Part shown: positions 1-64,000 of the stretch, piece after piece
How positions within the stretch are numbered: the first letter of the stretch is position 1
How the letters are laid out: every line of letters begins with the position of its first letter
DNA from: Rhodoglobus sp.
Lineage (GTDB): Bacteria > Actinomycetota > Actinomycetes > Actinomycetales > Microbacteriaceae
Assembly (NCBI GenBank): GCA_965279645.1
Contig: OZ257254.1
Coordinates: 362,781 to 426,780, forward strand
DNA length: 64,000 bases
Reading direction: 5' to 3'
The notes under the pieces: generated by a model
What the model was told of the DNA's origin: nothing
Databases searched by the model: none
The model's input: only the letters and a program-made list of their open reading frames with translations
Made by a program: the position numbers and the translations under genes

Positions 1-1
1 G

Positions 2-592
2 CAGCCCGTCAATCGCGAGATCGCCGACGCCGTGCTCGATGGCCTTGACGGCCTCATCATCACGGGTGGCAAAGACGTAAACCCTGCGCGTTACGGCCAG
101 GACGCGCATCCCGAGACCGACGAGCCGCGACTCGATCGCGACGAGTGGGAAGACGTGCTGCTGACCGCGGCGATCGAGCGGGACCTGCCATTCCTCGGTA
201 TTTGTCGGGGCGCCCAGATGCTCAATGTGGCGCTCGGCGGCACGCTCGTGCAGCACCTGCCGGATGTGCTCGGCACGACGCGGTACAACCTCGGCGGTGG
301 GGAGTTTGCCGACAACCCCGTGATCGTCGACACCGACTCGACGCTGGGCTCGCTCATCGGTGATTCGATCGAGGTCAAGTCGTACCACCACCAGGCCATC
401 GACAGCGTGGCCGAGGGGCTTACCGTCACAGCGCGATCAGACGACGGGGTGATCCAGGCCGTCGAGCTCGCGGGCGCCACCTTCGGGCTCGGCGTGCAGT
501 GGCATCCGGAACAGGGCGCGGAAGAAGACGCGAAACTCTTTGCGGGGCTCGTGGACGCCGCGCGCGACTACCGCGAGAGGAAGCCATCATGA
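2..592 (+). CDS. Class I glutamine amidotransferase / gamma-glutamyl-gamma-aminobutyrate hydrolase (PuuD-like, peptidase C26), 5'-partial
   Basis: Frame is open from the window edge. Motifs LIITGGKDV, FLGICRGAQ (nucleophile Cys) and GVQWHPE (His-Glu of the triad). Confidence 0.9.
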   Translation, partial: QPVNREIADAVLDGLDGLIITGGKDVNPARYGQDAHPETDEPRLDRDEWEDVLLTAAIERDLPFLGICRGAQMLNVALGGTLVQHLPDVLGTTRYNLGGGEFADNPVIVDTDSTLGSLIGDSIEVKSYHHQAIDSVAEGLTVTARSDDGVIQAVELAGATFGLGVQWHPEQGAEEDAKLFAGLVDAARDYRERKPS

Positions 593-1956
593 CCTCGACC
601 ACCCTCATCAACCCGGCCGACGAGACCGAGTTCGAGACCGTAGAACACACCACGCTCGAGGGAGTGGATGACGCGGTCGCTCGTGCCCTTCACGTCCAGC
701 GCGCCTGGGCGGCGCTGCCTCCCGCCGCACGCGCCGAAGCGTTGCGCTCCTTCGCGACCGTGGTCGGGCGCCACATCGAAGATCTCGCGGCGCTCGAGGT
801 GATCAACTCCGGGCATCCCATCACGCAGGCTCGCTGGGAGGCGGGCCACGTGCGCGACGTGCTCAACTACTACTCGGCCGCACCCGAGCGCATGATCGGC
901 AAGCAGATCCCGGTGGCCGGTGGGCTGGATGTCACATTCCTCGAGCCGCTCGGCGTCGTGGGTGTCATCGTGCCGTGGAACTTTCCCATGACGATTGCGG
1001 CCTGGGGTTTCGCCCCGGCGCTCGCCGCGGGCAACGCGGTCGTGCTCAAGCCTGCCGAATGGACGCCGCTCACGGCGATCCGGCTGGGCGAGCTCGCGCT
1101 CGAGGCCGGCCTGCCAGAGGGGCTGTTCCAGGTGCTTCCGGGTAAGGGGTCGATCGTGGGCGAGCGCTTCGTGACCCACGAAGACGTGCGCAAGATCGTC
1201 TTCACAGGCTCAACAGAGGTGGGCAAGAAGGTGATGGCGGGGTGCGCCGAGCAGGTCAAGGCGGTGACGCTCGAGCTGGGGGGCAAGAGCGCCAACGTTG
1301 TCTTCGCCGATTCCGACCTGGAGAAGGCCGCCGCAACCGCGCCGTATGCGGTGTTCGAGAATGCCGGCCAGGACTGCTGCGCTCGCAGCCGCATTCTGGT
1401 GGAACGCAGCGCCTACGACCGCTTCATGGAGCTGCTCGAGCCCGCCGTCAAGGGCGTTGTCGTGGGCGCGCCGGGTGACCCGGCCACCGAGATGGGGCCA
1501 CTCGTGTCGAAGGCACACTTCGACTCGGTCACGTCGTATCAGCCTGACGACGCGGATGTCGCGTTCCGGGGCACGGCACCGACCGGACCGGGGTACTGGT
1601 TCGCGCCGACCGTCGTAACGCCCGCCTCGCGCACCGACCGTCGGGTCACCGACGAGATCTTCGGCCCGGTGGTGACGGTGCTGCCGTTCGACGACGAGGC
1701 CGACGCCATCCAGCTCGCCAACGCGAGCGTGTACGGGCTCAGCGGTTCGATCTTCACGCGTGACGTCGGGCGAGCCATCCGGGTCGCCCGCGGCATCGAG
1801 AGCGGCAATCTTTCGGTCAACTCGCACTCGAGCGTGCGCTACTCCACCCCGTTTGGCGGGTTCAAGCAGAGCGGCCTCGGTCGCGAGCTCGGGCCCGATG
1901 CTGCAACCGCCTTCACCGAAACCAAGAACGTCTTCATCAGTACGGAGCCCTCATGA
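589..1956 (+). CDS. NAD-dependent aldehyde dehydrogenase
   Basis: Motifs VPWNFP, FTGSTEVG, LELGGKS, GQDCCA, EIFGPV, PFGGFKQSG. ATG 589 overlaps the upstream stop (ATGA); the ORF-track start at 499 is an artefact. Confidence 0.95.
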   Translation: MTSTTLINPADETEFETVEHTTLEGVDDAVARALHVQRAWAALPPAARAEALRSFATVVGRHIEDLAALEVINSGHPITQARWEAGHVRDVLNYYSAAPERMIGKQIPVAGGLDVTFLEPLGVVGVIVPWNFPMTIAAWGFAPALAAGNAVVLKPAEWTPLTAIRLGELALEAGLPEGLFQVLPGKGSIVGERFVTHEDVRKIVFTGSTEVGKKVMAGCAEQVKAVTLELGGKSANVVFADSDLEKAAATAPYAVFENAGQDCCARSRILVERSAYDRFMELLEPAVKGVVVGAPGDPATEMGPLVSKAHFDSVTSYQPDDADVAFRGTAPTGPGYWFAPTVVTPASRTDRRVTDEIFGPVVTVLPFDDEADAIQLANASVYGLSGSIFTRDVGRAIRVARGIESGNLSVNSHSSVRYSTPFGGFKQSGLGRELGPDAATAFTETKNVFISTEPS

Positions 1957-2741
1957 GCATTGCCAAGATCGACCTCACCCAGCGCCTGGCCGGAAAGGTT
2001 GCCGTCATCACGGGCGGTGCCAGCGGGATCGGACTCGCAACCGCCCGGCGCTTCGCTGCCGAGGGTGCCACGGTTGTGATCGGCGATTTCAACGCCGAGA
2101 CCGGTGAGATCGCCGCAGCCGAGGTCGGCGGCCTGTTCGTGCAGGTGGATGTCACCGACGAGGCCCAGGTCAACAACCTGTTCGACACCGCGCAGTCCAC
2201 CTATGGCAGCGTCGATATCGCGTTCAACAATGCGGGCATCTCGCCCCCCGACGACGACTCGATCGAAACGACCGAGCTGCCCGCGTGGGATCGCGTGCAA
2301 GACGTGAACCTCAAGAGCGTCTACCTGTGCTCCCGCGCCGCCCTGCGCCACATGGTCGCCCAGCAGTCGGGATCGATCATCAACACGGCATCCTTTGTTG
2401 CGGTGATGGGGTCGGCGACGAGCCAGATCTCCTACACCGCCTCCAAGGGCGGCGTGCTCGCCATGACGAAAGAGCTCGGCGTGCAGTTTGCCCGCCAGGG
2501 CATTCGCGTCAACGCCCTGTGCCCCGGACCGGTCAACACGCCCCTGCTGCAAGAGCTCTTCGCGAAAGACCCCGAGCGCGCCCAGCGCCGACTCGTGCAC
2601 ATTCCCAAGGGCCGGTTTGCCGAACCCGAGGAGCTCGCCGCGGCCGTCGCGTTCCTCGCGAGCGACGACGCCTCGTTCATCACCGCCTCGACGTTCCTCG
2701 TCGACGGCGGCATCAGCTCCGCCTACGTGACTCCGCTGTAG
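1953..2741 (+). CDS. Short-chain dehydrogenase/reductase (3-oxoacyl-ACP reductase-like)
   Basis: TGGASGIG, NNAG, YTASKGG (YxxxK). ATGA-coupled to the ALDH. Confidence 0.93.
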   Translation: MSIAKIDLTQRLAGKVAVITGGASGIGLATARRFAAEGATVVIGDFNAETGEIAAAEVGGLFVQVDVTDEAQVNNLFDTAQSTYGSVDIAFNNAGISPPDDDSIETTELPAWDRVQDVNLKSVYLCSRAALRHMVAQQSGSIINTASFVAVMGSATSQISYTASKGGVLAMTKELGVQFARQGIRVNALCPGPVNTPLLQELFAKDPERAQRRLVHIPKGRFAEPEELAAAVAFLASDDASFITASTFLVDGGISSAYVTPL

Positions 2742-2746
2742 CCAGC

Positions 2747-3487
2747 ATGTCTGGGGCGGGGGAAGCGGATGCCACCTACGAAGGCTTAGCCGACGAGGTG
2801 CTCTTCCGACCCGTGCGCTCGGGCAACTCGTTTGAAGACACGGTCGCGCGGCTGCTGCAGACGATTCGCCTGGGTGTGGTGCAGCCGGGCGAGCCGCTGC
2901 CGGCCGAACGCGAGCTCGCGGCGCGGTTCTCGGTGAGTCGAGACACGGTGCGCGAGGCGATTCGATCGTTGTCGGATGCCGGCTACCTGGTGTCTCGTCG
3001 CGGCAGGTACGGGGGCACCTTCGTCAGTGACACCCTCCCCGACCCCGTGCCGATCGGCGAGCTCGTGCTCGACGCGGCAGAGATCGACGATGTGCTTGGG
3101 CTGCGCGAAATCCTCGAGGTCGGCGCTGCGCGAGCGGCCGCAGGCCGCGACCTCTCGGCGGCGGAGCGCGAGCAGTTGTGGACGCGCATGCGGGAGACAG
3201 CAGCGGCATCCGTCGACGACTACCGGCGCTTCGATTCCCGCCTGCACCTCACGATCGGGGAAGTCGTGGGAACCCCGTCGCTCGTCTCGCTCCTGGCCGA
3301 CAACCGCACGCGAGTCAATCAGCTTCTCGACGGAATTCCGCTGCTGGCCCGCAACATCGAGCACTCCAACCAGCAGCACGAAGACATCGTGGTTGCCATT
3401 CTCACGGGCAACGCCGACCGGGCTGCGGCGGCAATGACCGAGCACCTCGCGGGAAGCGCGGCCCTCTTGCGCGGCTTTCTCAGCTGA
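2747..3487 (+). CDS. GntR/FadR-family transcriptional regulator (FCD domain)
   Basis: LPAERELAARFSVSRDTVREAIRSL helix-turn-helix; C-terminal FCD-like HLTI...QHEDIV. Start re-picked at ATG 2747. Confidence 0.92.
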   Translation: MSGAGEADATYEGLADEVLFRPVRSGNSFEDTVARLLQTIRLGVVQPGEPLPAERELAARFSVSRDTVREAIRSLSDAGYLVSRRGRYGGTFVSDTLPDPVPIGELVLDAAEIDDVLGLREILEVGAARAAAGRDLSAAEREQLWTRMRETAAASVDDYRRFDSRLHLTIGEVVGTPSLVSLLADNRTRVNQLLDGIPLLARNIEHSNQQHEDIVVAILTGNADRAAAAMTEHLAGSAALLRGFLS

Positions 3488-3502
3488 GCTGGATCAGGCC
3501 GA

Positions 3503-3934
3503 TCACTTCGCTGCGTCGAGTATTTTCTGCAGGTTCTTGTCGCGAGTGGCGTCGGTCTTGGCGGCGCTCCACGGCTCAATGAGCGCGCGCTGGCGGGAGT
3601 ACGAGAGGCTCGTGAACTTCTCGAGTGAGCCTGCCGCAGTCAGAGCAGCGGATACCTCGGCGGGCAGGTCGACCGTGCGCGGAGCGTCATCCAGTTCGAG
3701 CGAAACCTCCACCGTGTCGCCCTTCGACACCCCCGAGGCCTTCTGGTTGTCGGCGCTGAACGCGATTCGGAACGCGCCTTTGTACCAGCTCACCGAGTTG
3801 CGGTAGGTGTAGCCGTTGATCGTCACGACCACGGGGTAACGCTTGGCGGGCCCGAGTTCGGCCATGCGCTCTTCGGGCACGGTGATGCCTATCGGGCCGT
3901 CACCCGAGTCAAGCGTGAGCTCGAATGTAACCAC
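3503..3934 (-). CDS. DUF1905 / YdeI-OmpD-associated domain protein
   Basis: RYPVVVTINGYTYRNSV and FTSLSYSRQRALIEPWSAAKTDATRDK match my recollection of this family. Confidence 0.75.
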   Translation of the reverse strand: MVTFELTLDSGDGPIGITVPEERMAELGPAKRYPVVVTINGYTYRNSVSWYKGAFRIAFSADNQKASGVSKGDTVEVSLELDDAPRTVDLPAEVSAALTAAGSLEKFTSLSYSRQRALIEPWSAAKTDATRDKNLQKILDAAK

Positions 3935-3935
3935 G

Positions 3936-4316
3936 TCAGGGCGTGGGGGGAGTCTTCGGCGTGCGGGGCTTGGTTGCCGGCTTGGTGGCGGGCTTCACGG
4001 CGGGAGCTGGCGCGGACGCTGCGGGCGCTGCGGGCGGTGCTGCGGCCGCAGGTGGGGGAGTAGGAGCCGCAGCTGCAGGTGCTGCAGGTGCTGCAGGTGC
4101 TGCGGGCGCCGCAGTCGGGGCCGGCGCGACCGGTTTCGGAGGCGTGTTCTTGTGCACGTAGATCTGAGCTGCCTTCGTCGCGACCAGCAGGAAGCGCACA
4201 AGGATAAAGATCAGGGCGACGGCGACGAGGAACAGGAAGATCGACACGAGGCCGCTCACGATGAATCCCACGACGTGCACAAAGCCCCCGCCGATTCCGG
4301 GACCGTAACCGATCAT
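3936..4316 (-). CDS. Small membrane protein with Pro/Ala-rich low-complexity tail
   Basis: One long hydrophobic segment followed by APA/KP repeats; GC-rich third codon positions; tightly packed between its neighbours. Confidence 0.65.
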   Translation of the reverse strand: MIGYGPGIGGGFVHVVGFIVSGLVSIFLFLVAVALIFILVRFLLVATKAAQIYVHKNTPPKPVAPAPTAAPAAPAAPAAPAAAAPTPPPAAAAPPAAPAASAPAPAVKPATKPATKPRTPKTPPTP

Positions 4317-4317
4317 G

Positions 4318-4509
4318 TCAGTCCTCCAGCTCGAGCGGGTCTTGCGAATCCTTGATGACCGTTCCCACGGCGATCGCCACGGCGAGGCCCCAGCTGATCC
4401 ACATCAGGATGAGGCGCCAGTCGCGAGGGCCGCTCGTGGTGGCCTTTACCACCCCGACGCCGCCGAACAGGGCACTCAGAATGCTTGTATTGAAGATGAA
4501 CCTTCGCAC
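4318..4509 (-). CDS. Small conserved-looking membrane protein (MRRFIFNTSILSALFGG...)
   Basis: GTG 4509 preceded by GGAGG; two hydrophobic stretches; first gene of a three-gene minus-strand run. Confidence 0.65.
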   Translation of the reverse strand: MRRFIFNTSILSALFGGVGVVKATTSGPRDWRLILMWISWGLAVAIAVGTVIKDSQDPLELED

Positions 4510-4563
4510 GTGATCCTCCCAGACCGTCACATCCACGCTACCAGCGGCTCGTTAGAGTGGAGT

Positions 4564-5727
4564 GTGAAATCTGCTGTTCTGGGTGGCGCACTGCTCGTCA
4601 TCGCTGCAGTTCTTATCGCAACCGGGGTTCTTCCACTGGCCGATGCCGCGGCCGTGGCCGATCGTGTCTGGCCGATCCTGCTGTTTGTCGTGGCGATCAC
4701 GGTCGTGACTGAGCTCGCAGCTGAGGCCGAGTTGTTCCGCGTGATCGCCGAGCGCGCGGCTCGCTGGGGACTCGGCCGCACGTGGTTGTTGTGGCTGCTC
4801 GTGGTGGCAATCGCCGTCGTGAGCACGGTGTTCCTCTCGCTCGACACGACGGCGGTGCTGCTCACCCCGGTCGTGGTGCTGCTGGCGCGCCATGTCGGGT
4901 TGCCGCCCCTCCCGTTCGCGCTCACCACCGTGTGGCTTGCGAACACCGCATCCCTGCTGCTGCCGGTGTCGAACCTCACGAACCTGCTCGCGCAGCACGA
5001 GCTGGGGGGCATCTCGCCGTTCGCCTTCGCTGCGCTCATGTGGGCTCCGGCAGTGGCGGCCATCATCGTTCCGCTCGGGGTGCTCGTCGTGGTGTACCGG
5101 CGGGAGCTCTTCACGACCTATGTTCCGGATGCACCGGCCGCGGCATCCGACCGCGTGCTCCTCATTGCGAGCGCCGTCGTGGTGGGGGCGCTGCTTCCCG
5201 CGCTGGTGTCGGGAGTGCCGGTGTGGATCCCCGCGGCAATCGGCGCCCTCGTACTCCTGGGCTTCTTTGTGGTGCGTCGACGCGCGGTGCTGAGATTCGG
5301 TCTCGTGCCGTGGCAGCTCGTGCTGCTGGCCGCGGGGCTGTTCCTGGTGGTGGAGTCCGCGCACTCCCTCGGCCTCGAGCAGCTGCTCGCCGCGTGGGTC
5401 GGCGACGGCGACGATCCCCTGAGCCTCGCGGCCCTCGCCGGGGCATCCGCAGCAGGAGCCAATGTCGTCAACAACCTGCCCGCTTATCTCGCGTTCGAGT
5501 CGATTGCGGGTAGCCCGATACGCATTGCGGCGGTGCTCATCGGCGTGAACGCAGGCTGCCTCATCACTCCGTGGGCTTCGCTCGCGACCTTGCTGTGGCA
5601 CACGCGCATGACGGCGATGGGAGTAGAGATCTCGTGGCTGAGATACGCGGCGCTCGGGCTTGTCGTTGCGCCGCTCACTGTTGTGATGGCGGTGCTGGCG
5701 CTCGTTGTGGTTAACGGAGGCTGGTAG
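4564..5727 (+). CDS. ArsB/NhaD/SLC13-family ion transporter permease
   Basis: Multi-TM protein with FLSLDTTAVLLTP, ANTASLLLPVSNLTNL, NVVNNLPA and IGVNAG..ITPWASLATLLW. Start re-picked at GTG 4564. Confidence 0.85.
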   Translation: MKSAVLGGALLVIAAVLIATGVLPLADAAAVADRVWPILLFVVAITVVTELAAEAELFRVIAERAARWGLGRTWLLWLLVVAIAVVSTVFLSLDTTAVLLTPVVVLLARHVGLPPLPFALTTVWLANTASLLLPVSNLTNLLAQHELGGISPFAFAALMWAPAVAAIIVPLGVLVVVYRRELFTTYVPDAPAAASDRVLLIASAVVVGALLPALVSGVPVWIPAAIGALVLLGFFVVRRRAVLRFGLVPWQLVLLAAGLFLVVESAHSLGLEQLLAAWVGDGDDPLSLAALAGASAAGANVVNNLPAYLAFESIAGSPIRIAAVLIGVNAGCLITPWASLATLLWHTRMTAMGVEISWLRYAALGLVVAPLTVVMAVLALVVVNGGW

Positions 5728-5736
5728 TTTCCTCTG

Positions 5737-5774
5737 AAACTGACCGATCGGACAGTTTCTGACCGATCGGTCAG
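5737..5774. promoter_or_regulatory. Tandem palindromic operator pair (probable TetR sites) upstream of the tetR-mmpL-yhgE operon
   Basis: AAACTGACCGATCGGACAGTTT (5737-5758, one mismatch from perfect) directly followed by the perfect palindrome CTGACCGATCGGTCAG (5759-5774); -10-like TAGCGT at 5776-5781. Confidence 0.75.
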
Positions 5775-5788
5775 CTAGCGTCGAAATC

Positions 5789-6352
5789 ATGTCATCGAGC
5801 CAGGAAGACCTCCGCGCCATCGCGCTCAACGAGTTTGCGCGCGCTGGATACGGTGCAACCTCGCTTCAGCACATCGCCGAGCTTGCCGGCCTCTCCAAAT
5901 CGAGCGTGCTCTACCACTACGCGTCGAAAGAGGCCCTGCTCGAGGCGGCCATCGGCCCCGCGATCGATCGCATGGCGACGATTCTCTCGGAGGCGAGCGT
6001 GGCGGGTCTCGCTGGCGAGAACCGCACGGCCTTTCTCGAGTCGTTCGTTGACCTGCTGCTCGACAACCGACTCGAGGTCAACCTCTTCATCAATCAGGGC
6101 CCGTCGCTCACCGACGTGCCCGTTATCGACAGGGCCAATGCGCTCGTCGTGGGTATCGCCGAGTTCTTCGCGACGAACGCCCAATCGCTCGAGGAGAAGA
6201 TGCGTTTCGGCATCGCCCTCGGCGGCGCGGCATACATGCTGTGCACCGTTACCACCCTCGACCTCGTCGATGGCGCAACACGTGATGAGACCAGGGCTGC
6301 TCTCATTCACATCCTGAGCGACCTGCTCACACCGGTATCCATCCCTCAATAA
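5789..6352 (+). CDS. TetR/AcrR-family transcriptional regulator
   Basis: GYGATSLQHIAELAGLSKSSVLYHYASKEALL helix-turn-helix. Confidence 0.95.
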   Translation: MSSSQEDLRAIALNEFARAGYGATSLQHIAELAGLSKSSVLYHYASKEALLEAAIGPAIDRMATILSEASVAGLAGENRTAFLESFVDLLLDNRLEVNLFINQGPSLTDVPVIDRANALVVGIAEFFATNAQSLEEKMRFGIALGGAAYMLCTVTTLDLVDGATRDETRAALIHILSDLLTPVSIPQ

Positions 6353-6386
6353 TTTCGACACGCTCGACCACCGGAAGGCCCCCATC

Positions 6387-9287
6387 GTGGCAACACTTCT
6401 TTACCGTCTAGGCCGTTTCTCGTTCCGCCACGCGTGGCGGGTCATCGCGGTGTGGATCGTGCTCCTGCTCGCGTCGCTCGGTGCCGGAATCGGCCTGGGC
6501 GGGCAGACCCAGGACTCCTTCGCCATTCCCGGCACGGAGTCTCAGGAGGCGCTCGATCGCCTCGAGGCGGTGTTCCCTTCGGTTGCGGGTGCTGCGGCTA
6601 CGGCAGTAGTGGTGGCTCCGGACGGTGAATCCATCGACGACCAGAAGGCGACCATCGAAGAGATGGTGACCGCGATCGAGGATGTACCGGGCATCGACTC
6701 AGTCGTCAGCCCCTTCAGCGAATACGCCGGCAACGCCATCAGCGAAGACGATTCGATGGCGATCATCCGCGTGCAGTTCGACGGGGCATCCACGGATGTC
6801 ACCGACGACACTCTCACCCAGCTGGTCGACACCGCCGAGATCGGCCGCGACGACGGGCTGGTTGTCGAGTTCGGTGGGCAGGTGTTCTCGGAGACGAGTG
6901 TGCCCCTCTCGATCACCGAGGTGTTCGGTGTGATCTTCGCCGGTGTTGTCTTGTTCATCACCTTCGGCTCCCTGCTCGCGGCGGGCATGCCGCTGCTGAG
7001 CGCGCTCGTGGGCGTCGGCATCGTGATGGGCGGCATCATGACGTACACGGCGTTCGCCACGGTCTCGAGCTCCGCGCCGCTGCTCGCGCTCATGATCGGC
7101 CTTGCCGTCGGAATCGACTACGCCCTCTTCATCCTGTCGAGGCATCGAACGCAGCTCGCGAGGGGTGAAGACCCCGAAGAATCGGCCGCGATGGCCGTGG
7201 GCACCGCCGGCAGCGCCGTCGTGTTCGCTGGCGTGACGGTCATCATCGCGCTGCTCGGCCTGCTCGTGGTCGGCATCCCGTTCCTCTCGGTGATGGGCGT
7301 CGGGGCGGCCGTCGCCGTGCTCATTGCGATCGGTGTCGCCACCACGCTGCTGCCCGCGCTGCTGGGCCTGGCGAAGGGGCGGCTCACGCCGAAGACCGGA
7401 TCCCGCGCCTGGCGGCGTGCGAACCCCGTCGAGGGCGACAAGAAGACCATGGGTATGCGCTGGGTGACCGGCGTGATGAAGCACCCGATCCTCGCGACCG
7501 TTGGTGTCGTCGCGATCCTCGGAACCCTCGCAATTCCCGCGGCGAGCCTCGACCTCAACCTTCCCGACGGCGGCTCGCAGCCGGCTGACTCGACACAGCG
7601 CAAGGCGTACGACCTGATCTCAGAGGGCTTCGGCCCCGGATACAACGGCCCGCTCGTCATTGCCGTCGACATCACCCAGACCATCACGATCATGGAAGAC
7701 CTCGACGCAATCCGGTCCCAGCTTCAGGGGCTCGACGACGTGGCCTACGTCTCGCAGGGCTTCCCGGATGAGGGACTCGACACGGCGATCCTGCAGGTCA
7801 CCCCGTCGAGTGGCCCCGCATCGGTCGAGACCAAGCAACTCGTTCAGACAATCCGCGATCTCGCGCCGTCAATCGAGGCGAAGTACGACACGCCCATCGC
7901 TGTGACGGGCACCACCGCTGTCGGCATCGACATCTCCAACCGCCTGACGAACGCCCTCGTGCCGTTCGGGTTGATCGTGGTGGGCCTCTCGATCGTGCTG
8001 CTCATGGCCGTGTTCCGGTCGGTGCTCGTGCCCATCAAGGCCGCGCTCGGCTTCCTGCTCTCGGTCGTCGCGTCGTTCGGTGTGGTCGTCGCGGTCTTCC
8101 AGTGGGGCTGGGCGAGCGAACTGCTCCACGTGCAGAACCCCGGTCCCATCCTGAGCTTCATGCCGATCATCCTCATGGCCGTGCTTTTCGGCTTGGCCAT
8201 GGACTACGAGGTCTTCCTCGTGAGCGGCATGCGCGAGGAGTTCGTGAAGACGGGCGATGCGAAGTTCGCCGTCAGTCACGGCTTCGCCAACGGCGCCCGC
8301 GTCGTCACGGCGGCCGCGCTCATCATGTTCTTCGTCTTCTTCGCCTTCGTGCCCGAGGGCAGCGACATGATCAAGCCGATCGCCCTGGGCCTCGCCGTGG
8401 GTATCGCCTTCGATGCGTTCCTCGTGCGGATGACGCTTGTGCCCGCGCTCATGACCCTGTTCGGCAAGGCCGCCTGGTGGATGCCCCGGTGGCTCGGCCG
8501 TCTGCTGCCCAACGTCGACATTGAGGGTGAGGAGCTGCGCAATCACAAGGCAGCCCTGGACTGGGCGACGTCGGAGGGACCCGTGGCGCTCAGCTCCGAG
8601 TACCTCATCGCGGGATCGCGTGAGCACGAGGTGGGCCCGCTGTCGGTCCTGGTTCCCCAGGGTGCCATCGTGATCGCGAGCGGTGATCCCACCGACCGCA
8701 GGCTCGTCGCCGCGACCCTGTCGGGACGCCTTGACCCCGTGTCGGGCCGAGCACAGGTTGCCGGGCATCCGCTGCCGTCGGAGGCCGCCCGCGTTCGATC
8801 GCTCGTCGCTCTCGCCGACGTCGGGGGAGCGCAGCGCACGGAAACGACCGTGACAATCGGCGAGCTTCTCGTGGAGCGCCTCGAGATGACGCTGCCCTGG
8901 TACAAGATCACCACGCGCAATCGCGCCGCCAACCGCTGGCTCGCCCGGGTGAACGCGACCCTGCCGGAGGTCACCGGTCGCGAGACCACCGAGGTGCGAC
9001 GCGATTCGACCCTCGTCGAGCTGCCCCAGCTGGAGCGTGCAGTCGCCTTGGCCTCGGTCGCCCTGGCGGAGCGCACCCCGGTTGTCATGCTCGATCAGCT
9101 CGACTCGTTCGCCAATCCCGAAGACGAAGCGGCCTTCATCGCCGCCGTCGCGAAGCTCGCACCAGCGACCACGACGATCGTTCTCGGTACGCCACTACCC
9201 GCACGGGCCCTCGATGCGCACAGCGATCGCGAGCTCGTCGAAATCGACCTCTACTCACTCAGCACTGAAGAAGGGCTCGTCCGATGA
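6387..9287 (+). CDS. MMPL (RND superfamily) transporter with a C-terminal degenerate ABC-ATPase-like extension
   Basis: GLAVGIDYALF, GLAMDYEVFL and AWWMPRWLGRLLPNVDIEGE MMPL motifs, then about 230 extra soluble residues. Confidence 0.92.
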   Translation: MATLLYRLGRFSFRHAWRVIAVWIVLLLASLGAGIGLGGQTQDSFAIPGTESQEALDRLEAVFPSVAGAAATAVVVAPDGESIDDQKATIEEMVTAIEDVPGIDSVVSPFSEYAGNAISEDDSMAIIRVQFDGASTDVTDDTLTQLVDTAEIGRDDGLVVEFGGQVFSETSVPLSITEVFGVIFAGVVLFITFGSLLAAGMPLLSALVGVGIVMGGIMTYTAFATVSSSAPLLALMIGLAVGIDYALFILSRHRTQLARGEDPEESAAMAVGTAGSAVVFAGVTVIIALLGLLVVGIPFLSVMGVGAAVAVLIAIGVATTLLPALLGLAKGRLTPKTGSRAWRRANPVEGDKKTMGMRWVTGVMKHPILATVGVVAILGTLAIPAASLDLNLPDGGSQPADSTQRKAYDLISEGFGPGYNGPLVIAVDITQTITIMEDLDAIRSQLQGLDDVAYVSQGFPDEGLDTAILQVTPSSGPASVETKQLVQTIRDLAPSIEAKYDTPIAVTGTTAVGIDISNRLTNALVPFGLIVVGLSIVLLMAVFRSVLVPIKAALGFLLSVVASFGVVVAVFQWGWASELLHVQNPGPILSFMPIILMAVLFGLAMDYEVFLVSGMREEFVKTGDAKFAVSHGFANGARVVTAAALIMFFVFFAFVPEGSDMIKPIALGLAVGIAFDAFLVRMTLVPALMTLFGKAAWWMPRWLGRLLPNVDIEGEELRNHKAALDWATSEGPVALSSEYLIAGSREHEVGPLSVLVPQGAIVIASGDPTDRRLVAATLSGRLDPVSGRAQVAGHPLPSEAARVRSLVALADVGGAQRTETTVTIGELLVERLEMTLPWYKITTRNRAANRWLARVNATLPEVTGRETTEVRRDSTLVELPQLERAVALASVALAERTPVVMLDQLDSFANPEDEAAFIAAVAKLAPATTTIVLGTPLPARALDAHSDRELVEIDLYSLSTEEGLVR

Positions 9288-10975
9288 CGCGCAAACAGAA
9301 TTGGCTCCGCTGGACGGGGCTCGCCGCGGTGGTACTTGTGCCACTCGCCTTTGCCGGACTGTTCGTCGGCGCAATCGGGCAGGGCGACAAGGCCCTCGAC
9401 TCGATTCCCGTCGCCATCGTGAACGCCGACAAGCTGCAGGTGGTCGAGAACGCCGACGGAACCGAGACGAACGTGTTCGCGGGTCGGCAGCTCGTCACCG
9501 AGCTCACGGGCTCCGACGGGTTCGACTGGACCATCACGAACGCCGACGACGCGCAGGCCAAGCTCGACAAGGGCGAGGTCTACGCGGTGCTGACCGTTCC
9601 GGCTAACTTCAGCGACAGCATCCTGTCGTTGTCGAGCGACAACCCGCAGAAGGCCGACATCTCCATTCACACGGATGACGCGCACAGCTACCTCACCGGA
9701 TCAGTCGCCCAGGTCGTGGGCCAGACCATGACTGACACCTTTGGCAATGCGATCACTGCGCAGTACATCGGTGGCATCTACTCGAGCCTCGGCGACCTCG
9801 GTACCGCGCTCACCTCGGCGGCCGATGGCGCGACGCAGCTCGCTAACGGCGGTGCGCAGCTCACTGCCGGAGTTCAGCAGTACGTCGACGGTGTCGGCTC
9901 GCTCGAAAGCGGGCTGTGGACCCTCAGCGACAGCACGGCGCAACTCGGCCAGTTGTCGAGCGGCGTTTCGAGCTACACGAGCGGTGTCAGCCAGGTGTCG
10001 CAGGGGCTCAGCGCGATCGCGCCGGCCATGACCGCGCCGACTCCCGAGCTGCAGGCACAGTTCAACGCTCTCGTGGGCGGTCTTGCGCAGGCAGCGGCGG
10101 GCGGTCCTGCCCTCGCCTCGGGCGCTGCCGGTCTGCCGCAATTGCACGACGGAATTAACCAGGTCGCATCGGGAGCGTCACAGCTGACCGACAGCGGGTC
10201 GGCCCTCGTGTCGGGAGCTTCGGGGCTCACGTCGGGTGCCACGGACCTTGCTGCCGGCCTCACCTCGGGCGCATCGCAGATTCCGGCCACCGACGCCGAC
10301 GCTGCTGCTGCTTCCGCCGAGGTCGCGGCCGACCCCGTGGGGCTCACCGTCTCGACGGCCAACGCCGTTTCCGACGTCGGGCAGGCTGTCGCCACCTTCT
10401 TCGTGCCGCTCGGCCTGTGGCTCGGTGCGCTCGCGGTGTTCCTCGTGCTTCGGCCGGTGACGCGTCGCGCTCTCACGTCGACGGCGAGCAACGGTCGGCT
10501 CGTGGCGTCCGCCATCGGCCGCGCGAGCCTCATCACGGCCGCGCAGGCCGTGCTGCTTGTGGCGATGCTGCACGGAGCCCTCGGGGTGGCGTGGTCGCTT
10601 CTGCCCGCGACCCTCGCGTTCTCGCTGCTCACGGCCGTGGCCTTCACCGCGTTCCATTACCTGCTCACGATCGGTCTCGGTCGTGCGGGTCTCGTGGTCT
10701 CGCTGTTCGCCCTCGCCGTGCAGATCACATCGACCGGTGGCATCTACCCGATCGAGTTGCTGTCGTCGCCGTTCCAGATTGTGAGCCCGTTCCTGCCCCT
10801 GACCTACGCGGTGCAGGGCATGCAGGGCATCCTTGCGGGCGGAAACCCGTCAGGAGTAGTCTCGGCCGCGCTCATCCTGCTCGCGTTCGGCGTGGGCAGT
10901 GTGCTCATCTCGCTTATCGCGATTCGACGCACGCGCCGCGCGAGCGCGCTGGGCCTGGTGCCGAGCGCCGCGTAG
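9284..10975 (+). CDS. YhgE/Pip-family membrane protein
   Basis: N-terminal TM, IPVAIVNAD, AGRQLVTEL, heptad-like LxxGAxQL repeats, C-terminal ABC-2-like TMs with GGIYPIE...PFLPLTYAV. Confidence 0.88.
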   Translation: MTRKQNWLRWTGLAAVVLVPLAFAGLFVGAIGQGDKALDSIPVAIVNADKLQVVENADGTETNVFAGRQLVTELTGSDGFDWTITNADDAQAKLDKGEVYAVLTVPANFSDSILSLSSDNPQKADISIHTDDAHSYLTGSVAQVVGQTMTDTFGNAITAQYIGGIYSSLGDLGTALTSAADGATQLANGGAQLTAGVQQYVDGVGSLESGLWTLSDSTAQLGQLSSGVSSYTSGVSQVSQGLSAIAPAMTAPTPELQAQFNALVGGLAQAAAGGPALASGAAGLPQLHDGINQVASGASQLTDSGSALVSGASGLTSGATDLAAGLTSGASQIPATDADAAAASAEVAADPVGLTVSTANAVSDVGQAVATFFVPLGLWLGALAVFLVLRPVTRRALTSTASNGRLVASAIGRASLITAAQAVLLVAMLHGALGVAWSLLPATLAFSLLTAVAFTAFHYLLTIGLGRAGLVVSLFALAVQITSTGGIYPIELLSSPFQIVSPFLPLTYAVQGMQGILAGGNPSGVVSAALILLAFGVGSVLISLIAIRRTRRASALGLVPSAA

Positions 10976-11036
10976 GGGATCCGCGTAGAGGATCTCGCGT
11001 CGGAGATTTTGCGTCGGAGATTTCGCGTAGGGGATC
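10969..11036. repeat. Degenerate 13-14 bp tandem repeat, 5 units
   Basis: cgcgtaggggatc / cgcgtagaggatc / tcgcgtcggagatt / ttgcgtcggagatt / tcgcgtaggggatc, starting across the yhgE stop codon. Confidence 0.7.
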
Positions 11037-11105
11037 TGTGCTCCCGACGCTCGCTAGCACCCAACGCAGCGCCCCGACGGAATCAAGTAGACCCGGCTTC
11101 TACCC

Positions 11106-11160
11106 GTTCACAGAGAACAGGAGACGAGAGGCTTTCTCGCTCATCCTGTTTTCTGTGAAC
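11106..11160. terminator. 55-nt inverted repeat between convergent genes (possible bidirectional terminator or REP-like element)
   Basis: GTTCACAGAGAACAGGA pairs with TCCTGTTTTCTGTGAAC (17 bp, one G-T pair) around an inner cgaga/tctcg stem; no U-tract. Confidence 0.55.
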
Positions 11161-11221
11161 GCTGGGGCAGGGCAGTCTCGTCGCTAGCGTGGTGCGGCCA
11201 TTCGCGAGGACGTGAGTTGCG

Positions 11222-11298
11222 GAGAGCGCCAGACCTCGAGGCGTCAGACCTCGAGAGCGCCAGATCCCGAGAAAGCCAGACCTCGAGAACGCCAGATA
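11222..11298. repeat. Degenerate 16-bp tandem repeat, about 5 units
   Basis: gagagcgccagacctc / gaggcgtcagacctc / gagagcgccagatccc / gagaaagccagacctc / gagaacgccagata; no unique spacers. Confidence 0.75.
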
Positions 11299-11376
11299 TG
11301 TGGATGCGTGCGGCGTCGCATCCACAAAAGTGGCGTTCTCGGGCCACAGCGGGTGCCCGCGCGAACTGAGGGGAGG

Positions 11377-11757
11377 TCAGGCAGCGCTGCGGGTACGGAA
11401 ACGGCTCGCGGCGGCCGCCACTACTTCGCGTTCGACGTCAACTTCGATTGAGTCGGGCCCGGTGCGGCGGATGAGCAGCGACTCTTCGATGTGACGCCAC
11501 AGCTCATCGTGCTCGGCCTGAAGCACTGCGGGGTCGGCAGTGTGGAGTGCGGGTTGCGCGCGCGGTGCCGATAGCGCTGACGTCACGTCCCAGGCGATGG
11601 TGTCTGCCACGGTCGAGACGAAAACGGCGTCGTCTGCGGTGGGGCGACCAAGCGTGATGCGGAAGCTGCCGCCCGGACCGAAAAGGTCGAACAGGCGGGA
11701 TCGCATCAGGTCGTAGACGGCCTGCTGGTCCGGTGCATCAGCGCTGTGTTCAGCCAC
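11377..11757 (-). CDS. Hypothetical protein (126 aa)
   Basis: GTG 11757 with an upstream GGGGA; protein-like composition (MRSRLFDLFGPGGSFRITL). The longer ORF-track start overlaps corA. Confidence 0.6.
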   Translation of the reverse strand: MAEHSADAPDQQAVYDLMRSRLFDLFGPGGSFRITLGRPTADDAVFVSTVADTIAWDVTSALSAPRAQPALHTADPAVLQAEHDELWRHIEESLLIRRTGPDSIEVDVEREVVAAAASRFRTRSAA

Positions 11758-11818
11758 GTCCCCAGTGTGGGGGACTAAACCCGCGGTTGAAGGCCGACAC
11801 GCCGATTTTCGTGGCCAA

Positions 11819-11865
11819 CGAGCCCGGCCAGCCAGCGAGCCCGGGCGGCCAGCGAGCCCGGCTAG
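11819..11865. repeat. 17-bp unit tandem repeat, about 3 units, at the corA 3' end
   Basis: cgagcccggccagccag / cgagcccgggcggccag / cgagcccggctag. Confidence 0.55.
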
Positions 11866-12878
11866 AGCCAGCCGCGCTTCTTGAACACGAAGTAGAGGGT
11901 GACGCCCGACGTGAGCATGAGACCAAGGGCGAAGGGATACCCGAGGGTCCAGTGCAACTCGGGCATGTAGTCGAAGTTCATGCCGTAGATGGCGCCGATG
12001 AGCGTTGGGGCGAACAGGATCGCCGCCCATCCCGAGATCTTCTTGACCTGCTCACCCTGCTCGATCGACGTGCGGGACATCAACCGCATCTCTTCGTTCT
12101 GCTCCTGCATCACGAGCGTCGACTGCACGGTGAGCGCGTTCTGCAGGATCGCCCGAAACGAGTCGGCCTTGGCAACGATCTGCAGGGTGTGGTCGAGCAC
12201 GTCGCGCAGGTTGCGCTGCAACTCGATGTCGACGTCGTATTTGTCGAAACCGGCCTCAAGGGAGTTCAGGATGTCGACGAGCGGGTGTGTCGCGCGCTGG
12301 AATGCCATCGCCTCGCGCGCGAGCGCGTAGATACGACGGGAGACGGCAGGATCGCCCTGGAAGATCTGGTTCTCGATCTCGTCGATGTCGTTCTCGAGTC
12401 CCGCGATCACGGGCTGGTATTCGTCGACAACTTCGTCGAGCACCGCGTACAGCACGGCCTGCGGGCCGAGGCCCAAGAGATCGGGGTTGTGCTCGAGACG
12501 CTTGCGCACGCGGCCCAGATCGGGGGATTCAGCATGCCGCACGGTGATCGCGAAGTTCGGACCGACAAAGAGGTGCACCTCACCGAACTCCACCTCTTCT
12601 GCCGCGTCGAGGTAGCGCGCGGGGCGAAGCACGACGAAGAGGGTGTCTCCGTAGCGCTCGATTTTGGGACGCTGGTGGCCGGTGAGCGCGTCTTCGACAG
12701 CGAGCGGGTGAAGGCTGAACTCTGTCGCGACCGCGCGCAGCTCGTCTTCGGTCGGACGGTACATGCCGATCCACGCGAAACCGCCGTGATCCCGCAACTC
12801 TTCGAAGCTCTGGTCGAGCGTGACGGGCCGGGCCTCACGCACGCCCTGACGATAAATAGCGTTGTCCACGATCGGCAT
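11862..12878 (-). CDS. corA: CorA-family Mg2+/Co2+ transporter
   Basis: HPLAVEDAL..HQRPKIERY and the GAIYGMNF signature followed by MPELHW..GYP. Confidence 0.95.
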   Translation of the reverse strand: MPIVDNAIYRQGVREARPVTLDQSFEELRDHGGFAWIGMYRPTEDELRAVATEFSLHPLAVEDALTGHQRPKIERYGDTLFVVLRPARYLDAAEEVEFGEVHLFVGPNFAITVRHAESPDLGRVRKRLEHNPDLLGLGPQAVLYAVLDEVVDEYQPVIAGLENDIDEIENQIFQGDPAVSRRIYALAREAMAFQRATHPLVDILNSLEAGFDKYDVDIELQRNLRDVLDHTLQIVAKADSFRAILQNALTVQSTLVMQEQNEEMRLMSRTSIEQGEQVKKISGWAAILFAPTLIGAIYGMNFDYMPELHWTLGYPFALGLMLTSGVTLYFVFKKRGWL

Positions 12879-12896
12879 GTGCTTAGGATATGCCGC

Positions 12897-13430
12897 ATGA
12901 ACCGTCGCACCCTGCTAGTCGTTCTCGCGGGCATCGCCGTCGTGGGAGTGGTCGCCGTCGCAGTCATATTCAAGCCGTGGTTGCTGTTCGTCAACGTCGA
13001 GGTGGATGACGCGCTGCCTAGTGTTGCGCCCACCGCTGCCCCCGAGCCCGACCCCACCGAAACCACGAATATCGAGCCAGCGCCCGTGCAGCTGTCGGCG
13101 GGGACGTTCATCAGCCACGAACACGCCACGACCGGATCAGTGCGCGTCGTGCTCAACACTGACGGGTCGCGTGTGCTCGCCATCGAGAACCTCACGACCT
13201 CGAGCGGTCCCGACGTGCACGTCTGGCTCAGCGCGTCCGACGTCGTCGAGGGCGTCGACGGCTGGTACACGGCGGGCTCGGCACCGTATCTCGACCTCGG
13301 CCCCATCAAGGGCAACCTCGGAAACCAGGTCTATGAGATCCCCGAGGGAGTCGACATCTCCAGCTACCGCAGCGTTTCGCTCTGGTGCGTCCAGTTCTCG
13401 GTGTCGTTCGGAGCCGCCCAGCTGGTCTGA
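12897..13430 (+). CDS. DM13 domain-containing membrane-anchored protein
   Basis: N-terminal TM; FISHEHATTG, SGPDVHVWLS, LGPIKGNLGNQVYEIP and VSLWCVQFSVSFGAA are typical DM13 motifs. Confidence 0.88.
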   Translation: MNRRTLLVVLAGIAVVGVVAVAVIFKPWLLFVNVEVDDALPSVAPTAAPEPDPTETTNIEPAPVQLSAGTFISHEHATTGSVRVVLNTDGSRVLAIENLTTSSGPDVHVWLSASDVVEGVDGWYTAGSAPYLDLGPIKGNLGNQVYEIPEGVDISSYRSVSLWCVQFSVSFGAAQLV

Positions 13431-14209
13431 CCGATGTGGCGGCGAGCGAACTGCTCAGTCTCCACGAGCATCTCGAGGCGTTCGCGGTCGCTGCCGTGGG
13501 TGTGCACCTCGGCGATTAGTGATCCGTTCCAGCGGCGGCCAGCCAGGTAGCCCAGCACCTCGGCTACCGGCTGCGTGCCGCGGCCGGGAACGAGGTGCTC
13601 GTCGAGCAGCCTGCCCTCGGCCTGCGATGCCGACCCGTCGCACAGGTGCACGTGCCGAAGTCGATCACCCATGGCGTAGGCAAGCTGGAGGGAATCCCGG
13701 CCCGCGAGAGAGGCGTGCGAGAAGTCGAGAGTCGTCGCGTCGCAGTCAACGAATACCGGGTCGGGACTCGGCGAGTAGCCTCGCGCCGTGACGGGGCCGA
13801 TCCGGAACGGAAACATGTTCTCCACGGCCATCGTGACCGAGTAGCGGTAGCCCAGCTCTTCGATGCAGTCCTCGAAATCGCGGGCGTAACGCCACTGCCA
13901 GCGGAACGGTGGATGCACGACCACCGTCGACGCGCCGAGCTGCGCCGCGAGCTCTGCGGACTTCTGCAGCTTGCGGGTCTGGCTCAGCCCCCACACGAAT
14001 TGCGTGAGGAACAGCACGGGAGCGTGAACGGAGAGCACGGGCATCCGGTACTTCTCGACCAGCCTGCCGAGGGCCTTCACGTCGCGTGTCGTCGGGTCGT
14101 TGGTGATCATCACCTCAACACCGTCGAAGCCGGCGGCTTTCGCCATCCGAAAGGCGCTCTCCGTGGAGAGCGGGAAGACGCAGGACGTGCTCATGCCGAC
14201 GCGAATCAT
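13364..14209 (-). CDS. Sugar phosphate isomerase/epimerase (AP endonuclease 2-like TIM barrel)
   Basis: GFDGVEVM, LSVHAP, VVVHPPF, AVENMF, TLDFSHAS, HVHLCDG, EHLVPGRG metal-binding pattern. Confidence 0.88.
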   Translation of the reverse strand: MIRVGMSTSCVFPLSTESAFRMAKAAGFDGVEVMITNDPTTRDVKALGRLVEKYRMPVLSVHAPVLFLTQFVWGLSQTRKLQKSAELAAQLGASTVVVHPPFRWQWRYARDFEDCIEELGYRYSVTMAVENMFPFRIGPVTARGYSPSPDPVFVDCDATTLDFSHASLAGRDSLQLAYAMGDRLRHVHLCDGSASQAEGRLLDEHLVPGRGTQPVAEVLGYLAGRRWNGSLIAEVHTHGSDRERLEMLVETEQFARRHIGQTSWAAPNDTENWTHQSETLR

Positions 14210-14302
14210 CGATTCTCAGGCTAGGTCGCGCACTTTACAGCTCGATGAACCCGGGGTGAAGCCCGAAAGGCCGGGTGGTGCTCGCTGGTAGTCTGGGACT
14301 CG

Positions 14303-15808
14303 ATGACTTCTGAGACGCACTCTGGCAGCCAGGAGTACGACTTCGTCGTTGTATCCAACCGGCTCCCCGTTGACCACGTAATTGACGCCGACGGCAATGC
14401 AAGCTGGACGACCTCGCCCGGTGGCCTTGTCACCGCTCTCGAGCCCGTCATGCGGGCGGCCGACGGTGCCTGGGTCGGGTGGGCCGGGCAGCCCGAGCTC
14501 GAGTACGAGCCGTTCGTCAATGACGGCATCCACATCATCCCCGTGCCGCTTACCGCCGCCGACATTGAGAACTTTTACGAGGGGTTCAGCAACGACACCC
14601 TCTGGCCGCTCTATCACGACGTGATTGCGTCTCCCGGCTACCACCGCATCTGGTGGGACAGCTACGTCGAGGTCAACCGCAGGTTCGCGAACGCCGCCGC
14701 CTCGGCGAGCGCCCAGAATGCGACCGTGTGGGTGCAGGATTACCAGCTGCAGCTCGTGCCCAGCATGCTGCGAGCCAAGCGCCCCGACCTCACGATCGGT
14801 TTCTTCAACCACATCCCGTTTCCCCCCTACGGCATCTTCTCGCAGCTGCCGTGGCGCACCCAGATCATCGAGGGCCTGCTGGGCGCCGATGTGATCGGCT
14901 TCCAGCGTGTAGCGGATGCCTCGAACTTCTCGCGAGCGGTGCGCAGGCTCACGAGCCACCCCACCAGGAATCCGGCCATCGAGGTGTCTGCTCCCGGCCA
15001 GCCCACCCGCCGCGTGATCGCGCGCTCGTTCCCCATCTCGATCGATTCGGCGAGCTTCGAGGCGCTCGCGCGCGAGCCGCACATCCAGGCGCGTGCTCGC
15101 GAAATTCGGGAGGGCCTCGGCAACCCCGAGACCGTCATGCTCGGGGTCGACCGCCTCGACTACACCAAGGGCATCGGCCACCGGCTCAAGGCGTATGGCG
15201 AGCTGCTCGCCGAGGGTCGACTCTCGGTCGAAGATGTCACCCTCGTTCAGGTCGCCGTTCCCAGCCGGGAGCGCGTCGATGCCTACATGCATCTGCGTGA
15301 CGAGATCGAGCTCACCGTCGGCCGCATCAACGGTGACTTCGGCACGATGAGCCACCAGGCGATCAGCTATCACCACCACGGCTACCCGCGCGAAGAAATG
15401 GTGGCGTTGTACCTGGCCGCCGACGTCGTGCTCGTTACGGCCCTGCGTGACGGCATGAACCTGGTTGCGAAGGAATATGTGGCCAGCCGCTTCGATGACG
15501 ATGGCGTGCTGATCCTGAGTGAGTTCGCCGGGGCATCCGACGAGCTCAAGCGCGCGCTGCTCGTGAACCCGCACGATATCGACGGCCTCAAGGAGAGCAT
15601 TCTCACGGCGATTGAGATGCCCAAGCGCGAACGCCAGGCCCGCATGCGCACGCTGCGGCGACGCGTGCTGGAGTACGACGTCAAGAAATGGTCGACGCAC
15701 TTTCTCGCTACGCTCGAACAGGCGAGGGCCGATCGCTTCGATCGCATCGCTCCCACCGAACTGCCCGAAGAACTCGAGTGGACGTTAGATCGGCGAAAGG
15801 CGCACTGA
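14303..15808 (+). CDS. otsA: Trehalose-6-phosphate synthase
   Basis: VVVSNRLP, GGLVTAL, WVQDYQL, GFFNHIPFP, GVDRLDYTKGI, DGMNLVAKEY. Confidence 0.97.
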   Translation: MTSETHSGSQEYDFVVVSNRLPVDHVIDADGNASWTTSPGGLVTALEPVMRAADGAWVGWAGQPELEYEPFVNDGIHIIPVPLTAADIENFYEGFSNDTLWPLYHDVIASPGYHRIWWDSYVEVNRRFANAAASASAQNATVWVQDYQLQLVPSMLRAKRPDLTIGFFNHIPFPPYGIFSQLPWRTQIIEGLLGADVIGFQRVADASNFSRAVRRLTSHPTRNPAIEVSAPGQPTRRVIARSFPISIDSASFEALAREPHIQARAREIREGLGNPETVMLGVDRLDYTKGIGHRLKAYGELLAEGRLSVEDVTLVQVAVPSRERVDAYMHLRDEIELTVGRINGDFGTMSHQAISYHHHGYPREEMVALYLAADVVLVTALRDGMNLVAKEYVASRFDDDGVLILSEFAGASDELKRALLVNPHDIDGLKESILTAIEMPKRERQARMRTLRRRVLEYDVKKWSTHFLATLEQARADRFDRIAPTELPEELEWTLDRRKAH

Positions 15809-15816
15809 GCTCCACA

Positions 15817-16632
15817 ATGGTCGACGTAGATACACCCCCCAGATATTCACGACTACCCGAGCCGCTCGTCGGCGCCCTTCGCGAACTGGCTCGCACCAAG
15901 CACCTGTTGGTCGCGCTCGACTTTGACGGCACCCTTGCCCCCGAGGTGGATGATCCGGAGCAGGCGCGAGCACTGCCCGAGGCTCGCGTGGCAGTGCTGC
16001 GCCTCCTGGGCATGCCGAACACGCGAGTCGCGCTCGTATCCGGACGCGCACTCAGAAGTCTCGAGCAGGTGGCCGATCTGCCGGACAACACGATCCTGGT
16101 GGGATCGCACGGCATCGAGATCCGTCTCGATTCGCCCGAAATTCGGTTGACTCTCGACACGGCCGAGATCCGTCAGGTCGATGTTCTCAGCACCGTGCTC
16201 GGCGAGGTTGCCGACGCGGTCGACCAGGTCTGGCTCGAGCCCAAGCCCGCGGGCTTCGCGCTTCACACGCGACTGGCGACCGACCACAACAGTCGCGTCG
16301 CCCATCTCGTGGCGCGCAGCGAGGCCTCCGCAGAGATCGCCGAGCTCACCATCCGTGAGGGCAAGAACGTGCTCGAGTTCTCGGTGCGGTCAACGACAAA
16401 GGGCGAGGCCGTCGAGCACCTGCGCCAGTACACGGGCGCCGATGCCGTGTTCTATGCGGGCGACGACGTGACCGACGAAGACGCGTTCGCGGCCCTCACG
16501 GCCGACGATGTCGGGCTCAAGAGCGGAGACGGGCCGACGCTCGCCAACTTTCGGGTTCCGGGGCCCACGCAGGTTGCCAGGGCGCTCGCGCTGCTTGCCG
16601 ACCTGCGCGAGGGCGACGTTCACGAGCAGTAA
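15817..16632 (+). CDS. otsB: Trehalose-6-phosphate phosphatase (HAD family)
   Basis: ALDFDGTL, VSGR, GKNVLE, KGEAV, YAGDDVTDEDAF; directly follows otsA. Confidence 0.95.
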   Translation: MVDVDTPPRYSRLPEPLVGALRELARTKHLLVALDFDGTLAPEVDDPEQARALPEARVAVLRLLGMPNTRVALVSGRALRSLEQVADLPDNTILVGSHGIEIRLDSPEIRLTLDTAEIRQVDVLSTVLGEVADAVDQVWLEPKPAGFALHTRLATDHNSRVAHLVARSEASAEIAELTIREGKNVLEFSVRSTTKGEAVEHLRQYTGADAVFYAGDDVTDEDAFAALTADDVGLKSGDGPTLANFRVPGPTQVARALALLADLREGDVHEQ

Positions 16633-16736
16633 CTACTCCCAGACCTCCCGGGTAGAATAGACGCGCGGCCCCGCCGGGAAACCCCGGGTGCTCCCCAGTG
16701 ACGTGCACCTGCCGCCCGAACGCCCTGGGAGGAACC

Positions 16737-19598
16737 ATGCTCGCGCTCCTCGGCGTTTTCGGGGCTGTGGCTATTGTGATGCCCGGGCTTGTGCGGCTCT
16801 GGGGTCGCAGCGCGTTTCTCGCTGCCGCAGCAGTGCCACTCGCCGCATTCGTCTACACGATCGCCTCGGGTCCCGCCGTCATGGCCGGCAACCCGGTGCT
16901 GCAATCGGTGCCGTGGATTCCCGAACTCGACTTCACTATCTCCCTGCGCATGGACACGCTGTCGTGGGCGATGGCCTTGGTTGTCACGGGGGTCGGGACC
17001 CTCGTGCTCGTCTACTGCGCCCGATACTTCCGGAGCGACGAGGATTCGCTCGGCAGGTTCGCCGCGGTGCTGCTCGCGTTTGCGGGCGCCATGTATGGGC
17101 TCGTCATCGCCGACGATGTGTACCTGCTCTTCGTGTTCTGGGAAGCCACGAGCGTGCTGTCGTACCTGCTCATCGGCCACTCCACGGCACGCAAGACGAG
17201 CCGCGGAGCGGCGCTCCAGGCCTTGCTGGTGACGACGCTCGGCGGGCTCGCGATGCTCGTCGGCCTGGTCATCCTCTCGGTCTCGACGGGAACATCGAGC
17301 CTCTCGGGAATCATCGCAGCGGCACCGGATAACACGCTCGCGGTCGTCGCTGTGATGCTCGTGCTTGTTGGTGCGCTGTCGAAGTCCGCGATCTTCCCCT
17401 TCCACTTCTGGCTTCCCGCAGCGATGGCCGCGCCGACGCCCGTGAGCGCCTACCTTCACGCTGCGGCCATGGTGAAGGCGGGCATCTACCTCATCGCGCG
17501 CATGGCGCCCGGCTTCAGCGACATCCCCGGCTGGAAAGAAGTGCTCATTGGGCTCGGCGTCTTCACGATGCTGCTCGGTGGCTGGACGGCGCTCAAGCAG
17601 CACGATCTCAAGCTCGTGCTTGCCTACGGCACGGTCAGCCAGTTGGGCCTGCTGACGGTCGTGGTGGGCTTTGGCACGCGCACGGCCGCCCTCGCGGGAC
17701 TGGCGCTCCTGCTGGCGCACGCCCTCTACAAGGCAACCCTGTTCCTGGTGGTGGGCATCATTGATCACCGTGCCGGAACACGTGACCTGCGCAAGCTCTC
17801 GGGCCTGGGCCGCGCCTCCCCGGCTCTCGCCGTCATCACGGCGCTCGCGCTCGCATCGATGATCGGACTACCGCCCCTTCTCGGCTTCGTCGCCAAGGAG
17901 GGCGTGTTCACGGGGCTGCTCGAGGGCGCGCAGTCGGGTGATCCGCTCGGCTGGGTCGCGGTTGTCGGTATTGCTCTCGGCACCGTGCTCACCACGGCCT
18001 ACAGCCTGCGATTCTTCTGGGGCGCGTTCGCCACGAAGCCCGGCGTCGACGCCGTGTCAGACGTGCGCGGTCATCCCGACTTTCTCCTGTCGCCGGCGCT
18101 GCTCGCGCTTGCCGGGCTCGCCCTGGGAATCATCGCGCCGCTCGTGGACGGCTGGCTTGTCGGCTACGCCGATTCGTTCCCCGAGTCGGGTGAGAGCTAC
18201 CACCTCGCGCTGTGGCACGGCTTCGAACCCGCGCTCGCGATCTCTACCGTGACGATCGCGCTCGGTGTGGTGCTCTTCGTGGCCCGAAACCCGGTAGGTG
18301 CGGTGCAGGCACGGCTCGGCACGGGGCTGTCGGCCGCCAACGCCTACGGCGCCTCGATGCGCTTCATTGATCGCACCGCGGCGCGCACGACGAGCCTCAC
18401 TCAGCGCGGCTCGCTGCCGTTCTATCTCGGCGTGATCCTGCTCGTCTTTACTGTCGCCATCACGGCCGGTCTCGTGCTCAACCGCACTTGGCCCACCGAC
18501 ATCCGCCTGTGGGACTACCCCGGCCAGCTCGCCATCGGCGTCATCATGATCGTGGCCGCCATTGCGGCCACGCGGGCGGGCAAGCGATTCCAAGCGGTCG
18601 TGCTCGTGGGCGTGACAGGGTTCGGCATGTCGGCGCTGTTCGCGCTGCAGGGTGCACCCGATCTCGCCCTCACGCAGATTCTCGTCGAGGTCGTGACGCT
18701 CGTGGCATTCGTGCTCGTGCTGCGGCGGCTTCCCGCCAAGCTGGGGGCGCGCAACGGCAGCAAGCGTCGAGTCATCCGCGCCATTCTCGGTGCTGCGGTC
18801 GGCGTGCTCATGGCGTGCGTTGCCGTGGTGGCGCTCGGTGCCCGCACCGACCTGCCGATCTCGCTCGAGTGGGCCGAGCTGGCCTACAACCAGGGCCACG
18901 GTCGCAACGTGGTGAACGTCGCGCTCGTCGACCTGCGCGGCTGGGACACGATGGGGGAGCTGTCGGTGATCATCGCGGCAGCGACGGGCGTCGCGAGCCT
19001 GATCTTCATCAGCGGCCGCACCGACAACCTGCCGCGCCTGGCCCGCAAGGATGCCCGCAAGACGGGACACGACCGGCTGCTGCGCGCCGCCGACCCGAGC
19101 AACGCCGACCGCGGCTCCTGGCTGCTCGCCGGGCGCACACTCGCCGCACACAACCGCTCGATCCTGCTCGAGGTGGTCGTGCGCCTCATCTTCCACCCGA
19201 TCATCGTCGTGTCGATCTACCTGCTGCTCGTGGGCCACAACGCGCCCGGGGGCGGGTTCGCGGGCGGACTCGTCGCGGGCATGGCACTCGTGGCTCGCTA
19301 CCTCGCGGGGGGCAGGCACGAGTTGGGTGCCGCCGCGCCATTCGACGCGGGCAAGCTGCTCGGAACAGGGCTCGTACTCGCGGTGGGCACGGCCCTCGTT
19401 CCCCTGTTCTTCGGGGTGGACGCGCTCACGTCAACGTGGTTCGAGTGGAACCTCGGGCCCTTCGGCGAGCTTGAGTTCGTGACATCCACGATCTTCGACA
19501 TCGGCGTGTACCTCGTGGTCATCGGTCTCGTGCTCGACGTGCTGCGCAGCCTCGGCGCCGAGGTCGACCGCCAGCAGGAGAGCGAGGTCGCGTCGTGA
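16737..19598 (+). CDS. mrpA: Mrp/Pha Na+/H+ antiporter subunit A (fused A+B)
   Basis: KSAIFPFHFWLPAAMAAPTPVSAYLHAAAMVKAG, LRGWDTMGE and GHNAPGGGFAGG (MrpB part). ATG 16737 after GGAGG. Confidence 0.95.
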   Translation: MLALLGVFGAVAIVMPGLVRLWGRSAFLAAAAVPLAAFVYTIASGPAVMAGNPVLQSVPWIPELDFTISLRMDTLSWAMALVVTGVGTLVLVYCARYFRSDEDSLGRFAAVLLAFAGAMYGLVIADDVYLLFVFWEATSVLSYLLIGHSTARKTSRGAALQALLVTTLGGLAMLVGLVILSVSTGTSSLSGIIAAAPDNTLAVVAVMLVLVGALSKSAIFPFHFWLPAAMAAPTPVSAYLHAAAMVKAGIYLIARMAPGFSDIPGWKEVLIGLGVFTMLLGGWTALKQHDLKLVLAYGTVSQLGLLTVVVGFGTRTAALAGLALLLAHALYKATLFLVVGIIDHRAGTRDLRKLSGLGRASPALAVITALALASMIGLPPLLGFVAKEGVFTGLLEGAQSGDPLGWVAVVGIALGTVLTTAYSLRFFWGAFATKPGVDAVSDVRGHPDFLLSPALLALAGLALGIIAPLVDGWLVGYADSFPESGESYHLALWHGFEPALAISTVTIALGVVLFVARNPVGAVQARLGTGLSAANAYGASMRFIDRTAARTTSLTQRGSLPFYLGVILLVFTVAITAGLVLNRTWPTDIRLWDYPGQLAIGVIMIVAAIAATRAGKRFQAVVLVGVTGFGMSALFALQGAPDLALTQILVEVVTLVAFVLVLRRLPAKLGARNGSKRRVIRAILGAAVGVLMACVAVVALGARTDLPISLEWAELAYNQGHGRNVVNVALVDLRGWDTMGELSVIIAAATGVASLIFISGRTDNLPRLARKDARKTGHDRLLRAADPSNADRGSWLLAGRTLAAHNRSILLEVVVRLIFHPIIVVSIYLLLVGHNAPGGGFAGGLVAGMALVARYLAGGRHELGAAAPFDAGKLLGTGLVLAVGTALVPLFFGVDALTSTWFEWNLGPFGELEFVTSTIFDIGVYLVVIGLVLDVLRSLGAEVDRQQESEVAS

Positions 19599-20041
19599 GC
19601 GTCTCGCTCGTACTCCTCATCGTCATGGCCGTGCTCTATGCGTGCGGCGTGTATCTGCTGCTTGAGCGCAGCATGACTCGAGTGCTGCTGGGGTTCCTGC
19701 TCGTGGGCAATGCCACCAACCTGCTGATCCTGATCATGGCGGGCAAGGCCGGGGTCGCTCCCATCGTCACGGATGGAGTCGAGGCGGAGCAGATGACCGA
19801 CCCGCTGCCCGAGGCGCTCATTCTCACCGCGATCGTGATCACCTTTGGAGTCTCTGCCTTCCTGATGGCCCTCATCTATCGCTCGTGGCGCCTGTCGCGA
19901 GAAGACCACCTGGAAGACGACGCCGACGACATCGCCATGCGCGATGGCTCGATGATCATCCCGGGCGAGGGTTCAGACGACCCGAGTTCGGGGCCCGATG
20001 AACCGGACACCGAGTTTCCCGTTGGGGAGGCCTCGCGATGA
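19595..20041 (+). CDS. mrpC: Mrp antiporter subunit C
   Basis: DPLPEALILTAIVITFG; GTGA overlap with mrpA. Confidence 0.93.
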   Translation: MSVSLVLLIVMAVLYACGVYLLLERSMTRVLLGFLLVGNATNLLILIMAGKAGVAPIVTDGVEAEQMTDPLPEALILTAIVITFGVSAFLMALIYRSWRLSREDHLEDDADDIAMRDGSMIIPGEGSDDPSSGPDEPDTEFPVGEASR

Positions 20042-21600
20042 ACCTGATCGTGCCCCTCGTGGTGCTGATCCCGCTCGTGGGTGCCGCCTCAGCGCTCATC
20101 CTGAGCCGCAGCCCGCGTGCCCAGCGCATCGTCGCGATCCTCGCGCTCGTCGCCGTGCTCGTGATCGGCTGCGTCATGCTCGCCGCTGTTGACACCTCGG
20201 GTGCGCTCGTCATGGAGGTGGGCGGATGGGCCGCGCCCTTCGGCATCGTGCTGGTCGTCGACAGGCTCGCGGCCCTCATGGTGGTCGTCTCCGCACTCGT
20301 ACTTCTCGCGGTGCTCGTCTTCTCCGTCGGCCAGGGTCTCGCCGACGGCGATGATGAGACTCCCGTCTCGATCTACTACCCGACCTACCTGATCCTCGCG
20401 ACGGGCGTGTTCAACGCCTTCATCGCGGGCGACCTCTTCAACCTCTACGTGGGCTTCGAGATCCTGCTGGTGTCGAGTTACGTGCTTCTCACGCTCGGCG
20501 GAACCGAGGCGCGAATTCGAGCCGGCACGACGTACATCGTCGTGAGCCTCGTGTCGTCGATGCTCTTCCTCGCGAGCATCGCGATGATCTACGGCGCGGT
20601 GGGCACGGTCAACATTGCCCAGATCTCACTGCGCATGGCCGATATCCCGATCGACGTGCAGATACTGCTGCACATCATGCTGCTCGTGGCGTTCGGCATC
20701 AAGGCCGCGGTGTTCCCGCTGTCGTTCTGGTTGCCCGACTCTTATCCCACCGCTCCCGCACCGGTGACCGCCGTCTTCGCGGGATTGCTCACCAAGGTCG
20801 GTGTCTACGCGATCATCCGCACCGAGACGATCATCTTCCCGGGGCCGGAACTCAACGTTGCCCTCATGGTTGTTGCGCTGCTCACGATGGTCGTCGGGGT
20901 GCTCGGTGCGGTGGCGCAGGCCGACATCAAGCGACTGCTCTCGTTTACCCTCGTGAGCCACATCGGCTACATGATCCTGGGGGTCTCGCTCGGCTCGGCC
21001 ATCGGCACGTCTGCCGCGATCTACTACATCGTGCATCACATCATCGTGCAGACCACGCTGTTCCTCGGGGCGGGACTGATCGAACGCCAGGGTGGATCCA
21101 CGTCGATAACGAAGCTCGGAGGGCTACTGAAGTCGGCCCCTGTGATCGCGCTCCTGTTCTTCCTGCCCGCGCTCAACCTCGGCGGCATTCCGCCGTTATC
21201 GGGCTTCATAGGAAAGCTCGCGCTCTTCGAAGCGACAGCCCAACAGGGCACCGCTCTCGCGTGGGTGCTCATCGGGGCCGGAGCGCTCGTGTCTCTGCTG
21301 ACGCTATACGCGCTCATGAGGGTCTGGAACATGGCGTTCTGGCGCCCCGCCGCCGACGTCGAGGGGTACGAATCCGACCTGCTCGACAACGTGAAGGAAG
21401 CGCCCGACGCCGAGACAGTGAAGCAGAAGCGACGCATCCCGGCGCTCATGACGGCAGCCACGGCAGGAATGGTGGTGGCGAGCCTCGCGCTCACGGTGTT
21501 CGCCGGGCCGCTGTTCGGGATCAGCTCGCGCGCGGGCGAGAACCTCGAGGGCCCGTCCACCTACGTCGACATCGTCTTCCCGGAGGCGATCAATGAGTGA
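20038..21600 (+). CDS. mrpD: Mrp antiporter subunit D
   Basis: GDLFNLYVGFEI, KAAVFPLSFWLPDSYP, FAGLLTKVGVY. Confidence 0.95.
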   Translation: MNLIVPLVVLIPLVGAASALILSRSPRAQRIVAILALVAVLVIGCVMLAAVDTSGALVMEVGGWAAPFGIVLVVDRLAALMVVVSALVLLAVLVFSVGQGLADGDDETPVSIYYPTYLILATGVFNAFIAGDLFNLYVGFEILLVSSYVLLTLGGTEARIRAGTTYIVVSLVSSMLFLASIAMIYGAVGTVNIAQISLRMADIPIDVQILLHIMLLVAFGIKAAVFPLSFWLPDSYPTAPAPVTAVFAGLLTKVGVYAIIRTETIIFPGPELNVALMVVALLTMVVGVLGAVAQADIKRLLSFTLVSHIGYMILGVSLGSAIGTSAAIYYIVHHIIVQTTLFLGAGLIERQGGSTSITKLGGLLKSAPVIALLFFLPALNLGGIPPLSGFIGKLALFEATAQQGTALAWVLIGAGALVSLLTLYALMRVWNMAFWRPAADVEGYESDLLDNVKEAPDAETVKQKRRIPALMTAATAGMVVASLALTVFAGPLFGISSRAGENLEGPSTYVDIVFPEAINE

Positions 21601-22162
21601 CGACGTGAACGGCACCGACAAGCTCGATCGCAGCGTGGTGCGCTGGCGACTGTGGCAGCAGCTTCCGCTGCTCGTCGCGCTCATCGTGCTGTGGATGTTG
21701 CTGTGGGGCGCCATCAGCTGGCTGAGTCTTGCAAGCGGCGCGATTGTCGCGCTCGTCGTCACGCGCCTGTTCTACCTGCCGCCCGTCGAGCTGTCGGGAC
21801 GCTTCAACCCGTGGTGGGCGCTCGTGTTCCTCGTGAAGTTCGCATTCGACATCGTCGTCGGCTCGTTCAGTGTCGCGTGGCAGGCGGTGCGACCGCATCC
21901 CGTGCGCACGAATGCCGTGATCGCGGCCGAACTGGTGACCCGATCCGACTTCATCCTCACCCTCACGGCCCTCGCGATCTCCCTCATCCCGGGCTCACTC
22001 GTCGTCGAAGTCGACCGCGGGCGAGCGGTGCTGTACCTGCACGCCATCGGAGTCGCCTCGCCTGACGAGGTCGAACGACTGCGCGCTCGAGTGCTTCAGG
22101 TCGAACGCGGCATCGTTCGCGCGCTGGGTTCGGCCGACGATGTTGAGAGGACTCGAGCATGA
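21593..22162 (+). CDS. mrpE: Mrp antiporter subunit E
   Basis: ISLIPGSLVVEVD..LYLH; position in the operon. Confidence 0.9.
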   Translation: MSDDVNGTDKLDRSVVRWRLWQQLPLLVALIVLWMLLWGAISWLSLASGAIVALVVTRLFYLPPVELSGRFNPWWALVFLVKFAFDIVVGSFSVAWQAVRPHPVRTNAVIAAELVTRSDFILTLTALAISLIPGSLVVEVDRGRAVLYLHAIGVASPDEVERLRARVLQVERGIVRALGSADDVERTRA

Positions 22163-22434
22163 GCATCCTGTACCTCGTCATCGGCCTCATGTTCACGGCC
22201 GCAGCGCTCATGGCGCTGTACCGCATCGTGCGCGGGCCATCGATTCTTGACCGGATGATTGCATCCGATGTCTTGCTGACGACCCTGATTCTCGTGGTCG
22301 GCGCCGAGATGGTCTACAACGGTCACACGCGCAGCATCCCGTTCATGCTCGTGCTCGCGGCAATCGCCATCTTCGCCACCGTCTCGGTCGCGCGATACGT
22401 GTCAAAACAGGACCGCAAGGAGGACCCGTCATGA
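22159..22434 (+). CDS. mrpF: Mrp antiporter subunit F
   Basis: [16 protein letters not shown]; three TMs. Confidence 0.92.
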
Positions 22435-22793
22435 CCTTCGACGACGTACTCGACCTGATCGCGGCGCTCTGCCTGCTGCTCGGCGCCCTCCTCTCCGTTG
22501 CCGCGGGTGTCGGCCTCATGCGCTTTCCGGATGCCCTGAGCCGACTGCACGCGGCCACCAAGCCACAAATTCTCGGGCTGGTTTTTGTGCTCGCAGCGAT
22601 CGCGCTGGAGTCGCGCAACTGGTCGACGTTGCTCGTGCTCGCGCCGATTCTGGTGTTCCAGATGCTCACGGCCCCGATTTCGGCCCATATGGTGGGTCGC
22701 GCCGGGTATCGCACGGGCAACTATCGCGCAGACATCATGCTCGTCGACGAACTGGAGCCGGTGGTGGAACGGGCCACCAACGAGCCCGGCTAA
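22431..22793 (+). CDS. mrpG: Mrp antiporter subunit G
   Basis: [15 protein letters not shown] and [12 protein letters not shown]. Confidence 0.92.
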
Positions 22794-22825
22794 AGTGCTC
22801 GGCCCAGTGGTTCTACACTCGTAAT

Positions 22826-24523
22826 ATGCTGGAAACGCACGATATGAAGCCGCGCTCGCGCACCGTCACTGACGGTATCGAGGCCACCACGTCCCGCGGA
22901 ATGCTTCGCGCCGTGGGAATGGGTGACGCTGACTGGGACAAGCCCCAGATTGGCATCGCGAGCTCATGGAACGAGATCACGCCCTGCAACCTCAGCCTGG
23001 ACCGCCTGGCGCAGGCCGCGAAAGAGGGCGTGCACGGCGGTGGGGGATACCCGCTGCAGTTCGGCACCATCTCCGTATCCGACGGCATCTCGATGGGTCA
23101 CGAGGGAATGCACTTCTCTCTTGTCTCGCGCGAAGTGATCGCCGACTCGGTCGAAACCGTCATGCAGGCCGAGCGCCTCGACGGCTCGGTGCTGCTCGCG
23201 GGCTGTGACAAGTCGATCCCCGGCATGCTCATGGCGGCCGCTCGCCTCGACCTCGCATCGGTATTTCTCTATGCCGGCTCGATCGCTCCGGGCTGGGTCA
23301 AGCTGAGCGACGGCACCGAGAAAGACATCACGATCATCGATTCGTTCGAGGCCGTCGGCGCGGTCAAGGCCGGCAAGATGAGCCTCGAAGACGCCAAGCG
23401 CATCGAGTGCGCGTTCGCGCCCGGCGAGGGCGCGTGCGGTGGCATGTACACCGCCAACACCATGGCGAGTGTGGCCGAGGCTCTCGGCCTCTCGCTGCCC
23501 GGTTCCGCGTCCCCGGCCGCCGCTGATCGCCGCCGCGACTACTACGCGCACCGCTCGGGTGAGGCTGTTGTCGGCATGCTCGAGCGCGGGCAGACCGTGC
23601 GCGACATCCTCACGATCAAGGCCTTCGAGAACGCGATCGCCGTCGCCATGGCACTGGGAGGATCGACCAACGTCATCCTCCACCTGCTCGCAATCGCCTA
23701 TGAGGCCGAGGTTCCTCTCTCACTCGACGACTTCAACCGCATCGGCTCGAAGGTTCCGCACCTCGGTGACCTCAAGCCCTTCGGCAAGTACGTGATGAAC
23801 GATGTCGACCGCCAGGGTGGGCTGCCGGTGCTGATGAAGGCGCTGCTGGATGCCGGACTCATGCACGGCGATGCGCTCACCGTCACGGGCAAGACGATGG
23901 CAGAGAACCTTGCCGAGTTGAACCCCGAGCCGCTCGACGGCACGGTGCTGCGCACTCTCGACAACCCCATTCACGCCACCGGCGGACTCACGGTGCTGCA
24001 CGGCTCGTTCGCACCCGAGGGCGCCGTGGTGAAGACGGCTGGCTTCGATGCCGACGTCTTCGAGGGCCCCGCCCGCGTCTTCGAGCGGGAGCGCGCGGCA
24101 CTGGATGCCCTCACCGAGGGTTCAATCAAGGCCGGCGAGGTCGTGGTCATTCGCTACGAGGGACCCAAGGGTGGCCCCGGCATGCGCGAAATGCTCGCCA
24201 TCACCGCTGCCATCAAGGGCGCTGGGCTCGGCAAAGATGTACTACTCTTGACGGACGGCAGATTCTCAGGCGGCACAACCGGCCTGTGCATCGGCCACAT
24301 AGCTCCCGAAGCGGTGGACGCAGGTCCCATCGCCTTCGTGCGCGATGGTGATCTGATACGGGTCGATATCGCAGCTCGCTCGCTTGACCTACTGGTCGAT
24401 CCCGCAGAGCTCGAAGCCCGCCGAAACGGCTGGGCTCCTCTTCCTCCTCGCTACACCCGTGGCGTTCTCGCGAAGTACTCCAAGCTGGTGCACTCCGCGG
24501 CTCTGGGCGCTGTTACGGGCTAG
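22826..24523 (+). CDS. ilvD: Dihydroxy-acid dehydratase
   Basis: [43 protein letters not shown]. Confidence 0.97.
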
Positions 24524-24547
24524 ATCACTATTCATCAAAGGAACTAC

Positions 24548-26332
24548 ATGTCCACGGACTCATCCCCGAGGCCGAAGTCAACCGCACCCGAGATCCTCAC
24601 CGGTTCGGGCGCGATCCTGAAATCCCTCGAGCACCTCGGAATCACTGACGTCTTCGGCCTGCCCGGCGGCGCCATCATGCCCTTCTACGACGAACTCATG
24701 GCCTCCACGGCCGTTCGCCACATCCTCGTTCGCCACGAGCAGGGTGCTGGCCACGCTGCCGAGGGCTACGCGTCATCCTCCGGCCGCGTCGGTGTCGCCA
24801 TCGCGACGAGTGGCCCCGGTGCCACCAACCTCGTCACGGCGATCGCCGACGCGCACATGGACTCGGTGCCGCTTATCGCGATCACGGGCCAGGTCTTCTC
24901 GACCTCGATGGGAACCGACGCGTTCCAGGAGGTCGACATCGTCGGCATCACGATGCCGATCACCAAGCACTCGTTCCTCGTGACTCGCCCCGAAGACGTG
25001 CCAGCGACTCTCGCCGCGGCGTACCACATCGCCACGACCGGGCGCCCCGGCCCCGTGCTCGTGGATGTCACGAAGGACTGTCAACAGAACAGCGCGCCGT
25101 TCATCTGGCCGCCCAAGGTTGACCTGCCCGGCTACCGCCCCGTCATGAAGGCGCACGGCAAGCAGGTGCAGGCCGCGGCAGCGCTGCTCGCCGAGGCCGA
25201 GCGCCCCGTGTTCTACGTGGGCGGCGGAGTGATCCGCGCTGGCGCATCCAAGGAGCTGCTCGAGCTCGCCGAGAAGGTGGGTGCGCCCATCGTCACGACG
25301 CTCATGGCTCGTGGCGCGTTCCCCGACTCGCACACCCTGCACCTCGGTATGCCCGGCATGCACGGCTCGGTTCCCGCCGTGCTTGGCCTGCAGGAGTCCG
25401 ACCTGATCATCTCGCTCGGTGCCCGCTTCGACGACCGCGTGACCGGCAAGCCGAGCGAGTTCGCGCCGCTCGCCAAGATCGTGCACGTCGACATCGACCC
25501 CGCGGAGATCGGCAAGATCCGAGCGGCGGATGTTCCCATCGTGGGTGACGCGAAAGACGTGATCATCGACCTGACTGCGGCGTTTGGCGAAGCATCCAAG
25601 AAGGCCAAGCCCGACTACACCGCCTGGTGGAAGCGCCTCGACACGCTGCGCGAGCAGTACCCCCTCGGCTACACGATGCCCGACGACGGGCTGCTCTCAC
25701 CGCAGCAGGTCATCGAGCGCATCGGCCAGCTCACCGGTCCCGAGGGCATCTACGCGGCAGGCGTCGGCCAGCACCAGATGTGGGCGGCACAGTTCATCAA
25801 GTACGAGCGCCCCAACGCCTGGCTCAACTCCGGCGGTGCAGGAACCATGGGATACGGCGTTCCCGCCGCCATGGGCGCCAAGGTTGCCAACCCCGACCGC
25901 GTGGTGTGGGCGATCGACGGCGACGGCTGCTTCCAGATGACCAACCAGGAACTCGCCACCTGCACGATCAACAACATCCCCATCAAGGTCGCGATCATCA
26001 ACAACTCGTCGCTCGGCATGGTGCGCCAGTGGCAGACCCTGTTCTACGACGGTCGTCACTCGTTCACCGACCTCAACACCGGTCACGACACGATCATGAT
26101 TCCCGACTTCGTCAAGCTGGGTGAGGCCTACGGTTGTCTCGCGATCCGCGTGACGAAACAGTCCGAGGTGGATGCCGCCATCAAGCTCGCCCTCGAAACC
26201 AACGACCGCCCCGTGGTGATCGACTTCGTGGTGAGCCGCGACGCCATGGTCTGGCCGATGGTGCCGCAGGGCGTCGGAAACTCGAGCGTTCAGTACGCTC
26301 GCGATCACGCCCCCGAGTGGGAAGAGGAGTAG
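24548..26332 (+). CDS. ilvB: Acetolactate synthase large subunit
   Basis: [39 protein letters not shown] (TPP motif). Confidence 0.97.
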
Positions 26333-26337
26333 GGAAC

Positions 26338-26844
26338 ATGAGCCACGTACTTTCACTCCTCGTCGAAGACAAACCCGGTCTGCTGACCCGAGTTGCTGGC
26401 CTGTTTGCCCGCCGCGGGTTCAACATCGAGTCTCTTGCCGTGGGCAAGAGCGAGATCGAGGGCCTGTCGCGCATCACCGTGGTGGTGGATGTTGACGAGC
26501 TGCCGCTCGAGCAGGTCACGAAGCAGCTCAACAAGCTCATCAACGTGATCAAGATTGTCGAGCTCGACCCCGACCAGTCGGTGAGCCGCGAGCACATGCT
26601 CATCAAGGTGCGCGTCGACAACACCACCCGCTCGCAGGTGCTGGAGGCGGTGAACCTCTTCCGCGCTCGTGTGGTGGATGTTGCCACCGACGCTCTCGTG
26701 ATCGAGACCACCGGTGACACGGGCAAGATCCAGGCGTTCCTTCGCGTGCTCGAGCCGTACGGCATCAAGGAGATCGCACAGAGCGGACTCCTCGCGATCG
26801 GCCGAGGCTCGAAGAGCATCACCGAACGCGTTTTCAAGAACTGA
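26338..26844 (+). CDS. ilvN: Acetolactate synthase small (ACT) subunit
   Basis: LLVEDKPGLLTRVAGLFARRGFNIESL and QLNKLINV. Confidence 0.96.
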   Translation: MSHVLSLLVEDKPGLLTRVAGLFARRGFNIESLAVGKSEIEGLSRITVVVDVDELPLEQVTKQLNKLINVIKIVELDPDQSVSREHMLIKVRVDNTTRSQVLEAVNLFRARVVDVATDALVIETTGDTGKIQAFLRVLEPYGIKEIAQSGLLAIGRGSKSITERVFKN

Positions 26845-27936
<1,092 letters not shown>

Positions 27937-27943
27937 CCCCCAG

Positions 27944-27965
27944 GCGGGTCGAGCTTGACGAGACC
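27944..27965 (+). repeat. REP-like element, family B (after ilvC)
   Basis: gcgggtcgagcttgacgagacc; 20/22 identical to the copy at 60971. Confidence 0.75.
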
Positions 27966-27977
27966 TGCCCCCTGTAC

Positions 27978-28013
27978 CAACGGCCGCCCTCACAAGGGGC
28001 GGCCGTTGTACTT
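27978..28013 (+). terminator. Probable intrinsic terminator of the ilv operon
   Basis: 12-bp stem CAACGGCCGCCC / GGGCGGCCGTTG with a 7-nt loop, followed by tacttt. Confidence 0.7.
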
Positions 28014-28020
28014 TGGTGAC

Positions 28021-28258
28021 ATGAAACCTGTCACGAGTGCGGCAGAGCTTGAGCAGATCCTGGGGCGGCCCGAGCCGCGGGTCGCGAACAAGGCGCGAAG
28101 CACGCTGCACGCGGTCGACCGGGAGTGGTTGGCGGCGGCATCCCTCGCCTTCATGGCCACGAGCGATGCCGAGGAACCCGGGGCGCGGCGACACCCTGCG
28201 CATCAACGGGCGCGCGACGATCGTGAGCGACGCGCCATTCTTCGACCACGGTCCCTGA
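28021..28258 (+). pseudogene. Decayed pyridoxamine-5'-phosphate-oxidase-like flavoprotein gene (MSMEG_1061 type)
   Basis: Frame 1: MKPVTSAAELEQILGRPEPRVANKARSTLHAVDREWLAAASLAFMATSDA. After a +1 shift: PGRGDTLRINGRATIVSDAPFFD, then a stop inside a repeat. The middle (SPKGD..PGN) and C-terminal parts recalled for the family are absent. Confidence 0.72.
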
Positions 28259-28336
28259 GGTTCTCTACGGTCCCTGAGGTTCTCGAAGGGAACGAGCCAG
28301 TCACGGGCGTTCCCTTCGAGAACCTCAGGGAACGGG
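28248..28336. repeat. REP-like palindromic element, family A, with a partial tandem duplication
   Basis: Perfect 23-bp arms ccctgaggttctcgaagggaacg (28272-28294) and cgttcccttcgagaacctcaggg (28308-28330); 18-bp direct repeat acggtccctgaggttctc at 28248 and 28267. Confidence 0.9.
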
Positions 28337-29149
28337 TTACTTCTCGAGCACGTCTTTCGCGTACGCGGCACGAGCAGCGGGGTCACCGCCGAGGCCGATG
28401 CTGTCGCTTCCCGCGCGGTCGTCGATCCAGTCCTGCCAGCTCGTGGGCAGCGCCTTCGAGAAGCGCAGCAGCGGTCCAAGGCGCCGCGGCACGACCACCC
28501 AGAAACGCTTCTTGTCGAGCGCCCGCATGACCGCGGCCGAGACATCCGACGCCGACACCGAGCCGGTCAGTGACGGGGGAGTGATGCCCGCGCCCATGGC
28601 GGTGCGCACGAGGTTGGGGTTCACGACCGTGATGCGCACACCGGTCGTGCGCAGCTCGCGGCGCAGCGCGTCGCTGAAGGCGATGACGGCCGCCTTGGTG
28701 CCCGAGTAGACGGCAACGCCCGCAAGCGGTTTGATGCCCGTCGCGCTCGCCATGTTCACGATCGTGCCGGTGTTGCGGGCGAGCATGCGGGGCAGAATCA
28801 GGCCGGTCGCCGAGACGACGCTCGCGTAGTTGATCGCGATGATGCGCTGGGATACCTCGGGCTTCTGTTTCGCAAACGGCTCGGTGGGCATGATGCCCGC
28901 GTTGTTGATCCACAGGTCGATCGGTCCGACCTGGGACTCGACCTCGTCGATGACGGACTCGACGAGCTGCGGGTCGGTCACGTCGAGCCGCACGGCACTC
29001 GCGCCCTCGCCGAGCTCGCGGGCCGTCGCCTTCGTCGCCTCAAGGTCGAGGTCGCCGATGACGACTCGATATCCACGGGCGAGCAGGTCGGTTGCGAGCT
29101 GTTTGCCGATGCCGCGGGCGGCCCCGGTTACGACTGCGATGGGACTCAT
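28337..29149 (-). CDS. Short-chain dehydrogenase/reductase
   Basis: VVTGAARGIG, INNAG, YSGTKAA; ATG 29149 overlaps the upstream stop. Confidence 0.92.
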   Translation of the reverse strand: MSPIAVVTGAARGIGKQLATDLLARGYRVVIGDLDLEATKATARELGEGASAVRLDVTDPQLVESVIDEVESQVGPIDLWINNAGIMPTEPFAKQKPEVSQRIIAINYASVVSATGLILPRMLARNTGTIVNMASATGIKPLAGVAVYSGTKAAVIAFSDALRRELRTTGVRITVVNPNLVRTAMGAGITPPSLTGSVSASDVSAAVMRALDKKRFWVVVPRRLGPLLRFSKALPTSWQDWIDDRAGSDSIGLGGDPAARAAYAKDVLEK

Positions 29150-29766
29150 GATCGCTTCACATCCATTCCGAAGATGATTGACGCGTCGCGGATCGCGGCG
29201 CTGAAGAACGGCTGTCGACCGGCGAGGTAGCCGAGGGGGCCGGCGGGATCGAACGTCCACGCCGCGCGCAGGGCGCTCACGCGACCGATGACCCGGTTGT
29301 GGGAGATGGTGCGTGTGCCGTCGAGGCTCTGCATGGTTGTGAGGGGCAGCTGCGTCATCCCCGGCAGCAGGCGGGCGCCATAGCTCGCGGTCAGCGACGC
29401 GACCGAGCCCATGGAGACGGTCGCGCCCGTCGAGGTGTCGGTGCGCTCGAAGTCGGCGAGCTGCTTCGGGATGCCCCAGAGTTCGCGACCGCCGGCCATC
29501 GATGCCGCGCTGTCGACCCAGATCTGGGGGATCGTCACGCGCGGCCCGCCCAGGCTCGGCACGGCGACGAGCAACTCGTTGTATTCGAGCACCCCGCCGG
29601 GAACGTACTCGACGAAGGCGGTTCCCACAACGGCGTTGCCGCGCCAGCGAATCGCGCGTCGACCCCGCGGGATGGAACCCGCGGGAAGACGATCGAGGGG
29701 AACGAGAAACGCTGAGACGAGCAGTGAGCCCCCGAGGTACCAGGGCTCCGGGGGATACGGGGTCAT
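29146..29766 (-). CDS. Acetoacetate-decarboxylase-like superfamily protein
   Basis: YPPEPW, EYNELL and GGRELWGIPK (Schiff-base Lys motif). Confidence 0.85.
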   Translation of the reverse strand: MTPYPPEPWYLGGSLLVSAFLVPLDRLPAGSIPRGRRAIRWRGNAVVGTAFVEYVPGGVLEYNELLVAVPSLGGPRVTIPQIWVDSAASMAGGRELWGIPKQLADFERTDTSTGATVSMGSVASLTASYGARLLPGMTQLPLTTMQSLDGTRTISHNRVIGRVSALRAAWTFDPAGPLGYLAGRQPFFSAAIRDASIIFGMDVKRS

Positions 29767-30023
29767 CAGGTGGTGATCTCGAGCGCCGTCAGCCCCCGCA
29801 AGTCAACGCGCAGGCGCACGTCGGTGCGCACGAGAGTCATGAGGGTCTCGCCGCATCGGTGGCAGCGAACGCACCACCCTGGTGCGGCGTCGTACACGAG
29901 TGCCTCGGCGAGCACACTCACGTCACCGCAGGCTGCGCAGCGACCGGTCGCCGTTGTCATGTCGTCGCGGAACAACTCAGAGAGCGGGCCCGCGAGAGCA
30001 TTGCCGTCGACGTGACTCGTCAT
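29766..30023 (-). CDS. Small 2xCxxC protein (DUF6510-like)
   Basis: DGNALAGPLSELF, RCAACG and VRCHRCG; TGATG overlaps on both sides. Confidence 0.8.
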   Translation of the reverse strand: MTSHVDGNALAGPLSELFRDDMTTATGRCAACGDVSVLAEALVYDAAPGWCVRCHRCGETLMTLVRTDVRLRVDLRGLTALEITT

Positions 30024-30745
30024 CAGTTGCCTCCGAAACGCTCGGTCTTCACTGTCACCGGATCGTGGCCGAGCTCCACCAGCCACGTCGCGACCGCCTC
30101 GACAAATCCGGTGGGACCGCACACGAACACGGCGGGGTTCTCGTGCGCGGCGAAGGTTGCCTCGGCGAGCAGCTCACGGCTCACGCGACCGGCAGGCACG
30201 GGCCATCCCTCGGGCGCCGTGCGAGTGTAGACGTAGGTGACCTCGAGCAGGGGGCCCTCGAGCGAGGCCAGTTCGTCGGCGTAGAACACGTCGCCGGGCT
30301 CGCGCACCGAGTACAGCAACCTGAACTTCGCCGTGCTGCCGGATGCCGCGTGTGCTCGGATCATCGCGAGAAGGGGCACGACTCCCGAACCACCCGCGAG
30401 CAGCTGCACAGGCGCGGTGATCTCGGGCTTCCAGACAAACCACCGACCGAGTGGGCCACGAAACTCGAGCTGATCGCCCTTCCGCAGCTCGCCCACGAGG
30501 TAGGGCGACACCTCGCCATCTTCGATCAGGTCGACGGCGAGCTCGACGGTGGAACTCGGCCCGGTGGATGCGAGCGAGTAGGCCCTCACCGCGGTGTAGC
30601 CGTCTTCCGCCGTCAGCCGCACGTCGACGTGCTGGCCGGCGGTGCTGCCCTTCCAGCCCGGAACGTCGAGCACGATGCCCTTGGCGCTCGGCGTGAGCTC
30701 TTTCGTCTCGATCACGGTGCCCACCAGCCAGTCGCGAAAACTCAT
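30023..30745 (-). CDS. FAD/NAD(P)H ferredoxin-reductase-type oxidoreductase (no Fe-S domain)
   Basis: RAYSLAS, GEVSPYL, LAGGSGVVP, VFVCGP. Confidence 0.9.
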   Translation of the reverse strand: MSFRDWLVGTVIETKELTPSAKGIVLDVPGWKGSTAGQHVDVRLTAEDGYTAVRAYSLASTGPSSTVELAVDLIEDGEVSPYLVGELRKGDQLEFRGPLGRWFVWKPEITAPVQLLAGGSGVVPLLAMIRAHAASGSTAKFRLLYSVREPGDVFYADELASLEGPLLEVTYVYTRTAPEGWPVPAGRVSRELLAEATFAAHENPAVFVCGPTGFVEAVATWLVELGHDPVTVKTERFGGN

Positions 30746-30767
30746 TCGTCGCTGCTCGGGTAAAGCA

Positions 30768-31361
30768 TCACCAGTAGCGCTCCTCGCGCCACGGGTCACC
30801 ATAGATGTGGTACCCGTTCTGCTCCCAGAACCCCGGGCTGTCATCGCGTTGCATCACGATTCCGCGAACCCACTTGGCGCTCTTCCAGAAGTACAAGTGA
30901 GGTACGAGAAGGCGCGCGGGGCCGCCGTGGTCGGGCTCGAGCGGTTCGCCCTCGAACTCCGTGGCGATCCAGGCCTTGCCGTCGAGCAGGTCCTCGAGGG
31001 GCACATTGGTGGTGTACCCGCCGTAGGAGTGCACCATCGTGAAGTCGTAGCTCGACTCGACATCCTCGAAAAGCTTGTCGAGCGAGACGCCGCGCCAATG
31101 GGTTCCGAGCTTTGACCAGCGCGTCACGCAGTGGATGTCGGTTGCGACATCCTCGACCCCGAGGGCGAGCATCTCGTCCCAGGTCCACGAGTGTTTGGCA
31201 CCCGTCTCGTCTGCGATCGTGAACGACCAGTCGGCAGTGTCGATTGTGGGGGTGGGTCCCGCAGACAACACGGGAAAGTCCTCGGTGAGGAATTGGCCCG
31301 GAGGCAAGTCAGGGTTGGACTCGCGAGGGCGACCAGAGAAACCGCGAGAGAAGATGGCCAT
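30768..31361 (-). CDS. Sulfite-oxidase-family molybdopterin oxidoreductase (single Moco domain, cytoplasmic)
   Basis: LPPGQ, DIHCVTRWSK (Mo-ligating Cys), HGGPARLLVPHLYFWKSAKW, GFWEQNGYH; no signal peptide. Confidence 0.92.
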   Translation of the reverse strand: MAIFSRGFSGRPRESNPDLPPGQFLTEDFPVLSAGPTPTIDTADWSFTIADETGAKHSWTWDEMLALGVEDVATDIHCVTRWSKLGTHWRGVSLDKLFEDVESSYDFTMVHSYGGYTTNVPLEDLLDGKAWIATEFEGEPLEPDHGGPARLLVPHLYFWKSAKWVRGIVMQRDDSPGFWEQNGYHIYGDPWREERYW

Positions 31362-31400
31362 GATTGAGACTACAAGGCAGAGCCATGCTATTTTCCTGCC

Positions 31401-31829
31401 ATGACCGAGATTAATCCTCAGATCCCTTATGCCTACCCTGTCGCAGCTCCCGCGGCGGAGAAGAAGGGGTTCGGGCTCGCGTCAATGATCACGGCGATCG
31501 GGCTGTTCATCATCTCCCTCGTGTGGGCGGTCGCCAACGGCATCGCCCTCGGCAGCATCACGGGCGCCACCGACAGCTTCTCGAGCGGATTCGAGGCGGG
31601 ATACGACGCGGGTCAGACGCCCGCGGGGGCACTCGCGGGATTGAGCATTGGCGCCCACATTCTGATCGGAAGCCTCGTGGGCATCGTGGCGATCGTGCTC
31701 GGCATCATCGCCATCGCGACGAAACGCGGTCGCGTGTACGGCATCGTGGGGGTGGCGCTCGCGGCAATCGCTCCCATCGTGTCGTTCGTCGCTTACGCGA
31801 TTGCGGGAGGGCTCTCCGCCACAGCCTAG
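31401..31829 (+). CDS. Hypothetical membrane protein (3 TMs)
   Basis: Hydrophobic segments, GC-rich third codon positions, and TATTTT 6 nt before the ATG. Confidence 0.7.
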   Translation: MTEINPQIPYAYPVAAPAAEKKGFGLASMITAIGLFIISLVWAVANGIALGSITGATDSFSSGFEAGYDAGQTPAGALAGLSIGAHILIGSLVGIVAIVLGIIAIATKRGRVYGIVGVALAAIAPIVSFVAYAIAGGLSATA

Positions 31830-31838
31830 GCTTGCACC

Positions 31839-32834
31839 ATGGCTTCCGCGCAGCTGATAGACCAGTTCGGTCGAGTCGCGCGCGACTTGCGTATCTCGGT
31901 GACCGAGAAGTGCTCACTGCGGTGCACCTACTGCATGCCCGCCGAGGGTCTTCCCGTCATCCCGCGCGATCAGGTCTTGACCGCGGTGGAGATTGCACGG
32001 CTCGTCGGCATCGCCGTGCGCGATCTCGGCGTGCGCGACATCCGCTTCACTGGGGGAGAGCCGCTCATGCGGGTCGATCTCGTGGACATTATTTCGTTAT
32101 CGCGCGCCGTCGCGGGGGATGCCAGCATCTCGATGACCACGAATGGCATTGGGCTCGACAAGCGCATCGACGCCCTCGTCGCCGCGGGCCTCACGCGCAT
32201 CAACATCTCGCTCGACACGGTTGACCGTGACCACTTCGCGAGGCTCACCCGTCGTGATCGACTCCCCGCGGTGTTCGCCGGCATCGAGGCCGCCAAGCGC
32301 GCGGGAATCTCGCCGCTCAAGATCAATGCGGTGCTCATGCGTGACACCCTCGACGGTGCCGCCGACCTGCTCGAATGGGCGCTCGCCAACGGTGCCCGGT
32401 TGCGGTTTATCGAGCAGATGCCCCTCGACGCCGACGAGACCTGGGTTCGCGAGAACATGGTCGAGGCGACCGAGCTGCTCGACGTGCTGGGCTCCCGCTT
32501 CACCCTCACGTCGCCGCACCGCGACGACCCCTCGGCCCCCGCTGAAGAATGGCTCGTTGACGGCGGACCGGCAACCGTGGGCATCATCGCGTCGGTGACG
32601 CGCTCGTTCTGCAGTGCCTGCGATCGCACTCGCGTGACCGCGGAGGGCACGGTGCGTTCGTGCCTGTTCGGCGACGACGAGACCGACTTGCGCGCAGCGC
32701 TGCGCAGCGGGGCGGATGACGCTCAGATCGCGGCACTCTGGCAGTCGGCGCAGTGGAAGAAGCAGGCGGGGCACGGCATTTCGCTGCCCACGTTCGTGCG
32801 GCCCGTGAGGAGCATGGGGGCCATCGGTGGTTAG
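31839..32834 (+). CDS. moaA: GTP 3',8-cyclase (radical SAM)
   Basis: [19 protein letters not shown] and a C-terminal IGG. Confidence 0.97.
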
Positions 32835-33063
32835 CGTGCGCTACTTTGCCGCCGCTGCGGAGGCCGCGGGCGTGCTCGAGGAGCAGCTGGCCGGGGTGTC
32901 CACGGTCGGTGAACTCAAGGCCGCGATCGTGGAGCGCTACGGCGACGAGATGGCGCGAGTCGTGGCATCCGGATCGTTTCTCGTCGACGGCGTGGTCAGC
33001 CGCGATGATGCTCGGGATCTCGGCGCGCGCGTCGACGTATTGCCGCCCTTTGCGGGCGGCTAG
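32827..33063 (+). CDS. moaD: Molybdopterin synthase sulfur carrier
   Basis: [12 protein letters not shown]...LPPFAGG with C-terminal di-Gly. Confidence 0.93.
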
Positions 33064-33066
33064 CGC

Positions 33067-33498
33067 TCAGGCGACGGGCTCGAGAAATACCAGCGGAATC
33101 TCTCGGTCGGTGCGTTTCTGGTAGCCCGCGTAGTTGGGGTGCTTCGCCGTGATCTGTGGCCACAGCTCGGCGCGCTCCTGCGGGGTGGCAACTCGGGCCA
33201 GGTAAGGCTCGGCGGGCTCGCCCTGCAGCACGACCGACACGTGCGGGTTGGCCACGAGGTTGTGAAACCAGCCGGGGTGAGTGTCGTCGCCACCGCGCGA
33301 CGCCACAACGATGTAGCTGCCGTGCAGCCGCATGGGGGAGCTGAGCATCGTCGAACGCTTCTCGCCGGACTTGGCTCCGGTCGTCGTCAGTTCGAGCATA
33401 GGCATGCCATTGCCGTGCCAGCCGAAACGACCGCCGCTCAGCGTGAGCATGAGACGGTGCGCCCGGTTCATGAGACGAAGGCTGCGGTCAGAGGGCAT
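33067..33498 (-). CDS. Nitroreductase-family deazaflavin (F420)-dependent oxidoreductase (Ddn-like)
   Basis: LTTTGAKSGEKR, VVASRGG..HPGWFHNLVANP, YAGYQKRTDREIPL. Confidence 0.9.
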   Translation of the reverse strand: MPSDRSLRLMNRAHRLMLTLSGGRFGWHGNGMPMLELTTTGAKSGEKRSTMLSSPMRLHGSYIVVASRGGDDTHPGWFHNLVANPHVSVVLQGEPAEPYLARVATPQERAELWPQITAKHPNYAGYQKRTDREIPLVFLEPVA

Positions 33499-33932
33499 TA
33501 CAGTCCCACCCATTCGGTAACTCCGCCGGCAAGGTGCTGGCGCTTCCAGATCGGCACGCGGTGCTTGATGAGCTCGACGAGCTTCTCGCAGGCGGCAAAC
33601 GCCTCGGCACGGTGGGGTGCGGCGACGGATGCCACGAGCGCGGTATCGCCGACCGTGAGCGATCCCGTGCGATGTGCCGCGGCGACCCTCAGGCCGGTTG
33701 CCGCGGCGATCTCCGCACAGCATTCCTCGAGAAAGCGCTGGGCGTCGGGATGGGCTTCGTAGTCGAGAGCCGACACCGCCTCGCCGTGGTCATGGTCGCG
33801 AACGATGCCACGGAAGGTGACGAGTGCGCCGTTGGCGCTCGTCAGCACGAATGCGTCGAGGGGCGCCGCGTCGAGGGGCTCGTCGGAGATGAGGGCGAGC
33901 GTCTCGACAGGCCCCGCAGCCGGATCACTCAT
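33498..33932 (-). CDS. moaE: Molybdopterin synthase catalytic subunit
   Basis: [36 protein letters not shown]. Confidence 0.95.
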
Positions 33933-34860
33933 GCGCGCCGCCGCCCGCGATCTGGGCGACAAGGTGTTCGAGCAGCTCGTCGAGCACCGCGAGCCCGTCT
34001 TTCACCCCGCCGGTCGAGCCGGGCAGGTTGACGATCACGGTGTCGCCCGCGGTTCCCGCGAGTCCGCGGCTCAGGGCCGCCCGGGGAACGTGCGGCAGTC
34101 CGCGCGCGCGAATAGCCTCGGCAACACCCGGCAACTCGCGATCAAGCAGGGGTCGGGTCGCCTCGGGGGTGCGGTCGGTGGGGCTGAGGCCAGTGCCGCC
34201 CGTGGTGATGATCACCGCGGGGCCAGCCGCCACGGCCGCCTGAAGTGCCGCCGCGACATCCGCGTCGGCCGCAACCGTGAGTGTGACGGCGTAGCCGCGC
34301 TCGCGCAGCCACGCTTCGATGCGCGGCCCGGTGGTGTCATCGCGCGTGCCCGCGGCCGACGAAGTCGAGACGACGAGAACCTGCGCGGTTTCAGCAACGA
34401 CGGTCGGGCGAGACTTGCCGCCCGCCTTCTCGACGAGCCGGATGTCGCCCAGCACCGAGTACGGGTCGACGGCCTTCGTCATGTCGTGCAGGGTGAGCCC
34501 GGCGATGGTGACAGCAGTGAGGGCCTCCATCTCGACGCCCGTCTGGCCGGTCGTCTTGGCCGTGGCCGTGATCTCGATGGAGTCGTCATCGAGAAAGAAG
34601 TCCACCGTCACGCTCGTGAGCGCGATGGGGTGGCAGAGCGGGATGAGTTCGCTCGTGCGCTTCGCGCCCTGGATTCCGGCGATGCGGGCCGTGGCGAGAA
34701 CGTCTGCCTTGGGCAGCCCGTCGCGGCGCACGAGGTCGAGCACCTCAGCTGTCGACCTGAACCGGCCCTTCGCGACAGCAACCCTCTTTGTTACGGCTTT
34801 GTCGCCGACATCGACCATGCGGGCACGGCCGTCGGAATCGAGGTGGGAGAACTCAGTCAC
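33925..34860 (-). CDS. moaC: Bifunctional MoaC / MoaB-Mog fusion
   Basis: [31 protein letters not shown], then TTGGTG..PTDRTPE and NLPGS. GTG 34860 overlaps the moeA stop (GTGA). Confidence 0.93.
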
Positions 34861-36032
34861 AAAGCCCATGTTTCCACGAGATCGCCCGCATTCAGAGCGG
34901 TGACCTCTTCGGCAACCACAATCAGGCAATCGGATGCAGCGAGACCAGCCACGAGGTGCGACCCCGGCCCGGCGACGAGGGCCACCGTGCCGCCGTCACC
35001 CGTCCGACCGCGAAGGAATTGGCGCTTGCCGGCGACGGACGCCGTTGCCGTGGTGAGGGTGCGCCGTTCGCGGGTGGCCGTCGGCAGACCCGCACGCCGT
35101 CGCAGCACGGGTGCCACGAACACCTCGAACGACAACTGGGTGCTCACAGGATTGCCCGGAAAACACACCACGGGCACACCTTCGAACACCGCAGTGGCCT
35201 GCGGCCCGCCGGGCTGCATGGCCACGTGACCGACCCGAGCTCCGAGGGGTTCGAGGGTCTCGCGCACGACCTCGTACTCACCCATGGAGATTCCGCCGGA
35301 CGTGAGGATGAGGTCGGCCCCGGCCGCCGCGACCACCAGCGCGTCAGTCATGAGGGCAACGTCGTCGGCCACGTGAGCGCGATACGTAACCGACCCGCCC
35401 GATGCGTGCACAGCGGCGACCAGGGCGGTGCCATTCGAATCGAAGACCTGGCCAAGAGAGGGAGTTGCCCCGGGGTCAACCAGTTCGGATCCCGTGGTGA
35501 GCACGGCAACCCGGATGGGGCTCAGCACATCAACGCTCGCGAGTCCCGCCGCGGCGAGCACGGCAAGATGGCGGGAGGCGAGCCGGAGACCTGCGGGCAG
35601 CAGTTCGTCGCCCGCGCGTACGTCGCTGCCACGCTCTCGCACGTACTCGCCCGCCGATCGCGCCCGGCCGATCGTGACCTCGTTGGCGTCGGTGGTCGTG
35701 TCTTCAACGGGCACGATCGCGTCGGCGCCCTCGGGAACGAGGGCACCCGTCATGATGCGCACCGCGGTGCCCGGGGCGAGTGTGAGTGGCGACGAGGGTC
35801 GGGCCGCCACCTCGCCGACGATCGGCAGTGTTATCGGCGCTGGGGCGACATCCGCCGCTCGCACGGCGAAGCCGTCCATCTGTGAGTTGCGAAACAACGG
35901 CAGGTCGACGGGGGAGAGCACGGTGCTCGCGGTCACACGACCCAGGGCGTCGTCGAGTGCGACGCGCTGCGCCGAGGGCTCGAAGGCCAGGAGGCTCGCG
36001 ATGTGGGCCGCGTGCTCGTCGACGCTCGTCAT
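34857..36032 (-). CDS. moeA: Molybdopterin molybdotransferase
   Basis: [42 protein letters not shown]. Confidence 0.95.
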
Positions 36033-36034
36033 GG

Positions 36035-37096
36035 TCAGTAGCGTGCCAGGGTCGAGTCGACGTCGCGTGACCACGCATCAATTCCGCCGGCAAGGTGACT
36101 CGCGGTGAAGCCGTTGTCGGCGAGCAGCTGGCGGGCGCTTGCCGAGCGCACGCCGTGGTGGCAGTAGACGATGACGGGCACCTCGTGGTCGAGAGCGTCG
36201 AGGTGTGACGAGAGAATGCCGAGGGGGATGAGGATCGAACCGGGGATGCTCGCGATCTCGGATTCCCACGGCTCTCGCACATCGAGCAGGGTGTACTCGT
36301 CGGTGCGCACCGACAGCTCGGCGGGGCTGAGGGAGTCGAGGCCGCAGAAGGCTTCGTAGTCGATGAGCCGGGTTACGGCAGCTGCAGAGGGGTCGGCCGC
36401 GTACTCGAGCTCGCGGAATCCGCCCGTGAGCGCGTCGTAAAGCGTGACGCGGCCGATGAGCGGCGAGCCGATTCCCGTGATGATCTTGATGGCCTCGTTG
36501 GCCATGATCGAGCCGATCACCCCGACGGTCGTGGGCAGCACGCCGCCCGCCTCGCAGCTGGGGATAGCGCCCGGCGGCGGCGAGACAGGAAAGAGGTCGC
36601 GGTAGGTGGGACCGCGCTGCGCCCACGACACGCTCGCCTGGCCGCCGAACTGCGACACCGAGCCCCAGACGAGCGGGATGCTCGACAGGCTCGCCGCATC
36701 GTTGGCGAGGTAGCGCGTCACGAAGTTGTCGCTGCCATCGATCACGAGGTCGTATTCCGCGAAGATCGATAGCGCGTTTGACGCGGTGAGGCGATCCTGT
36801 CGCGCAACCACGAGGGTTGTGGGGTTGAGGGCAGCTACCGCGTCGACGGCCGAGAGGGTCTTGCTGCGGCCGATGTCGGAGACGGAATGGATGTGCTGGC
36901 GGTGCAGGTTGGTGAGCTCGACGCGGTCATCATCGATGATGCCGAGGGTTCCGACCCCCGCACCCGCGAGCGCCGGGATCACCGTGCTGCCGAGGCCGCC
37001 GGCTCCGATCACGAGCACGCGTGCGCGCTGCAGTTTCTCTTGTGCGTCAACGCCGAAACCCGGCAACGCGATCTGGCGGGAGTAGCGGGCATCCAT
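36035..37096 (-). CDS. moeB: MoeB/ThiF adenylyltransferase with C-terminal rhodanese (MoeZ type)
   Basis: RYSRQI, GAGGLG, TNLHRQ, DGSDNF and rhodanese VYCHHGVRS. Confidence 0.93.
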   Translation of the reverse strand: MDARYSRQIALPGFGVDAQEKLQRARVLVIGAGGLGSTVIPALAGAGVGTLGIIDDDRVELTNLHRQHIHSVSDIGRSKTLSAVDAVAALNPTTLVVARQDRLTASNALSIFAEYDLVIDGSDNFVTRYLANDAASLSSIPLVWGSVSQFGGQASVSWAQRGPTYRDLFPVSPPPGAIPSCEAGGVLPTTVGVIGSIMANEAIKIITGIGSPLIGRVTLYDALTGGFRELEYAADPSAAAVTRLIDYEAFCGLDSLSPAELSVRTDEYTLLDVREPWESEIASIPGSILIPLGILSSHLDALDHEVPVIVYCHHGVRSASARQLLADNGFTASHLAGGIDAWSRDVDSTLARY

Positions 37097-37136
37097 CCCA
37101 CGATTCTCGCAGCCCGATTGCGCGCACGCCCGTTTT

Positions 37137-37178
37137 CGCAAAAGCGGCTAGAATCCGTGTCTATGACCGCAAAAACGG
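37137..37178. promoter_or_regulatory. Direct-repeat pair flanking a -10 box in the moeB / mod divergent promoter
   Basis: CGCAAAAGCGG (37137-37147) and CGCAAAAACGG (37168-37178), 31 bp apart; TAGAAT at 37149-37154. Confidence 0.45.
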
Positions 37179-37185
37179 ATCGATC

Positions 37186-37581
37186 ATGACGGATTTCACC
37201 GTCAAACAGGCCGCCGCCCTGCTCGGGGTGAGTGACGACACCGTGCGTCGCTGGGCCGACGGTGGCCGGCTCACTCTGCTGCCGGGCATCCCGTCGACAA
37301 TTCGTGGGGCCGAGCTCGCGGCGCTCGCCCAGGAAATCGCCGCGGAGACGGCGCTGGATGAAGCGTTCCCCACGTCGCGCGCTTCGGCACGCAACCGCCT
37401 CACCGGCATCGTCACCAAGGTGACGAAAGACACGGTCATGGCGCAGGTTGAGCTGCAGGCGGGCCCCTTCCGCATCGTGTCGCTCATGAGTTCGGAGGCC
37501 GCAACGGAGCTGGGCCTCGAACCGGGAAGCCTTGCCACCGCGAGCGTCAAGGCCACCAACGTCGTGGTGGAGCTGCCGTGA
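37186..37581 (+). CDS. Excisionase/MerR-like HTH plus TOBE molybdate-binding regulator
   Basis: VKQAAALLGVSDDTVRRWAD and SARNRLTGIV...AQVELQAG...ASVKATNVVV. Confidence 0.9.
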   Translation: MTDFTVKQAAALLGVSDDTVRRWADGGRLTLLPGIPSTIRGAELAALAQEIAAETALDEAFPTSRASARNRLTGIVTKVTKDTVMAQVELQAGPFRIVSLMSSEAATELGLEPGSLATASVKATNVVVELP

Positions 37582-38411
37582 GACGGGCCTTCGTGCCCGC
37601 CGCCGCTGCCGTTGCCGCCGCGGTGCCCGCCGCCCGCGCCGCGGTGACGGCCACCCGCGCCGCGATGCCGGCCGCCGTCGCCGCCGTGCTCGTGCTCGCG
37701 CTCGCGGGCTGTGCCCCCACCATTGCCGAGTCCACGCCGTCGGACGAGGCACTCTCCGGCACCGTGACGGTGTTTGCCGCGGCGTCGCTCACCGACACGT
37801 TCCCGGTGATAGCCCATGAGTTCGAGGCGCAGCATCCGGATGTCACGGTCGTGCTCAACTTTGCGGGCAGCTCTGCCCTCGCCACCCAGATCTCGGAGGG
37901 CGCACCCGTCGACGTCTTCGCCGCAGCAAGCCCGTCGACGATGGATGCCATCGGAGACCTCGCGATCGACCCCACAGTGTTCGCAACGAACACTCTCGAG
38001 ATCGCCACGCCCGCCGGCAATCCCGGCAAGGTCACGGGTCTCGCCGACTTCGCCAACGCCGACCTCGCGATCGCGTTGTGCGCCGTGGAGGTGCCGTGCG
38101 GTGCGGCATCGAAGTCGGTGCTGGATAACGCAGGCGTCGTGCCATCCGTCGACACCTACGAGCAAGACGTCAAGGCGGTGCTCACGAAGGTCGCGCTTGG
38201 CGAGGTGGACGCGGGGCTGGTCTACCGCACCGACGTGCTCGCGGCGGGCGACGCTGTTGACGGCATCGACGTTGACGAGGCGGCGACCGCCATCGGCAGC
38301 TACCCGATCGCGGCGATCACCGACAGCGACGTGGCGGCCGCATTCGTGGCCTTCGTGCTGTCGGATGCCGGCCAGCAGGTGCTGTCAGACGCGGGCTTCG
38401 GTGCGCCCTAA
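37578..38411 (+). CDS. modA: Molybdate ABC transporter substrate-binding lipoprotein
   Basis: Lipobox LAGC; VFAAASLTD, FAGSSALA, VPCG, DVKAVL..V..GEVDAGLVY. Confidence 0.95.
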   Translation: MRRAFVPAAAAVAAAVPAARAAVTATRAAMPAAVAAVLVLALAGCAPTIAESTPSDEALSGTVTVFAAASLTDTFPVIAHEFEAQHPDVTVVLNFAGSSALATQISEGAPVDVFAAASPSTMDAIGDLAIDPTVFATNTLEIATPAGNPGKVTGLADFANADLAIALCAVEVPCGAASKSVLDNAGVVPSVDTYEQDVKAVLTKVALGEVDAGLVYRTDVLAAGDAVDGIDVDEAATAIGSYPIAAITDSDVAAAFVAFVLSDAGQQVLSDAGFGAP

Positions 38412-38412
38412 C

Positions 38413-39204
38413 GTGCAGCGCCGCGGCTTTCTGGCTCCGGCGCTGTGGATTCCGGCGGGGCTGGCCATCGCGCTGCTCGGGCTGCCGCTCGTGGCGCTCG
38501 TCGTGCGCGCGCCGTGGGCGCAGCTGCCTGAGCTGCTGAGCCGCACCGACGTCGTGCAGGCGCTGCTGCTCTCGCTCGGCACGGCAGCGATTGCGACTGT
38601 CGTGAGCCTCGTACTGGGCATCCCGCTCGCTCTGGTTCTCGCTCGCTCTGCCGAGTGGCCGGCCGTGCCGCGGCGCCTGTTGCGCGCGCTCGTCACGGTG
38701 CCGCTCGTGTTGCCGCCGGTCGTCGGAGGGGTTGCCCTGTTGCTGCTGCTCGGGCGCAGGGGACTCATCGGGCAGTTTCTGCCGTTCCAGATTCCGTTCT
38801 CGACCGCGGCGGTCGTGATCGCCCAGGTGTTCGTTGCGATGCCGTTTCTGGTGCTGGCCGTCGAGGGTGCGGTTCGGGCATCCGATCGCCGGTTTGAGGT
38901 TGCCGCAGCGACTCTCGGTGCTTCGCGCTGGACGGTGCTGCGCCGCGTGACCCTGCCGCTCGTTGCGCCGGGCGTCGCCGCGGGCGCTCTGCTGTGCTTC
39001 ACGAGGTCGCTCGGTGAGTTCGGGGCGACGATCACGTTCGCGGGCAGTTTTCCCGGTGTGACGCAGACTCTGCCGATTGCCGTCTACCTGGAGTTGCAGC
39101 GAGACCCCAATGCGGCGATCGCTCTGTCGCTGCTGCTCATGGTCGTGTCGGTTGCCGTTCTCGTCGGATTGCGTGACCGCTGGGTTCCGGGGCTGGTTCG
39201 ATGA
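38413..39204 (+). CDS. modB: Molybdate ABC transporter permease
   Basis: PLVLPPVVGG, FVAMPF, EVAAATLGAS, RSLGEFGAT. Confidence 0.95.
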   Translation: MQRRGFLAPALWIPAGLAIALLGLPLVALVVRAPWAQLPELLSRTDVVQALLLSLGTAAIATVVSLVLGIPLALVLARSAEWPAVPRRLLRALVTVPLVLPPVVGGVALLLLLGRRGLIGQFLPFQIPFSTAAVVIAQVFVAMPFLVLAVEGAVRASDRRFEVAAATLGASRWTVLRRVTLPLVAPGVAAGALLCFTRSLGEFGATITFAGSFPGVTQTLPIAVYLELQRDPNAAIALSLLLMVVSVAVLVGLRDRWVPGLVR

Positions 39205-39905
39205 GCGGCTTGAGCGCGCACGTGCGCGTCGAACGGGGTAACTTCGACCTTGAGCTCGACCTGGAGGCGTTACCCGGTCGAACACTGGCGCTCGTGGGAC
39301 CGAACGGGGCGGGCAAGTCGACGGCTCTCGGTGCCATAGCGGGGTTGCACGAGAACGCCGGCACGATCACGGTTGGCGATCGCGTGCTCGATCACCTGCC
39401 GGTGGAGCAGCGCCGGGTGGGCTACGTGTTTCAGGACTACCTGCTCTTTCCGCACCTGACCGTGCTGGACAATGTCGCCTTCGGTCCCCGGTCGGTGGGG
39501 GCGGGCCGGTCCGTTTCGCGCGAGATCGCAGCGGGATGGCTCGAGCGCCTGTCGCTCGACAGGTTCGCCGCCCGGCGCCCCGCTGAGTTGTCGGGCGGCC
39601 AGGCCCAGCGCGTGGCCCTCGCGCGTGCCCTCGCCGCATCGCCCGATGTGCTGCTGCTCGATGAGCCGCTCGCCGCGCTCGACGCCGAGTTGCGGCCCGA
39701 TGTTCGTGCCGAGCTCGCGAGCCACCTGGCCGACTGGGGAGGCATCGCGATCGTGGTGACTCACGCGCTCGACGACGTCGCAGCGCTCGCCCACGATGTC
39801 GTGGTGGTCGAGGCCGGGCGTGCCACCCAGCGCGGCTCGCTCGCGTCGCTGCAGGCTGCTCCCGCTACCGGCTACGTGGAGCGGCTCGTAAGCTCGGGGG
39901 CATGA
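39201..39905 (+). CDS. modC: Molybdate ABC transporter ATPase (short, no TOBE)
   Basis: GPNGAGKS, LSGGQ, LLLDEP, VTH. Confidence 0.92.
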   Translation: MSGLSAHVRVERGNFDLELDLEALPGRTLALVGPNGAGKSTALGAIAGLHENAGTITVGDRVLDHLPVEQRRVGYVFQDYLLFPHLTVLDNVAFGPRSVGAGRSVSREIAAGWLERLSLDRFAARRPAELSGGQAQRVALARALAASPDVLLLDEPLAALDAELRPDVRAELASHLADWGGIAIVVTHALDDVAALAHDVVVVEAGRATQRGSLASLQAAPATGYVERLVSSGA

Positions 39906-40768
39906 CTGAGCGCCCAGCACTAGCAAACGGAGCCGCAGTGCTTGTCACCGGCGCCTCCACCGGAATCGGTCGCGAGACCGCGTTGCTGCTTCAGCGAGAT
40001 GGCTTCACCGTGTTTGCGGGGGTGCGCAAGGCGGTCGACGGCGAGGCGCTCGCGGCGGCGGCATCCGGAATCGTTCCTGTGCTGCTGGATGTGACGAAAC
40101 CCGAGCAGATCGCTGAGGTCGCCGCCTTTATCGCCGAGCGCGTGGGTGATGCGGGTCTCGCCGGGCTCGTCAACAATGCAGGAATTGCGTCGGCCGCTCC
40201 GCTCGAGTTCGTTCCGATCGACGACCTGCGCTACCAGCTCGAGGTGAACGTGGTCGGCCAGCTCGCCGTGACCCAGGCCGTGCTGCCGCTGCTGCGGTTG
40301 GCGCGGGGACGCATCATCAATGTGACCTCGATCGGTGGTCTGATTGCGGGCCAGATGCTCGGGCCCTACAACGCGTCGAAGTTTGCCCTCGAGGCGATCA
40401 CTCACGTGCTTCGGCAGGAGCTGGCGCCGTGGGGCATCGAGGCGATTGCGATCGAGCCGGGCCAGATCGCGACTCCCATCTGGGGAACCGCGCAAGCCAA
40501 CTCCGATCGGATGCTCGCGGGGCTGCCCACCGAGGTGGACGAGATGTACGGCGAGAAGATCGCGGGCGCTCGTCGGATGGCGGCGAAGGCGGCAGCGGAT
40601 GGCTTGCCACCCATCGAGGTCGCGAAGGTGATCGAGAAAGCCCTGACCGCGAAGAAGCCGAAGACGCGTTACACGGTGGGGCGCGATGCCGCGATCGGTT
40701 CTGCCCTCATAGCGCGGCTGCCGGATCGCCAGCGCGACAAGCTCTTCGGTGCGCGCCGGATGCGCTAG
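39902..40768 (+). CDS. Short-chain dehydrogenase/reductase (retinol/steroid dehydrogenase-like)
   Basis: VTGASTGIG, LVNNAG, YNASKFA; ATGA-coupled to modC. Confidence 0.92.
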   Translation: MTERPALANGAAVLVTGASTGIGRETALLLQRDGFTVFAGVRKAVDGEALAAAASGIVPVLLDVTKPEQIAEVAAFIAERVGDAGLAGLVNNAGIASAAPLEFVPIDDLRYQLEVNVVGQLAVTQAVLPLLRLARGRIINVTSIGGLIAGQMLGPYNASKFALEAITHVLRQELAPWGIEAIAIEPGQIATPIWGTAQANSDRMLAGLPTEVDEMYGEKIAGARRMAAKAAADGLPPIEVAKVIEKALTAKKPKTRYTVGRDAAIGSALIARLPDRQRDKLFGARRMR

Positions 40769-40869
40769 CTGTACGACCAGCGCCGAGCGCTGCCGCCTCG
40801 TCGGGCTGCAACTCGTCGAGCCGCTACCTCGTCGAGCCACCGGCCGGGCTACTGGCAAACCGCAAACAA

Positions 40870-41127
40870 CTAGCTCGCCTCGCGCCCCTCGCGCTCTGGG
40901 GCCTGCGCCTCGAGCTCTTCGACGCGCTTGAGCAGGTGCCCGACCATGCCGAGCAGGTACTCGACCTTCTGGCTCACGCGGTAATCCTGCTCCACCCCCG
41001 ACAGCGCGAAGGTCGCCTTCATCGGCACCTTGAGGGCGTTGAGTTTGGCGCGATCTTCGCCGTACTGTTCGTAGGTCTTGTTGTCGTTCGGTCGGTCGTG
41101 GGGCGGTTCGTGAGTCGCATCCGTCAT
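40870..41127 (-). CDS. Small hypothetical protein (85 aa) with C-terminal coiled coil
   Basis: Strong GC bias at third positions; TAGAGT 6 nt before the ATG. Confidence 0.65.
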   Translation of the reverse strand: MTDATHEPPHDRPNDNKTYEQYGEDRAKLNALKVPMKATFALSGVEQDYRVSQKVEYLLGMVGHLLKRVEELEAQAPEREGREAS

Positions 41128-41275
41128 GGTCGGACTCTACCTGTCGACGCCTGTCGCGCCCCCGCAGCGCTCGCGCACTGCAGTGCCAGCGCTCCTGCAG
41201 CGCCCGCGCAATGCAGCGCCAGCCCCCAGCAGCGCCCGCGCCTCCGCGCCCCCGCACCCCCGCGCCCCGCGCCCC

Positions 41276-42556
41276 TCATTGCCGCCCCATCCGCACCGGC
41301 TTTTGCTGTGCGTCGACGCTCACCGGGGGAACGAGCCGATAGTCGCCTCGGTCGTGAGTGATGCGCCAGGCGTTGTTGTGCAGGAGCAGGTGATGGTGCC
41401 GGCACAGCAGGATGCCGTTCTCGATATCGGTCGGACCTTCGTGCCGCCATTCGATGATGTGATGAGACTCGCACCACGAGGGTGGTCGATCGCACCCCGG
41501 CCACATGCATCCGCCGTCTCGCGCCGCGAGCGCCTGCTGTTGGCGATAGGTGAAAAGGCGCTGGCTGGGGCCGACGTCTAGCGGCTGCCCTGCGTGGAAA
41601 AGTATCGGCAGGTAGCCGGTGGCGCACATGTTGCGTTCGATCGTCTCGATTGAGACGGCGACCGACTGACCTTCGATTGTTGCGGCGCCCTTACGGGCCT
41701 CGAACTCGGCGAGGGTAACGTGCATGCGAACGGTCGGCGCCTTCGATCCGAAGACGCGGCCGCTGTCGGCTCTCGTCGCGATCGTCACCATGTCGACCAA
41801 TGCATCGACTGCGAGCTGGTCGGTCGTGCGCGAATCGTTGACGATGCGCTCGGCGCGCTCGATGTCGGCGGGGTCAACGAACCGCGGACCACCGCGACGC
41901 GGCGAGGTGACCGCATCGACGGCCGCGACAACGATCGCGGCCTGCTCCGGCGCGAGCAACCCGACGATTCTGGTGAGACCGTTGGCTTGGGATATCAGCT
42001 TGAGGTACCGCTGCTCTCGCAGACTCGCCTCTCGATCAGCGACGCCCTCGGCGTCGAGCGCGTCGCGCACCGCGCGCGCCGTGGTGGCTAAGCGCTCAGG
42101 CGTCACCGAGGTGGAGCACTCGACCAATCGCGCTGCGGCATCGGCCAGATCATCCGCGGCAACATGAGCCGAGGGAGCGCCGAGGCCAGAACTGATTGAC
42201 TCGGCCGCGGCGACGGGCAGTGTGCCATTCTGCACGGCCGTCGCAACCGCAGCCAACCACGGCGACGAACCGGAGAGAACATCGCCCACGCGCACGAGAG
42301 TGCGAGCCTCGCTGTGGGTCACCCCCGTGAGCTGCTGCACAAGCTTCTCGGGCGTTCGCGCTCCGGTGCGCTGAGCGAGCCCCTGAGAGCCAAGATCGGG
42401 GTGCGAGCGCCGCTTGATCTCGCCGGACACCGCTGCTGCGGCGGAATCGAACCGACGACGGGCATCGGCAATCTCGCGAGCAAGAGCGAGCAATTCACCC
42501 TCGGGGAGGGCGTGTAAAGACGTGGTATCCGGCACGACCACAGAAGCGATCGTCAT
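41276..42556 (-). CDS. DUF222 / 13E12-repeat HNH endonuclease
   Basis: RDGGCMWPGC, CESHHI..W, GPTDIENGILLCRHHHLLLH; N-terminal DUF222-like helical region. Confidence 0.92.
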   Translation of the reverse strand: MTIASVVVPDTTSLHALPEGELLALAREIADARRRFDSAAAAVSGEIKRRSHPDLGSQGLAQRTGARTPEKLVQQLTGVTHSEARTLVRVGDVLSGSSPWLAAVATAVQNGTLPVAAAESISSGLGAPSAHVAADDLADAAARLVECSTSVTPERLATTARAVRDALDAEGVADREASLREQRYLKLISQANGLTRIVGLLAPEQAAIVVAAVDAVTSPRRGGPRFVDPADIERAERIVNDSRTTDQLAVDALVDMVTIATRADSGRVFGSKAPTVRMHVTLAEFEARKGAATIEGQSVAVSIETIERNMCATGYLPILFHAGQPLDVGPSQRLFTYRQQQALAARDGGCMWPGCDRPPSWCESHHIIEWRHEGPTDIENGILLCRHHHLLLHNNAWRITHDRGDYRLVPPVSVDAQQKPVRMGRQ

Positions 42557-42562
42557 GCCCTA

Positions 42563-42592
42563 ATTGTATCAGACATTCGAATATATGTACAC
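42563..42592 (-). promoter_or_regulatory. Leaderless promoter of the HNH gene with an overlapping imperfect SOS-box-like site
   Basis: Minus-strand TACAAT (42563-42568) 6 nt from the ATG; TCGAATATATGTACAC (42577-42592) matches 8/12 of TCGAAC-N4-GTTCGA. Confidence 0.45.
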
Positions 42593-42706
42593 CCCTGTTG
42601 GGCTCACAGAGCGGCGAGATCGACCTCGACAAACTTCGCCCACATCGACACCGACACGACACCCCATTGATGCCATCCGTTCACATGGTCGCGGGATCGT
42701 TGCCGC

Positions 42707-45700
42707 GTGCTCAGGGCCTCGCTTGCCATCTTGCTCGTGTCTACGTTCACCGTCGGGGGAGTTGCGGCGACGGCCGCGGCAGACGATGGCCCGAGCATCC
42801 TCATCAATGAGCTCGCCAATGGCGGGCCCTCCTCGAGTTCGGACAGCTTCTTCGAGCTGCGCAACTTCGGCGACGAGACGGTCGACCTCACGGGATGGCA
42901 CGTGTTCCGATGCAGCCCGCAGGGGCTTCGCAGCAACGTGGGTCGCCCCGAGTCCGACCTGACGGGCGTCACCCTCGCCCCCGGCGAGATCTACACCGTG
43001 TCGAAGATCGGTCTGCCGGGCGACGCTCACATCACGCAGCCCTATGGCGCGACCGGCTTCGGGCTGTACCTGGAATCGGCGGATGCCCAGCTGGTGGATG
43101 CCGTGGGCGTCTACCCGAACACGCCGTGGCCCACCCAGAGCGAGTGCACTCGCGGCGACAACCTGCCGAACCGCCTGAATTTTGCTGCGGGCGAGTCGTG
43201 GCAGCGCACGAGCGCAACCCAGTTCATCGTTGCCCCGGCCACCATCGGCGAGCAGAACGCGACTCGGGAGCCGACTCGCGAGGTGACGGGCGTCGTGATC
43301 AACGAGGTCGCGTCATCCGGACCGACTCGCGGTGACGACGAGTTCATCGAGCTGCTCAATACGGGCGACACGACGGCCGACATCGGCGGCTGGGAGCTGT
43401 ACCGCTGCACGGCCGCGGGGCGACTCACCGCAGACACCCACGAGCTCACGATCGCGGAGGGCACGACCATTCCTGCGGGCGGTCGCTGGCTCATCGCCGG
43501 GCACGGCTTCGTCGGCGAAGCGAATGCGACTATCGAACACTCCCTTGCCGACGTGAGCTTCGGGGTGCTCCTGCAGTCGGAGCAGGGGCGACTTGTCGAC
43601 CGACTGAGCGTGTCATCCCACGACGACAGCGCCTGTCAGAACGGCGACGAGAAGCTGCCGGCCCGCCTCGACGCCGTCGCAGGGGAGTCGTACCAGCGCA
43701 GCGGCGGTGCCTACATCATCGCGCCGCGCACGCCCGGCGCGCCCAACGCGACCGTCGAGAAGAGCGTCGCCGCGCAGCCCTTCAGCTACGGGCCGATCGC
43801 CATCAGCGAGCTCGCGACCGACCCGTCCACCGAGGGCATGCCGGCGGGCAGCGTGCAGCGCAACTACATCGAGCTCGGCAACTACGGAGACGCGACCGTC
43901 GACATCGGCGGCTACACCGTGCGGCGCTGCGAGGCCGACGGAATGAGAAGCCGCGAAACGCAGTTCACCGTGCCCGCCGAGACGCAGCTGGCACCTGGAG
44001 CGGTCTTCCTGGTCGCGCGCGAGGGAACGGCCGCGGCATCCGCAGCGCAGCAGACCTACTCGGCGAGCCTCAACTTTCTGGGTACGGGCATCTGGGTGAC
44101 GGATGCCGCGGGCCGCCGCATCGACAGCGTCGGGGTCTATGCCGCGAACGAGATGGACTCGAGCAACGTCATCGACAGCCCGTGCACCAAGGGCGCGAGC
44201 CTCACGACCTACCTCCCCGACCGGATGCTCGCCGAAACCTTCCAGCGCGCCCAGTTCACGGGTTCTGACGCCGACGACTTTCTCGTGTCGGAGGCGACCC
44301 CCGGAGTGATCGACCTTCTGCCTGTCACCGATCCGACCGCGCGCGTCGTCACGGCATCGACCGCGGCGATGGGCGCACGCACCCGTGCAGTCACGCTCTA
44401 CCGCGAGGCACCGACGACCGCAGCTACCGTGGTCGAGGCATGGTCGGGCGTGAGCGCGGCACCCCTCGCGACGCTGGCGGGGGAGAACGAGACGGCACTT
44501 GACCCCACCGCACCGGGAGCAGTCGCCGACGACTCCTTCGGCTACCCGTACCAGCGCTTCGTGCTCGACGCCGCGACCCTCACGGTCGGGTCGACGGTCG
44601 GCTGGGCGGGCTCGAGCGCGGGGCGCAACGAACTGCAGCTCTCGGTCTGGAACGGATCCTGGCGCCCGCTCGACGCGGGCACCACCGAACTGCAGGGCGA
44701 GCTCGAGGCGAGCGACGTGATTGATGGCCGAGTGACCCTGCTTGTGCAAGACGGCCCGCGCACCGAGCCGAGCCTCACGACCGCGGGCGACGGGCAGCTG
44801 GAAGATCCCGCAAGCTACGACCTCGCGATCACCCACATCACCGACACGCAGTACCTCTCGGAGAGTTATCCCGAGGTCTACGGCCAGCTCGTCAGCTGGA
44901 TCGCCGACAACGCCGCTGACCGCAAGATCGCCTTTGCAACCCACACCGGCGACCTCATCCAGAACTGGGTCGACCCCGACCAGAACCAGACGAGGGCGCG
45001 CACCGAGTTCGAGCGGGCATCCGCGATCCAGTCGATTCTCGATGACGCCGGCATTCCCAACAGCGTGCTGCCGGGCAACCACGACAACAAGCGCGGCGTG
45101 AGCAACGACCTCTTCAACGAATACTTCCCGCCCAGCCGCTATGAGCAAACCGCGTGGTACGGCGGGTCGATCGCGCCGGGCGACAACAGCTCAAACTTCT
45201 CCACCTTCGAGCAGAACGGCACGCGCTTTCTCATGCTCTCCCTGCCGTACGCCTATGGTGAGCGCGAGATCGCCTGGGCGGAGACGATCGTCACGAGCCA
45301 CCCGGAATTCAACGTGATCATCTCCACCCACGAGCACGTCATGCCGAAGACGCTCGACGAGTCGGCGCACCGCTCCGCGAACTCGCGCTGGGTGTCGCGT
45401 GGCCAGCAGTTGTGGGATCGGGTCGTTGCCCCCAACCGCAACGTCGTCGTCGTGCTGTCCGGGCACTTCCACGGCATCGGTCAGCTCGTCACCGAGAACG
45501 CGGGCGGCATCGAGGGTCACACGGTGGTGGAACTGCTCGCGGACTACCAGGAGTTCCGCACTCACACGGGCGAGCGCGCCACCGGATTTTTCCGGATGCT
45601 CCAGCTCGACCTCGACGCGGGAGCGATAGCCGTCGATACCCGCTCGGTGCGCCTCGCCGCGAGCTACAGCTTCGACTACGACTATCGGCAGTTCCTGCCT

Positions 45701-45868
45701 GACAACGGACTCGCGACCACGCCCTCCAACGCTCGCCCGTGGCGCATCGTGGAGTCGGGGTTGCAGGGCCGTTACTCAGAGTCAGACGACGAGTTCACGG
45801 CTCGGGTCGAGTTTCAGCACCCGAAGCTGGTGAGCACGACGGGGGTTTACTCGTCCGCCGCCGAGTAG
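42707..45868 (+). CDS. Secreted protein with three lamin-tail (LTD) domains and a calcineurin-like metallophosphoesterase
   Basis: Signal peptide ending ATAAA-DD; three INE..F/YIEL.N..G repeats; C-terminal TDTQ, TGD, GNHD and GHFH metal motifs. Confidence 0.88.
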   Translation: MLRASLAILLVSTFTVGGVAATAAADDGPSILINELANGGPSSSSDSFFELRNFGDETVDLTGWHVFRCSPQGLRSNVGRPESDLTGVTLAPGEIYTVSKIGLPGDAHITQPYGATGFGLYLESADAQLVDAVGVYPNTPWPTQSECTRGDNLPNRLNFAAGESWQRTSATQFIVAPATIGEQNATREPTREVTGVVINEVASSGPTRGDDEFIELLNTGDTTADIGGWELYRCTAAGRLTADTHELTIAEGTTIPAGGRWLIAGHGFVGEANATIEHSLADVSFGVLLQSEQGRLVDRLSVSSHDDSACQNGDEKLPARLDAVAGESYQRSGGAYIIAPRTPGAPNATVEKSVAAQPFSYGPIAISELATDPSTEGMPAGSVQRNYIELGNYGDATVDIGGYTVRRCEADGMRSRETQFTVPAETQLAPGAVFLVAREGTAAASAAQQTYSASLNFLGTGIWVTDAAGRRIDSVGVYAANEMDSSNVIDSPCTKGASLTTYLPDRMLAETFQRAQFTGSDADDFLVSEATPGVIDLLPVTDPTARVVTASTAAMGARTRAVTLYREAPTTAATVVEAWSGVSAAPLATLAGENETALDPTAPGAVADDSFGYPYQRFVLDAATLTVGSTVGWAGSSAGRNELQLSVWNGSWRPLDAGTTELQGELEASDVIDGRVTLLVQDGPRTEPSLTTAGDGQLEDPASYDLAITHITDTQYLSESYPEVYGQLVSWIADNAADRKIAFATHTGDLIQNWVDPDQNQTRARTEFERASAIQSILDDAGIPNSVLPGNHDNKRGVSNDLFNEYFPPSRYEQTAWYGGSIAPGDNSSNFSTFEQNGTRFLMLSLPYAYGEREIAWAETIVTSHPEFNVIISTHEHVMPKTLDESAHRSANSRWVSRGQQLWDRVVAPNRNVVVVLSGHFHGIGQLVTENAGGIEGHTVVELLADYQEFRTHTGERATGFFRMLQLDLDAGAIAVDTRSVRLAASYSFDYDYRQFLPDNGLATTPSNARPWRIVESGLQGRYSESDDEFTARVEFQHPKLVSTTGVYSSAAE

Positions 45869-46479
45869 TCGCCCTCGTCCATCGGCGGCATCTGCTGCGT
45901 GAGTTGCTTCGCCCGGTTGGGATGACGCAGCCCAGCGACGAGCATTTGGCCGAGGGCCGTGCGGCGTCCGTCGCCGTGCAGTCGCCCCTCCCACCCGTTG
46001 GCCTGGTGGAAGGCATCGGCCACGTAGAGCATCGTTGACGCCACGAACTTGCGACGCCACGCGGTCGAAACGTACACCTGGTGCACCTGCCCGTCGGCGG
46101 GATACCAGCGCACCGCGCCCGCCTGGTCGCCGTTCGATACACCCGCGGTTGCGAACGTGTAGCGGTTGATGATCGTTCCGGGCGCGAACCGGTCTCCGCC
46201 GAATGCGACGAGATTGGTCGCCGCTGGAGCAGCTTTCGGCTCGTCGACCCAGACGTACCAGAGCGCCGGCGGCGAGGGGATCAGGTAGCTGCCCACAGTC
46301 ACGTGAACGAGCCCGGCGGCAGGTTCCGACACCCGCCACGCGGCCTCGTAGTCGGGCTCATCTCCGCCGTGCTGCAGGGTTCCGTCGGCCGCAGCATCCT
46401 GTCCGAAAGCGCTGACGTTCCACAGCCCCGACGACAACTTTCCCCGGCGGATGTAAAGCGCGTTCCTGGCGGTCTTCAT
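45847..46479 (-). CDS. Hypothetical protein with a GNAT-like C-terminal motif
   Basis: ATG 46479; VHQVYVSTAWRRKFVASTML resembles GNAT motif A. Confidence 0.6.
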   Translation of the reverse strand: MKTARNALYIRRGKLSSGLWNVSAFGQDAAADGTLQHGGDEPDYEAAWRVSEPAAGLVHVTVGSYLIPSPPALWYVWVDEPKAAPAATNLVAFGGDRFAPGTIINRYTFATAGVSNGDQAGAVRWYPADGQVHQVYVSTAWRRKFVASTMLYVADAFHQANGWEGRLHGDGRRTALGQMLVAGLRHPNRAKQLTQQMPPMDEGDYSAADE

Positions 46480-46552
46480 GCTGCTATTGTCGTGCCCACG
46501 GCACATCCGTTCTGCCGTTCCTGACCCGTATCGGGCCATCTCTGGGGGACTC

Positions 46553-47653
46553 TTGAATAAGACGCTTGCCGCCGTAGGCGCTTCCGTGCTTGGTCTGGCC
46601 TCGGCCACCATGGTCGGTGCTCCCGCGCAGGCGGGGTTGCCGACCGCTACCGACCCGTGCACCGACATGAACGCGCAGGTAGACGCAACCGGCAAGATCA
46701 CCACGAACTGGTACCAGAACTGCGTGCCTCAGTACGGCTTGGGCAAGGCCGAGTTCAGCATCGTCGCCGATGAGGATGACCCCACCGTCGAGTTTCCCGA
46801 AGGTTTCGTGTCGCTCGAAGAGCTCGACGCCGACGCCTTCTCGACAACGCTCGACCAGGACGCGATTGATACCTACCTCAGTAGTGACTCCAGCGTTCCG
46901 ACCCTGTCGCCCATCACCCCCGTGGTCTCGTTCCTGAATGACCCCACCGTGCAGCGTTACTACGCGGTCGTTGTCGCTCCCGTCGAGTCGATCGAGTTCG
47001 CCGAGGTTCCGAGCGATGAGGCTGCAGCACAGTGCGGCCTGGGAGTCGTCGACTACAGCGGGCGGTGGCGCGCAACGTTCGGCTCGGTCGACACCACGAT
47101 CACCCAGACGGTTGGTGACGAGATCTGGAGCTACACGGTCGAGGCGCAGCCCGCACCCACCTACTTCTTCGGCACGTTCTCGAGCGGTGAGCTTGTGGGG
47201 GACTGGTGCGTTACCGACGGCACTCACACGATCACCTCCGACAACGCCGACTTCACCACAGGCGATCAGCTCTTCGGTCTCGTCTTCAACAGCCTTCCGG
47301 ATGTCGCGGGCGATGGTGTCTTCGGCAGCCTGGGCACCTTCGCCCCGGTCATCTCCGCAGCGCCTCCCGTCGACCCGCCAGTCGACCCTCCCGTAGATCC
47401 TCCGGTCGACCCTCCCGTGGATCCTCCTGTCGACCCGCCGGTAGATCCGCCTGTAGACCCGCCCGTCGACCCCCCGGTTGATCCCGACCCGCCCGTCATC
47501 GACGACGAGCCGGTTGTGCGGCAGGCACTTCCCAACACAGGCGTGAACATTGCCGAGACCGCGGTTCCGGCCGCGATCGCGGGCGGAGTCATCCTGTTGG
47601 GTGGCGGGCTCATCGCGGGCGCCGCGATCAGGCGTCGCCGCAACCGCGTCTAG
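46553..47653 (+). CDS. Secreted sortase-anchored (LPNTG) surface protein with a (VDPP)n stalk
   Basis: TTG 46553 after GGGGGA; signal peptide ending PAQA; LPNTG followed by a TM helix and an RRRRNRV tail. Confidence 0.85.
   Translation: MNKTLAAVGASVLGLASATMVGAPAQAGLPTATDPCTDMNAQVDATGKITTNWYQNCVPQYGLGKAEFSIVADEDDPTVEFPEGFVSLEELDADAFSTTLDQDAIDTYLSSDSSVPTLSPITPVVSFLNDPTVQRYYAVVVAPVESIEFAEVPSDEAAAQCGLGVVDYSGRWRATFGSVDTTITQTVGDEIWSYTVEAQPAPTYFFGTFSSGELVGDWCVTDGTHTITSDNADFTTGDQLFGLVFNSLPDVAGDGVFGSLGTFAPVISAAPPVDPPVDPPVDPPVDPPVDPPVDPPVDPPVDPPVDPPVDPDPPVIDDEPVVRQALPNTGVNIAETAVPAAIAGGVILLGGGLIAGAAIRRRRNRV
47369..47488 (+). repeat. Coding 12-bp repeat: VDPP x9 plus VDPD
   Basis: Ten units read directly; synonymous codons differ between almost all units. 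Confidence 0.95.
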
Positions 47654-49380
47654 TCGTCGTCAGTCTTGCGATGCCGGGGGATCTCTTCCCCGGTGACCGC
47701 ATCGAGCGCGGTTTGCCCCTCGGGCAGGTTCGACAGGTCGGGCGCTATCACCTCGGGCATGCGGCCTGAGTCGGGCAGGCCGAAGGTGGCCTGACGCCCG
47801 AGTCCCGGCGCAAGCACGAGATCGTCGGACCGCTTGGTGAGCGTTTTGCCCCTGAAGAAGTCGGGCTGGCGGATCGCCCAGATGCCCATGAGCACAGCGC
47901 CGATCACGAGGGCGCCGATTCCCACGACGGCGGTTGCCCCGATCCCGAAGATCGTGATGTTGTTGCCGTCGCTGTCGACGAGCCAATCGGGGGTCGCGAA
48001 CTGCACGAGCCCGTATCCAAACACGGCCGCGAGCATGAGCCCGCCCGCGAGCGGGAAGAGCCCGCGCATGATGAAGTTGCGGAACGACGAGGTGAGCGTT
48101 TTGCGGTAGTACCAGACGCATGCGAAGCCGGTCAGCCCGTAGTAGAACGCGATCATCAGGCCGATGGACCCGATGAGAGCGCTCAGCAGGTCGGGGCTGA
48201 TGAGTGTGAAGATCAGGTAGAAGGCGGCCGAGACGATTCCCATGCCGATGGTCGACCAGGTCGGCGTGAGGAACTTCGGGTGGATGCGCGCGAACTTGGC
48301 CGGCACAGCCTTGTAGACGGCCATCGAGAGGGTGGTGCGCGCGGTCGGCAGAATCGTTGTCTGGGTGGATGCAGAAGCCGAGGTCAGGATCGAGGCGGCG
48401 AGCAACAGCAGGAAGATGTGCCCGATCACGCTGTCACCGAACAGCTCAGGACCAATGGCCGAGAACACGTCATCCGCGTTGCCTTCTGCGCCAAGCCCGA
48501 TGCCCTCGGTGCCGACGCCCGCGAACGAGACGGCGGCGACGGTCACGAGCGTGTACGTCACGAGCAGCAGCACCGTGCTGAGGATGGCGGCACGCCCGGG
48601 CGTCTTGGCCGGGTCATCCGATTCCTCGTTGACGCTCACGGCGGTGTCCCATCCCCAGTAGATGAAGATCGCGGTGAGCATGGCGGGAGCGATGATCGAG
48701 CCGAAGTCGAGGGTGAACGGGTTGAACCAGTCGAGGCTCGGCATGATGGAGTAGCTCTCGGCAGTGCCCGAGTACACGCGCACGAGGGCGAAGACGGCAA
48801 ACAGGATGAGCACGACCACCTCGACACTCAGCAGCACGTACTGCAGCCGGGCCGAGATCTCGATACCGCGGTAGCAGATGTAGGTCATGATCGCGATCCA
48901 GGCGAGGCCGGCCACTGTCGACCACAGGGTGCTGTCGGCGAGTTCCGCGACGCCGGGAACGCCCAGCTGTCCCACGAAGGTAAACGAGTACGAGCCAGCG
49001 ATCTGGGCGAGGTTGGCCATGACGATCACGTCGGCGGCGATGATGCCCCAGCCGCCCATCCACCCGGTGATCGGGCCGAACGCGCGGGATGCCCAGGTGA
49101 ACGTGGTGCCGCAGTCGGGCTCGGCCTTGTTGAGCTCCTGGTAGGCGACCGCGATGAGGTACATGGGAATGAACGCGAGCAGCACGATGCCGGGGGCCTT
49201 CACTCCTGCGAGGAGGGCGCCACCGCTCGCGACGATGAAACCGAGGCTCGCCGCGAGACTGTACGCGGGGGCGGTAGACGCGACGCCCACCACCACGCTC
49301 GAGAGCAGCCCGAGGGCTCCGCCCTTGAGCCCTTTGCCATCTACTGCTCCGCCGCTGGCCTGAGTTACGGGTGTTGACAT
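47650..49380 (-). CDS. APC-family amino acid/polyamine permease
   Basis: VASTAPAYSLAASLG, PDCGTTFTWASRAFG, IYWGWDTA..VNEE; multi-TM. True start is ATG 49380. Confidence 0.92.
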   Translation of the reverse strand: MSTPVTQASGGAVDGKGLKGGALGLLSSVVVGVASTAPAYSLAASLGFIVASGGALLAGVKAPGIVLLAFIPMYLIAVAYQELNKAEPDCGTTFTWASRAFGPITGWMGGWGIIAADVIVMANLAQIAGSYSFTFVGQLGVPGVAELADSTLWSTVAGLAWIAIMTYICYRGIEISARLQYVLLSVEVVVLILFAVFALVRVYSGTAESYSIMPSLDWFNPFTLDFGSIIAPAMLTAIFIYWGWDTAVSVNEESDDPAKTPGRAAILSTVLLLVTYTLVTVAAVSFAGVGTEGIGLGAEGNADDVFSAIGPELFGDSVIGHIFLLLLAASILTSASASTQTTILPTARTTLSMAVYKAVPAKFARIHPKFLTPTWSTIGMGIVSAAFYLIFTLISPDLLSALIGSIGLMIAFYYGLTGFACVWYYRKTLTSSFRNFIMRGLFPLAGGLMLAAVFGYGLVQFATPDWLVDSDGNNITIFGIGATAVVGIGALVIGAVLMGIWAIRQPDFFRGKTLTKRSDDLVLAPGLGRQATFGLPDSGRMPEVIAPDLSNLPEGQTALDAVTGEEIPRHRKTDDD

Positions 49381-49506
49381 GGTTTCCGCCTTCGTTGCCG
49401 TGGCCCCGGAGGGTGCGGTGCCCTGAGGTGTGAGGCTGGAAAATCTACTCCCGCACACGGCCCGAGAACAATGAGTATACCCAACTGACCGCCGTAGGAT
49501 CGGCTC

Positions 49507-50655
49507 ATGACCAAGACAGCGGTGCACTTCGGGGCTGGGAATATTGGGCGTGGCTTCGTCGCGCAGTTTTTGCACGAAAGCGGGTACGAAGTCGTCTTTG
49601 CCGACGTGAGCGAAGAGCTCATTGGTGCCTTGCAGAAACAGCCGAGCTACCTGGTGATCGAGGTCGGCGAAGGAGCCGTCACCAAGATCGTCGACAACTA
49701 CCGCGCGATCAACTCGAAGAGTCACGAGGCCGACGTCATAGCGGCCATCGCATCGGCCGATGTCGTCACGACCGCGGTCGGCGCGCGCATCCTGCAGTTT
49801 GTTGCGCCCGTAATCGCGAAGGGACTTGCGGCTCGTGAGAACAGCGAGCCGCTCGTGGTGATCGCCTGCGAGAACGCGATCGGCGGCACCGACATGCTTG
49901 CTGCTGAGGTGCGCAAGCACGACCCCGCGACGAACGCGATCTTCGCGAACTGTGCGATCGACCGCATCGTGCCCGAGCAGTCGGGTGGGCTGGATGTCAC
50001 GATCGAGTCGTTTTTTGAGTGGGTCGTAGACAAGTCCCCGTTCCCTGAGGCGCTCGAAGGGAGCGGCAAGCAACTGCCCGACATCTACGGCATCACCTGG
50101 GTCGACGACCTCGAGCCATTCATCGAGCGCAAGCTCTTCACCGTCAACACGGCGCACGCAGCGGCGGCCTACCACGGCATCGACCGTGGCTGGGTCTCGA
50201 TTCGTGAGGCGCTCGCGACTCCCGAGCTGCAGGCCGAGATCCGCGCCGTGCTCGCCGAGACCAAAGAACTGCTCGTGGTCAAGCACGGCTTCGATCCCGA
50301 CGAACAGCAGGCCTACATCGAGAAGACGCTCAAGCGCATTTCGAACCCCGCCTTGCCCGACACGTGTGAGCGCGTCGGCCGCGGTCCATTGCGCAAGCTG
50401 TCGCGTCACGAGCGGTTCATTGGTCCCGCGGCAGAGCTCGCCGAGCGCGGCCTTGAGGTGTGGAACCTGCTCAACGCTGTCGGAGCAGCGCTTCGGTTCG
50501 ATGTCGAAGAAGATGCCGAGAGCGTAGAACTGCAGGCGTTGCTCTCGGGCGGGGCGCCGGCGGATGCCCTGGCCGAGACCATCACGGGACTTGAGCCGAG
50601 TCATCCACTCTTCCCGTATGTTGTCGAGGTCATCGAGCTGCGACTGAATCGATGA
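49507..50655 (+). CDS. mtlD: Mannitol-1-phosphate 5-dehydrogenase
   Basis: AVHFGAGNIGRGF, VTTAVG, IACEN, IDRIVP, ERKLFTVNTAHA, RVGRGPLRKLS..ERFIGP. Confidence 0.95.
   Translation: MTKTAVHFGAGNIGRGFVAQFLHESGYEVVFADVSEELIGALQKQPSYLVIEVGEGAVTKIVDNYRAINSKSHEADVIAAIASADVVTTAVGARILQFVAPVIAKGLAARENSEPLVVIACENAIGGTDMLAAEVRKHDPATNAIFANCAIDRIVPEQSGGLDVTIESFFEWVVDKSPFPEALEGSGKQLPDIYGITWVDDLEPFIERKLFTVNTAHAAAAYHGIDRGWVSIREALATPELQAEIRAVLAETKELLVVKHGFDPDEQQAYIEKTLKRISNPALPDTCERVGRGPLRKLSRHERFIGPAAELAERGLEVWNLLNAVGAALRFDVEEDAESVELQALLSGGAPADALAETITGLEPSHPLFPYVVEVIELRLNR
50037..50062 (+). repeat. Family A REP half-site inside mtlD (in frame, PFPEALEG)
   Basis: 24/26 identical to the reverse complement of 28311-28336. 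Confidence 0.85.
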
Positions 50656-51071
50656 CGGCCGACATCGACGACGACTCTGAGGCCCTCGCCTGGGCGGGTG
50701 ACGATCGACTCAACCCCGAGCCACTCAAACGCGCAGACCCCGAGGAGCAGGTTGAGGTCGACGACAGTGCCTCCGACGCCGCCAGGCCCATGCCCGCGCC
50801 GCTTCTCGTCACGTACGGCATCCTCGCCGGGTTTTACCTGATCTACACCGTCGGCTGGGTGATCACCGTGACGCGATCGACCCTGACCCAGGGCGACCTG
50901 CTCGCCGAGATCATGTTCCAGCTGGGGGAGTTTCTCGCGATCGCGAGCCCCGCCATCTGGTTCGGCGCGGTGCTCTACCTCACGCGCGGGCGTCGCCCGG
51001 TCGTGCGACTTCTGCTCTTGCTCGCGGGTCTCGTCGCTACGCTTCCGTGGCCGCTTCTGTTGGGAGTCTGA
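50652..51071 (+). CDS. Hypothetical membrane protein with acidic N-terminus
   Basis: ATGA-coupled to mtlD; about 3 TMs. Confidence 0.75.
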   Translation: MTADIDDDSEALAWAGDDRLNPEPLKRADPEEQVEVDDSASDAARPMPAPLLVTYGILAGFYLIYTVGWVITVTRSTLTQGDLLAEIMFQLGEFLAIASPAIWFGAVLYLTRGRRPVVRLLLLLAGLVATLPWPLLLGV

Positions 51072-51072
51072 G

Positions 51073-51453
51073 ATGACTGACACCACGTTCCCCGAGGCTC
51101 TCGAAGGGAAAAGCCCGAGAAGCTACGGCTTTCTATCCCTCACGATCGCGGCGGCGTTCGGCCTGTTTTTTGCCTACGACCTGTGGGAGGCGGTCTCGAC
51201 CCTCATCGCCCTTCCCCAGTTCTATTCGGCCTTCGGCCTCGACGCCTCCTACATTCCGTGGTGGCTGCTGTGGCTCGGTGTGCTGATTCCCCCCGTGCTG
51301 TACGGGCTGGCGCTGCTGATCGGTCGCAAGCAGGGCGTGCTTGCGCGCACCCTCATCCTTCTCGTGGGTCTCGCGTTGTCGGCGGCACTCAGCCTCAGCG
51401 CGATCGCGCTCGAGCAGGTGCTGCGGCCCGAGTTGATCGCCGTTATCGGTTAG
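51073..51453 (+). CDS. Hypothetical membrane protein
   Basis: About 3 TMs (FAYDLWEAV); starts 1 nt after the previous stop. Confidence 0.75.
   Translation: MTDTTFPEALEGKSPRSYGFLSLTIAAAFGLFFAYDLWEAVSTLIALPQFYSAFGLDASYIPWWLLWLGVLIPPVLYGLALLIGRKQGVLARTLILLVGLALSAALSLSAIALEQVLRPELIAVIG
51086..51110 (+). repeat. Family A REP half-site inside the 51073 gene (in frame, FPEALEG)
   Basis: cgttccccgaggctctcgaagggaa, 23/25 identical to the family A arm. Confidence 0.85.
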
Positions 51454-51827
51454 GCGATCGCAACCAGAATCAGCACAATCAGCGCAAGCTGGGCGAAGTA
51501 GCGTCGCCAAAACGGGATCGCTGCACGCCCGAAGCGCTCGGGATGCTCGGCAGCGAAGGCATTCGCCGGAAACACCGCAATGAGAAACACGATGAGCGCA
51601 ATGCCCGCGGCGAATCGCACCTGCGGGATCAGCAGCCCTATCCCGCCAGCGATCTCGCACAACCCGGTGAGTCGCACGAGCGTCTTGCCGCTCACGCGCT
51701 GCTTGAGAGCGGGCGGGATGATCGCCGCCATGCCTTTGGCGGCGGCCGGCAGGAAGTGGGCCACTCCCATTCCCACGAAGATCAGGGCGAGCGCGATGCG
51801 GATGACCCACTGCAATGTCTCGACCAT
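51450..51827 (-). CDS. DoxX-family membrane protein
   Basis: GVAHF..MAAIIP, TGLCEIAGGIGLL, VFPAN. Confidence 0.85.
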   Translation of the reverse strand: MVETLQWVIRIALALIFVGMGVAHFLPAAAKGMAAIIPPALKQRVSGKTLVRLTGLCEIAGGIGLLIPQVRFAAGIALIVFLIAVFPANAFAAEHPERFGRAAIPFWRRYFAQLALIVLILVAIA

Positions 51828-51945
51828 GTCACTATCGTCGCATCCGGAGGTCACATGGCGGTCGGGCTTGCGCCACCGCAGTAAAGTGGCTTGCGTTGCG
51901 CCAACAAGCGCCGGACACCCTCTCCCCAACTGAAGGACTCGATCC

Positions 51946-53538
51946 GTGGCCAAGCCGATCGTGCTGATCGCAGAAGAACTTTCCCCCGCTACCGTTGAGG
52001 CCCTCGGCCCCGACTTCGACATTCGCTCCGTGGATGGCACCGATCGACCAGCGCTGCTCGCGGCTCTCGCCGACGCGAGCGCCATCCTGATCCGCTCCGC
52101 CACCAACGTCGATGCCGAAGCGATTGCTGCTGCCAAGCAGCTCAAGGTTGTCGCGAGAGCTGGGGTTGGTCTCGACAACGTCGACATCAAGACGGCTACC
52201 GAAGCCGGCGTGATGGTCGTCAATGCTCCAACGTCGAACATCATCTCGGCCGCCGAGCTCACGGTCGGTCACATCCTGAGCCTCGCCCGCCACATCCCTG
52301 CGGCGCACGCTAGCCTCGCTGCCGGCACGTGGGCACGCAGCAAGTACACCGGTGTCGAGCTGTTCGAGAAGACCGTGGGCATCATCGGCCTCGGTCGCAT
52401 CGGTGCGCTCATTACCGCTCGCCTCCAGGCATTCGGAATGAACGTCGTCGCGTACGACCCCTATGTCACGAGCGCGCGCGCCCAGCAGCTCGGCGTCACG
52501 TTGCTGACCCTCGACGAGCTTCTCTCCCAGAGCGACTTCATCTCAATCCACATGCCCAAGACCCCCGAGACCACGGGCATGATCTCGACCGATCAACTCG
52601 CTCTCATGAAGCCCACCTCGTTCATCGTGAACGTTGCCCGCGGCGGCCTCATTGACGAGGCCGCTCTCTATGTGGCCCTCAAGTCGCACCGCATCGCGGG
52701 CGCCGGTCTCGACGTGTTCGTCTCCGAGCCGCCCACGGCATCGCCGCTGCTCGAGCTCGACAACGTCGTGCTCACCCCGCACCTCGGTGCCTCCACAGAT
52801 GAGGCGCAGGAGAAGGCGGGCGTATCGGTCGCGCGCTCCGTGCGGCTCGCCCTCGACGGCGAGCTCGTTCCCGACGCCGTCAACGTCGCGGGTGGCCTCA
52901 TCGACCCGAGCGTGCGCCCGGGCATCCCGCTCATGGAGAAGCTCGGCCAGGTGTTTGCGGGCCTCGCGGGTTCGCCCATCACGAGCGTCGATGTCGAGGT
53001 TCGCGGTGAGATCGTCGAATTCGACGTGAGCGTGCTCAAGCTCGCGGCCCTCAAGGGCATCTTCTCGAACACCGTGAGCGAGTCGGTGAGCTACGTCAAC
53101 GCGCCCATCCTGGCCGAGGCTCGTGGCATCACCGTGCGGCTCATCACCGACGCGGCGAGCGACGAGTATCGCAACCTGCTCACGATCCGCGGCGCGCTGA
53201 GCGACGGCTCACAGATCTCCGTCTCGGGAACCCTAACGGGCACCAAGCAGACCCAGAAGATCGTGGAGATCAACGGTTACGACGTCGAGGTTCCGGTAGC
53301 GGAACACCTCATCGTGATGGTTTACACCGACCGCCCCGGCATTGTTGCGGTGTACGGCAAAGAGTTTGGCGAGGCATCCATCAACATCGCTGGGATGCAG
53401 ATCGCGCGCCAGAGTGCGGGTGGCCAGGCCCTGTCGGTGCTGACGGTGGATTCACCGGTTCCGGATGACCTGCTCGAGAAGGTCCGCGTCGCAATCGACG
53501 CAGACCTCCTTCGAGAGATCGATATCGTCGACGCTTAG
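51946..53538 (+). CDS. serA: D-3-phosphoglycerate dehydrogenase with ASB/ACT domains
   Basis: RAGVGLDNVD, GLGRIG, NVARGG, TPHLGAST, DRPGIV (ACT). Confidence 0.97.
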   Translation: MAKPIVLIAEELSPATVEALGPDFDIRSVDGTDRPALLAALADASAILIRSATNVDAEAIAAAKQLKVVARAGVGLDNVDIKTATEAGVMVVNAPTSNIISAAELTVGHILSLARHIPAAHASLAAGTWARSKYTGVELFEKTVGIIGLGRIGALITARLQAFGMNVVAYDPYVTSARAQQLGVTLLTLDELLSQSDFISIHMPKTPETTGMISTDQLALMKPTSFIVNVARGGLIDEAALYVALKSHRIAGAGLDVFVSEPPTASPLLELDNVVLTPHLGASTDEAQEKAGVSVARSVRLALDGELVPDAVNVAGGLIDPSVRPGIPLMEKLGQVFAGLAGSPITSVDVEVRGEIVEFDVSVLKLAALKGIFSNTVSESVSYVNAPILAEARGITVRLITDAASDEYRNLLTIRGALSDGSQISVSGTLTGTKQTQKIVEINGYDVEVPVAEHLIVMVYTDRPGIVAVYGKEFGEASINIAGMQIARQSAGGQALSVLTVDSPVPDDLLEKVRVAIDADLLREIDIVDA

Positions 53539-53564
53539 GCGCCCATCGCCCCCGAGCCCGAGAT

Positions 53565-53621
53565 CGAACTGACGCAGACCGCGGCTCTGGGCATACCAAA
53601 GCGACGATCTGCGTCAGGTCG
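53565..53621. terminator. Inverted repeat between convergent serA and the DUF6458-like gene
   Basis: cgaactgacgcaga (53565-53578) pairs with tctgcgtcaggtcg (53608-53621), one mismatch, 29-nt loop. Confidence 0.45.
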
Positions 53622-53641
53622 ACAGCGTTAGGCGGTCTCGG

Positions 53642-53902
53642 TTAGACGGTCTCGTCGGGGGTGACCGAGGTGCGGCGCTCCGTGACGTTTCCGCCGCTCA
53701 CCGGGTCAACACCCGAGTGCACGGTGGTCACCGACTGGCGCTTGCGTGCCATGAGGATGATTCCAATGATGAAGACGATGAATCCGGCACCCATCAGCAG
53801 GTAGCCGACGAGGTCGAGGTCGATCCAGTCCAGCTGGAGGTTGAGCGCAAAGGTAAGAACTGCGCCGATAACAAACAAAACAATTCCGGTTCCAATACTC
53901 AT
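53642..53902 (-). CDS. Small membrane protein (DUF6458-like)
   Basis: MSIGTGIVLFVIGAVLTFAL..WIDLDLVGYLLMGAG. Confidence 0.8.
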   Translation of the reverse strand: MSIGTGIVLFVIGAVLTFALNLQLDWIDLDLVGYLLMGAGFIVFIIGIILMARKRQSVTTVHSGVDPVSGGNVTERRTSVTPDETV

Positions 53903-54051
53903 GGTCCACACGCTAGCCCGGCGCTTGGCGGGACCCCCGGGGGTTGTTTTCTGTCGCACAGGTGCGCTAGAGGCTCTCCGTGTCCGTCGCGCTGGCGACG
54001 AGACCACGCATACGCGCGAACGACGAGCATTTCGACAACTACTGTAAATAC

Positions 54052-55095
54052 ATGCCCAGCACCCTCAATCTTGCAGTGATTCCCGGCGACGGTATCGGTC
54101 CGGAGGTGATTGCAGAGGCCCTCAAGGTGCTGCACGCGACCGGCGTCGATGTGCGCACCACCGAATACCCGTTTGGTGCGGGGCACTACCTGGCCACGGG
54201 CACGATCCTCGAGCAGAGCGACCTCGACGCCCTCAGCGCGCACGATGCCATCCTGCTCGGCGCCGTCGGGGGAGACCCGCAGGATCCGCGGCTGAAGGGC
54301 GGCATCATCGAGCGCGGCCTGCTCCTCAAGCTGCGATTCGCCCTCGACCACTATGTCAACCTGCGTCCCACCACGATCTTCCCGGGCGTGACATCGCCGC
54401 TCGCCGAGCCCGGCGCCGTCGACTTCGTCGTGGTGCGCGAGGGAACCGAAGGCCCCTACGTGGGCAACGGCGGCGCGATTCGCGTGGGTACACCGCAGGA
54501 AGTCGCTAACGAGGTATCCGTCAACACGGCGTTCGGCGTCGCGCGCGTCGTGCGCTTCGCGTTCGAGCAGGCGGCCAAGCGCCGCGGAAAGCTCACGCTC
54601 GTGCACAAGACGAACGTGCTCACCCACGCTGGCGGGCTGTGGCAGCGCCTCGTGCAGGCAGAAGCAGCCAATTTTCCCTCCGTGGACTGGGATTACCTCC
54701 ACGTTGACGCTGCAACGATCTTCCTCGTGACGAACCCTGCTAGATTCGACGTCATCGTCACGGACAACCTCTTTGGCGACATCCTCACCGATCTCGCTGC
54801 CGCTATCAGCGGCGGCATCGGACTGGCGGCCTCGGGCAACATCAATCCGGATGGCACCTATCCCTCGATGTTTGAACCCGTGCACGGCTCGGCTCCCGAC
54901 ATCGCTGGCAAGCAGTTGGCCGACCCCACTGCCGCGATCCTCTCTGTTGCACTGCTGCTCGCCAACCAGGGCGAAGCGGATGCCGCAGCACGGGTCACGG
55001 CGGCGGTCGAAGCCGATCTTGCCGCTCGAGGCACCGCGAAGCGCAGCACCACCGAAATCGGCGACGCCATTGCGCTCGCCGTGACGCAGAATTGA
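54052..55095 (+). CDS. leuB: 3-isopropylmalate dehydrogenase
   Basis: [44 protein letters not shown]. Confidence 0.95.
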
Positions 55096-55114
55096 ATTGA
55101 CCTAAGGACGCACC

Positions 55115-56221
55115 ATGAAGAACCTCCTCGCACCAGCGACCCTGCAGTTTCTCGTCAAGCCGAACACCGAAGCGCGCTCGGCCGCCGAGCACGCCGACAT
55201 CATCGCCGAGCCGGGGTTCGGCCAGCACTTCACCGATCACATGGTCGACATCTGCTGGAGCGAGCAGGGCGGATGGCATCGCCCGCGGGTTCAGCCATAC
55301 GGGCCGATCTCACTCGACCCCGCCGCCGCGGTGCTGCACTACGCGCAGGAGGTGTTCGAGGGCCTCAAGGCGTACCGGCACGCCGACGGTGGCATCTACA
55401 CGTTCCGCCCCGAGAAGAACGCGGAGCGCATGAAGCGCTCGGCCGCTCGCCTCGCGCTGCCCGAACTGCCCACCGAATACTTCATCGAGTCGCTGCGCCA
55501 GCTCATCGCTGTGGATGCCCGCTGGGTGCCCACGGCCGAAGACACGAGCCTGTACCTGCGCCCCTTCATGTTCGCGAAGGAGGCTTTTCTCGGTGTGCGC
55601 CCCGCGAAGAAGGTCAACTACTACGTGATCGCGAGCCCCGCCGGCGCCTACTTCAGCGGGGGAGTTGCCCCCGTGTCGATCTGGGTGTCGACCGACTACG
55701 CACGCGCTGGCAAGGGCGGAACGGGCGCGGCAAAGACGGGCGGCAACTACGCTTCGTCGCTCGTCGCCCAGCAGGAGGCGTACGACCACGGCTGCGCCCA
55801 GGTGCTGTTCCTCGATGCAGAGAAGAGCGAGTACCTCGAAGAACTCGGCGGAATGAACGTGGTCTTCGTCTACAAAGACGGCCGCGTCGTGACGCCCGAG
55901 TCGTCGAGCATCCTCGAGGGCATCACGCTCGACTCGATCCTGCAGCTCGCGAAAGACCGCGGGTTGAAGGTCGAGCAACGCAAGGTGAGCATCACCGAGG
56001 TGCGCGAGGGTGTGGCATCCGGCGACATCGTGGAGATGTTTGCCTGCGGCACCGCTGCGGTCATCGTTCCGATCGCAGCGTTCAAGGCGGATGACTACAC
56101 GATCGGCGACCCGGAGGCCCCCGCGGGCGAACTCACGATGTCACTGCGCGACGAGCTCACCGACATTCAGTACGGCCGCATCCCCGACCGTCACGGCTGG
56201 CTCACCCGCCTCGACGCGTAG
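55115..56221 (+). CDS. ilvE: Branched-chain amino acid aminotransferase
   Basis: LHYAQEVFEGLKAY, GAAKTGGNY (PLP Lys), EELGGMN, ILEGIT, GTAAVI. Confidence 0.96.
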   Translation: MKNLLAPATLQFLVKPNTEARSAAEHADIIAEPGFGQHFTDHMVDICWSEQGGWHRPRVQPYGPISLDPAAAVLHYAQEVFEGLKAYRHADGGIYTFRPEKNAERMKRSAARLALPELPTEYFIESLRQLIAVDARWVPTAEDTSLYLRPFMFAKEAFLGVRPAKKVNYYVIASPAGAYFSGGVAPVSIWVSTDYARAGKGGTGAAKTGGNYASSLVAQQEAYDHGCAQVLFLDAEKSEYLEELGGMNVVFVYKDGRVVTPESSSILEGITLDSILQLAKDRGLKVEQRKVSITEVREGVASGDIVEMFACGTAAVIVPIAAFKADDYTIGDPEAPAGELTMSLRDELTDIQYGRIPDRHGWLTRLDA

Positions 56222-56224
56222 CAG

Positions 56225-56692
56225 TCAGTCGCGAGGAAGGCGCGGTACTCGCTCGGCGAGATCGTGGATGTTGTCGGAAGTTGACTCGAGATACTGCGTT
56301 ATCGCCGCAGTGTGATCCCCGCCGGGCAAGGCGGCGCTGAGCGCTTCGTAGTAGTGGCTGATCACCCAGGCCATCGTCTCGCGGCCTGCGTCGGTGAGGT
56401 CGACCACGACGCTGCGGCGGTCGACGCTGCTCTGTTCGCGCGCCACGAGGTTGTTGAGCACGAGCTTGTCGATGGTCGCGGTCATGCTTCCCGACGTGAT
56501 GCTTGCCGCGGCGGCGAGTGCCCCGGCGGTTGACGGGCCCTCGCGGTTGAGGATGCTGATCGTCTTGAGCCCAGTGACGCCGATGCCGAGGCGCTCGCCC
56601 ATAGCGGAGCGCGCATCATCCATCGTGAGTATGAGGCGGAACATTGCGCCGGCAAGCCCGGCGAAGCCGTCATCTGCGGAAGTGTGTGGCAT
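56225..56692 (-). CDS. MarR-family transcriptional regulator
   Basis: TAGALAAAASITSGSMTATIDKL and DRRSVVVDLTDAG. Confidence 0.88.
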   Translation of the reverse strand: MPHTSADDGFAGLAGAMFRLILTMDDARSAMGERLGIGVTGLKTISILNREGPSTAGALAAAASITSGSMTATIDKLVLNNLVAREQSSVDRRSVVVDLTDAGRETMAWVISHYYEALSAALPGGDHTAAITQYLESTSDNIHDLAERVPRLPRD

Positions 56693-56758
56693 GTTTCCCC
56701 GTCTGGCACCTCGCGGTGCGTTCCCCGCCATCCACACTACAGAGAGATGTGCGTATTT

Positions 56759-57388
56759 CTATGCGTTTGCAATGAACGATGCGACGGCCGAGGCCGCCTC
56801 AGCGAGGTTCTGCTCGTTGGTTCTTCCACTGATCTTTACACGGGGTTTGAAGCCGTGCTCCCCGTCTTCGAGCCAGTGCAGCTCGATGGCGGGGGAGAGC
56901 CCGTAGCCGGGAACTTCCTCGATCGTGCCGAACTGGTCGCGCGTGCCCTGGCATATGAGGGTCGCGGTCTTCAGGGTGAGCAGGTGCGCGGTGCGCAGCG
57001 CGTCGGGCGTGCCCGGCGGGTGGAACGGATAGCCGAGGCACACCAGGCCCGCGATCGTGCCAGCCTCGAACAGCTCGTCGGCGACCATGCTTGCGACGCG
57101 CCCACCCATCGACTTGCCGCCGATGAACAGCCGCTGCGCGCCCACCGTGGCAACGGCGTCACGAAATTCGCCCACGAGCGTTTCGGCGCGGGGCGGCGGC
57201 TTGCGCAGGCCCTGCCGGCGAGCGGCCATGTAGGCGAACTCGAACCGGGCCACCCGAATACCGTGACCCGCGAGTCGCTCGGCAAAGTCGGTCATCCAGC
57301 CGTTCTCCATGCCGGCGCCGGCGCCGTGAGCGAAGAGAAATGTGGCGCTGTAGCTGTCGGGGGTGTTCCAGAGAATCTCGGTTGCCAT
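56759..57388 (-). CDS. Alpha/beta hydrolase-fold protein
   Basis: AHGAGAGM, GGKSMGGR, LGYPFHPPG, QGTRDQFG, DGEH. Confidence 0.9.
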   Translation of the reverse strand: MATEILWNTPDSYSATFLFAHGAGAGMENGWMTDFAERLAGHGIRVARFEFAYMAARRQGLRKPPPRAETLVGEFRDAVATVGAQRLFIGGKSMGGRVASMVADELFEAGTIAGLVCLGYPFHPPGTPDALRTAHLLTLKTATLICQGTRDQFGTIEEVPGYGLSPAIELHWLEDGEHGFKPRVKISGRTNEQNLAEAASAVASFIANA

Positions 57389-57433
57389 GAGGTGATGCTA
57401 CGGCCAGCCCGGCAGCAGCCGTAGGCTCGACGG

Positions 57434-58192
57434 GTGAAGATCGCACGGTTCAGTACAGGCGGGGATCCCCGATTCGGCATCATCGACGGCGATGAATTGG
57501 TGGTGCTCAAGGGCGACCCCATGTTCATGGGCTTCGACACCATCGACGAGCGCGTGCCGCTGTCGGCGGCGAAACTCCTGGCACCCGTGATCCCTCGCTC
57601 GAAGGTGGTGTGTGTCGGTAAGAACTATCGCGACCACGCGGCCGAGATGGGCGGCGAGGCCCCCGCCGAGCCGTTGCTGTTTCTCAAACCCAACACCTCG
57701 GTAATCGGCCCGGGTGACGCCATTGTTCGCCCCTCGCAAAGCGACCAGGTGGACTTCGAGGGCGAGCTCGCCGTGGTTATCGGCAGCATCGCCAAGAACG
57801 TCGCCGAAGCGGATGCCGCGTCGGTCGTGTTTGGATACACGATCGCCAACGATGTCACCGCTCGTGACCTGCAGAAGCGCGATGGACAGTGGACGCGCGC
57901 CAAGGGATTCGACACGTTCTGCCCGCTCGGCCCGGTGATCGAGACGGAGTTCTCACTCACTGGCCAGACCATCGAGACGAGCGTTAACGGCGTCGTCAAG
58001 CAGTCGGGTTCGCTTGACGACATGGTGCACTCCGTCGCGGCCGTCATCGCCTACGCATCGAGCGTGTTCACGCTCCTGCCCGGCGACGTCATCCTCACTG
58101 GCACTCCCGCGGGCATCGGTCCGATCGTCGCGGGTGACGTGGTCGAGGTCACGGTGTCGGGCATCGGTACCCTCAGTAACCCCGTGCGCTAG
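57434..58192 (+). CDS. Fumarylacetoacetate hydrolase family protein
   Basis: [48 protein letters not shown]. Confidence 0.95.
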
Positions 58193-58270
58193 CCGCCATC
58201 CTGCTGCGGCACCCTCGCTCAGGCGAGGCAGAGTTCGCGGTATCTTGCATTGCACGCTATTGTGTAATGC

Positions 58271-58612
58271 ATGGTAGTTGCAGACATTGGAGCACAGCTT
58301 CGCAAGGGCGTAGTGGAGTTCTGCGTACTCGGGCTCCTCGAGCGCGAGGCTATGTACGGCTGGCAGCTCTCAGAGCAGCTCACCGAGCACGGCATGATCG
58401 CGAGCATCGGCACCCTCTATCCGGTGCTCACGCGCCTGAGAGAGAAGGGCCTCGTGTCGTCATTCGAAGAGGCATCCGGGTCGGGCCCGGTGCGTCGCTA
58501 CTACCGCCTCACGCCCTCGGGCACCACACACTTACAAACATTCCGCACCCAGTGGGCGCCGTTCACGGCGACCGTCACAGGGATCGTGGGAGAAGGGAAA
58601 GACCATGACTGA
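58271..58612 (+). CDS. PadR-family transcriptional regulator
   Basis: QLRKGVVEFCVL, MYGWQL, GTLYPVLTRL, RRYYRLT. Confidence 0.95.
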   Translation: MVVADIGAQLRKGVVEFCVLGLLEREAMYGWQLSEQLTEHGMIASIGTLYPVLTRLREKGLVSSFEEASGSGPVRRYYRLTPSGTTHLQTFRTQWAPFTATVTGIVGEGKDHD

Positions 58613-59174
58613 CACGACACCCCAGGTGGTTCGCAGCTACCTGAGCGAGTTGGATGCGGCGCTGCGCGGGCTTCCCGAGCCGGTGCGCCAGGAGATTCTG
58701 GGCGGCGTCACCGAAGAACTCACGGGGCTGGATGCCTCGGCCGCCGCCGCGCGCATCGAGGAGCTGGGCGATCCCGCGTTCATCGCCGCGGAGGCGCGGG
58801 CGGAATCGGGCGTGACCGATGCGGCCGCGCCGACGCATCCGGATGCCCTCTGGTACACGGTGATCGCGAGTCTGCTCGTGGCCTTCGGCGGCATCGTCGT
58901 GCCCGTCGTGGGCTGGATTGCGGGCATCGCAATGGTGTGGTTGTCGCGAGCGTGGTTCACGTGGGAGAAGTGGGTTGCGACGCTGGCGGCTGCTGTGCTC
59001 GCCGTCGTCGGTGCGTTAGTGGTCTTCGGGCTCACCTGGGTGTTCACCGCGGGAGAGAGCGCTATTTCGTTGTGGCACAGCAGCGTGCTTGGCCTGGCGC
59101 TGCTCCCGGGCGTGCTCAACATCGGCGTAGGACTCTGGTTGCTCTGGCGAGTGCGCCGCACGCCGCGGCCCTGA
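58605..59174 (+). CDS. HAAS/DUF1700-type membrane protein
   Basis: [16 protein letters not shown] and LGDPAFIA, followed by TMs; overlaps padR. Confidence 0.8.
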
Positions 59175-59238
59175 TCAGGCGGGCTGGTTTCTCAGGCCGC
59201 AAATCCTCAGAAAGCCACCACGGCTAGGATTGAAGGCG

Positions 59239-60714
59239 ATGTCAGCCCCATTTTCTACCGCAACCGGAACCGACGTTCGCGTTCGTTTCTGCCCCTCGCC
59301 GACCGGTACGCCGCACGTCGGTCTCATCCGCACAGCCCTGTTCAACTGGGCGTACGCGCGCCACACCGGCGGCAAGCTTATCTTCCGAATCGAAGACACC
59401 GACGCGGAGCGCGACAGCGAGGAGAGCTACCTGCAACTGCTCGACGCGTTGCGCTGGCTCAACATTGACTGGGACGAGGGAATCGACGTCGGCGGCCCGC
59501 AGGCGCCGTACCGCCAGTCGCAGCGCACCGACATCTACCTCGGTGTGATCGAGCAGCTCAAGGCGGCCGGTCACCTGTACGAGTCGTACGCGACGGGCGA
59601 AGAGATCGAGGCCCGCAACGTGGCCAACGGCCGCGACCCCAAACAGGGTTACGACAACTTCGAGCGCGACCTCACCGATGCCGAGCGGGAGGCGTTCCGC
59701 GCCGAGGGGCGCCAGCCCGCCCTGCGTTTGCGGGTGCCCGACACCGACCTCAGCTTCGACGACCTCGTGCGCGGCGAGATCACCTTCCCGCAGGGATCAT
59801 TCACCGACTTCGTCGTCGTTCGGCCCAATGGCGCTCCGCTGTACACGTTCGTCAACCCCGTGGATGACGCGCTCATGGGCGTCACGCACGTGCTGCGCGG
59901 TGAAGACCTGCTCTCGTCGACTCCCCGGCAGATTGCGCTGTACACCGCGCTCATCGAGATCGGTCTCACCGACTTCATCCCTCGCTTCGGCCACCTGCCC
60001 TATGTGATGGGGGAGGGCAACAAGAAGCTCTCGAAGCGCGACCCTGAATCGAACCTCTTCCACCACCGCGACCGCGGGTTCATTCCCGAAGGCCTCGTCA
60101 ACTACCTGTCGCTGCTGGGCTGGTCGCTCTCGGGTGATCGAGACGTGTTCTCGATCAACGAGATGGTCGCGGCATTCGACGTTGTGGATGTCAACCCCAA
60201 CCCCGCGCGTTTCGACGTGAAGAAGGCCGAGTCGATCAACGGCGACCACATTCGCCTGCTCTCGACGGAGGAATTCGCCAACCGTTTGCTGCCCTACCTC
60301 GGTGATCTCATTCGCACCGAGGCCGACCGCGAGGTGCTGCTGTCGGCCGCGCCCCTCGTGCAGGAGCGCATGCAGTTGCTCGGCGAGGCACCGGGCCTGC
60401 TTGCGTTCCTGTTCACCGCCGACGACGACCTCGTGTTTGAGGCGGATGCCCTGCCCGGTGCCGAGGGCCCCGAGGTGCTCGACGCTGCGCTCGCCGTGCT
60501 GCCGGGCATCCCGGAGTGGACCCACGATGCCATCGAGGCTGCGCTGCGCGCCGAACTTATCGACGTGAAGCAGCTCAAACCGCGCCTGGCCTTCGGGCCC
60601 CTGCGCAGCGCCATCTCGGGGCGCCGCATTAGCCCGCCGCTCTTCGAGTCGATGCAGATTCTCGGTCGCGAGTCGTCGCTCGCTCGGATCGCGAGGCTTC
60701 GGGCGCAGCTGTGA
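59239..60714 (+). CDS. gltX: Glutamate--tRNA ligase
   Basis: [13 protein letters not shown] (HIGH-like), RIEDTD, RGEDL, KKLSKR (KMSKS-like). Confidence 0.97.
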
Positions 60715-61622
60715 GCGACTGGGATGTCGTGATTGTCGGCGGTGGACCCGCCGGCCTGAGTGCCGCCCTCAACCTCGCGAGAGCTCGGCGTCGGGTGCTC
60801 GTGCTCGACAGCAACCGTCCGCGCAACTCGGCGACCTTCCGGTCGCACGGGTTTCTCAGCCGTGATGGCATCTCGCCGCTCGAACTGCGCCGTCTCGGTC
60901 GCGAGGAACTCGAGGCGTATCCGAACGCATCATTCGAGAAGACCGTGGTGAAGCGGGTCGAGCCGACCTCGCGGGTCGAGCCTGGCGAGACCACCCCCAC
61001 CGGTTTCATCGTCGACGACAAGTACACCACCACGACCTTCGTTGTCGCCACGGGACTGCGCGAGCAGCAACCACCACTACCGAGCCTGCGCGCGTTCTAC
61101 GGCACGAGCATCCATTCGTGCATGGAGTGCGACGGCTACGAATACAGCGACAAGCCCATCGCTCTCATCGGCGAATCGGGCGACCTCGCCGACCGCGCCC
61201 TGCTGCTGTCGCAGTGGAGTCGCGACCTCATCGTGTTCACCAACGGCGTCGGTGTCGTGACCGACGAGCAGGAGGCGAATCTGGGCACGCTGGGTATTCG
61301 CGTTGACCGTCGACCCGTGGCGGATGTCGCGGGCGATCGCGATGGAGTCACCGGTGTCACGCTTGCCGACGGTGAGACGGTGCCGCGCGTGGGCATCTTC
61401 GTGCGCCCCATCTACACGCCTGCGCTCGATTACGTCGAACCGCTCGGTCTGGCCCGAGACGCCGACGACCTGATCGTGGTCGACGACGTGGGCCGCACGA
61501 GCGTGCCCGGCGCCTACGCAATCGGCGACTGCACTCCTCCTGGCCCCCAGCAACTCATTGTTGCCGCCGGACAGGGCGGCCGCGTTGCTGCTGCCATCAA
61601 CAGGGATCTTCTGCACTCATGA
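60711..61622 (+). CDS. NAD(P)/FAD-dependent oxidoreductase (thioredoxin-reductase-like)
   Basis: [23 protein letters not shown] (CxxC), [11 protein letters not shown]. Confidence 0.92.
60971..60992 (+). repeat. Family B REP copy inside the oxidoreductase (in frame, RVEPGET)
   Basis: gcgggtcgagcctggcgagacc, 20/22 identical to both 26852 and 27944. Confidence 0.8.
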
Positions 61623-62296
61623 CCGTCAAGAAGCGACCGTGGTGGAAGGGCTGGATTCCGGCCGCTGGCCTCGTCGTGATTCTCGTGGGCGTGGGCATCG
61701 CAACCTCCGTCATGATCAACAACGGTCTCGGCCAGCCCGCACCCAAGCCCACCGAGGGGCAGGTCACCGACCTCAACTGGTCGAGTTTCAGCGAAGACGG
61801 CTTGGATTACATTGCCCGCACCCGCCAGGTGCGCATCGACATGTCGACCCAGCCCGTGGATGCTGCGGCCATTGGCCTGGCCCCTGACGACACCCTCGTG
61901 CTGGAGCGCATAGACACGGGTGACACCCTGCTCGACTACGACCTCATCATCAATGGGGGAGGGGAGGGTTTTGGTGGTGGCCGATTCGTGGTCACCGACA
62001 TCACCATCGTGACGCAGAGCGGTGTCGTGACGAGCGTGAGCGCGCCCCTGCGCGACGTCGTCAACTTTCGCCAGACGCTCGACATGCTGACCGAGAAGGC
62101 AGAGATCTGGGGGTGGGATACGGCCGCCCGCGACGAGGCCTTCGCGATCGCCGACCAGGCGACCCGCGACGGCGTGCCCTACGAGTTCACGTTTGGCCCG
62201 GCAGACAAGGCGGGAGTACCGATGGCGGCGACCGCGAGCTGCGACACGAGCGGCTTCTGCGTCGTTACCTACACGGCCACTCCCGCGACAGAATAG
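61619..62296 (+). CDS. Hypothetical membrane-anchored extracytoplasmic protein
   Basis: KKRPWWK followed by one TM and an acidic beta-rich domain ending in a C..C pair; ATGA-coupled. Confidence 0.7.
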   Translation: MTVKKRPWWKGWIPAAGLVVILVGVGIATSVMINNGLGQPAPKPTEGQVTDLNWSSFSEDGLDYIARTRQVRIDMSTQPVDAAAIGLAPDDTLVLERIDTGDTLLDYDLIINGGGEGFGGGRFVVTDITIVTQSGVVTSVSAPLRDVVNFRQTLDMLTEKAEIWGWDTAARDEAFAIADQATRDGVPYEFTFGPADKAGVPMAATASCDTSGFCVVTYTATPATE

Positions 62297-62300
62297 TCAG

Positions 62301-62792
62301 ATGCAGATCAGGCCGGCCACCGAGAACGACCTCGACGAGATTCTCGAGATTCACAACACGGCCGTTCGTGATTCGCTCGCAATCTGGACCGAGACCGAAG
62401 AGACTCGCGCCGATCGTGCGGCGTGGCTTGCGGCTCACCAAGAGGCGGGCGAGCCGGTGCTCATCGCCGACGTCGACGGGCGGGTTGCGGGGTACGCGAC
62501 GTACGGTCGATTCCGCCCGAAGACGGGCTATCGCTACTCCGTCGAGAACTCCGTTTATGTGCACACTGACTTTCACCGGCAGGGGATCGGTCGGATGCTC
62601 ATGGTCGAGCTCATCGCCCAGGCTCGGGCAGCGGGCATCCATGTGATGGTGGCGGGAATCGAGGCGGGCAACTCTGCGTCGATCGAGCTGCACCGAAAGC
62701 TGGGATTTGAGGAACCTGTCGTGGTGCGCGAGGTGGGCACGAAATTTGGCCAATGGCTCGACCTCGCGTTCATGCGTTTGCCCCTCGATTGA
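62301..62792 (+). CDS. GNAT N-acetyltransferase (phosphinothricin/methionine sulfone acetyltransferase-like)
   Basis: IRPATEND, VENSVYV..FHRQGIG, NSASIELH, VGTKFGQWLD. Confidence 0.92.
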   Translation: MQIRPATENDLDEILEIHNTAVRDSLAIWTETEETRADRAAWLAAHQEAGEPVLIADVDGRVAGYATYGRFRPKTGYRYSVENSVYVHTDFHRQGIGRMLMVELIAQARAAGIHVMVAGIEAGNSASIELHRKLGFEEPVVVREVGTKFGQWLDLAFMRLPLD

Positions 62793-62834
62793 TACGCTAA
62801 AGTAGACAGTCGGCCCGCTTAGGCGGAACCGCAT

Positions 62835-62906
62835 TGGGGTATGGTGTAATTGGCAACACGGAAGATTCTGATTCTTTTGTTCTTGGTTCGAGTCCAGGTA
62901 CCCCAG
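62835..62906 (+). tRNA. tRNA-Gln (anticodon CTG), no encoded CCA
   Basis: Acceptor TGGGGTA/TACCCCA, D-arm GGTGTAATTGGCAACAC, anticodon loop TTCTGAT, T-loop GGTTCGAGTCC. Confidence 0.97.
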
Positions 62907-64000
62907 CTTTTGTAAGCTTGCTCAAACCGTTAGCAAGAAGAACCGAATGGTCAACATCAGTTTCCCCAGCACCCAGGTCGCTTCCGCGCGTCGGGTTTTT
63001 GGTTTGCTGGCCCGGTCGCACAATGGCGAGCCATTCCGATTGCCGCCGGCCGCGGTTCAGTTTGAGGTGGCACATCCACGTTGAGCCAGATTCGACGGAG
63101 AACCTGCCAAAGGAATCCACGACGCGACGAATCTGTCGTGTGCTTGAAAATGCTCAGATGGTTGGAAGAGGAGGCCTAGATACGCCGGCACTCGTCTGCA
63201 CGACGAAGTCGTCACTCCAGTCCAACAGAAGACTAAGTTCTCCATGGTGGGACCGAAACCGCTGGTACTTGGTCGCCGCAGACCCTCGTACACCGTCTAG
63301 AGTCAGTTCGGTAGTCCGTTGAGTTGAATTCCAGTGTTACCGAGTGGGGGCACCTGTGTCCGTTGAACTGACACCCGCGCACCAGCTTGCATCAGTTTTT
63401 AGCACACGGGTGTTTCGTGCTCTCGCGAGCGAGCGTATCGAAGTTCTCGCGCGACGTCTCGCGCCGCTGCTTTCTGTTGAGACGGTGCCCGATACGCCCG
63501 TTGCTCAGCTTTTTGATCTGGCGCACGCACGACTACTTCGCGAGTATCGGTCGGAGTACCTGTATAAGAACACCCTAGTTTCTAAGATCGTGTTCGGCAG
63601 GCATCGTCCGTCCACCGCCTCCGCACTTCTTGAGCAGCCAATGGGGGAATCCGAAGCCGATGTGTTGGTTTTAAATGGGACATCTACTGTCTACGAGATT
63701 AAGACCGACCTAGATCAGTTTTCACGTCTTAGCGGGCAGATTGCGGACTATTGCAGCCGCGCAGAGAGAGTGTACGTCGTAACATCCGAGCGGCGATCAG
63801 CGGCCGTCGAGGCGCGGGTTCCGGACCATGTGGGAGTCATCGCGCTCCGCCGGAGCGGTGTCCTGACTACGATCCGCGAGTCGGAGTCCAACCTTTCGCG
63901 TCTGAATGGACACCACTTATACCGTCTCCTGCGACGCGACGAAGCCTTAGCTCTCATGGGGGAGACAATTGGCTACTCGGCTGATGTCGCGAGAGGTGAC
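62907..64000. mobile_element. Left edge of a putative genomic island downstream of tRNA-Gln
   Basis: Abrupt GC drop (hand counts 29/60 at 63541-63600 and 24/60 at 63661-63720, versus 45/60 at 59701-59760) and many A/T-ending codons. No integrase or att repeat is visible in the window. Confidence 0.65.
63356..64000 (+). CDS. sce7726-like PD-(D/E)xK nuclease-fold protein, 3'-partial
   Basis: Manual translation from GTG 63356 is open to the window end (215 codons): MSVELTPAHQLASVFSTRVFRALA...YRSEYLYKN...FGRH...EADVLVLNGTSTVYEIKTDLDQFSRLSGQ..DY...VYVV. Confidence 0.82.
   Translation, partial: MSVELTPAHQLASVFSTRVFRALASERIEVLARRLAPLLSVETVPDTPVAQLFDLAHARLLREYRSEYLYKNTLVSKIVFGRHRPSTASALLEQPMGESEADVLVLNGTSTVYEIKTDLDQFSRLSGQIADYCSRAERVYVVTSERRSAAVEARVPDHVGVIALRRSGVLTTIRESESNLSRLNGHHLYRLLRRDEALALMGETIGYSADVARGD

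Follow-up and report, generated by a model that had tools for sequence, protein, structure and literature searches.

Ogata and colleagues reportedly described, in 2000 and 2002, Rickettsia palindromic elements (RPEs) that lie in-frame in conserved protein-coding genes. In-frame insertions are also known for MITEs such as Correia, ERIC and Nezha, which are 70–300 bp long and bear terminal inverted repeats and target-site duplications.

In-frame palindromic repeats comprise Rickettsia RPEs as well as GTAG/CGTC REPs in several Proteobacteria and Opitutus (Di Nocera et al. 2013, PMC3733652). RPE-4 and RPE-6 carry the CGTC tag, and some REP families are inserted within pre-existing palindromes; the main text of that paper contains no mention of Actinobacteria (PMC3733652).

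Here we followed up a first-pass annotation that had noted a REP-derived peptide, inserted in-frame, in the mannitol-1-phosphate dehydrogenase gene mtlD of the window (the whole 64-kb stretch of DNA that was analyzed). Taking the evidence jointly, we are fairly confident that the segment in mtlD derives from a small hairpin repeat of REP-like type that was copied and fixed in-frame in a flexible loop; the peptide it encodes is most likely a passenger, and homology-guided capture is the favored, plausible route of acquisition.

An in-frame hairpin unit in mtlD

The relevant features of the window are the following.

28249..28270, plus strand: partial third unit, CGGTCCCTGAGGTTCTCTACGG (inverted repeat I5; three-frame translation)
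28268..28294, plus strand: intergenic hairpin unit, left palindrome arm (inverted repeat I1, 27 nt, 96% complementary; pattern match)
28308..28334, minus strand: intergenic hairpin unit, right arm, CGTTCCCTGAGGTTCTCGAAGGGAACG on the minus strand (inverted repeat I1; pattern match)
49507..50655, plus strand: mtlD, mannitol-1-phosphate 5-dehydrogenase, 382 aa, the host gene (ORF, Pfam, PDB, AF2 fold)
50038..50066, plus strand: complete hairpin unit in mtlD, CCGTTCCCTGAGGCGCTCGAAGGGAGCGG (RNA fold; pattern match at 50042–50062)
50044..50061, plus strand: the inserted DNA proper, 18 nt, encoding P180-E-A-L-E-G185 (comparison with insert-free orthologues)
51086..51111, plus strand: unit read as TFPEALEGK within the N-terminal tail of a membrane protein that is small and conserved (pattern match, 1 mismatch)

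A pattern search of the 64-kb window with TCCCTGAGGNNCTCGAAGGGA, allowing at most three mismatches, returned four sites, at 28271–28291 (+), 28311–28331 (−), 50042–50062 (+) and 51089–51109 (+), with 0.02 matches expected; four matches were reached in none of 100 dinucleotide-preserving shuffles. The site in mtlD, 50042–50062 (TCCCTGAGGCGCTCGAAGGGA), matches both arms of the intergenic palindrome (28268–28334) and the copy at 51089–51109. The cluster near 28.3 kb lies between a decayed PNPOx-like gene, whose reading frame is ended by a TGA in the partial unit, and a convergent SDR gene ending at 28337, whose stop is adjoined by the right arm. In the ORF of the small membrane protein (51073..51453), the unit takes the place at which orthologues have a different, longer tail, SIADSENPIEEIVADDAREAKRGRYGW. 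We also noted that a loose, 13-nt version of the core occurs by chance in native coding sequence, namely at residue 236 of the mtlD product at one other locus (L144) and at window positions 27541 and 55355.

An identity of 24/26 between positions 50037–50062 and one arm of the palindrome had been claimed; this count is right, as the 26-mer (cccgttccctgaggcgctcgaaggga) and the reverse complement of 28311–28336 (cccgttccctgaggttctcgaaggga) differ at two loop bases only. The segment is also correctly read as PFPEALEG inside the 382-aa ORF. Not all of the 26-nt match is inserted DNA, however: its first 7 nt (CCCGTTC) are the invariant host Pro-Phe codons, which are present in insert-free orthologues too, and the insertion itself covers the 18 nt from 50044 to 50061. 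The site thus compares as CCG TTC AAC GGC (empty) vs CCG TTC [CCT GAG GCN CTC GAA GGG] A(A/G)C GGC (filled). The 18-nt insert is identical to the intergenic arms at 16 of its 18 positions and is accompanied by one extra codon downstream, so that the net gain in the window MtlD amounts to seven residues. About seven extra residues had been proposed relative to E. coli MtlD, and alignment with the Shigella enzyme (PDB 3h2z) bears this out with a seven-residue gap (vdkspfpealegsgkqlpdiyg in the window vs vdktqfkga-------lpnipg; fuller 3h2z row, ewivdktqfkga-------lpnipg). The codons CCT, GAA and GGG, rare and atypical of mtlD usage, are kept in the window insert. Together with its flanks (50038..50066), the insert folds into a hairpin with a 9-bp outer stem, partly made of the host Pro-Phe codons, and a 3-bp inner stem (−16.4 kcal/mol). 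We assign the insert to the same repeat family as the intergenic units. It is not an assembly artefact, since four sequencing runs of the organism contain all sampled 31-mers and the insert recurs, altered only by one synonymous substitution (50052, G>T), on contigs of two unrelated metagenome projects (X5 and X6).

The host protein contains both the N- and C-terminal Mannitol_dh Pfam domains (PF01232 and PF08125; E 2e-45 and 9e-31, respectively). It matches 3h2z in the PDB (E 3e-76), with 5jnm also matching by sequence and fold. Its nearest homologues with a genus name belong to Antiquaquibacter, Schumannella, Salinibacterium and Rhodoglobus, which suggests that the window derives from a member of the Microbacteriaceae. 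Residues K209, N214 and H217, invariant among 66 homologues, are what we take to be the catalytic Lys/Asn/His of the long-chain mannitol dehydrogenase family, by equivalence from P. fluorescens M2DH. By its Mannitol_dh Rossmann and C-terminal domains and the conserved Lys/Asn/His, the protein is a mannitol-1-phosphate 5-dehydrogenase. An AlphaFold2 model built on the 66 homologues (mean pLDDT 87.6, pTM 0.85) superposes on 3h2z with a TM score of 0.85. In this model, residues 176–195 form a coil between strands 171–175 and 196–199, and the block 181–190 has a pLDDT of 66, the second lowest among ten-residue blocks; the first-pass annotation had expected a surface loop, and a low-pLDDT coil between two strands is indeed what is predicted. 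As the first Pfam domain ends at residue 180 and the second starts at 201, the model places the PEALEG insert in the loop at which the Rossmann domain meets the C-terminal domain.

Distribution and recurrence at the mtlD site

We compared about 200 Microbacteriaceae orthologues of MtlD, including the 120 closest homologues at 80–100% identity, and collected mtlD DNA from four loci by exact-protein look-up and from 74 by a metagenome scan, about 45 of which were readable at the insert site. In the following, W denotes the window mtlD, L numbers denote other loci and P numbers homologous proteins. The great majority of the 120 closest homologues read F-xGx-TPDIYG, without an insert, and are 374–376 aa long; inserts of the PEA..EG type were found only in P0001–P0006, P0028 and P0030. 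MtlD of E. coli/Shigella and of S. aureus likewise lacks the insert, as do most orthologues within the Microbacteriaceae (PF-xGx-TP). A gap in relatives had been predicted for such an alignment and was found in most, the insert being confined to close relatives. The result named beforehand as refuting, the segment in orthologues from genomes that lack the repeat, was not encountered among the MtlD sequences compared, which cover the orthologue half of that test. We conclude, from these alignments, that the mtlD insert is derived rather than ancestral.

The empty site and the alleles carrying inserts of the window type read as follows.

Empty site, example: CCG TTC AAC GGC TCG ACG CCC
W: CCG TTC CCT GAG GCG CTC GAA GGG AGC GGC AAG CAA CTG CCC (PEALEG + SGKQ)
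L001: CCG TTC CCT GAG GCC CTC GAA GGG AAC GGC (PEALEG + NG)
L125: CCT GAG GCG CCG GAG GGG GGC AAG CAG (PEAPEG + GKQ)
L134: CCC GAG GGT CCG GAG GGC AAG CAG (PEGPEG + KQ)

The GKQ that follows the insert is common to W, L125 and L134, and we therefore treated these three as one event. In L125 and L134, CCT, GAA and GGG have been swapped for GC3-rich codons and the DNA no longer folds into a hairpin, with loop length kept; this pattern has the look expected of decay after insertion. The hairpin is near-intact in both W and L001, the genes of which are 79% identical in nucleotides and 60% at third codon positions. In a bootstrapped neighbor-joining tree of 339 codon columns of mtlD, with the loop masked, carriers of the window insert type are interspersed, at moderate support, with sequences that have no insert; L125, for example, groups with the insert-free L127/L129 (80% bootstrap). 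Because of this scatter, a single origin of the window insert type needs several precise losses or recombination. We nevertheless treat this type as having a single origin followed by decay, a reading under which losses and recombination look alike.

Three further types of insert occupy the same codon boundary in other lineages, each about 18 nt in size.

L002/L178: TCCCTGAGCTCGTCGAAGGG, forward, in a different frame (RSLSSSKG)
L140/L141: GCTTCGAGCGCCTCAGCG, reverse (ASSASA)
L128, L132 and L133: GTTTCG(A/G/T)C(C/A)AGCTCAAC, also given as GTTTCGACCAGCTCAAC, reverse (VS(T/A/S)SST)

The L140/L141 insert contains a 15-nt core that is the exact reverse complement of the window core. In the tree, L002 is sister to the insert-free L136 (99% bootstrap) and L140 to the insert-free L161 (100%); L132/L133 form a clade of their own (100%), and L128 is placed inside the window clade. 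Elsewhere in mtlD, family cores were not found, except for one chance match in native sequence. Counted in this way, the alleles point to at least four independent hairpin insertions at one mtlD site, in both orientations and in different frames. The same loop also holds unrelated indels: P0086 and P0061/72/82 have tandem duplications, and P0077 has gained a Gly-rich segment.

The repeat family and its copies in other proteins

The unit measures about 25–29 nt and consists of a core, YCCCTGAG-N4-TCGAAGGGR, framed by outer stem bases that are lineage-specific (here CGTTCCC..GGGAACG). RNA folding yields an outer stem (NNTCCC/GGGANN), a tandem G·A internal loop and a short, G-C-closed apex. Among the matches listed, the core is nearly invariant and is found in many bacterial phyla and in viral contigs. 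In a sample of 153 units across all phyla, drawn from these matches, the stem continues beyond TCCC..GGGA by at least 1 bp in 103 (67%) and by at least 2 bp in 43%, compared to 25% and 6% by chance; the additional pairs vary by lineage (GG..CC, GT..AC, GC..GC), the stem extensions thus covarying. Units occur as singles, inverted pairs and arrays, with several per 8-kb locus in related genera. Among the matches listed, sampled units lie between convergent genes in 23 cases, between co-directional genes in 18 and between divergent genes in seven, and in the co-directional spacers their orientation is unbiased (10 vs 8). Enrichment between convergent genes and the lack of an orientation bias amount to REP-like behavior.

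The designation as REP-derived stands in so far as the insert is a copy of a hairpin repeat family that is REP-like, the unit being, as a REP is, a short imperfect palindrome that forms a stem-loop. It does not stand in the strict sense, as the GTAG/CGTC tag is absent and a RAYT was not found near the sampled copies. GTAG/CGTC tags within 9 nt of 149 units were no more common than in control windows 30 nt away. An all-against-all BLASTP comparison of the ORFs from 120 sampled 8-kb loci revealed no transposase-like ORF family that recurs across taxa near the units and no RAYT near the sampled copies. Searches for known relatives were likewise negative: at Rfam gathering thresholds, the 64-kb window yielded only a tRNA; BLAST of the unit gave only weak matches, inside ORFs, in isolate phages and no similarity in E. 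coli genomes; and a literature search on the core sequence, the encoded peptides and REP/RAYT in Microbacteriaceae turned up nothing relevant. In Rfam E-value searches with 28150–28450 and eight loci from various phyla, sub-threshold matches to miRNA/sRNA families were rejected as chance matches; examples such as Sso133 and lin-4 share UCCCUGAG or CUCGAAGGGA with the unit.

A search for repeat-encoded peptides in other proteins, also proposed at the outset, gave positive results at the N-terminus of ORF 51073 (FPEALEG) and, in other Microbacteriaceae, for KdpB and a RhaD-like enzyme. Relative to its E. coli counterpart (5mrw_B), the KdpB encoded by a Microbacterium MAG (L079) is longer by 59 residues between PLVVA and GRVLGVI, and the DNA for this stretch consists of four hairpin units in alternating orientation; the loop normally comprises 10 residues (120 homologues). 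Hairpin-type peptides in different frames (LRQAQGP, SEPVEGA, PSTSSGPSTGSGT) are seen in the KdpB loop of P0128, P0121, P0127 and P0140. In the RhaD-like aldolase/dehydrogenase, an empty allele, CAC GCG ACG CCC GAG TCG CCG (L319), compares with a filled one, CAC GCC GTC CCT TCG ACA GGC TCA GGG ACC GGG AGC CCG (L096), which is 18 nt longer in all; the unit is not a clean insertion here but stands in place of about 12 nt of host DNA. A different subfamily (L320) bears a hairpin in the same place, the stem of which differs by fully compensatory changes (GTCCCT/AGGGAC in L096 vs GTGGTC/GACCAC in L320). The PDB offered no structure for the aldolase part of the RhaD-like protein, and homologues were compared instead.

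Among the matches listed, 84 units in high-GC loci have an exact core. Most of these are intergenic, and four lie inside recognizable genes, i.e. L001 mtlD, L079 KdpB, L096 RhaD-like and, as a candidate, L068 Mfd. These comparisons show that insertion recurs both at the mtlD loop and at loops of other proteins. L068 (Mfd, LPSMNSGTGS) and L064 are candidate coding inserts; L036 (Agreia) was rejected as one, since its hairpins form an intergenic cluster, between acetyltransferase and permease genes, through which the frame happens to read.

Origin of the insert and comparison with known systems

We suggest that the apical 18 nt of a unit were fixed in-frame in mtlD in an ancestor common to a few close relatives. 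The unit would have landed directly after the invariant Pro-Phe codons, in the loop between two β strands, and could have added PEALEG (seven residues net) without disturbing the fold or the presumed catalytic residues; most likely, the peptide is a tolerated passenger. With five of its six reading frames open, the unit can persist as an in-frame copy wherever a loop is permissive. The empty site, CCG TTC AAC GGC, contains both outer-stem halves, CGTTC and AACG, of the canonical unit CGTTCCC..GGGAACG, which is seen independently at 28308–28334, and joining the ancestral CCGTTCAACGGC with the 18 nt CCTGAGGCCCTCGAAGGG gives the exact L001 sequence. The target site might thus have resembled a collapsed copy of the unit, and homology or the palindrome might have guided template switching or gene conversion with a copy elsewhere in the genome as donor. 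We favor capture over cut-and-paste transposition because the empty site already has both outer-stem halves, and consider homology- or palindrome-guided capture of the hairpin plausible; for the other three mtlD insert types, this microhomology argument is partly post hoc. The idea of a target palindrome echoes the REP families found inside pre-existing palindromes, which provide a precedent for capture (PMC3733652). A target-site duplication was not seen in the empty/filled comparisons for mtlD and the RhaD-like gene, and these analyses identified no mobilizing enzyme or donor copy.

It is a real possibility, if not a likely one, that selection acted only as a filter, hairpins inserting frequently and at random, with no site preference, and survivors being seen in a few permissive loops. 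KdpB and the RhaD-like enzyme, each with several different hairpin inserts in one loop, fit such a scheme, as do the unrelated indels in the mtlD loop. However, for about 10 nt of a 3-Mb genome to be struck at least four times, implausibly many random insertions would be needed, and units are few in relatives of the window organism (at most one or two hairpin-like units per locus in some 80 mtlD loci, the longest spanning 21 kb). The match of the empty mtlD site to the collapsed outer stem also speaks against random insertion.

The near-intact hairpins of W and L001 and the compensatory changes between L096 and L320 hint that the hairpin is maintained by selection or conversion rather than being a neutral passenger. 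We regard it as unlikely, though, that all elements of a more far-reaching proposal hold together, namely that the core CCCTGAG-N4-TCGAAGGG defines a distinct, unnamed selfish or functional class of stem-loops that moves by templated copying and is maintained as a hairpin in coding sequence. Under this proposal, the apical ~18 nt would be copied into sites resembling a collapsed stem, and the same protein loops could thereby be colonized repeatedly and in either orientation; if true, such a class would be a general source of lineage-specific loop peptides.

Alternatively, the hairpin might be kept as a nucleic-acid element, be it an mRNA structure that makes ribosomes slow down between the domains or a site to which a conserved host factor binds, with the peptide as a by-product. 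The at least four acquisitions at the same inter-domain loop are in line with this idea, as are the persistence of the hairpin in W and L001 despite 79% gene-wide identity, the restriction of differences between two metagenomic strains to a synonymous loop change, and the presence of fully compensatory stem changes inside a coding region; moreover, the near-invariance of the core across phyla and viral contigs, among the matches listed, suggests a conserved partner. Nevertheless, we deem the idea quite unlikely, given that L125 and L134 lack the hairpin yet have the same loop length, that most orthologues have no hairpin, that orientation in co-directional spacers is unbiased, that no Rfam family matches and that fold z-scores are unremarkable (−1.45 for W). 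Finally, it is extremely improbable that the similarity is coincidental or that MtlD had the loop peptide ancestrally, with losses elsewhere: although conserved host codons account for the first 7 nt of the match and the loose 13-nt core arises by chance in native coding sequence, the expectation for the 21-mer is 0.02, the insert is missing from two solved MtlD structures and most close orthologues, CCT, GAA and GGG are atypical for the gene, the same spot in other lineages holds the family in other frames and orientations, and the distribution among orthologues contradicts such an origin.

On the favored reading, a captured hairpin with a passenger peptide, conserved enzymes can gain new peptide segments from palindromic repeats not only in Rickettsia and a few Proteobacteria but also in free-living, high-GC Actinomycetota. 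The inserts account for length differences of 6–7, and up to about 60, residues among orthologues, and for the recurrent peptides PE(A/P/L)(L/V)EG, SLS(L/S)SKG, PFD(K/R)LR and PST(G/S)SG in predicted proteins. At the mtlD, KdpB and RhaD-like loci, single loops provide natural allelic series, from empty through freshly filled to decayed, that are useful for asking how hairpins move and whether selection sees the hairpin or the peptide.

Among known systems, Rickettsia RPEs resemble the mtlD unit in being palindromic and in-frame and in adding short peptides at permissive positions of host proteins that stay functional. However, RPE-1 is about 100–150 bp long and RPEs are restricted to Rickettsia, while the mtlD unit has 25–29 nt, with an 18-nt net insert, occurs in Actinomycetota, lacks the tag and has a core found across phyla (among the matches listed). 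By size, host phylum and the missing CGTC tag, the unit is unlikely to be an RPE, and the likeness would lie in the way of working. GTAG/CGTC REPs share with the unit a short stem-loop, a mostly intergenic location, enrichment between convergent genes, an organization as singles, inverted dimers or clusters, and some copies inside ORFs, but the unit shows no enriched tetranucleotide and, near sampled copies, no RAYT. As with E. coli REP/BIME, units form alternating clusters (window 28249–28334; the four units in L079 KdpB; tandem arrays in L045), yet E. coli REPs differ in sequence, are RAYT-associated and are essentially extragenic. MITEs, too, are small, non-autonomous repeats readable as coding sequence; the unit, with less than 30 nt and neither terminal inverted repeats nor a target-site duplication seen, falls outside that class.

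The first-pass annotation had inferred a process that adds short loop peptides to proteins in this lineage. Such a process is supported in Microbacteriaceae but is not specific to the lineage, intragenic REPs and RPEs having been described (PMC3733652). In-frame palindromic repeats are thus already known; of more interest may prove to be the repeated use of the same loops with hairpins of either orientation, a core that lacks the tag yet spans phyla, and the hints of hairpin maintenance inside coding sequence.

A conserved core in many phyla

Among the matches listed from a scan of genomes (L005-L124) and a scan of viral sequences (L199-L318), the hairpin core CCCTGAGC[CT]TGTCGAAGGG is near-invariant over many phyla, as is the variant CCCTGAGG-NNC-TCGAAGGG. 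The carriers among these matches include Microbacteriaceae, Aeromicrobium, Bacteroidota, Treponema, Calditrichota and Chloroflexota, together with Planctomycetota, Chlamydiales, Marinomonas, Methylotenera, Thiomargarita and one CPR bacterium, and the core-bearing loci listed span a GC content of 30 to 74%. In the viral scan, the core is present on at least 120 contigs. No matching entry was found among Rfam families or in the literature.

Variable stems and tandem arrays

The outer stem was compared between units of the same genome at two loci, L140 and L141, in which mtlD also carries an insert.

L140:8347-8359 and L141:10779-10791, intergenic hairpin unit, outer stem GTCAT-TGAGGCTCTCGAA-ATGAC

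In both genomes, the stem of the mtlD insert (CGC..GCG) differs from that of this intergenic unit; the outer stems are therefore variable inside one genome, with the 13-nt apex constant. Units also occur in arrays, with at least 11 in tandem at a period of 23 nt in Microbacterium algihabitans (L045:100-450), and with periods of 33 and 37 nt in two Agromyces loci (L102 and L116).

Hairpins within enzyme genes

In the KdpB gene of a Microbacterium MAG, four alternating hairpin units form a 59-residue in-frame insert (L079:4210-4385), and the N-terminal tail of the protein (HQSAPEPVEGCDAPS) contains one further unit. A RhaD-like aldolase/SDR loop was found in three states.

L096:3850-3945, minus strand, filled allele
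L319:1717-1770, empty allele
L320:1329-1400, allele of an alternative subfamily

Between the two filled alleles, L096 and L320, the stem differences are fully compensatory, within coding sequence.

Two MtlD orthologues bear other insertions, a 20-residue insert (GPTPAGSDESRSGLAAVQVG) at residue ~56 (L131) and a 27-residue tandem duplication at residue ~62 (L166), neither of which clearly belongs to the hairpin family.

The mtlD region and the intergenic cluster

Beside the intergenic cluster, a PNPOx-like gene (28020-28262) appears to carry a frameshift or internal deletion, with one frame giving MKPVT..MATSDAEE and a second frame giving PGRGDTLRINGRATIVSDAPFFDHGP*; the gene's TGA stop falls within a partial hairpin unit (28249-28270). 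A further ORF overlaps mtlD.

47650-50604, minus strand, 984-aa ORF, 5' half antisense to mtlD
51073-51132 (and L004:11519-11610), hypervariable N-terminal tail of a small membrane protein downstream of mtlD

Only in its 3' part, starting around MSTPVTQASGG, does the ORF resemble a genuine amino-acid permease; the remainder is an open antisense frame usual for high-GC DNA. The small-protein tail reads TFPEALEGK in the window, TPEATPTPEAPTPEAFEGP with a degenerate hairpin unit CTCCTGAGGCCTTCGAAGGGCC in Antiquaquibacter soli, and SIADSENPIEEIVADDAREAKRG in most relatives. In some lineages, the first small membrane protein 3' of mtlD has VEPVET/VEPVS repeats along its N-terminal tail (L002:5562-5984; 5' parts of L187, L188 and L194), and the underlying DNA consists of GAGCCTGTCGAAAC-type, hairpin-family words.

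Within the mtlD insert, a synonymous 50052 G>T change (GCG to GCT) was found on metagenome contigs of two unrelated studies, of a factory (X5) and of groundwater (X6). With this change, the loop of the insert matches that of the 51089-51109 copy exactly.

Follow-up and report, generated by a model that had tools for sequence, protein, structure and literature searches.

Why should two unrelated neighboring proteins share a heptapeptide that is encoded by nearly the same DNA? The question arises from a 64,000-nucleotide stretch (the window; C1:362781-426780) of a complete, 3.08-Mb genome of 65% G+C, in which FPEALEG is read both in MtlD and in a small membrane protein. The original prediction attributed the shared peptide to a common DNA source, a repeat that had been inserted in frame in both genes. 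We consider it highly probable that the copy in the membrane protein is one unit of a dispersed hairpin repeat, lying in frame in a disordered protein tail as a tolerated passenger.

The coding copy and its host gene

The 23-nt unit at 51088-51110 is preceded by a CG flank at 51086-51087, and the two together (CGTTCCCCGAGGCTCTCGAAGGGAA, + strand) lie within the open reading frame (ORF) 51073-51453(+). Seven codons, TTC CCC GAG GCT CTC GAA GGG (51088-51108), are read as residues 6 to 12, giving the peptide context T-FPEALEG-K. The sister copy at 50039-50063(+), in mtlD (gene 49507-50655), is read as P-FPEALEG-S; it lies 1047 bases upstream and shares both strand and phase. Sequence, position, strand, frame, and residue numbers had all been described correctly in every detail. 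A search of the window allowing up to three mismatches returned exactly four matches to the 51086-51110 sequence, itself included, and none are expected in shuffles. The other three are the intergenic arm at 28310-28334(-), which differs at 2 of 25 bases, the mtlD copy, which differs at 3 of 25, and the intergenic arm at 28268-28292(+), with 3 mismatches.

The host gene (51073-51453, + strand) encodes a small membrane protein of 126 aa, function unassigned, with helices at residues 18-53, 63-84, and 89-117. It follows a gene for a 139-aa membrane protein (50652-51071, + strand) whose stop lies 1 nt before the host-gene ATG, and the two genes look translationally coupled. The host is a real, conserved protein, with 31 word-indexed homologues and 307 representatives in a profile search at an E value of ≤1e-3. 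The motifs AYDLWEA, PWWLLW, and LEQVLRPE are invariant in the family, and the gene order (mtlD, then a 130- to 150-aa membrane protein, then the host gene) is kept among relatives. A Pfam scan of the 126-aa product matched no family. The junction of the upstream stop with the ATG, TGAGATGAC, is kept in four of five orthologous loci (L019, L020, L021, and L023), while that of L022 differs, with an overlapping GTGATGAAG. The ATG at 51073 is the sole in-frame start ahead of the conserved first helix, indicating that the tail copy is translated if the gene is. A downstream start, which would place the repeat in the 5' untranslated region, was rejected, since no alternative start precedes that helix.

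In an AlphaFold model of the host (mean pLDDT, 83), three long helices run from residue 18 on, and residues 1 to 17 are coil with a pLDDT of 47 to 56. Across 179 homologues, the tail ahead of the YD.W motif ranges from 15 to 52 residues, and its sequence also varies. The predicted N-terminal tryptic peptide of the host protein is (M)TDTTFPEALEGK.

A family of hairpin units

The genome was searched for the core TGAGGNNCTCGAAG with at most one mismatch and at least four of six outer pairs. This strict search gave 73 hits genome-wide, compared to 2 to 4 in shuffled genomes, and 57 units at 41 loci among these hits are clear family members. Their consensus is CG-TTCCCTGAGGCTCTCGAAGGGAA-C, with the flanking bases conserved as C(-1) in 55 of 57 units, G(0) in 54 of 57, and C(+24) in 45 of 57. 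The unit folds into an outer stem of 7 to 8 bp and an inner stem of 3 bp (-12.4 kcal/mol; z, -3.05). Stem pair 6-22 is C-G in 33 cases, G-C in 15, and A-U in 1, and it is never unpaired. Double-change cells in the outer stem number 36, against 10 ± 2.6 in shuffles, stem covariation is 0.278 versus 0.129 in shuffles (0/500), and 94% of stem cells are paired, compared to 27 to 61% with the partner column slid, although these covariation figures are inflated by the family filter, which demands at least 4/6 stem pairs. The coding copy matches the consensus at 22 of 23 bases, with one mismatch to TTCCCTGAGGCTCTCGAAGGGAA, and 51086-51110 is thereby confirmed as a unit of this REP-like, non-coding family of hairpin repeats.

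Besides single units there are inverted dimers, which are frequent, neighbors joined tail to tail, and full or partial tandem arrays; a single unit spans 23 to 26 nt and a dimer 44 to 70 nt. The intergenic reference element of the window (28268-28334) is an inverted dimer with a 13-nt spacer between convergent genes, and it folds at -54.4 kcal/mol (z, -8.8). Beside it, at about 28248-28265, lies a truncated third copy, arranged as GGTCCCTGAGGTTCTC-TAC-full unit.

Outside the clearly coding set there are 38 units. By crude gene calls, 16 of these are between co-directional genes, 12 between convergent genes, and 2 between divergent genes, and 8 overlap gene ends. The crude whole-genome gene caller merged a permease with antisense mtlD and was therefore used solely for the flanks of non-coding units. 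It was misled by the mechanically listed 984-aa ORF at 47650-50604(-) of the window, an artifact in which a real amino-acid permease is fused to an open antisense mtlD frame.

The original prediction also held that repeats arrive in local clusters. Gaps shorter than 2 kb between the 41 loci number 6 where 1.06 would be expected (P about 2e-4), and those shorter than 5 kb number 10 where 2.6 would be. There is in addition a broad excess of loci at 2.0 to 2.75 Mb, and the mtlD and tail copies form one close pair. Clustering is thus borne out, but nothing shows that these two copies arrived together; the metagenome contigs that carry mtlD and the tail are unlinked, and the relative timing of the two copies is not readable from them.

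The family has expanded in this genome, where copies within two mismatches number 29, compared to 1 to 7 in 4 of 24 congeners. The family was not found in the remaining 20 of the 24 congeners or in 16 other genera of the order.

Elsewhere in the window, about ten tandem 12-nt repeats (47339-47506, within ORF 46478-47653(+)) encode (PPVD)n in a 391-aa protein, at whose end are a sortase-type LPNTG motif and a tail that is hydrophobic and basic. Judged from its sequence, this is probably a wall-anchored surface protein.

Gain of the unit in the host tail

Only 3 of the 179 family proteins contain PEALEG (P0001, P0002, and P0021). In P0002 (97% identical; metagenome contig L020), the unit takes its consensus TTCCCT version, and metagenome strains of 1.5 to 5% divergence carry the tail copy free of indels. 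The closest other orthologues, P0003 to P0006 (71 to 76% identity), have short or unrelated tails. P0021 (48% identity; L019) carries SPEALEG at residues 10 to 16, at a different offset and between different flanks. This peptide is encoded by GTCCCCCGAGGCCCTCGAAGGGGAC, a compensated TCCCC/GGGGA subtype that is found in our genome too, and 17 of 18 core bases are identical to those of the tail copy, though the proteins are saturated for change. An orthologue alignment of the N terminus had been proposed as a check, and in it FPEALEG is absent save for the 97%-identical strain and this one distant orthologue.

In a tree built from the helical core of the host homologues, P0001 and P0002 grouped with the repeat-free P0003 and P0004 (98/89), and P0021 paired with P0032, which is likewise repeat-free (100/99). 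Two gains or changes of the repeat were required in 200 of 200 bootstrap trees, indicating that FPEALEG is not ancestral and that the same tail gained the unit twice.

These data bear on the alternative that the protein family has FPEALEG by ancestry or convergence, with a likeness to the repeat that is coincidental or was brought about by selection on the peptide. Some orthologue tails do contain acidic motifs that are loosely similar (PVETIEA, NPIEAVV, and ETIES). However, the identity of 22 of 23 bases to a family of 57 copies includes third positions and the rare GAA codon, just 3 of 179 homologues carry the peptide, and zero matches are expected in shuffles. This alternative is effectively refuted, and we give it almost no credence. 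Conservation of the heptapeptide in distant orthologues with divergent codons, which would have spoken for it, was not what we found, as the SPEALEG of P0021 is encoded by the repeat's own DNA and was gained independently. The common DNA source proposed at the outset is upheld by the match to the family consensus and by the rarity of the heptapeptide among the homologues.

Insertion, the process originally proposed, is plausible, but for this hypervariable tail it is inseparable from replacement of a patch, because the nearest repeat-free tails (about 76% identity) are too different to offer a clean empty site.

The unit, which is located just within the coding sequence (+16 to +38 relative to the ATG), might instead form a hairpin in RNA or DNA that tunes translation initiation or coupling to the upstream gene and is kept for its structure rather than its peptide. 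It lies 15 nt past a start codon adjoining the stop of the upstream gene, units also occur in the N-terminal tails of other genes (HemL-like and YdbT-like proteins among them), and the second lineage to gain a unit in the same tail has a stronger stem (-16.3 kcal/mol). Compensatory stem changes are seen even in coding copies, so the hairpin itself could be under selection inside genes. In the copy studied here, however, the stem is degraded. Position 51093 is C (CCT to CCC, a synonymous and private change), whereas it is T in all four related metagenome populations (factory and groundwater contigs). This T>C change breaks one stem pair, the 3' flank is AA, and the hairpin is weakened to -8.9 kcal/mol (z, -0.6), which is no better than shuffles and is not the preferred fold in a 66-nt context. 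The element is also absent from most orthologues, including the closest at 71 to 76% identity. A regulatory hairpin is therefore a very unlikely explanation.

We infer that the tail copy is most likely a tolerated, neutral passenger of the host protein. The unit would have landed in, or overwritten part of, the disordered, hypervariable tail and would since have been translated as residues 6 to 12.

Units inside genes and frame usage

Local coding scores on both flanks together with ORF continuity place about 20 units in frame inside 15 genes, and crude gene models place about 7 further units in N- or C-terminal tails. The translated share of the 57 units is roughly 35 to 47%, which is well below random placement in a roughly 90% coding genome and far above that of the usual REPs. 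An NCBIfam scan of 10 host ORFs matched 8 of them, namely RecG, Nei/Fpg, LysA, a peroxynitrite-isomerase-like protein, AcuI/YhdH, photolyase, MenD, and an FprA-like reductase; a Lys/Ala-rich 187-aa protein and a pirin-like protein were unmatched. The HrpA-like, YdbT-like, and CrtI-like hosts were named from motifs alone. DNA repair and helicase functions seem to be common among the hosts, which echoes reports on REPs from other phyla. Repair and helicase hosts in this genome include RecG, Nei/Fpg, and photolyase by family match and the HrpA-like helicase by motif reading. The hosts in congeners (loci L025 to L036) include three helicase- or repair-like ORFs by motif only (VDEYQDTN, FANSRRLAERL, and the L030 ORF).

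The unit can be read without a stop in five of its six frames, and only forward frame 3 contains a TGA. Every one of the 19 forward coding units (11 internal, 4 terminal, and 4 in congeners) reads (F/S/V)PEALEG(N), and the 21 reverse coding units read PSRASG in 18 cases, SLREPQG in 3, and PFESLRE in none; these are counts of units, not of independent events, and the two frames are linked within a dimer. It had been proposed that only this one stop-free frame is tolerated. The strong bias is real, but the exclusivity is not, as five frames are open and reverse copies are translated. The genome-wide census of frame and orientation, suggested at the same time, does not yield a single frame or orientation.

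Both used frames begin the stem-encoded residues with Pro and end them with Gly-Asn (P....G-N; FPEALEGN forward and FPSRASGN reverse). Our guess is that the bias comes from a filter acting on the peptide, with P....G-N suiting loops. Frame R-a employs the rare codons AGA and TCA, which counts against this account. Two other causes were rejected. One, the phase of chance seeds, fails as a general explanation of the bias: chance forward 8-mers do favor frame a (493:25:300), but reverse 8-mers favor R-c (503) over R-a (78), and the real copies show the opposite. The other, codon usage or GC3, fails because the unused frames F-b and R-c are the richest in GC3.

Loops of MtlD, LysA, and other proteins

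The MtlD orthologues match Pfam Mannitol_dh. In our MtlD, the loop with the unit is 7 residues longer than in eight orthologues with an intact loop (congeners L038 to L043 and metagenome loci L019 and L021), and the 21-nt mtlD segment is missing from metagenome contigs that are 7 to 11% divergent. The L019 mtlD (L019:99-1223), which is of normal length, reads CCGTTCCCTGAGGGC, identical to bases 1 to 13 of the flanked unit, at the place where CCGTTCnnnGGC stands in most congeners. This half-site, CCGTTCCCTGAGG, involves no change in length and, going by the sequence, may be either half-converted or due to chance. At the same loop, the mtlD of G015 (L047/L054; G015:C22:66159-67306) has a different palindromic insertion of 14 nt (...CCGTTCGCGCGCCGCCGTTCAACGGAACACCG...), which splits the protein match into two frames and represents either a pseudogene or an assembly error in the metagenome-assembled genome.

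In LysA, 13 residues that are extra compared to the Mycobacterium tuberculosis LysA structure 1HKV coincide exactly with a dimer in the loop after KDV (C1:1569443-1569486). Among the lysA loci compared (L056 to L070), the loop contains a single family-A unit in G015 (SVPEALEGAAT) and has 5 residues in 11 other congeners; those of G012 and G004 are long, at 11 to 12 residues, with a source not assigned to the repeat. The LysA tree needs at least two changes, with four in the best tree, and the loop after KDV appears to be a hotspot. Relative to congeners, loops with units are longer by 8 residues in the FprA-like protein, by 6 in photolyase, and by 20 in the pirin-like protein. In YhdH, the unit fills a loop of similar length in Escherichia coli YhdH, with a net gain of about 0.

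Mode of copying

We propose that some copying process occasionally lays copies inside genes and that selection would then retain those copies that keep the gene in frame, yield a P....G-N peptide suited to loops, and are sited in permissive regions. A six-frame search of the 3.08-Mb genome for RAYT (PF01797, IS200/IS605-type Y1 transposase) gave 0 hits, with control genomes positive. No target-site duplication of ≥3 nt was found flanking the elements above chance, and only a palindromic CG...CG is shared.

The 5' two-thirds of the unit is found again and again as partial tandem copies, at 28248-28265 of the window, at C1:700341-700381, and in the 2100909 and 2341329 regions. They appear in proteins as TFPEAP-FPEALEGN (in Nei), as FPEATP twice, and as GSLREPA-GSLREPQG. 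This recurrence suggests slippage at the hairpin. Given the lack of a RAYT and of target-site duplications in these searches, net lengths that vary, and the frequency with which partial 5' copies stand in tandem, we lean towards templated or slippage processes as the mode of copying.

A more specific version would have the copies written by templated repair, gene conversion, or template switching during replication, overwriting a patch of loop and sometimes refreshing old copies. The results for transposase and target-site duplication fit this version, as do net lengths that are inconsistent between hosts (MtlD, +7 aa; LysA, +13; YhdH, about 0; pirin-like, +20), the partial 5' copies, and the half-site in the L019 mtlD. 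However, in local alignments the empty orthologue sites resemble the unit no more than other positions of the same genes do (3 of 23 comparisons at <0.05, most at 0.4 to 1.0), and the phase of chance seeds predicts R-c for reverse copies where R-a is observed. Templated writing in this specific form is possible but rather doubtful. The same local alignments led us to reject insertion seeded by microhomology. Resemblances to the unit at empty sites can be picked by eye, such as CGTTC (mtlD), TCGAGGGC (lysA), GAGGTGCTC (fprA-like), and ATCGAA (tail).

Sites that may have been hit repeatedly across lineages are the N-terminal tail of the host (twice), the LysA loop (in 2 to 4 lineages), and the MtlD loop. 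These bear on a stronger proposal, in which the repeat is a non-random, transposase-free hairpin module that is actively copied and repeatedly writes P....G-N loops of 8 to 20 residues at preferred or permissive orthologous sites, with nearly absolute usage of reading frames. If this were true, copying would have a preference for target or phase, or selection would act on the mRNA hairpin, and in either case loops in the Microbacteriaceae would be diversified by a lineage-specific engine. We regard such an active module as improbable.

The preferred reading, a dispersed unit carried as a passenger, is of wider interest in itself. It extends the colonization of genes in frame by REP-like hairpins, best known from Rickettsia, to a high-GC actinobacterium that is free-living, and there it is extensive. 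The genome offers a tractable, culturable setting for repeat spread without a RAYT, for the use of two of five open frames, and for loops and tails that are hit repeatedly. For annotators, FPEALEG(N) or FPSRASG(N) shared by unrelated proteins of this group is repeat derived and does not mark a domain.

Relation to REP, RPE, and MITE elements

Classical REPs are imperfect palindromes of 20 to 40 bp with a 5' GTAG that are extragenic, are paired with a RAYT, and occur in Gammaproteobacteria. Our family resembles REP/REPIN-RAYT systems in its imperfect palindrome, inverted dimers, and stem covariation. In location the picture is mixed: by crude gene calls, 28 of the 38 non-coding units fit the REP pattern, between co-directional or convergent genes, but about 20 internal and about 7 terminal units of the 57 are coding. 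The family differs from these systems in having no GTAG tag, no PF01797 gene, and frequent coding copies. MITEs have terminal inverted repeats, a target-site duplication, and a length of 70 to 300 bp. In contrast, the present elements show no target-site duplication of ≥3 nt and are far below that size range.

Intragenic, in-frame REPs are known among GTAG- and CGTC-tagged repeats, including RPE-4 and RPE-6 of Rickettsia conorii, and many lie in repair genes (PMC3733652). The CGTC-type REPs have no dedicated transposase (PMC3733652; Di Nocera, De Gregorio and Rocco 2013), and their structure comprises an 8- to 9-bp stem starting with two A/T pairs, a 4- to 5-nt loop, and a CCA tail (PMC3733652). 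Like the GTAG and CGTC REPs, the units studied here are short stem-loops in tens of copies that often form head-to-head dimers, and their non-coding members lie mostly between co-directional or convergent genes. As in those repeats, a subset is in frame in known genes, many of them for repair or helicase functions, with units and dimers encoding about 8 to 30 residues. The likeness to CGTC REPs extends to the dedicated transposase, none of which was found in this genome. However, the end motif is CG followed by TT (CGTT), with CGTC in only 3 of 57 units, and the stem of 7 to 8 bp has an 11-nt interior and a single-C tail, although the T-A, T-A start is shared. The translated share is also much larger than in GTAG and CGTC REPs (about 35 to 47%), and reading frames are used with a strict bias. 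Actinobacteria, the phylum to which the present host belongs, are absent from the text of that survey (PMC3733652; term count, 0). Literature searches for Actinobacteria and Microbacteriaceae found no description of the present repeat family.

RPE-1 elements, as summarized in PMC10969869 from Ogata et al. (2000, 2002), are about 100 to 150 bp long and encode a conserved peptide of 30 to 50 residues. They share with our family a palindromic, selfish-looking character, a location in frame in unrelated housekeeping genes at fold-compatible sites, a proportion of copies in ORFs that is close to half, and the addition of a conserved peptide. Fold-compatible siting is seen here in the coil of the N-terminal tail, at the gap in LysA versus 1HKV, and in the longer loops of MtlD and of the FprA-like, pirin-like, and photolyase proteins. 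The differences from RPE-1 are the unit of 23 to 26 nt encoding 8 residues (about 20 in dimers) and the host, which is a free-living, high-GC Microbacteriaceae-like bacterium in contrast to obligate intracellular alphaproteobacteria. The present family behaves like the intragenic REPs and RPEs yet is without their defining sequence features. Given the similar behavior, the differing sequence features, and the lack of a description in the literature searched, we class it as a new addition to the intragenic REP/RPE kind.

Follow-up and report, generated by a model that had tools for sequence, protein, structure and literature searches.

Our results indicate that a two-module copy of a small dispersed DNA repeat, here called family B, was probably captured in frame in a hairpin turn of a thioredoxin reductase-like flavoprotein gene, where it is most likely carried as a neutral passenger. 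The copy covers 40 bases, 60953-60992 of the window (the whole 64-kb stretch of DNA that was analyzed), and is composed of an 18-nt short module followed by a 22-nt full module.

The Repeat Copy and Its Host Gene

The 12-mer GCGGGTCGAGCC is present twice, at 60953-60964 and 60971-60982, and the start-to-start distance is 18 nt by direct reading. In the frame of the gene, the local sequence is GTG AAG CGG GTC GAG CCG ACC TCG CGG GTC GAG CCT GGC GAG ACC ACC CCC ACC GGT TTC, and the repeat-bearing stretch corresponds to residues 81-95 of the 303-aa ORF. The short module (60953..60970, + strand) consists of GCGGGTCGAGCC and GACCTC, encodes (K)RVEPT(S), and overlies native R-V-E codons. Its GACCTC tail is the usual 3' extension of family B, and the module may be a full unit that lacks the 6 nt TGTCGA. 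The full module (60971..60992, + strand) reads GCGGGTCGAGCCTGGCGAGACC and encodes (S)RVEPGET in frame. The G at position 60985 of this module is strain-specific; the runs X5, X6, and X7 and other genomic copies have A at the same position, so the G of the window is a derived change. A public-run contig of the source organism spans 60800-61150 with 0 differences, and the sequence of this region is no assembly artefact.

Two other matches to the 22-mer were found in the window at ≤3 mismatches, each of them 20/22. By shuffling, 0.01 matches were expected, and 0/100 shuffles reached 3. Both matches are single-module family B copies on the + strand that flank ilvC. The copy at 26852-26873 lies in the 60-nt ilvN-ilvC intercistronic spacer and is co-directional with the operon, and the copy at 27944-27965 begins 8 nt past the ilvC stop codon, upstream of a separate terminator-like hairpin. 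Compared with the family core, 60973-60992 matches at 19/20 positions and the ilvC-flanking copies at 19/20 and 18/20, and everything else in the window differs by at least 4 mismatches. By sequence comparison, 60973-60992 is assigned to family B. The three family B copies of the window are all on the + strand, and there is no inverted doublet among them. These results bear out the first-pass annotation, which had reported the repeated 12-mer at 60953 and 60971 and the 20/22 agreement of the 22-mer with both ilvC-flanking copies. The 12-mer alone has 5 matches in the window at ≤1 mismatch versus 2.1 expected, which is no over-representation; its significance lies in the family context and not in the window count.

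The copy is located in a gene (60711..61622, + strand, 303 aa in the ORF list) for a thioredoxin reductase-like FAD/NAD(P)-dependent disulfide oxidoreductase. The protein contains GGGPAG at residues 10-15 and the dithiol C137-M-E-C140, and it belongs to Pfam PF07992 Pyr_redox_2 (E 2.9e-27). The nearest solved structures are 4fk1 (a putative thioredoxin reductase, E 1.7e-54), 4ntd, DepH, and GliT. Homologs number more than 5000, and the nearest named ones are from Salinibacterium, Rhodoglobus, Leifsonia rubra, and Conyzicola, all of which are Microbacteriaceae. Having the Pyr_redox_2 fold, GxGxxG, and CxxC, the predicted product is a low-molecular-weight thioredoxin reductase-like flavoprotein. 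The GTG start codon of the gene overlaps the stop codon of gltX (GTGA, 60711-60714). In addition, an ATGA overlap at 61619-61622 joins the reductase gene to a conserved 225-aa gene of unknown function. Through these overlaps gltX, the reductase gene, and the 225-aa gene are translationally coupled, and a tRNA gene lies downstream (62835-62906).

Family B as a Dispersed Repeat

The core of family B is GGGTCGAGCYTGTCGAGACC, and the canonical unit is G[CT]GGGTCGAGC[CT]TGTCGAGACC(TCACC). When one genome of each bacterial species was scanned with GGGTCGAGCYTGNCGAGACC, at least 119 stretches were returned. The taxa among the matches listed include Microbacteriaceae, Promicromonospora, Nocardioides, Micropruina, Isoptericola, Agromyces, Cryobacterium, and others. 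Among the matches listed, those with N = T are nearly all actinobacterial, and the few proteobacterial ones (N = G or C) look like chance coding matches. A gathering scan against Rfam, covering the window and three canonical loci, found only a tRNA and no model for family B. Similarly, the searchable literature held no description of family B, its motif, or relevant actinobacterial REP-like repeats.

Most copies were found outside genes. Among the matches listed, a GC3/ORF test placed 108 of 128 classifiable copies in non-coding DNA and 20 in coding-like DNA; this classifier is crude and can be fooled by arrays (e.g., L074, L083), and only Pfam-confirmed coding cases are relied on here. Stop triplets flanked the copies in 41% and 42% of cases on the two sides versus 25% in controls (among the matches listed), an enrichment that supports a non-coding context and carries no directional information.

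Inverted doublets (L030, L035, L041), in which a gap of 10-15 nt separates two opposing units, are present in some genomes. The doublet at L030:3190-3265 folds into a perfect hairpin (-45.3 kcal/mol, z = -13.7). A strict inverted partner accompanies about 12% of the copies in other genomes (among the matches listed). Single units have a stem of 4-5 bp, GGGTC/GACCC, and their folding is weak (z -0.8, -1.8, -1.6). When the GGTC..GACC and GGTT..AACC pairings were compared, 4 double changes and 2 single changes were counted, a weak hint of covariation.

Family B also occurs in frame in other enzymes, namely an HrpA-like helicase, RlmN, isocitrate lyase, Lhr, LeuS, purine nucleoside phosphorylase, an FGGY kinase, and a tRNA methyltransferase. 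For the majority of the eight, the copy lies within or beside a Pfam domain, and the reading frame differs between proteins. Among the matches listed, all six frames are represented when the translated copies of different proteins are compared. Several family B insertions each are present in L049 (a DnaE-like ORF) and L045 (an HrpA-like helicase), including whole inverted doublets in frame (SSLSRPAGFDKLDHR; VEPVETTTGSRQARP).

A second repeat of the window, family A, has the sequence TCCCTGAGGYNCTCGAAGGG and 4 window matches versus 0.02 expected. Two overlapping direct copies lie at 28248-28334 together with an inverted arm (27 nt, 96% complementary) at 28268-28334, and single copies lie at 50038-50063 (~50042) and 51085-51110 (~51089). 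The first-pass annotation had regarded the repeat in the thioredoxin reductase-like gene as in frame and as belonging to a family separate from this one, and both points are supported here. The window also contains, at 47339-47506, some 10 or more tandem units of 12 nt, CCNCCNGTNGAY, which in that frame would encode proline-rich (PPVD)n.

Array Architecture of the 12-bp Duplication

The two modules recur together elsewhere in the same genome. At least three other contigs from the runs of the source organism align without gaps, at 5 mismatches, over 44-45 nt that include both modules (60948/49/53 to 60992/96). Two of the recurring array loci are bounded by a stop codon on one side and an apparent start codon (ATG) or ribosome-binding region on the other. 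The array copies in run X1 have A at 60985, i.e., TGACGAGACC, as in the ilvC copies.

The same architecture is observed in other genomes. Among the matches listed, a short copy (G[GT]TCGAGC) stands upstream in 25 of 120 canonical full copies, the modal short-to-full spacing is 18 nt (7 cases), likewise the period in the window, and every array spacing of ≤24 nt includes a short-only copy. Among these matches, the most frequent family B array is a full copy preceded at about 18 nt by a short module. Array periods divisible by three make up 15 of 25 among the matches listed (loci L008-L126; binomial p = 0.006), and this excess may mean either that many arrays lie in coding DNA or that the 18-nt module is a built-in feature of family B. 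In a Promicromonospora HrpA-like helicase, TCGCGGGTCGAGCCCTCC occurs twice and is followed by a full unit and then an inverted unit, all in frame. The resulting peptide, SRVEPS-SRVEPS-SPVEPVETTT-GSRQARP, has the same layout as the window copy in an unrelated protein. In run X6, from a groundwater strain that is ~98% identical, an extra GCGGGTCGAGCCGACCTC behind 60952, identical to the 18-nt short module, gives three modules in frame. The number of 18-nt modules therefore varies in frame between close strains, which is a length polymorphism of the coding region.

Taken together, the recurrence of the array, its place as the commonest array form, the layout in the helicase, and the three modules of run X6 indicate that the 12-bp duplication is internal to the element. 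The first-pass annotation had taken the duplication as a mechanistic clue, possibly to entry by microhomology at the target. As an insertion footprint the duplication does not hold, because the array recurs elsewhere; entry may nevertheless have been assisted by homology to the native R-V-E/D codons discussed below. A target-site duplication, or an upstream flank joined to a half copy, was also considered for the duplication and rejected, since the flank upstream of the first module (GTGGTGAAG) is unlike the spacer and the array is intact elsewhere. Terminal inverted repeats are absent from the window copy, and its sole flanking duplication is the one internal to the element.

Orthologs and Position in the Fold

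In an alignment of 120 orthologous sequences, the insert falls in a hypervariable turn between the strands V-x-x-[VI]-E-P and G-F-x-V, which is the one such spot in the protein. Its shortest form (S[IV]EP-GF) has 0 extra residues, and its longest, in Salinibacterium, about 30. The loop has 13 residues in the window versus 4 in P0002, P0004, P0005, P0006, and P0007, and the 4-residue turns of insert-free relatives read RVDRVEGHF, RVDKTESNF, and similar. An indel lies exactly at the insert, in keeping with the insertion proposed from the sequence at first. The net gain over the closest insert-free orthologs is 27 nt or 9 aa, T86-T94 (60966..60992, + strand), and these bounds are one of several equivalent gap placements inside 60963-60995.

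A neighbor-joining tree was built from metagenomic fragments with the loop masked and without bootstrap. In this tree, the window and P0001 (97% identical) are nested among P0002, P0004, P0005, P0006, and P0007, and the outgroup turns have 0-4 residues. The DNA of P0002 and P0004 has no repeat at the loop. A metagenome scan for orthologous DNA gave mostly distant, paralog-level relatives, about nine of which were useful, as outgroups. P0019 (RVEP-TPTGF) was considered as a clean empty site and rejected, since its clade carries family B-derived sequence and it may hold a decayed copy.

In the AlphaFold2 model (mean pLDDT 84), strands are formed by residues 83-85 and 99-101, and no secondary structure is present at 86-98. 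The insert is thus predicted to form an exposed β-hairpin turn in the FAD domain, a surface position compatible with the fold.

Family B sequence is also found in this loop in other orthologs. P0009 (L002) carries two exact 24-nt copies 33 nt apart that run into the canonical TCACCCGCG, the copy of P0008 matches at 21/25 positions, and P0013 has an exact 19-mer of the family including the rare codon CTT. P0036 matches the family core except for a CCG codon in place of CCT, and P0032 (L127) carries the subfamily variant GGTTGAGC..GTCGAAACC. A second copy in P0032, inverted and in frame just past the start codon (L127 91-135), encodes VSEVSTGSTGEDWD versus VSWD in P0013. Both P0032 copies are of the GGTT..AACC variant, whose two changes are mutually compensating for the GGTC/GACC stem. 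The number of independent acquisitions in the loop is uncertain and may be two to four. In addition, P0003 (L005 453-472) has an in-frame copy of family A in the same loop, TCCCTGAGGCTCTCGACGGG, encoding RALPEALDGR with 1 mismatch (0.00 expected). One β-hairpin loop has been entered by two unrelated repeat families. Insertions are clearly tolerated in this loop, and the resemblance of its V-E-P codons to the repeat is a further factor. Salinibacterium orthologs (P0042-P0073) have Ala/Asp/Gly-rich inserts of 15-30 residues in the same loop, e.g., LGAVGGPDAAGAADDGAVDGASATVGAGF, whose length differs by species.

The codons of the insert bear on its origin. Two of them are rare, CGG (8.8% of Arg) and CCT (7.9% of Pro), according to the usage in six confident genes of the window. 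When the copy was compared with L002 (P0009, a 74%-identical ortholog), 6/6 same-residue codons were identical, including CGG and CCT. In the rest of the gene the identical fraction was 0.53, so synonymous sites between the window and L002 are saturated. Judged by these codons, the insert appears to have arisen as DNA and not by convergence of the protein.

Origin and Fate of the Insert

Copying from another genomic copy, by template switching or gene conversion, would have brought the element into the gene. Its first module would have been anchored on the native R-V-E(P) codons CGG GTC GAG CC, which mimic the 5' half of the repeat, and the capture in frame would have taken place in the common ancestor of the window strain and its closest relatives. 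Later replication slippage could then add or remove 18-nt modules. The divergence pattern suggests that the peptide has been tolerated as an essentially neutral passenger, and the exposed turn and a length divisible by three would have allowed the insert to survive.

The element is at least 40 nt long versus a net gain of 27 nt over the orthologs. In insert-free relatives, the codons under the first module are CGG GTA GAC (L004), CGC GTC GAC (L006), and CGT GTC GAG CCC (L003), and these native R-V-E/D codons indicate that the pre-insertion sequence resembled the 5' half of the repeat. Homology-anchored copying, either a template switch or conversion, may be the simplest entry route. Between P0001 and the window, 6 of 12 amino acid differences are inside the 13 loop residues (Fisher p = 1.4e-6), and the full module of the P0001 copy is shortened by 6 nt. 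Divergence is faster in the inserted residues than elsewhere in the protein, as expected of a tolerated, decaying passenger, and the insert is most likely neutral.

It is also conceivable, although unlikely, that the repeat is ancestral in the loop of this clade, was lost or eroded in P0002, P0004, P0005, P0006, and P0007, and was kept close to the consensus by repeated gene conversion. The basal members P0009 and P0008 carry family B in the same loop, R-V-(E/D) at the end of the strand is common to the whole clade, and CGG GTA GAC CGG GTG GAG in L004 could be a scar. A second clade (P0013, P0032, P0036, P0067, P0040, P0015) likewise has copies that are variously decayed. However, an ancestral repeat would require several independent losses together with ongoing conversion. 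The P0001 copy has lost the signature at 3% protein divergence, and an old copy should therefore not keep 19/20. The layouts also differ: the copies of P0009 form a 33-nt tandem, that of P0008 is shifted, and the window carries a two-module array.

Selection on the motif, whether for a function of the VEPxET peptide or for a DNA or RNA binding or processing site common to the ilvC-flanking copies, is very unlikely. Such a role would fit the recurrence of the motif in the same loop across several lineages, the co-direction of intercistronic copies with their genes, and the hint of compensatory pairs between GGTC..GACC and GGTT..AACC (4 double and 2 single changes). On the other hand, no other part of the protein evolves as fast as the insert, its module number differs between close strains, and most orthologs are without it. 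The unrelated family A repeat occupies the same place in one lineage, and the copies in other proteins use all six reading frames. Least credible of all is that the insert arose by tandem duplication of 18 nt of native RVEP codons, a purely local event, and resembles the ilvC repeats by coincidence: plain local duplication does occur in this loop, as in P0034, where an 18-nt tandem duplication is made of purely native sequence (AGC ATA GAA CCG AGC GCC / AGC ATA GAG CCG AGC GGC), the upstream 12-mer coincides with native codons, and the window count of the 12-mer is non-significant, but the second half TGGCGAGACC is also family-like (19/20 to the core), the full 22-mer has a chance expectation of 0.01, the codons CGG and CCT are rare, and the whole array is present at ≥3 other loci of the same genome.

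Capture of a family B array, possibly by homology-anchored copying, is the preferred reading for this gene. A broader and doubtful extension of it is that Actinomycetota may harbor an active sequence-guided copying process, based on a RAYT-like or other nicking enzyme or on homology-driven template switching. This process would seed family B at GGTCGAGCC-like sites and repeatedly write VEPxET, VSTGST, and LDxLD modules into exposed loops of housekeeping enzymes, in numbers that vary between strains. If this were true, sequence-guided copying would be a general generator of loop-length diversity and not a matter of rare accidents.

Comparison with Known Repeats and Significance

Family B resembles several known classes of small bacterial repeats. 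As outlined in a review (PMC10969869), the Rickettsia palindromic elements (RPEs; Ogata et al., 2000) are about 100-150 bp long, encode 30-50 residues, and are found both between genes and in frame in conserved housekeeping genes. Like the RPEs, family B is dispersed, intergenic as well as in frame in intact conserved genes, and placed at a position tolerated by the fold. Unlike them, it has units of 20-45 nt that encode 7-15 residues, is built of 18- and 22-nt modules of unrelated sequence, is found in high-GC Actinomycetota, and is read in six frames. Family B works like the RPEs and is not a member of the RPE sequence families.

The REP and REPIN elements are mobilized by RAYT transposases and are defined as extragenic (PMC3116915, PMC2817692). 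Family B is similar in having units of about 20-25 nt that are mostly extragenic and occur as singlets, as arrays, and, in genomes other than that of the window, as inverted doublets with a long hairpin. In contrast to REPs, the window copies are singlets or direct arrays on one strand, each unit has a stem of 4-5 bp, and about one-sixth of the copies are apparently coding.

The mycobacterial interspersed repetitive units (MIRUs) of Supply et al. (1997, 2000) reportedly consist of units of 46-101 bp that lie between genes and overlap stop and start codons. By arrangement, family B is like them in being actinobacterial, in its direct-repeat modules, and in its intercistronic, co-directional, and strain-variable occurrence. 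This MIRU-like pattern is seen in the ilvN-ilvC and post-ilvC copies, at two more loci that lie between a stop codon and ATG, and in two- and three-module forms that differ by strain. Family B is smaller than MIRUs and, unlike them, is also present in enzyme loops. The enterobacterial ERIC and RU-1/2/3 are MITE-like elements of 100-170 bp with terminal inverted repeats (PMC2759123, PMC3184786). Like these, family B is a small intergenic repeat that is occasionally found inside genes and translated, but neither terminal inverted repeats nor a target-site duplication was seen for the window copy, unlike ERIC, RU, and MITEs.

The loop described here is a concrete case of one protein loop that has been repeatedly entered by two repeat families, and engineering could make use of it as a natural permissive site. 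Near-identical strains carry different numbers of 18-nt modules, and this constitutes a VNTR in a coding region. Family B repeats account for many unusual peptide strings (VEPVET, VSTGST, GLDKLDP, GSSLSRP) in actinobacterial protein annotations, and also for differences in length. In-frame colonization of conserved genes by repeats is best known from Rickettsia, and it also takes place in free-living high-GC Actinomycetota, with a much smaller and modular element.

Follow-up and report, generated by a model that had tools for sequence, protein, structure and literature searches.

A presumed sce7726–sce7725 gene pair beside a tRNA-Gln gene: a probable Gop-less relative of the gop-beta-cII anti-phage system

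Introduction

The window analysed here, by which we mean the whole stretch of 64,000 nucleotides from a Rhodoglobus sp. contig, ends in a reading frame that opens shortly after a tRNA-Gln gene and runs off the edge. This poses the question of whether the frame belongs to a real gene and, if so, whether that gene is part of a conflict system directed against phages. An earlier note on this DNA had read it as a hidden gene of the sce7726 family with a PD-(D/E)xK nuclease core, opening an island and paired with a sce7725 or Beta-like protein just beyond the edge, and had compared the pair with the gop and beta genes of the phage-satellite P4. Here, we follow these claims from the reality of the gene, through its family, fold, genomic setting and partner, to the function that might be ascribed to the pair.

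A genuine gene truncated by the window edge

The frame begins at GTG 63356 on the forward strand and, as inspection of the open reading frames confirms, remains uninterrupted for 215 codons up to the window edge at 64000. The closest in-frame stop upstream of this start lies at 63320–63322, just two in-frame starts, GTG 63344 and GTG 63356, precede the conserved part of the protein, and a GGGGG stretch is found 6–10 nt ahead of the latter. Among 2000 shuffles of positions 62909–64000, 19 contain a frame that stays open for 215 codons or more; hence, the size of the frame alone is weak evidence for a gene. The case for a real gene is instead made by homology (an E-value of 2.6e-38 on the NCBIfam model NF033832 and hundreds of homologues) and by the signature of selection: in comparison with a 73%-identical relative, the nucleotide differences are distributed as 52, 25 and 141 over codon positions 1, 2 and 3, respectively, with dN at 0.19 and dS saturated.

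Further, a 291-aa product starting at exactly GTG 63356 (P0001) is recorded at NCBI and ENA. It aligns end to end with its homologues, lacks the early stop that the earlier note had named as a possible outcome and extends 76 codons past the window, which by codon count places the stop at about 64229–64231, outside the window. On these sequence comparisons, we take 63356..64000 (+) to be the first 215 codons of a genuine, 291-codon gene evolving under purifying selection. This gene is hidden in so far as it is absent from the supplied track of reading frames, probably owing to its truncation at the window edge, but its product was already on the public record.

The sce7726 family and its conserved motifs

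The 215-aa fragment by itself scores 131.8 bits on NF033832, the model of the sce7726 family, against a curated cutoff of 70 bits, which bears out the proposed family membership. The full-length product, at 291 aa and free of premature stops, has the architecture of a complete sce7726 protein (~260–300 aa). Likewise, PF26915 (Phage_P4_cII) is precomputed on P0001 and on all 120 homologues listed, and the PADLOC model PDLC02989 (‘cll’) matches the window protein with 57 bits (E ~6e-16 to 1e-15). The full-length protein returned zero matches in the copy of Pfam that we scanned because PF26915 is absent from that copy. For the window fragment, the sole Pfam match, to MEDS (12.4 bits as against a threshold of 29.8), was dismissed as noise.

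All the motifs that had been read from the letters were found, and they correspond to conserved columns of the family: YRSEYLYKN occupies residues 64–72, GRH residues 81–83, and the glutamate of the next motif is E93, followed by A101-D102 and, 11 residues after D102, by E114-I115-K116, with S123-R124-L125, Q128 and D131-Y132 downstream. In an alignment of 27 homologues, A101, D102, E114, K116, D120, R124, L125, Q128 and Y132 are invariant, and Y64, E67, Y68, K71, N72, H83 and E93 are at least 90% conserved. The YRSEYLYKN motif (63545..63571, +), placed by the alignment and the structural model described below, lies ahead of the nuclease core, at the end of a helix spanning residues 49–63 and the start of one spanning residues 67–82. 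The predicted catalytic segment, D102 with E114-x-K116 (63659..63703, +), is conserved in P4 cII as well as in the 27 homologues, and falls on strands of the model.

The family is large: we recovered 5,188 clusters at 50% identity with E <= 1e-3, of which 940 have E <= 1e-30, at least 569 places among species-representative genomes, and 92 viral contigs of IMG/VR. The nearest named homologues come from Curtobacterium, Microbacterium, Conyzicola and Subtercola, a Microbacteriaceae-like clade, and the best match on the contigs of the species-representative genomes is 51% identical to the window protein. Two Burkholderia proteins (P0093 and P0094) with ordinary sce7726-family alignments carry the NCBI name ‘glutamyl-tRNA synthetase’, evidently a misannotation; a genuine gltX lies at 59230–60714, 2.6 kb upstream of the sce7726 gene of the window.

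A predicted PD-(D/E)xK nuclease fold

An AlphaFold2 model built with the 27-homologue alignment (pLDDT 94.6, pTM 0.91) displays a core in the order helix-strand-strand-strand-helix-strand, formed by the helix 67–82, the strands 89–96, 99–106 and 110–116, the helix 125–133 and the strand 138–144, and flanked by helical N- and C-terminal regions. D102 is situated on the second core strand (99–106), and E114 and K116 on the third (110–116). Foldseek searches against the PDB recovered 3dnx as the top match (E 5e-4), followed by AF1548 (1y88), NucS/EndoMS (2vld), SfsA (4dap) and McrC (6ut7). The coverage of these matches is low, as expected in the divergent PD-(D/E)xK superfamily.

The core fold and the placement of the catalytic triad are common to the sce7726 protein and to the MmcB-like, NucS and SfsA nucleases of the PD-(D/E)xK superfamily. 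In contrast, there is no detectable sequence similarity to these in Pfam, the TM-scores are low (0.2–0.3 of the query) and helical domains at the N and C termini come in addition to the shared core. The earlier assignment to PD-(D/E)xK is thereby borne out, in fold and in motif, by the model, the Foldseek matches and the invariance of D102, E114 and K116, with nuclease activity as the prediction that follows from the model. A catalytically intact core is likewise predicted, as one part of the overall explanation that we consider probable below.

The gene opens an apparently acquired island next to tRNA-Gln

The gene is preceded by a tRNA-Gln with the anticodon CTG at 62835..62907 (+), detected by ARAGORN and by Rfam RF00005 (57.9 bits), which marks the border between a housekeeping block and low-GC DNA. 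The upstream block encodes a class IV aminotransferase, an FAA hydrolase, GltX, an oxidoreductase and a GNAT acetyltransferase, and its GC fraction of ~0.64–0.68 drops to ~0.55–0.58 from the tRNA onward; similarly, GC3 is 0.60 in the sce7726 gene versus 0.85 in gltX. Thus, the tRNA-Gln and the drop in GC fit acquired DNA inserted at or next to a tRNA. The composition of the sequence is in keeping with the sce7726 gene lying on a horizontally acquired island directly downstream of tRNA-Gln, which agrees with the earlier view that the gene opens an island.

Between the two lies a low-GC spacer of 448 nt (62908..63355), holding only short ORFs and part of a 162-aa ORF that overlaps the tRNA. A scan of 62000–64000 found no sigma-70-like promoter and no intrinsic terminator in the spacer, and Rfam returned no match on 62000–64000 besides the tRNA, with none in the spacer at E <= 0.1. 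The 162-aa ORF, called mechanically at 62834–63322 (+), begins one base before the tRNA-Gln and spans all of it and most of the spacer; it is almost certainly not a gene. Two other ORFs on the forward strand of the housekeeping block, 56684–57424 (246 aa) and 61619–62296 (225 aa), have no Pfam match at E <= 0.001, and the latter runs into the mechanically called start of the GNAT ORF.

In public runs with the locus, among which no RNA runs were identified, the assembly breaks at the 3′ end of tRNA-Gln (window positions 62878–62907). The contig that bears sce7726 in these runs is 4,172 nt long with a depth of 7.4–18.9, begins at the tRNA 3′ end and reaches ~3 kb past the window. Low-depth contigs (depth 2–3) have just those 30 nt in common with it, followed by unrelated sequence, and probably derive from the tRNA-Gln of other organisms, the sample being mixed, and not from an unoccupied attachment site.

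The presumed sce7725 partner

The usual pairing of sce7726 with sce7725, named in the earlier note, is seen in relatives. In a survey set of 81 loci (80 from species-representative genomes and L001), sce7725 adjoins sce7726 in 71; six of the other 10 lack downstream sequence and were excluded, making this 71 of the 75 loci with enough sequence, with an orphan sce7726 in the remaining four. The genes are co-directional in 69 of the 71 pairs and are separated by -228 to +87 nt, apart from a single gap of 862 nt. In two loci, sce7725 is convergent with sce7726 (L007:10930-11898(-) and L061:10837-11799(-)), the orientation of beta and cII in P4. Among the viral contigs of IMG/VR, sce7725 is present in the fetched locus of 59 of 79 cII-like genes and is adjacent in nearly all of those listed.

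For the source genome, a 312-aa sce7725 homologue is on record (P0126), 63% identical to the sce7725 protein of a relative (168 bits on NF033831). The only contig of P0126 is 3,076,311 bp in length, as is the only contig of P0001. In the close relative L083 (73% identity), sce7725 starts 51 nt after sce7726, and in L001 (66% identity) it does so after 53 nt in the called genes (NF033831 168 bits). From the P0126 record, the closest relatives and the wider survey, we infer a well-supported partner adjacent to the sce7726 gene in the source genome, starting ~50 nt after its stop, near 64280. The sce7726-to-sce7725 arrangement thus presumed for the window is that of the 69 co-directional pairs. 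The window gene is an ordinary member of a widespread pair already named by NCBI (NF033832/NF033831), to which it belongs directly and from which nothing structural sets it apart.

The link to P4 runs through cII

The earlier note had connected the locus to P4 by way of Beta. The connection to P4 stands, but its strongest route is cII, which had been missed: P4 cII (NP_042034) is annotated in RefSeq as a sce7726-family protein, scores 151 bits on NF033832 and 376 bits on the PADLOC ‘cll’ model, and is aligned by hhalign with the profile of the window family at 98.6% probability (E 1.3e-15), an alignment in which the catalytic residues are retained. Judged by these comparisons, the most direct link to P4 is cII, itself of the sce7726 family, and not Beta.

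In P4, gop-beta-cII confers on E. coli protection from lambda and P1; the satellite can dispense with this region, which occupies a hotspot where defence systems are exchanged (PMC9122126). Cell killing by gop-beta-cII is triggered by the phage accessory gene orf184 (bioRxiv 10.1101/2023.04.06.535777). Within the module, gop is described as the toxin and beta as its antidote by Ghisotti 1990, as cited in PMC9122126. The literature that we searched holds no account of the role of cII within gop-beta-cII, and no functional study or experiment on sce7726, sce7725 or the pair.

The two systems share several features: P4 cII and the window protein both exceed the NF033832 cutoff, possess the D...ExK and D-x3-RL-x2-Q motifs and reside on acquired or mobile DNA, and their respective partners, P4 Beta and sce7725, are proteins of ~310–355 aa with an N-terminal Y-x-P-x-L-R-x-R-x-x-E motif. 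They also differ in several respects: P4 cII and the window protein are only ~26–29% identical; P4 has the Gop toxin, whereas the sce-type loci are without it; the sce-type partner is sce7725 and not a bona fide Beta_protein as in P4; the sce-type genes are co-directional, whereas beta and cII of P4 are convergent; and the window host is an actinobacterium-like high-GC genome as against an enterobacterial satellite. A phmmer search with P4 Gop recovered no homologue in the 81 related loci, and there is no gop-like ORF upstream within the window. Hence, the toxin–antitoxin logic of gop and beta, on which the earlier analogy leaned, has its basis in the P4 literature but is not simply transferable to the present pair. 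PADLOC v2, for its part, matches solely the ‘cll’ component in the window protein, i.e., an incomplete gop_beta_cll system. Viewed as a system, the pair is best described from its sequences as a putative variant of gop-beta-cII that lacks Gop, is co-directional and has a divergent partner resembling Beta.

Is sce7725 a Beta-like protein?

The earlier description of sce7725 as Beta-like holds in part. On the Pfam Beta_protein model (PF14350), P0126 attains 15.8 bits over residues 2–84, below the cutoff of 27, and nine of 28 sce7725 proteins match this family weakly, more than match any other Pfam family; the PADLOC ‘beta’ model has no match to sce7725. A comparison of the sce7725 alignment with that of the Beta family by hhalign yields 84% probability (E 7.6e-6) over the N-terminal third (129 columns), a value reached only with the Beta-family profile, since the single P4 Beta sequence attains 5% against the sce7725 profile. 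Both families possess the motif Y-x-P-x-L-R-x-R-x-x-E...L...I-x-P, and the sce7725 HMM yields weak alignments of Beta proteins, the register of which never changes. Residues that are invariant in sce7725 include E34, N61, H224, K295 and H302. Taken together, these comparisons lend moderate support to sce7725 being a probable remote homologue of P4 Beta.

The model of sce7725 (pLDDT 88.6) displays alternating strands and helices in a TIM-barrel-like arrangement. Its PDB fold matches are weak (E >= 2e-3, TM ~0.35–0.4) and spread over unrelated TIM-barrel enzymes, and P4 Beta is not among its top 50 fold matches in BFVD. The single strong BFVD match is an uncharacterised 379-aa protein of Gordonia phage Powerball (A0A5J6TRS2; E 4.9e-10, TM 0.64), which indicates that an actinophage encodes a protein of the sce7725 fold; going by the model, this could be a homologue or a decoy of sce7725.

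Gene context lends independent support to the relationship. In the Pseudomonas and Methylibium loci, genuine Beta always occurs with a cII homologue, which is convergent, and is flanked by a small gene of the size of gop as well. As Beta thus neighbours a cII homologue, and sce7725 lies beside sce7726, the constant core appears to consist of a cII-like protein together with either Beta or sce7725.

Third genes and conflict-system neighbourhoods

Only three families recur among the 81 loci, namely sce7726, sce7725 and RES. The last is a protein of ~340 aa combining RES and HEPN_RES_NTD1, encoded downstream of sce7725 in 23 loci (L018, L020, L022 and 20 others, e.g., L018:11676-12731), mostly non-actinobacterial; its gene overlaps or abuts sce7725, i.e., it is translationally coupled. 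By analogy, this third gene suggests a slot for swappable toxins comparable to that of Gop. The RES domain along with HEPN_RES_NTD1 is common to these loci and to Xre-RES or other RES-toxin systems, whereas the actinobacterial clade nearest to the window lacks RES. There, a PIN_12 protein of 338 aa is encoded ~250–310 nt downstream of the pair in L001 and L090 (L001:12181-13197 and L090:8852-9868); this might be either a third component specific to the clade or merely a defence gene nearby.

Beyond PIN_12, the clade nearest to the window is not uniform downstream of the pair. L083 has a MazG-like fragment and a GIY-YIG/helicase downstream, and L089 has DUF3644 and MTaX1 plus a DNA methylase; HipBA (in L089) or HEPN genes are found upstream in two relatives of the nearest clade, and PRTase-CE/HD is also among the defence or toxin–antitoxin neighbours. 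Going by the domains that they encode, these surroundings can be regarded as conflict-system neighbourhoods.

A proposed function and its alternatives

We propose that the sce7726–sce7725 pair is probably a Gop-less relative of the gop-beta-cII anti-phage system residing on acquired DNA. Our confidence in its components differs: it is high for the identity of sce7726 and the operon structure, moderate for a defence role of the pair, which is argued by analogy, and low for the assignment of sensor and effector roles. The anti-phage or toxin–antitoxin function is thus one deduced from homology and neighbourhood, on which the defence reading rests. The following mechanism may be envisaged. The two genes would form an operon with sce7726 first and sce7725 second, whose TIM-barrel-like sce7725 product, the probable remote homologue of Beta, would restrain or sense. 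A phage-encoded trigger would then release the effector activity. In the two-gene versions, the cII-like nuclease would be the only predicted effector, cutting DNA and aborting infection, whereas other lineages would add a separate toxin, such as Gop in P4, RES in the 23 loci and perhaps PIN_12 among the closest relatives.

A wider reading, which we advance tentatively, is that a cII-like nuclease and a Beta-like TIM-barrel protein constitute an ancient, self-sufficient two-gene anti-phage core supplemented by interchangeable, lineage-specific toxins (Gop, RES and perhaps PIN_12). It would cover the more than 5,000 clusters at 50% identity found across bacteria, some archaea and proviruses, and, if true, the Gop-less pair would be functional in defence yet escape the present defence-finding tools.

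The alternative that fares best is that the pair is an addiction module of the island, with a toxic nuclease neutralised by the other protein, such that loss of the island kills the cell and phage defence does not enter. Such a module would sit well with a tightly coupled sce7726 and sce7725 on acquired DNA at a tRNA and with the toxin–antitoxin neighbours of a relative (HipBA in L089). However, the proteins are large (291 and 312 aa) with many invariant polar residues, which suggests two enzymes rather than a partnership with a small labile antitoxin, and the only experimental data on the homologous system concern phage protection and phage-triggered death. We consider it unlikely, while noting that addiction and defence are not mutually exclusive. 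Separately, a classical type II toxin–antitoxin system was considered and rejected in view of the sizes of 291 and 312 aa, the enzyme-like conservation and the lack of any detected HTH, RHH or AbrB domain.

Alternatively, the nuclease might act on the DNA of the mobile element itself, in recombination, replication or lysogeny control. This would agree with the name that P4 cII was historically given and its position adjoining int, with the presence of the family in predicted proviral contigs, where the match is often within ~2 kb of the contig end, and with the PD-(D/E)xK fold being found also in recombination and repair nucleases such as NucS and SfsA. Yet gop-beta-cII is dispensable to P4 and lies where defence systems are swapped (PMC9122126), and the contexts of the 81 loci are varied, with no conserved integrase or replication neighbour; on balance, we hold such a role to be very unlikely. 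Finally, a DNA-repair pair of an MmcB-like nuclease and a TIM-barrel endonuclease of the UVDE/Endo IV type is highly improbable: while 3dnx is the best PDB fold match of sce7726 and the weak matches of sce7725 include UVDE (3tc3, 4gle) and xylose-isomerase-like TIM barrels, all the latter are of the feeble kind noted above and scattered over many unrelated barrels, and a patchy, island- and virus-borne distribution with toxin-type third genes is unlike that of housekeeping repair.

Returning to the pair as a Gop-less relative of gop-beta-cII, the survey suggests that the core of a cII-like nuclease and a Beta-like protein is constant and that the toxin can be swapped. If so, sce7726–sce7725 would offer a simpler, two-gene model for the mechanism of gop-beta-cII and notably for the role of cII in it, and would add a defence system that is not called by PADLOC v2. 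In the source genome, the tRNA-Gln site would mark where an acquired island, probably related to defence, begins.

Two observations concern Beta itself. Three Pseudomonas aeruginosa loci (L084–L086) present the canonical module of a gop-sized gene followed by Beta and a convergent cII, in the neighbourhood of filamentous-phage-like genes (Phage_Coat_B, DUF2523 and DUF5447) and of a HigB-like toxin with an HTH gene. Further, P4 Beta (L082:651-1718) also matches the PADLOC PD-Lambda-2_C models with 49.5 and 31.9 bits, implying that Beta-family proteins are part of at least one other described defence system of E. coli.
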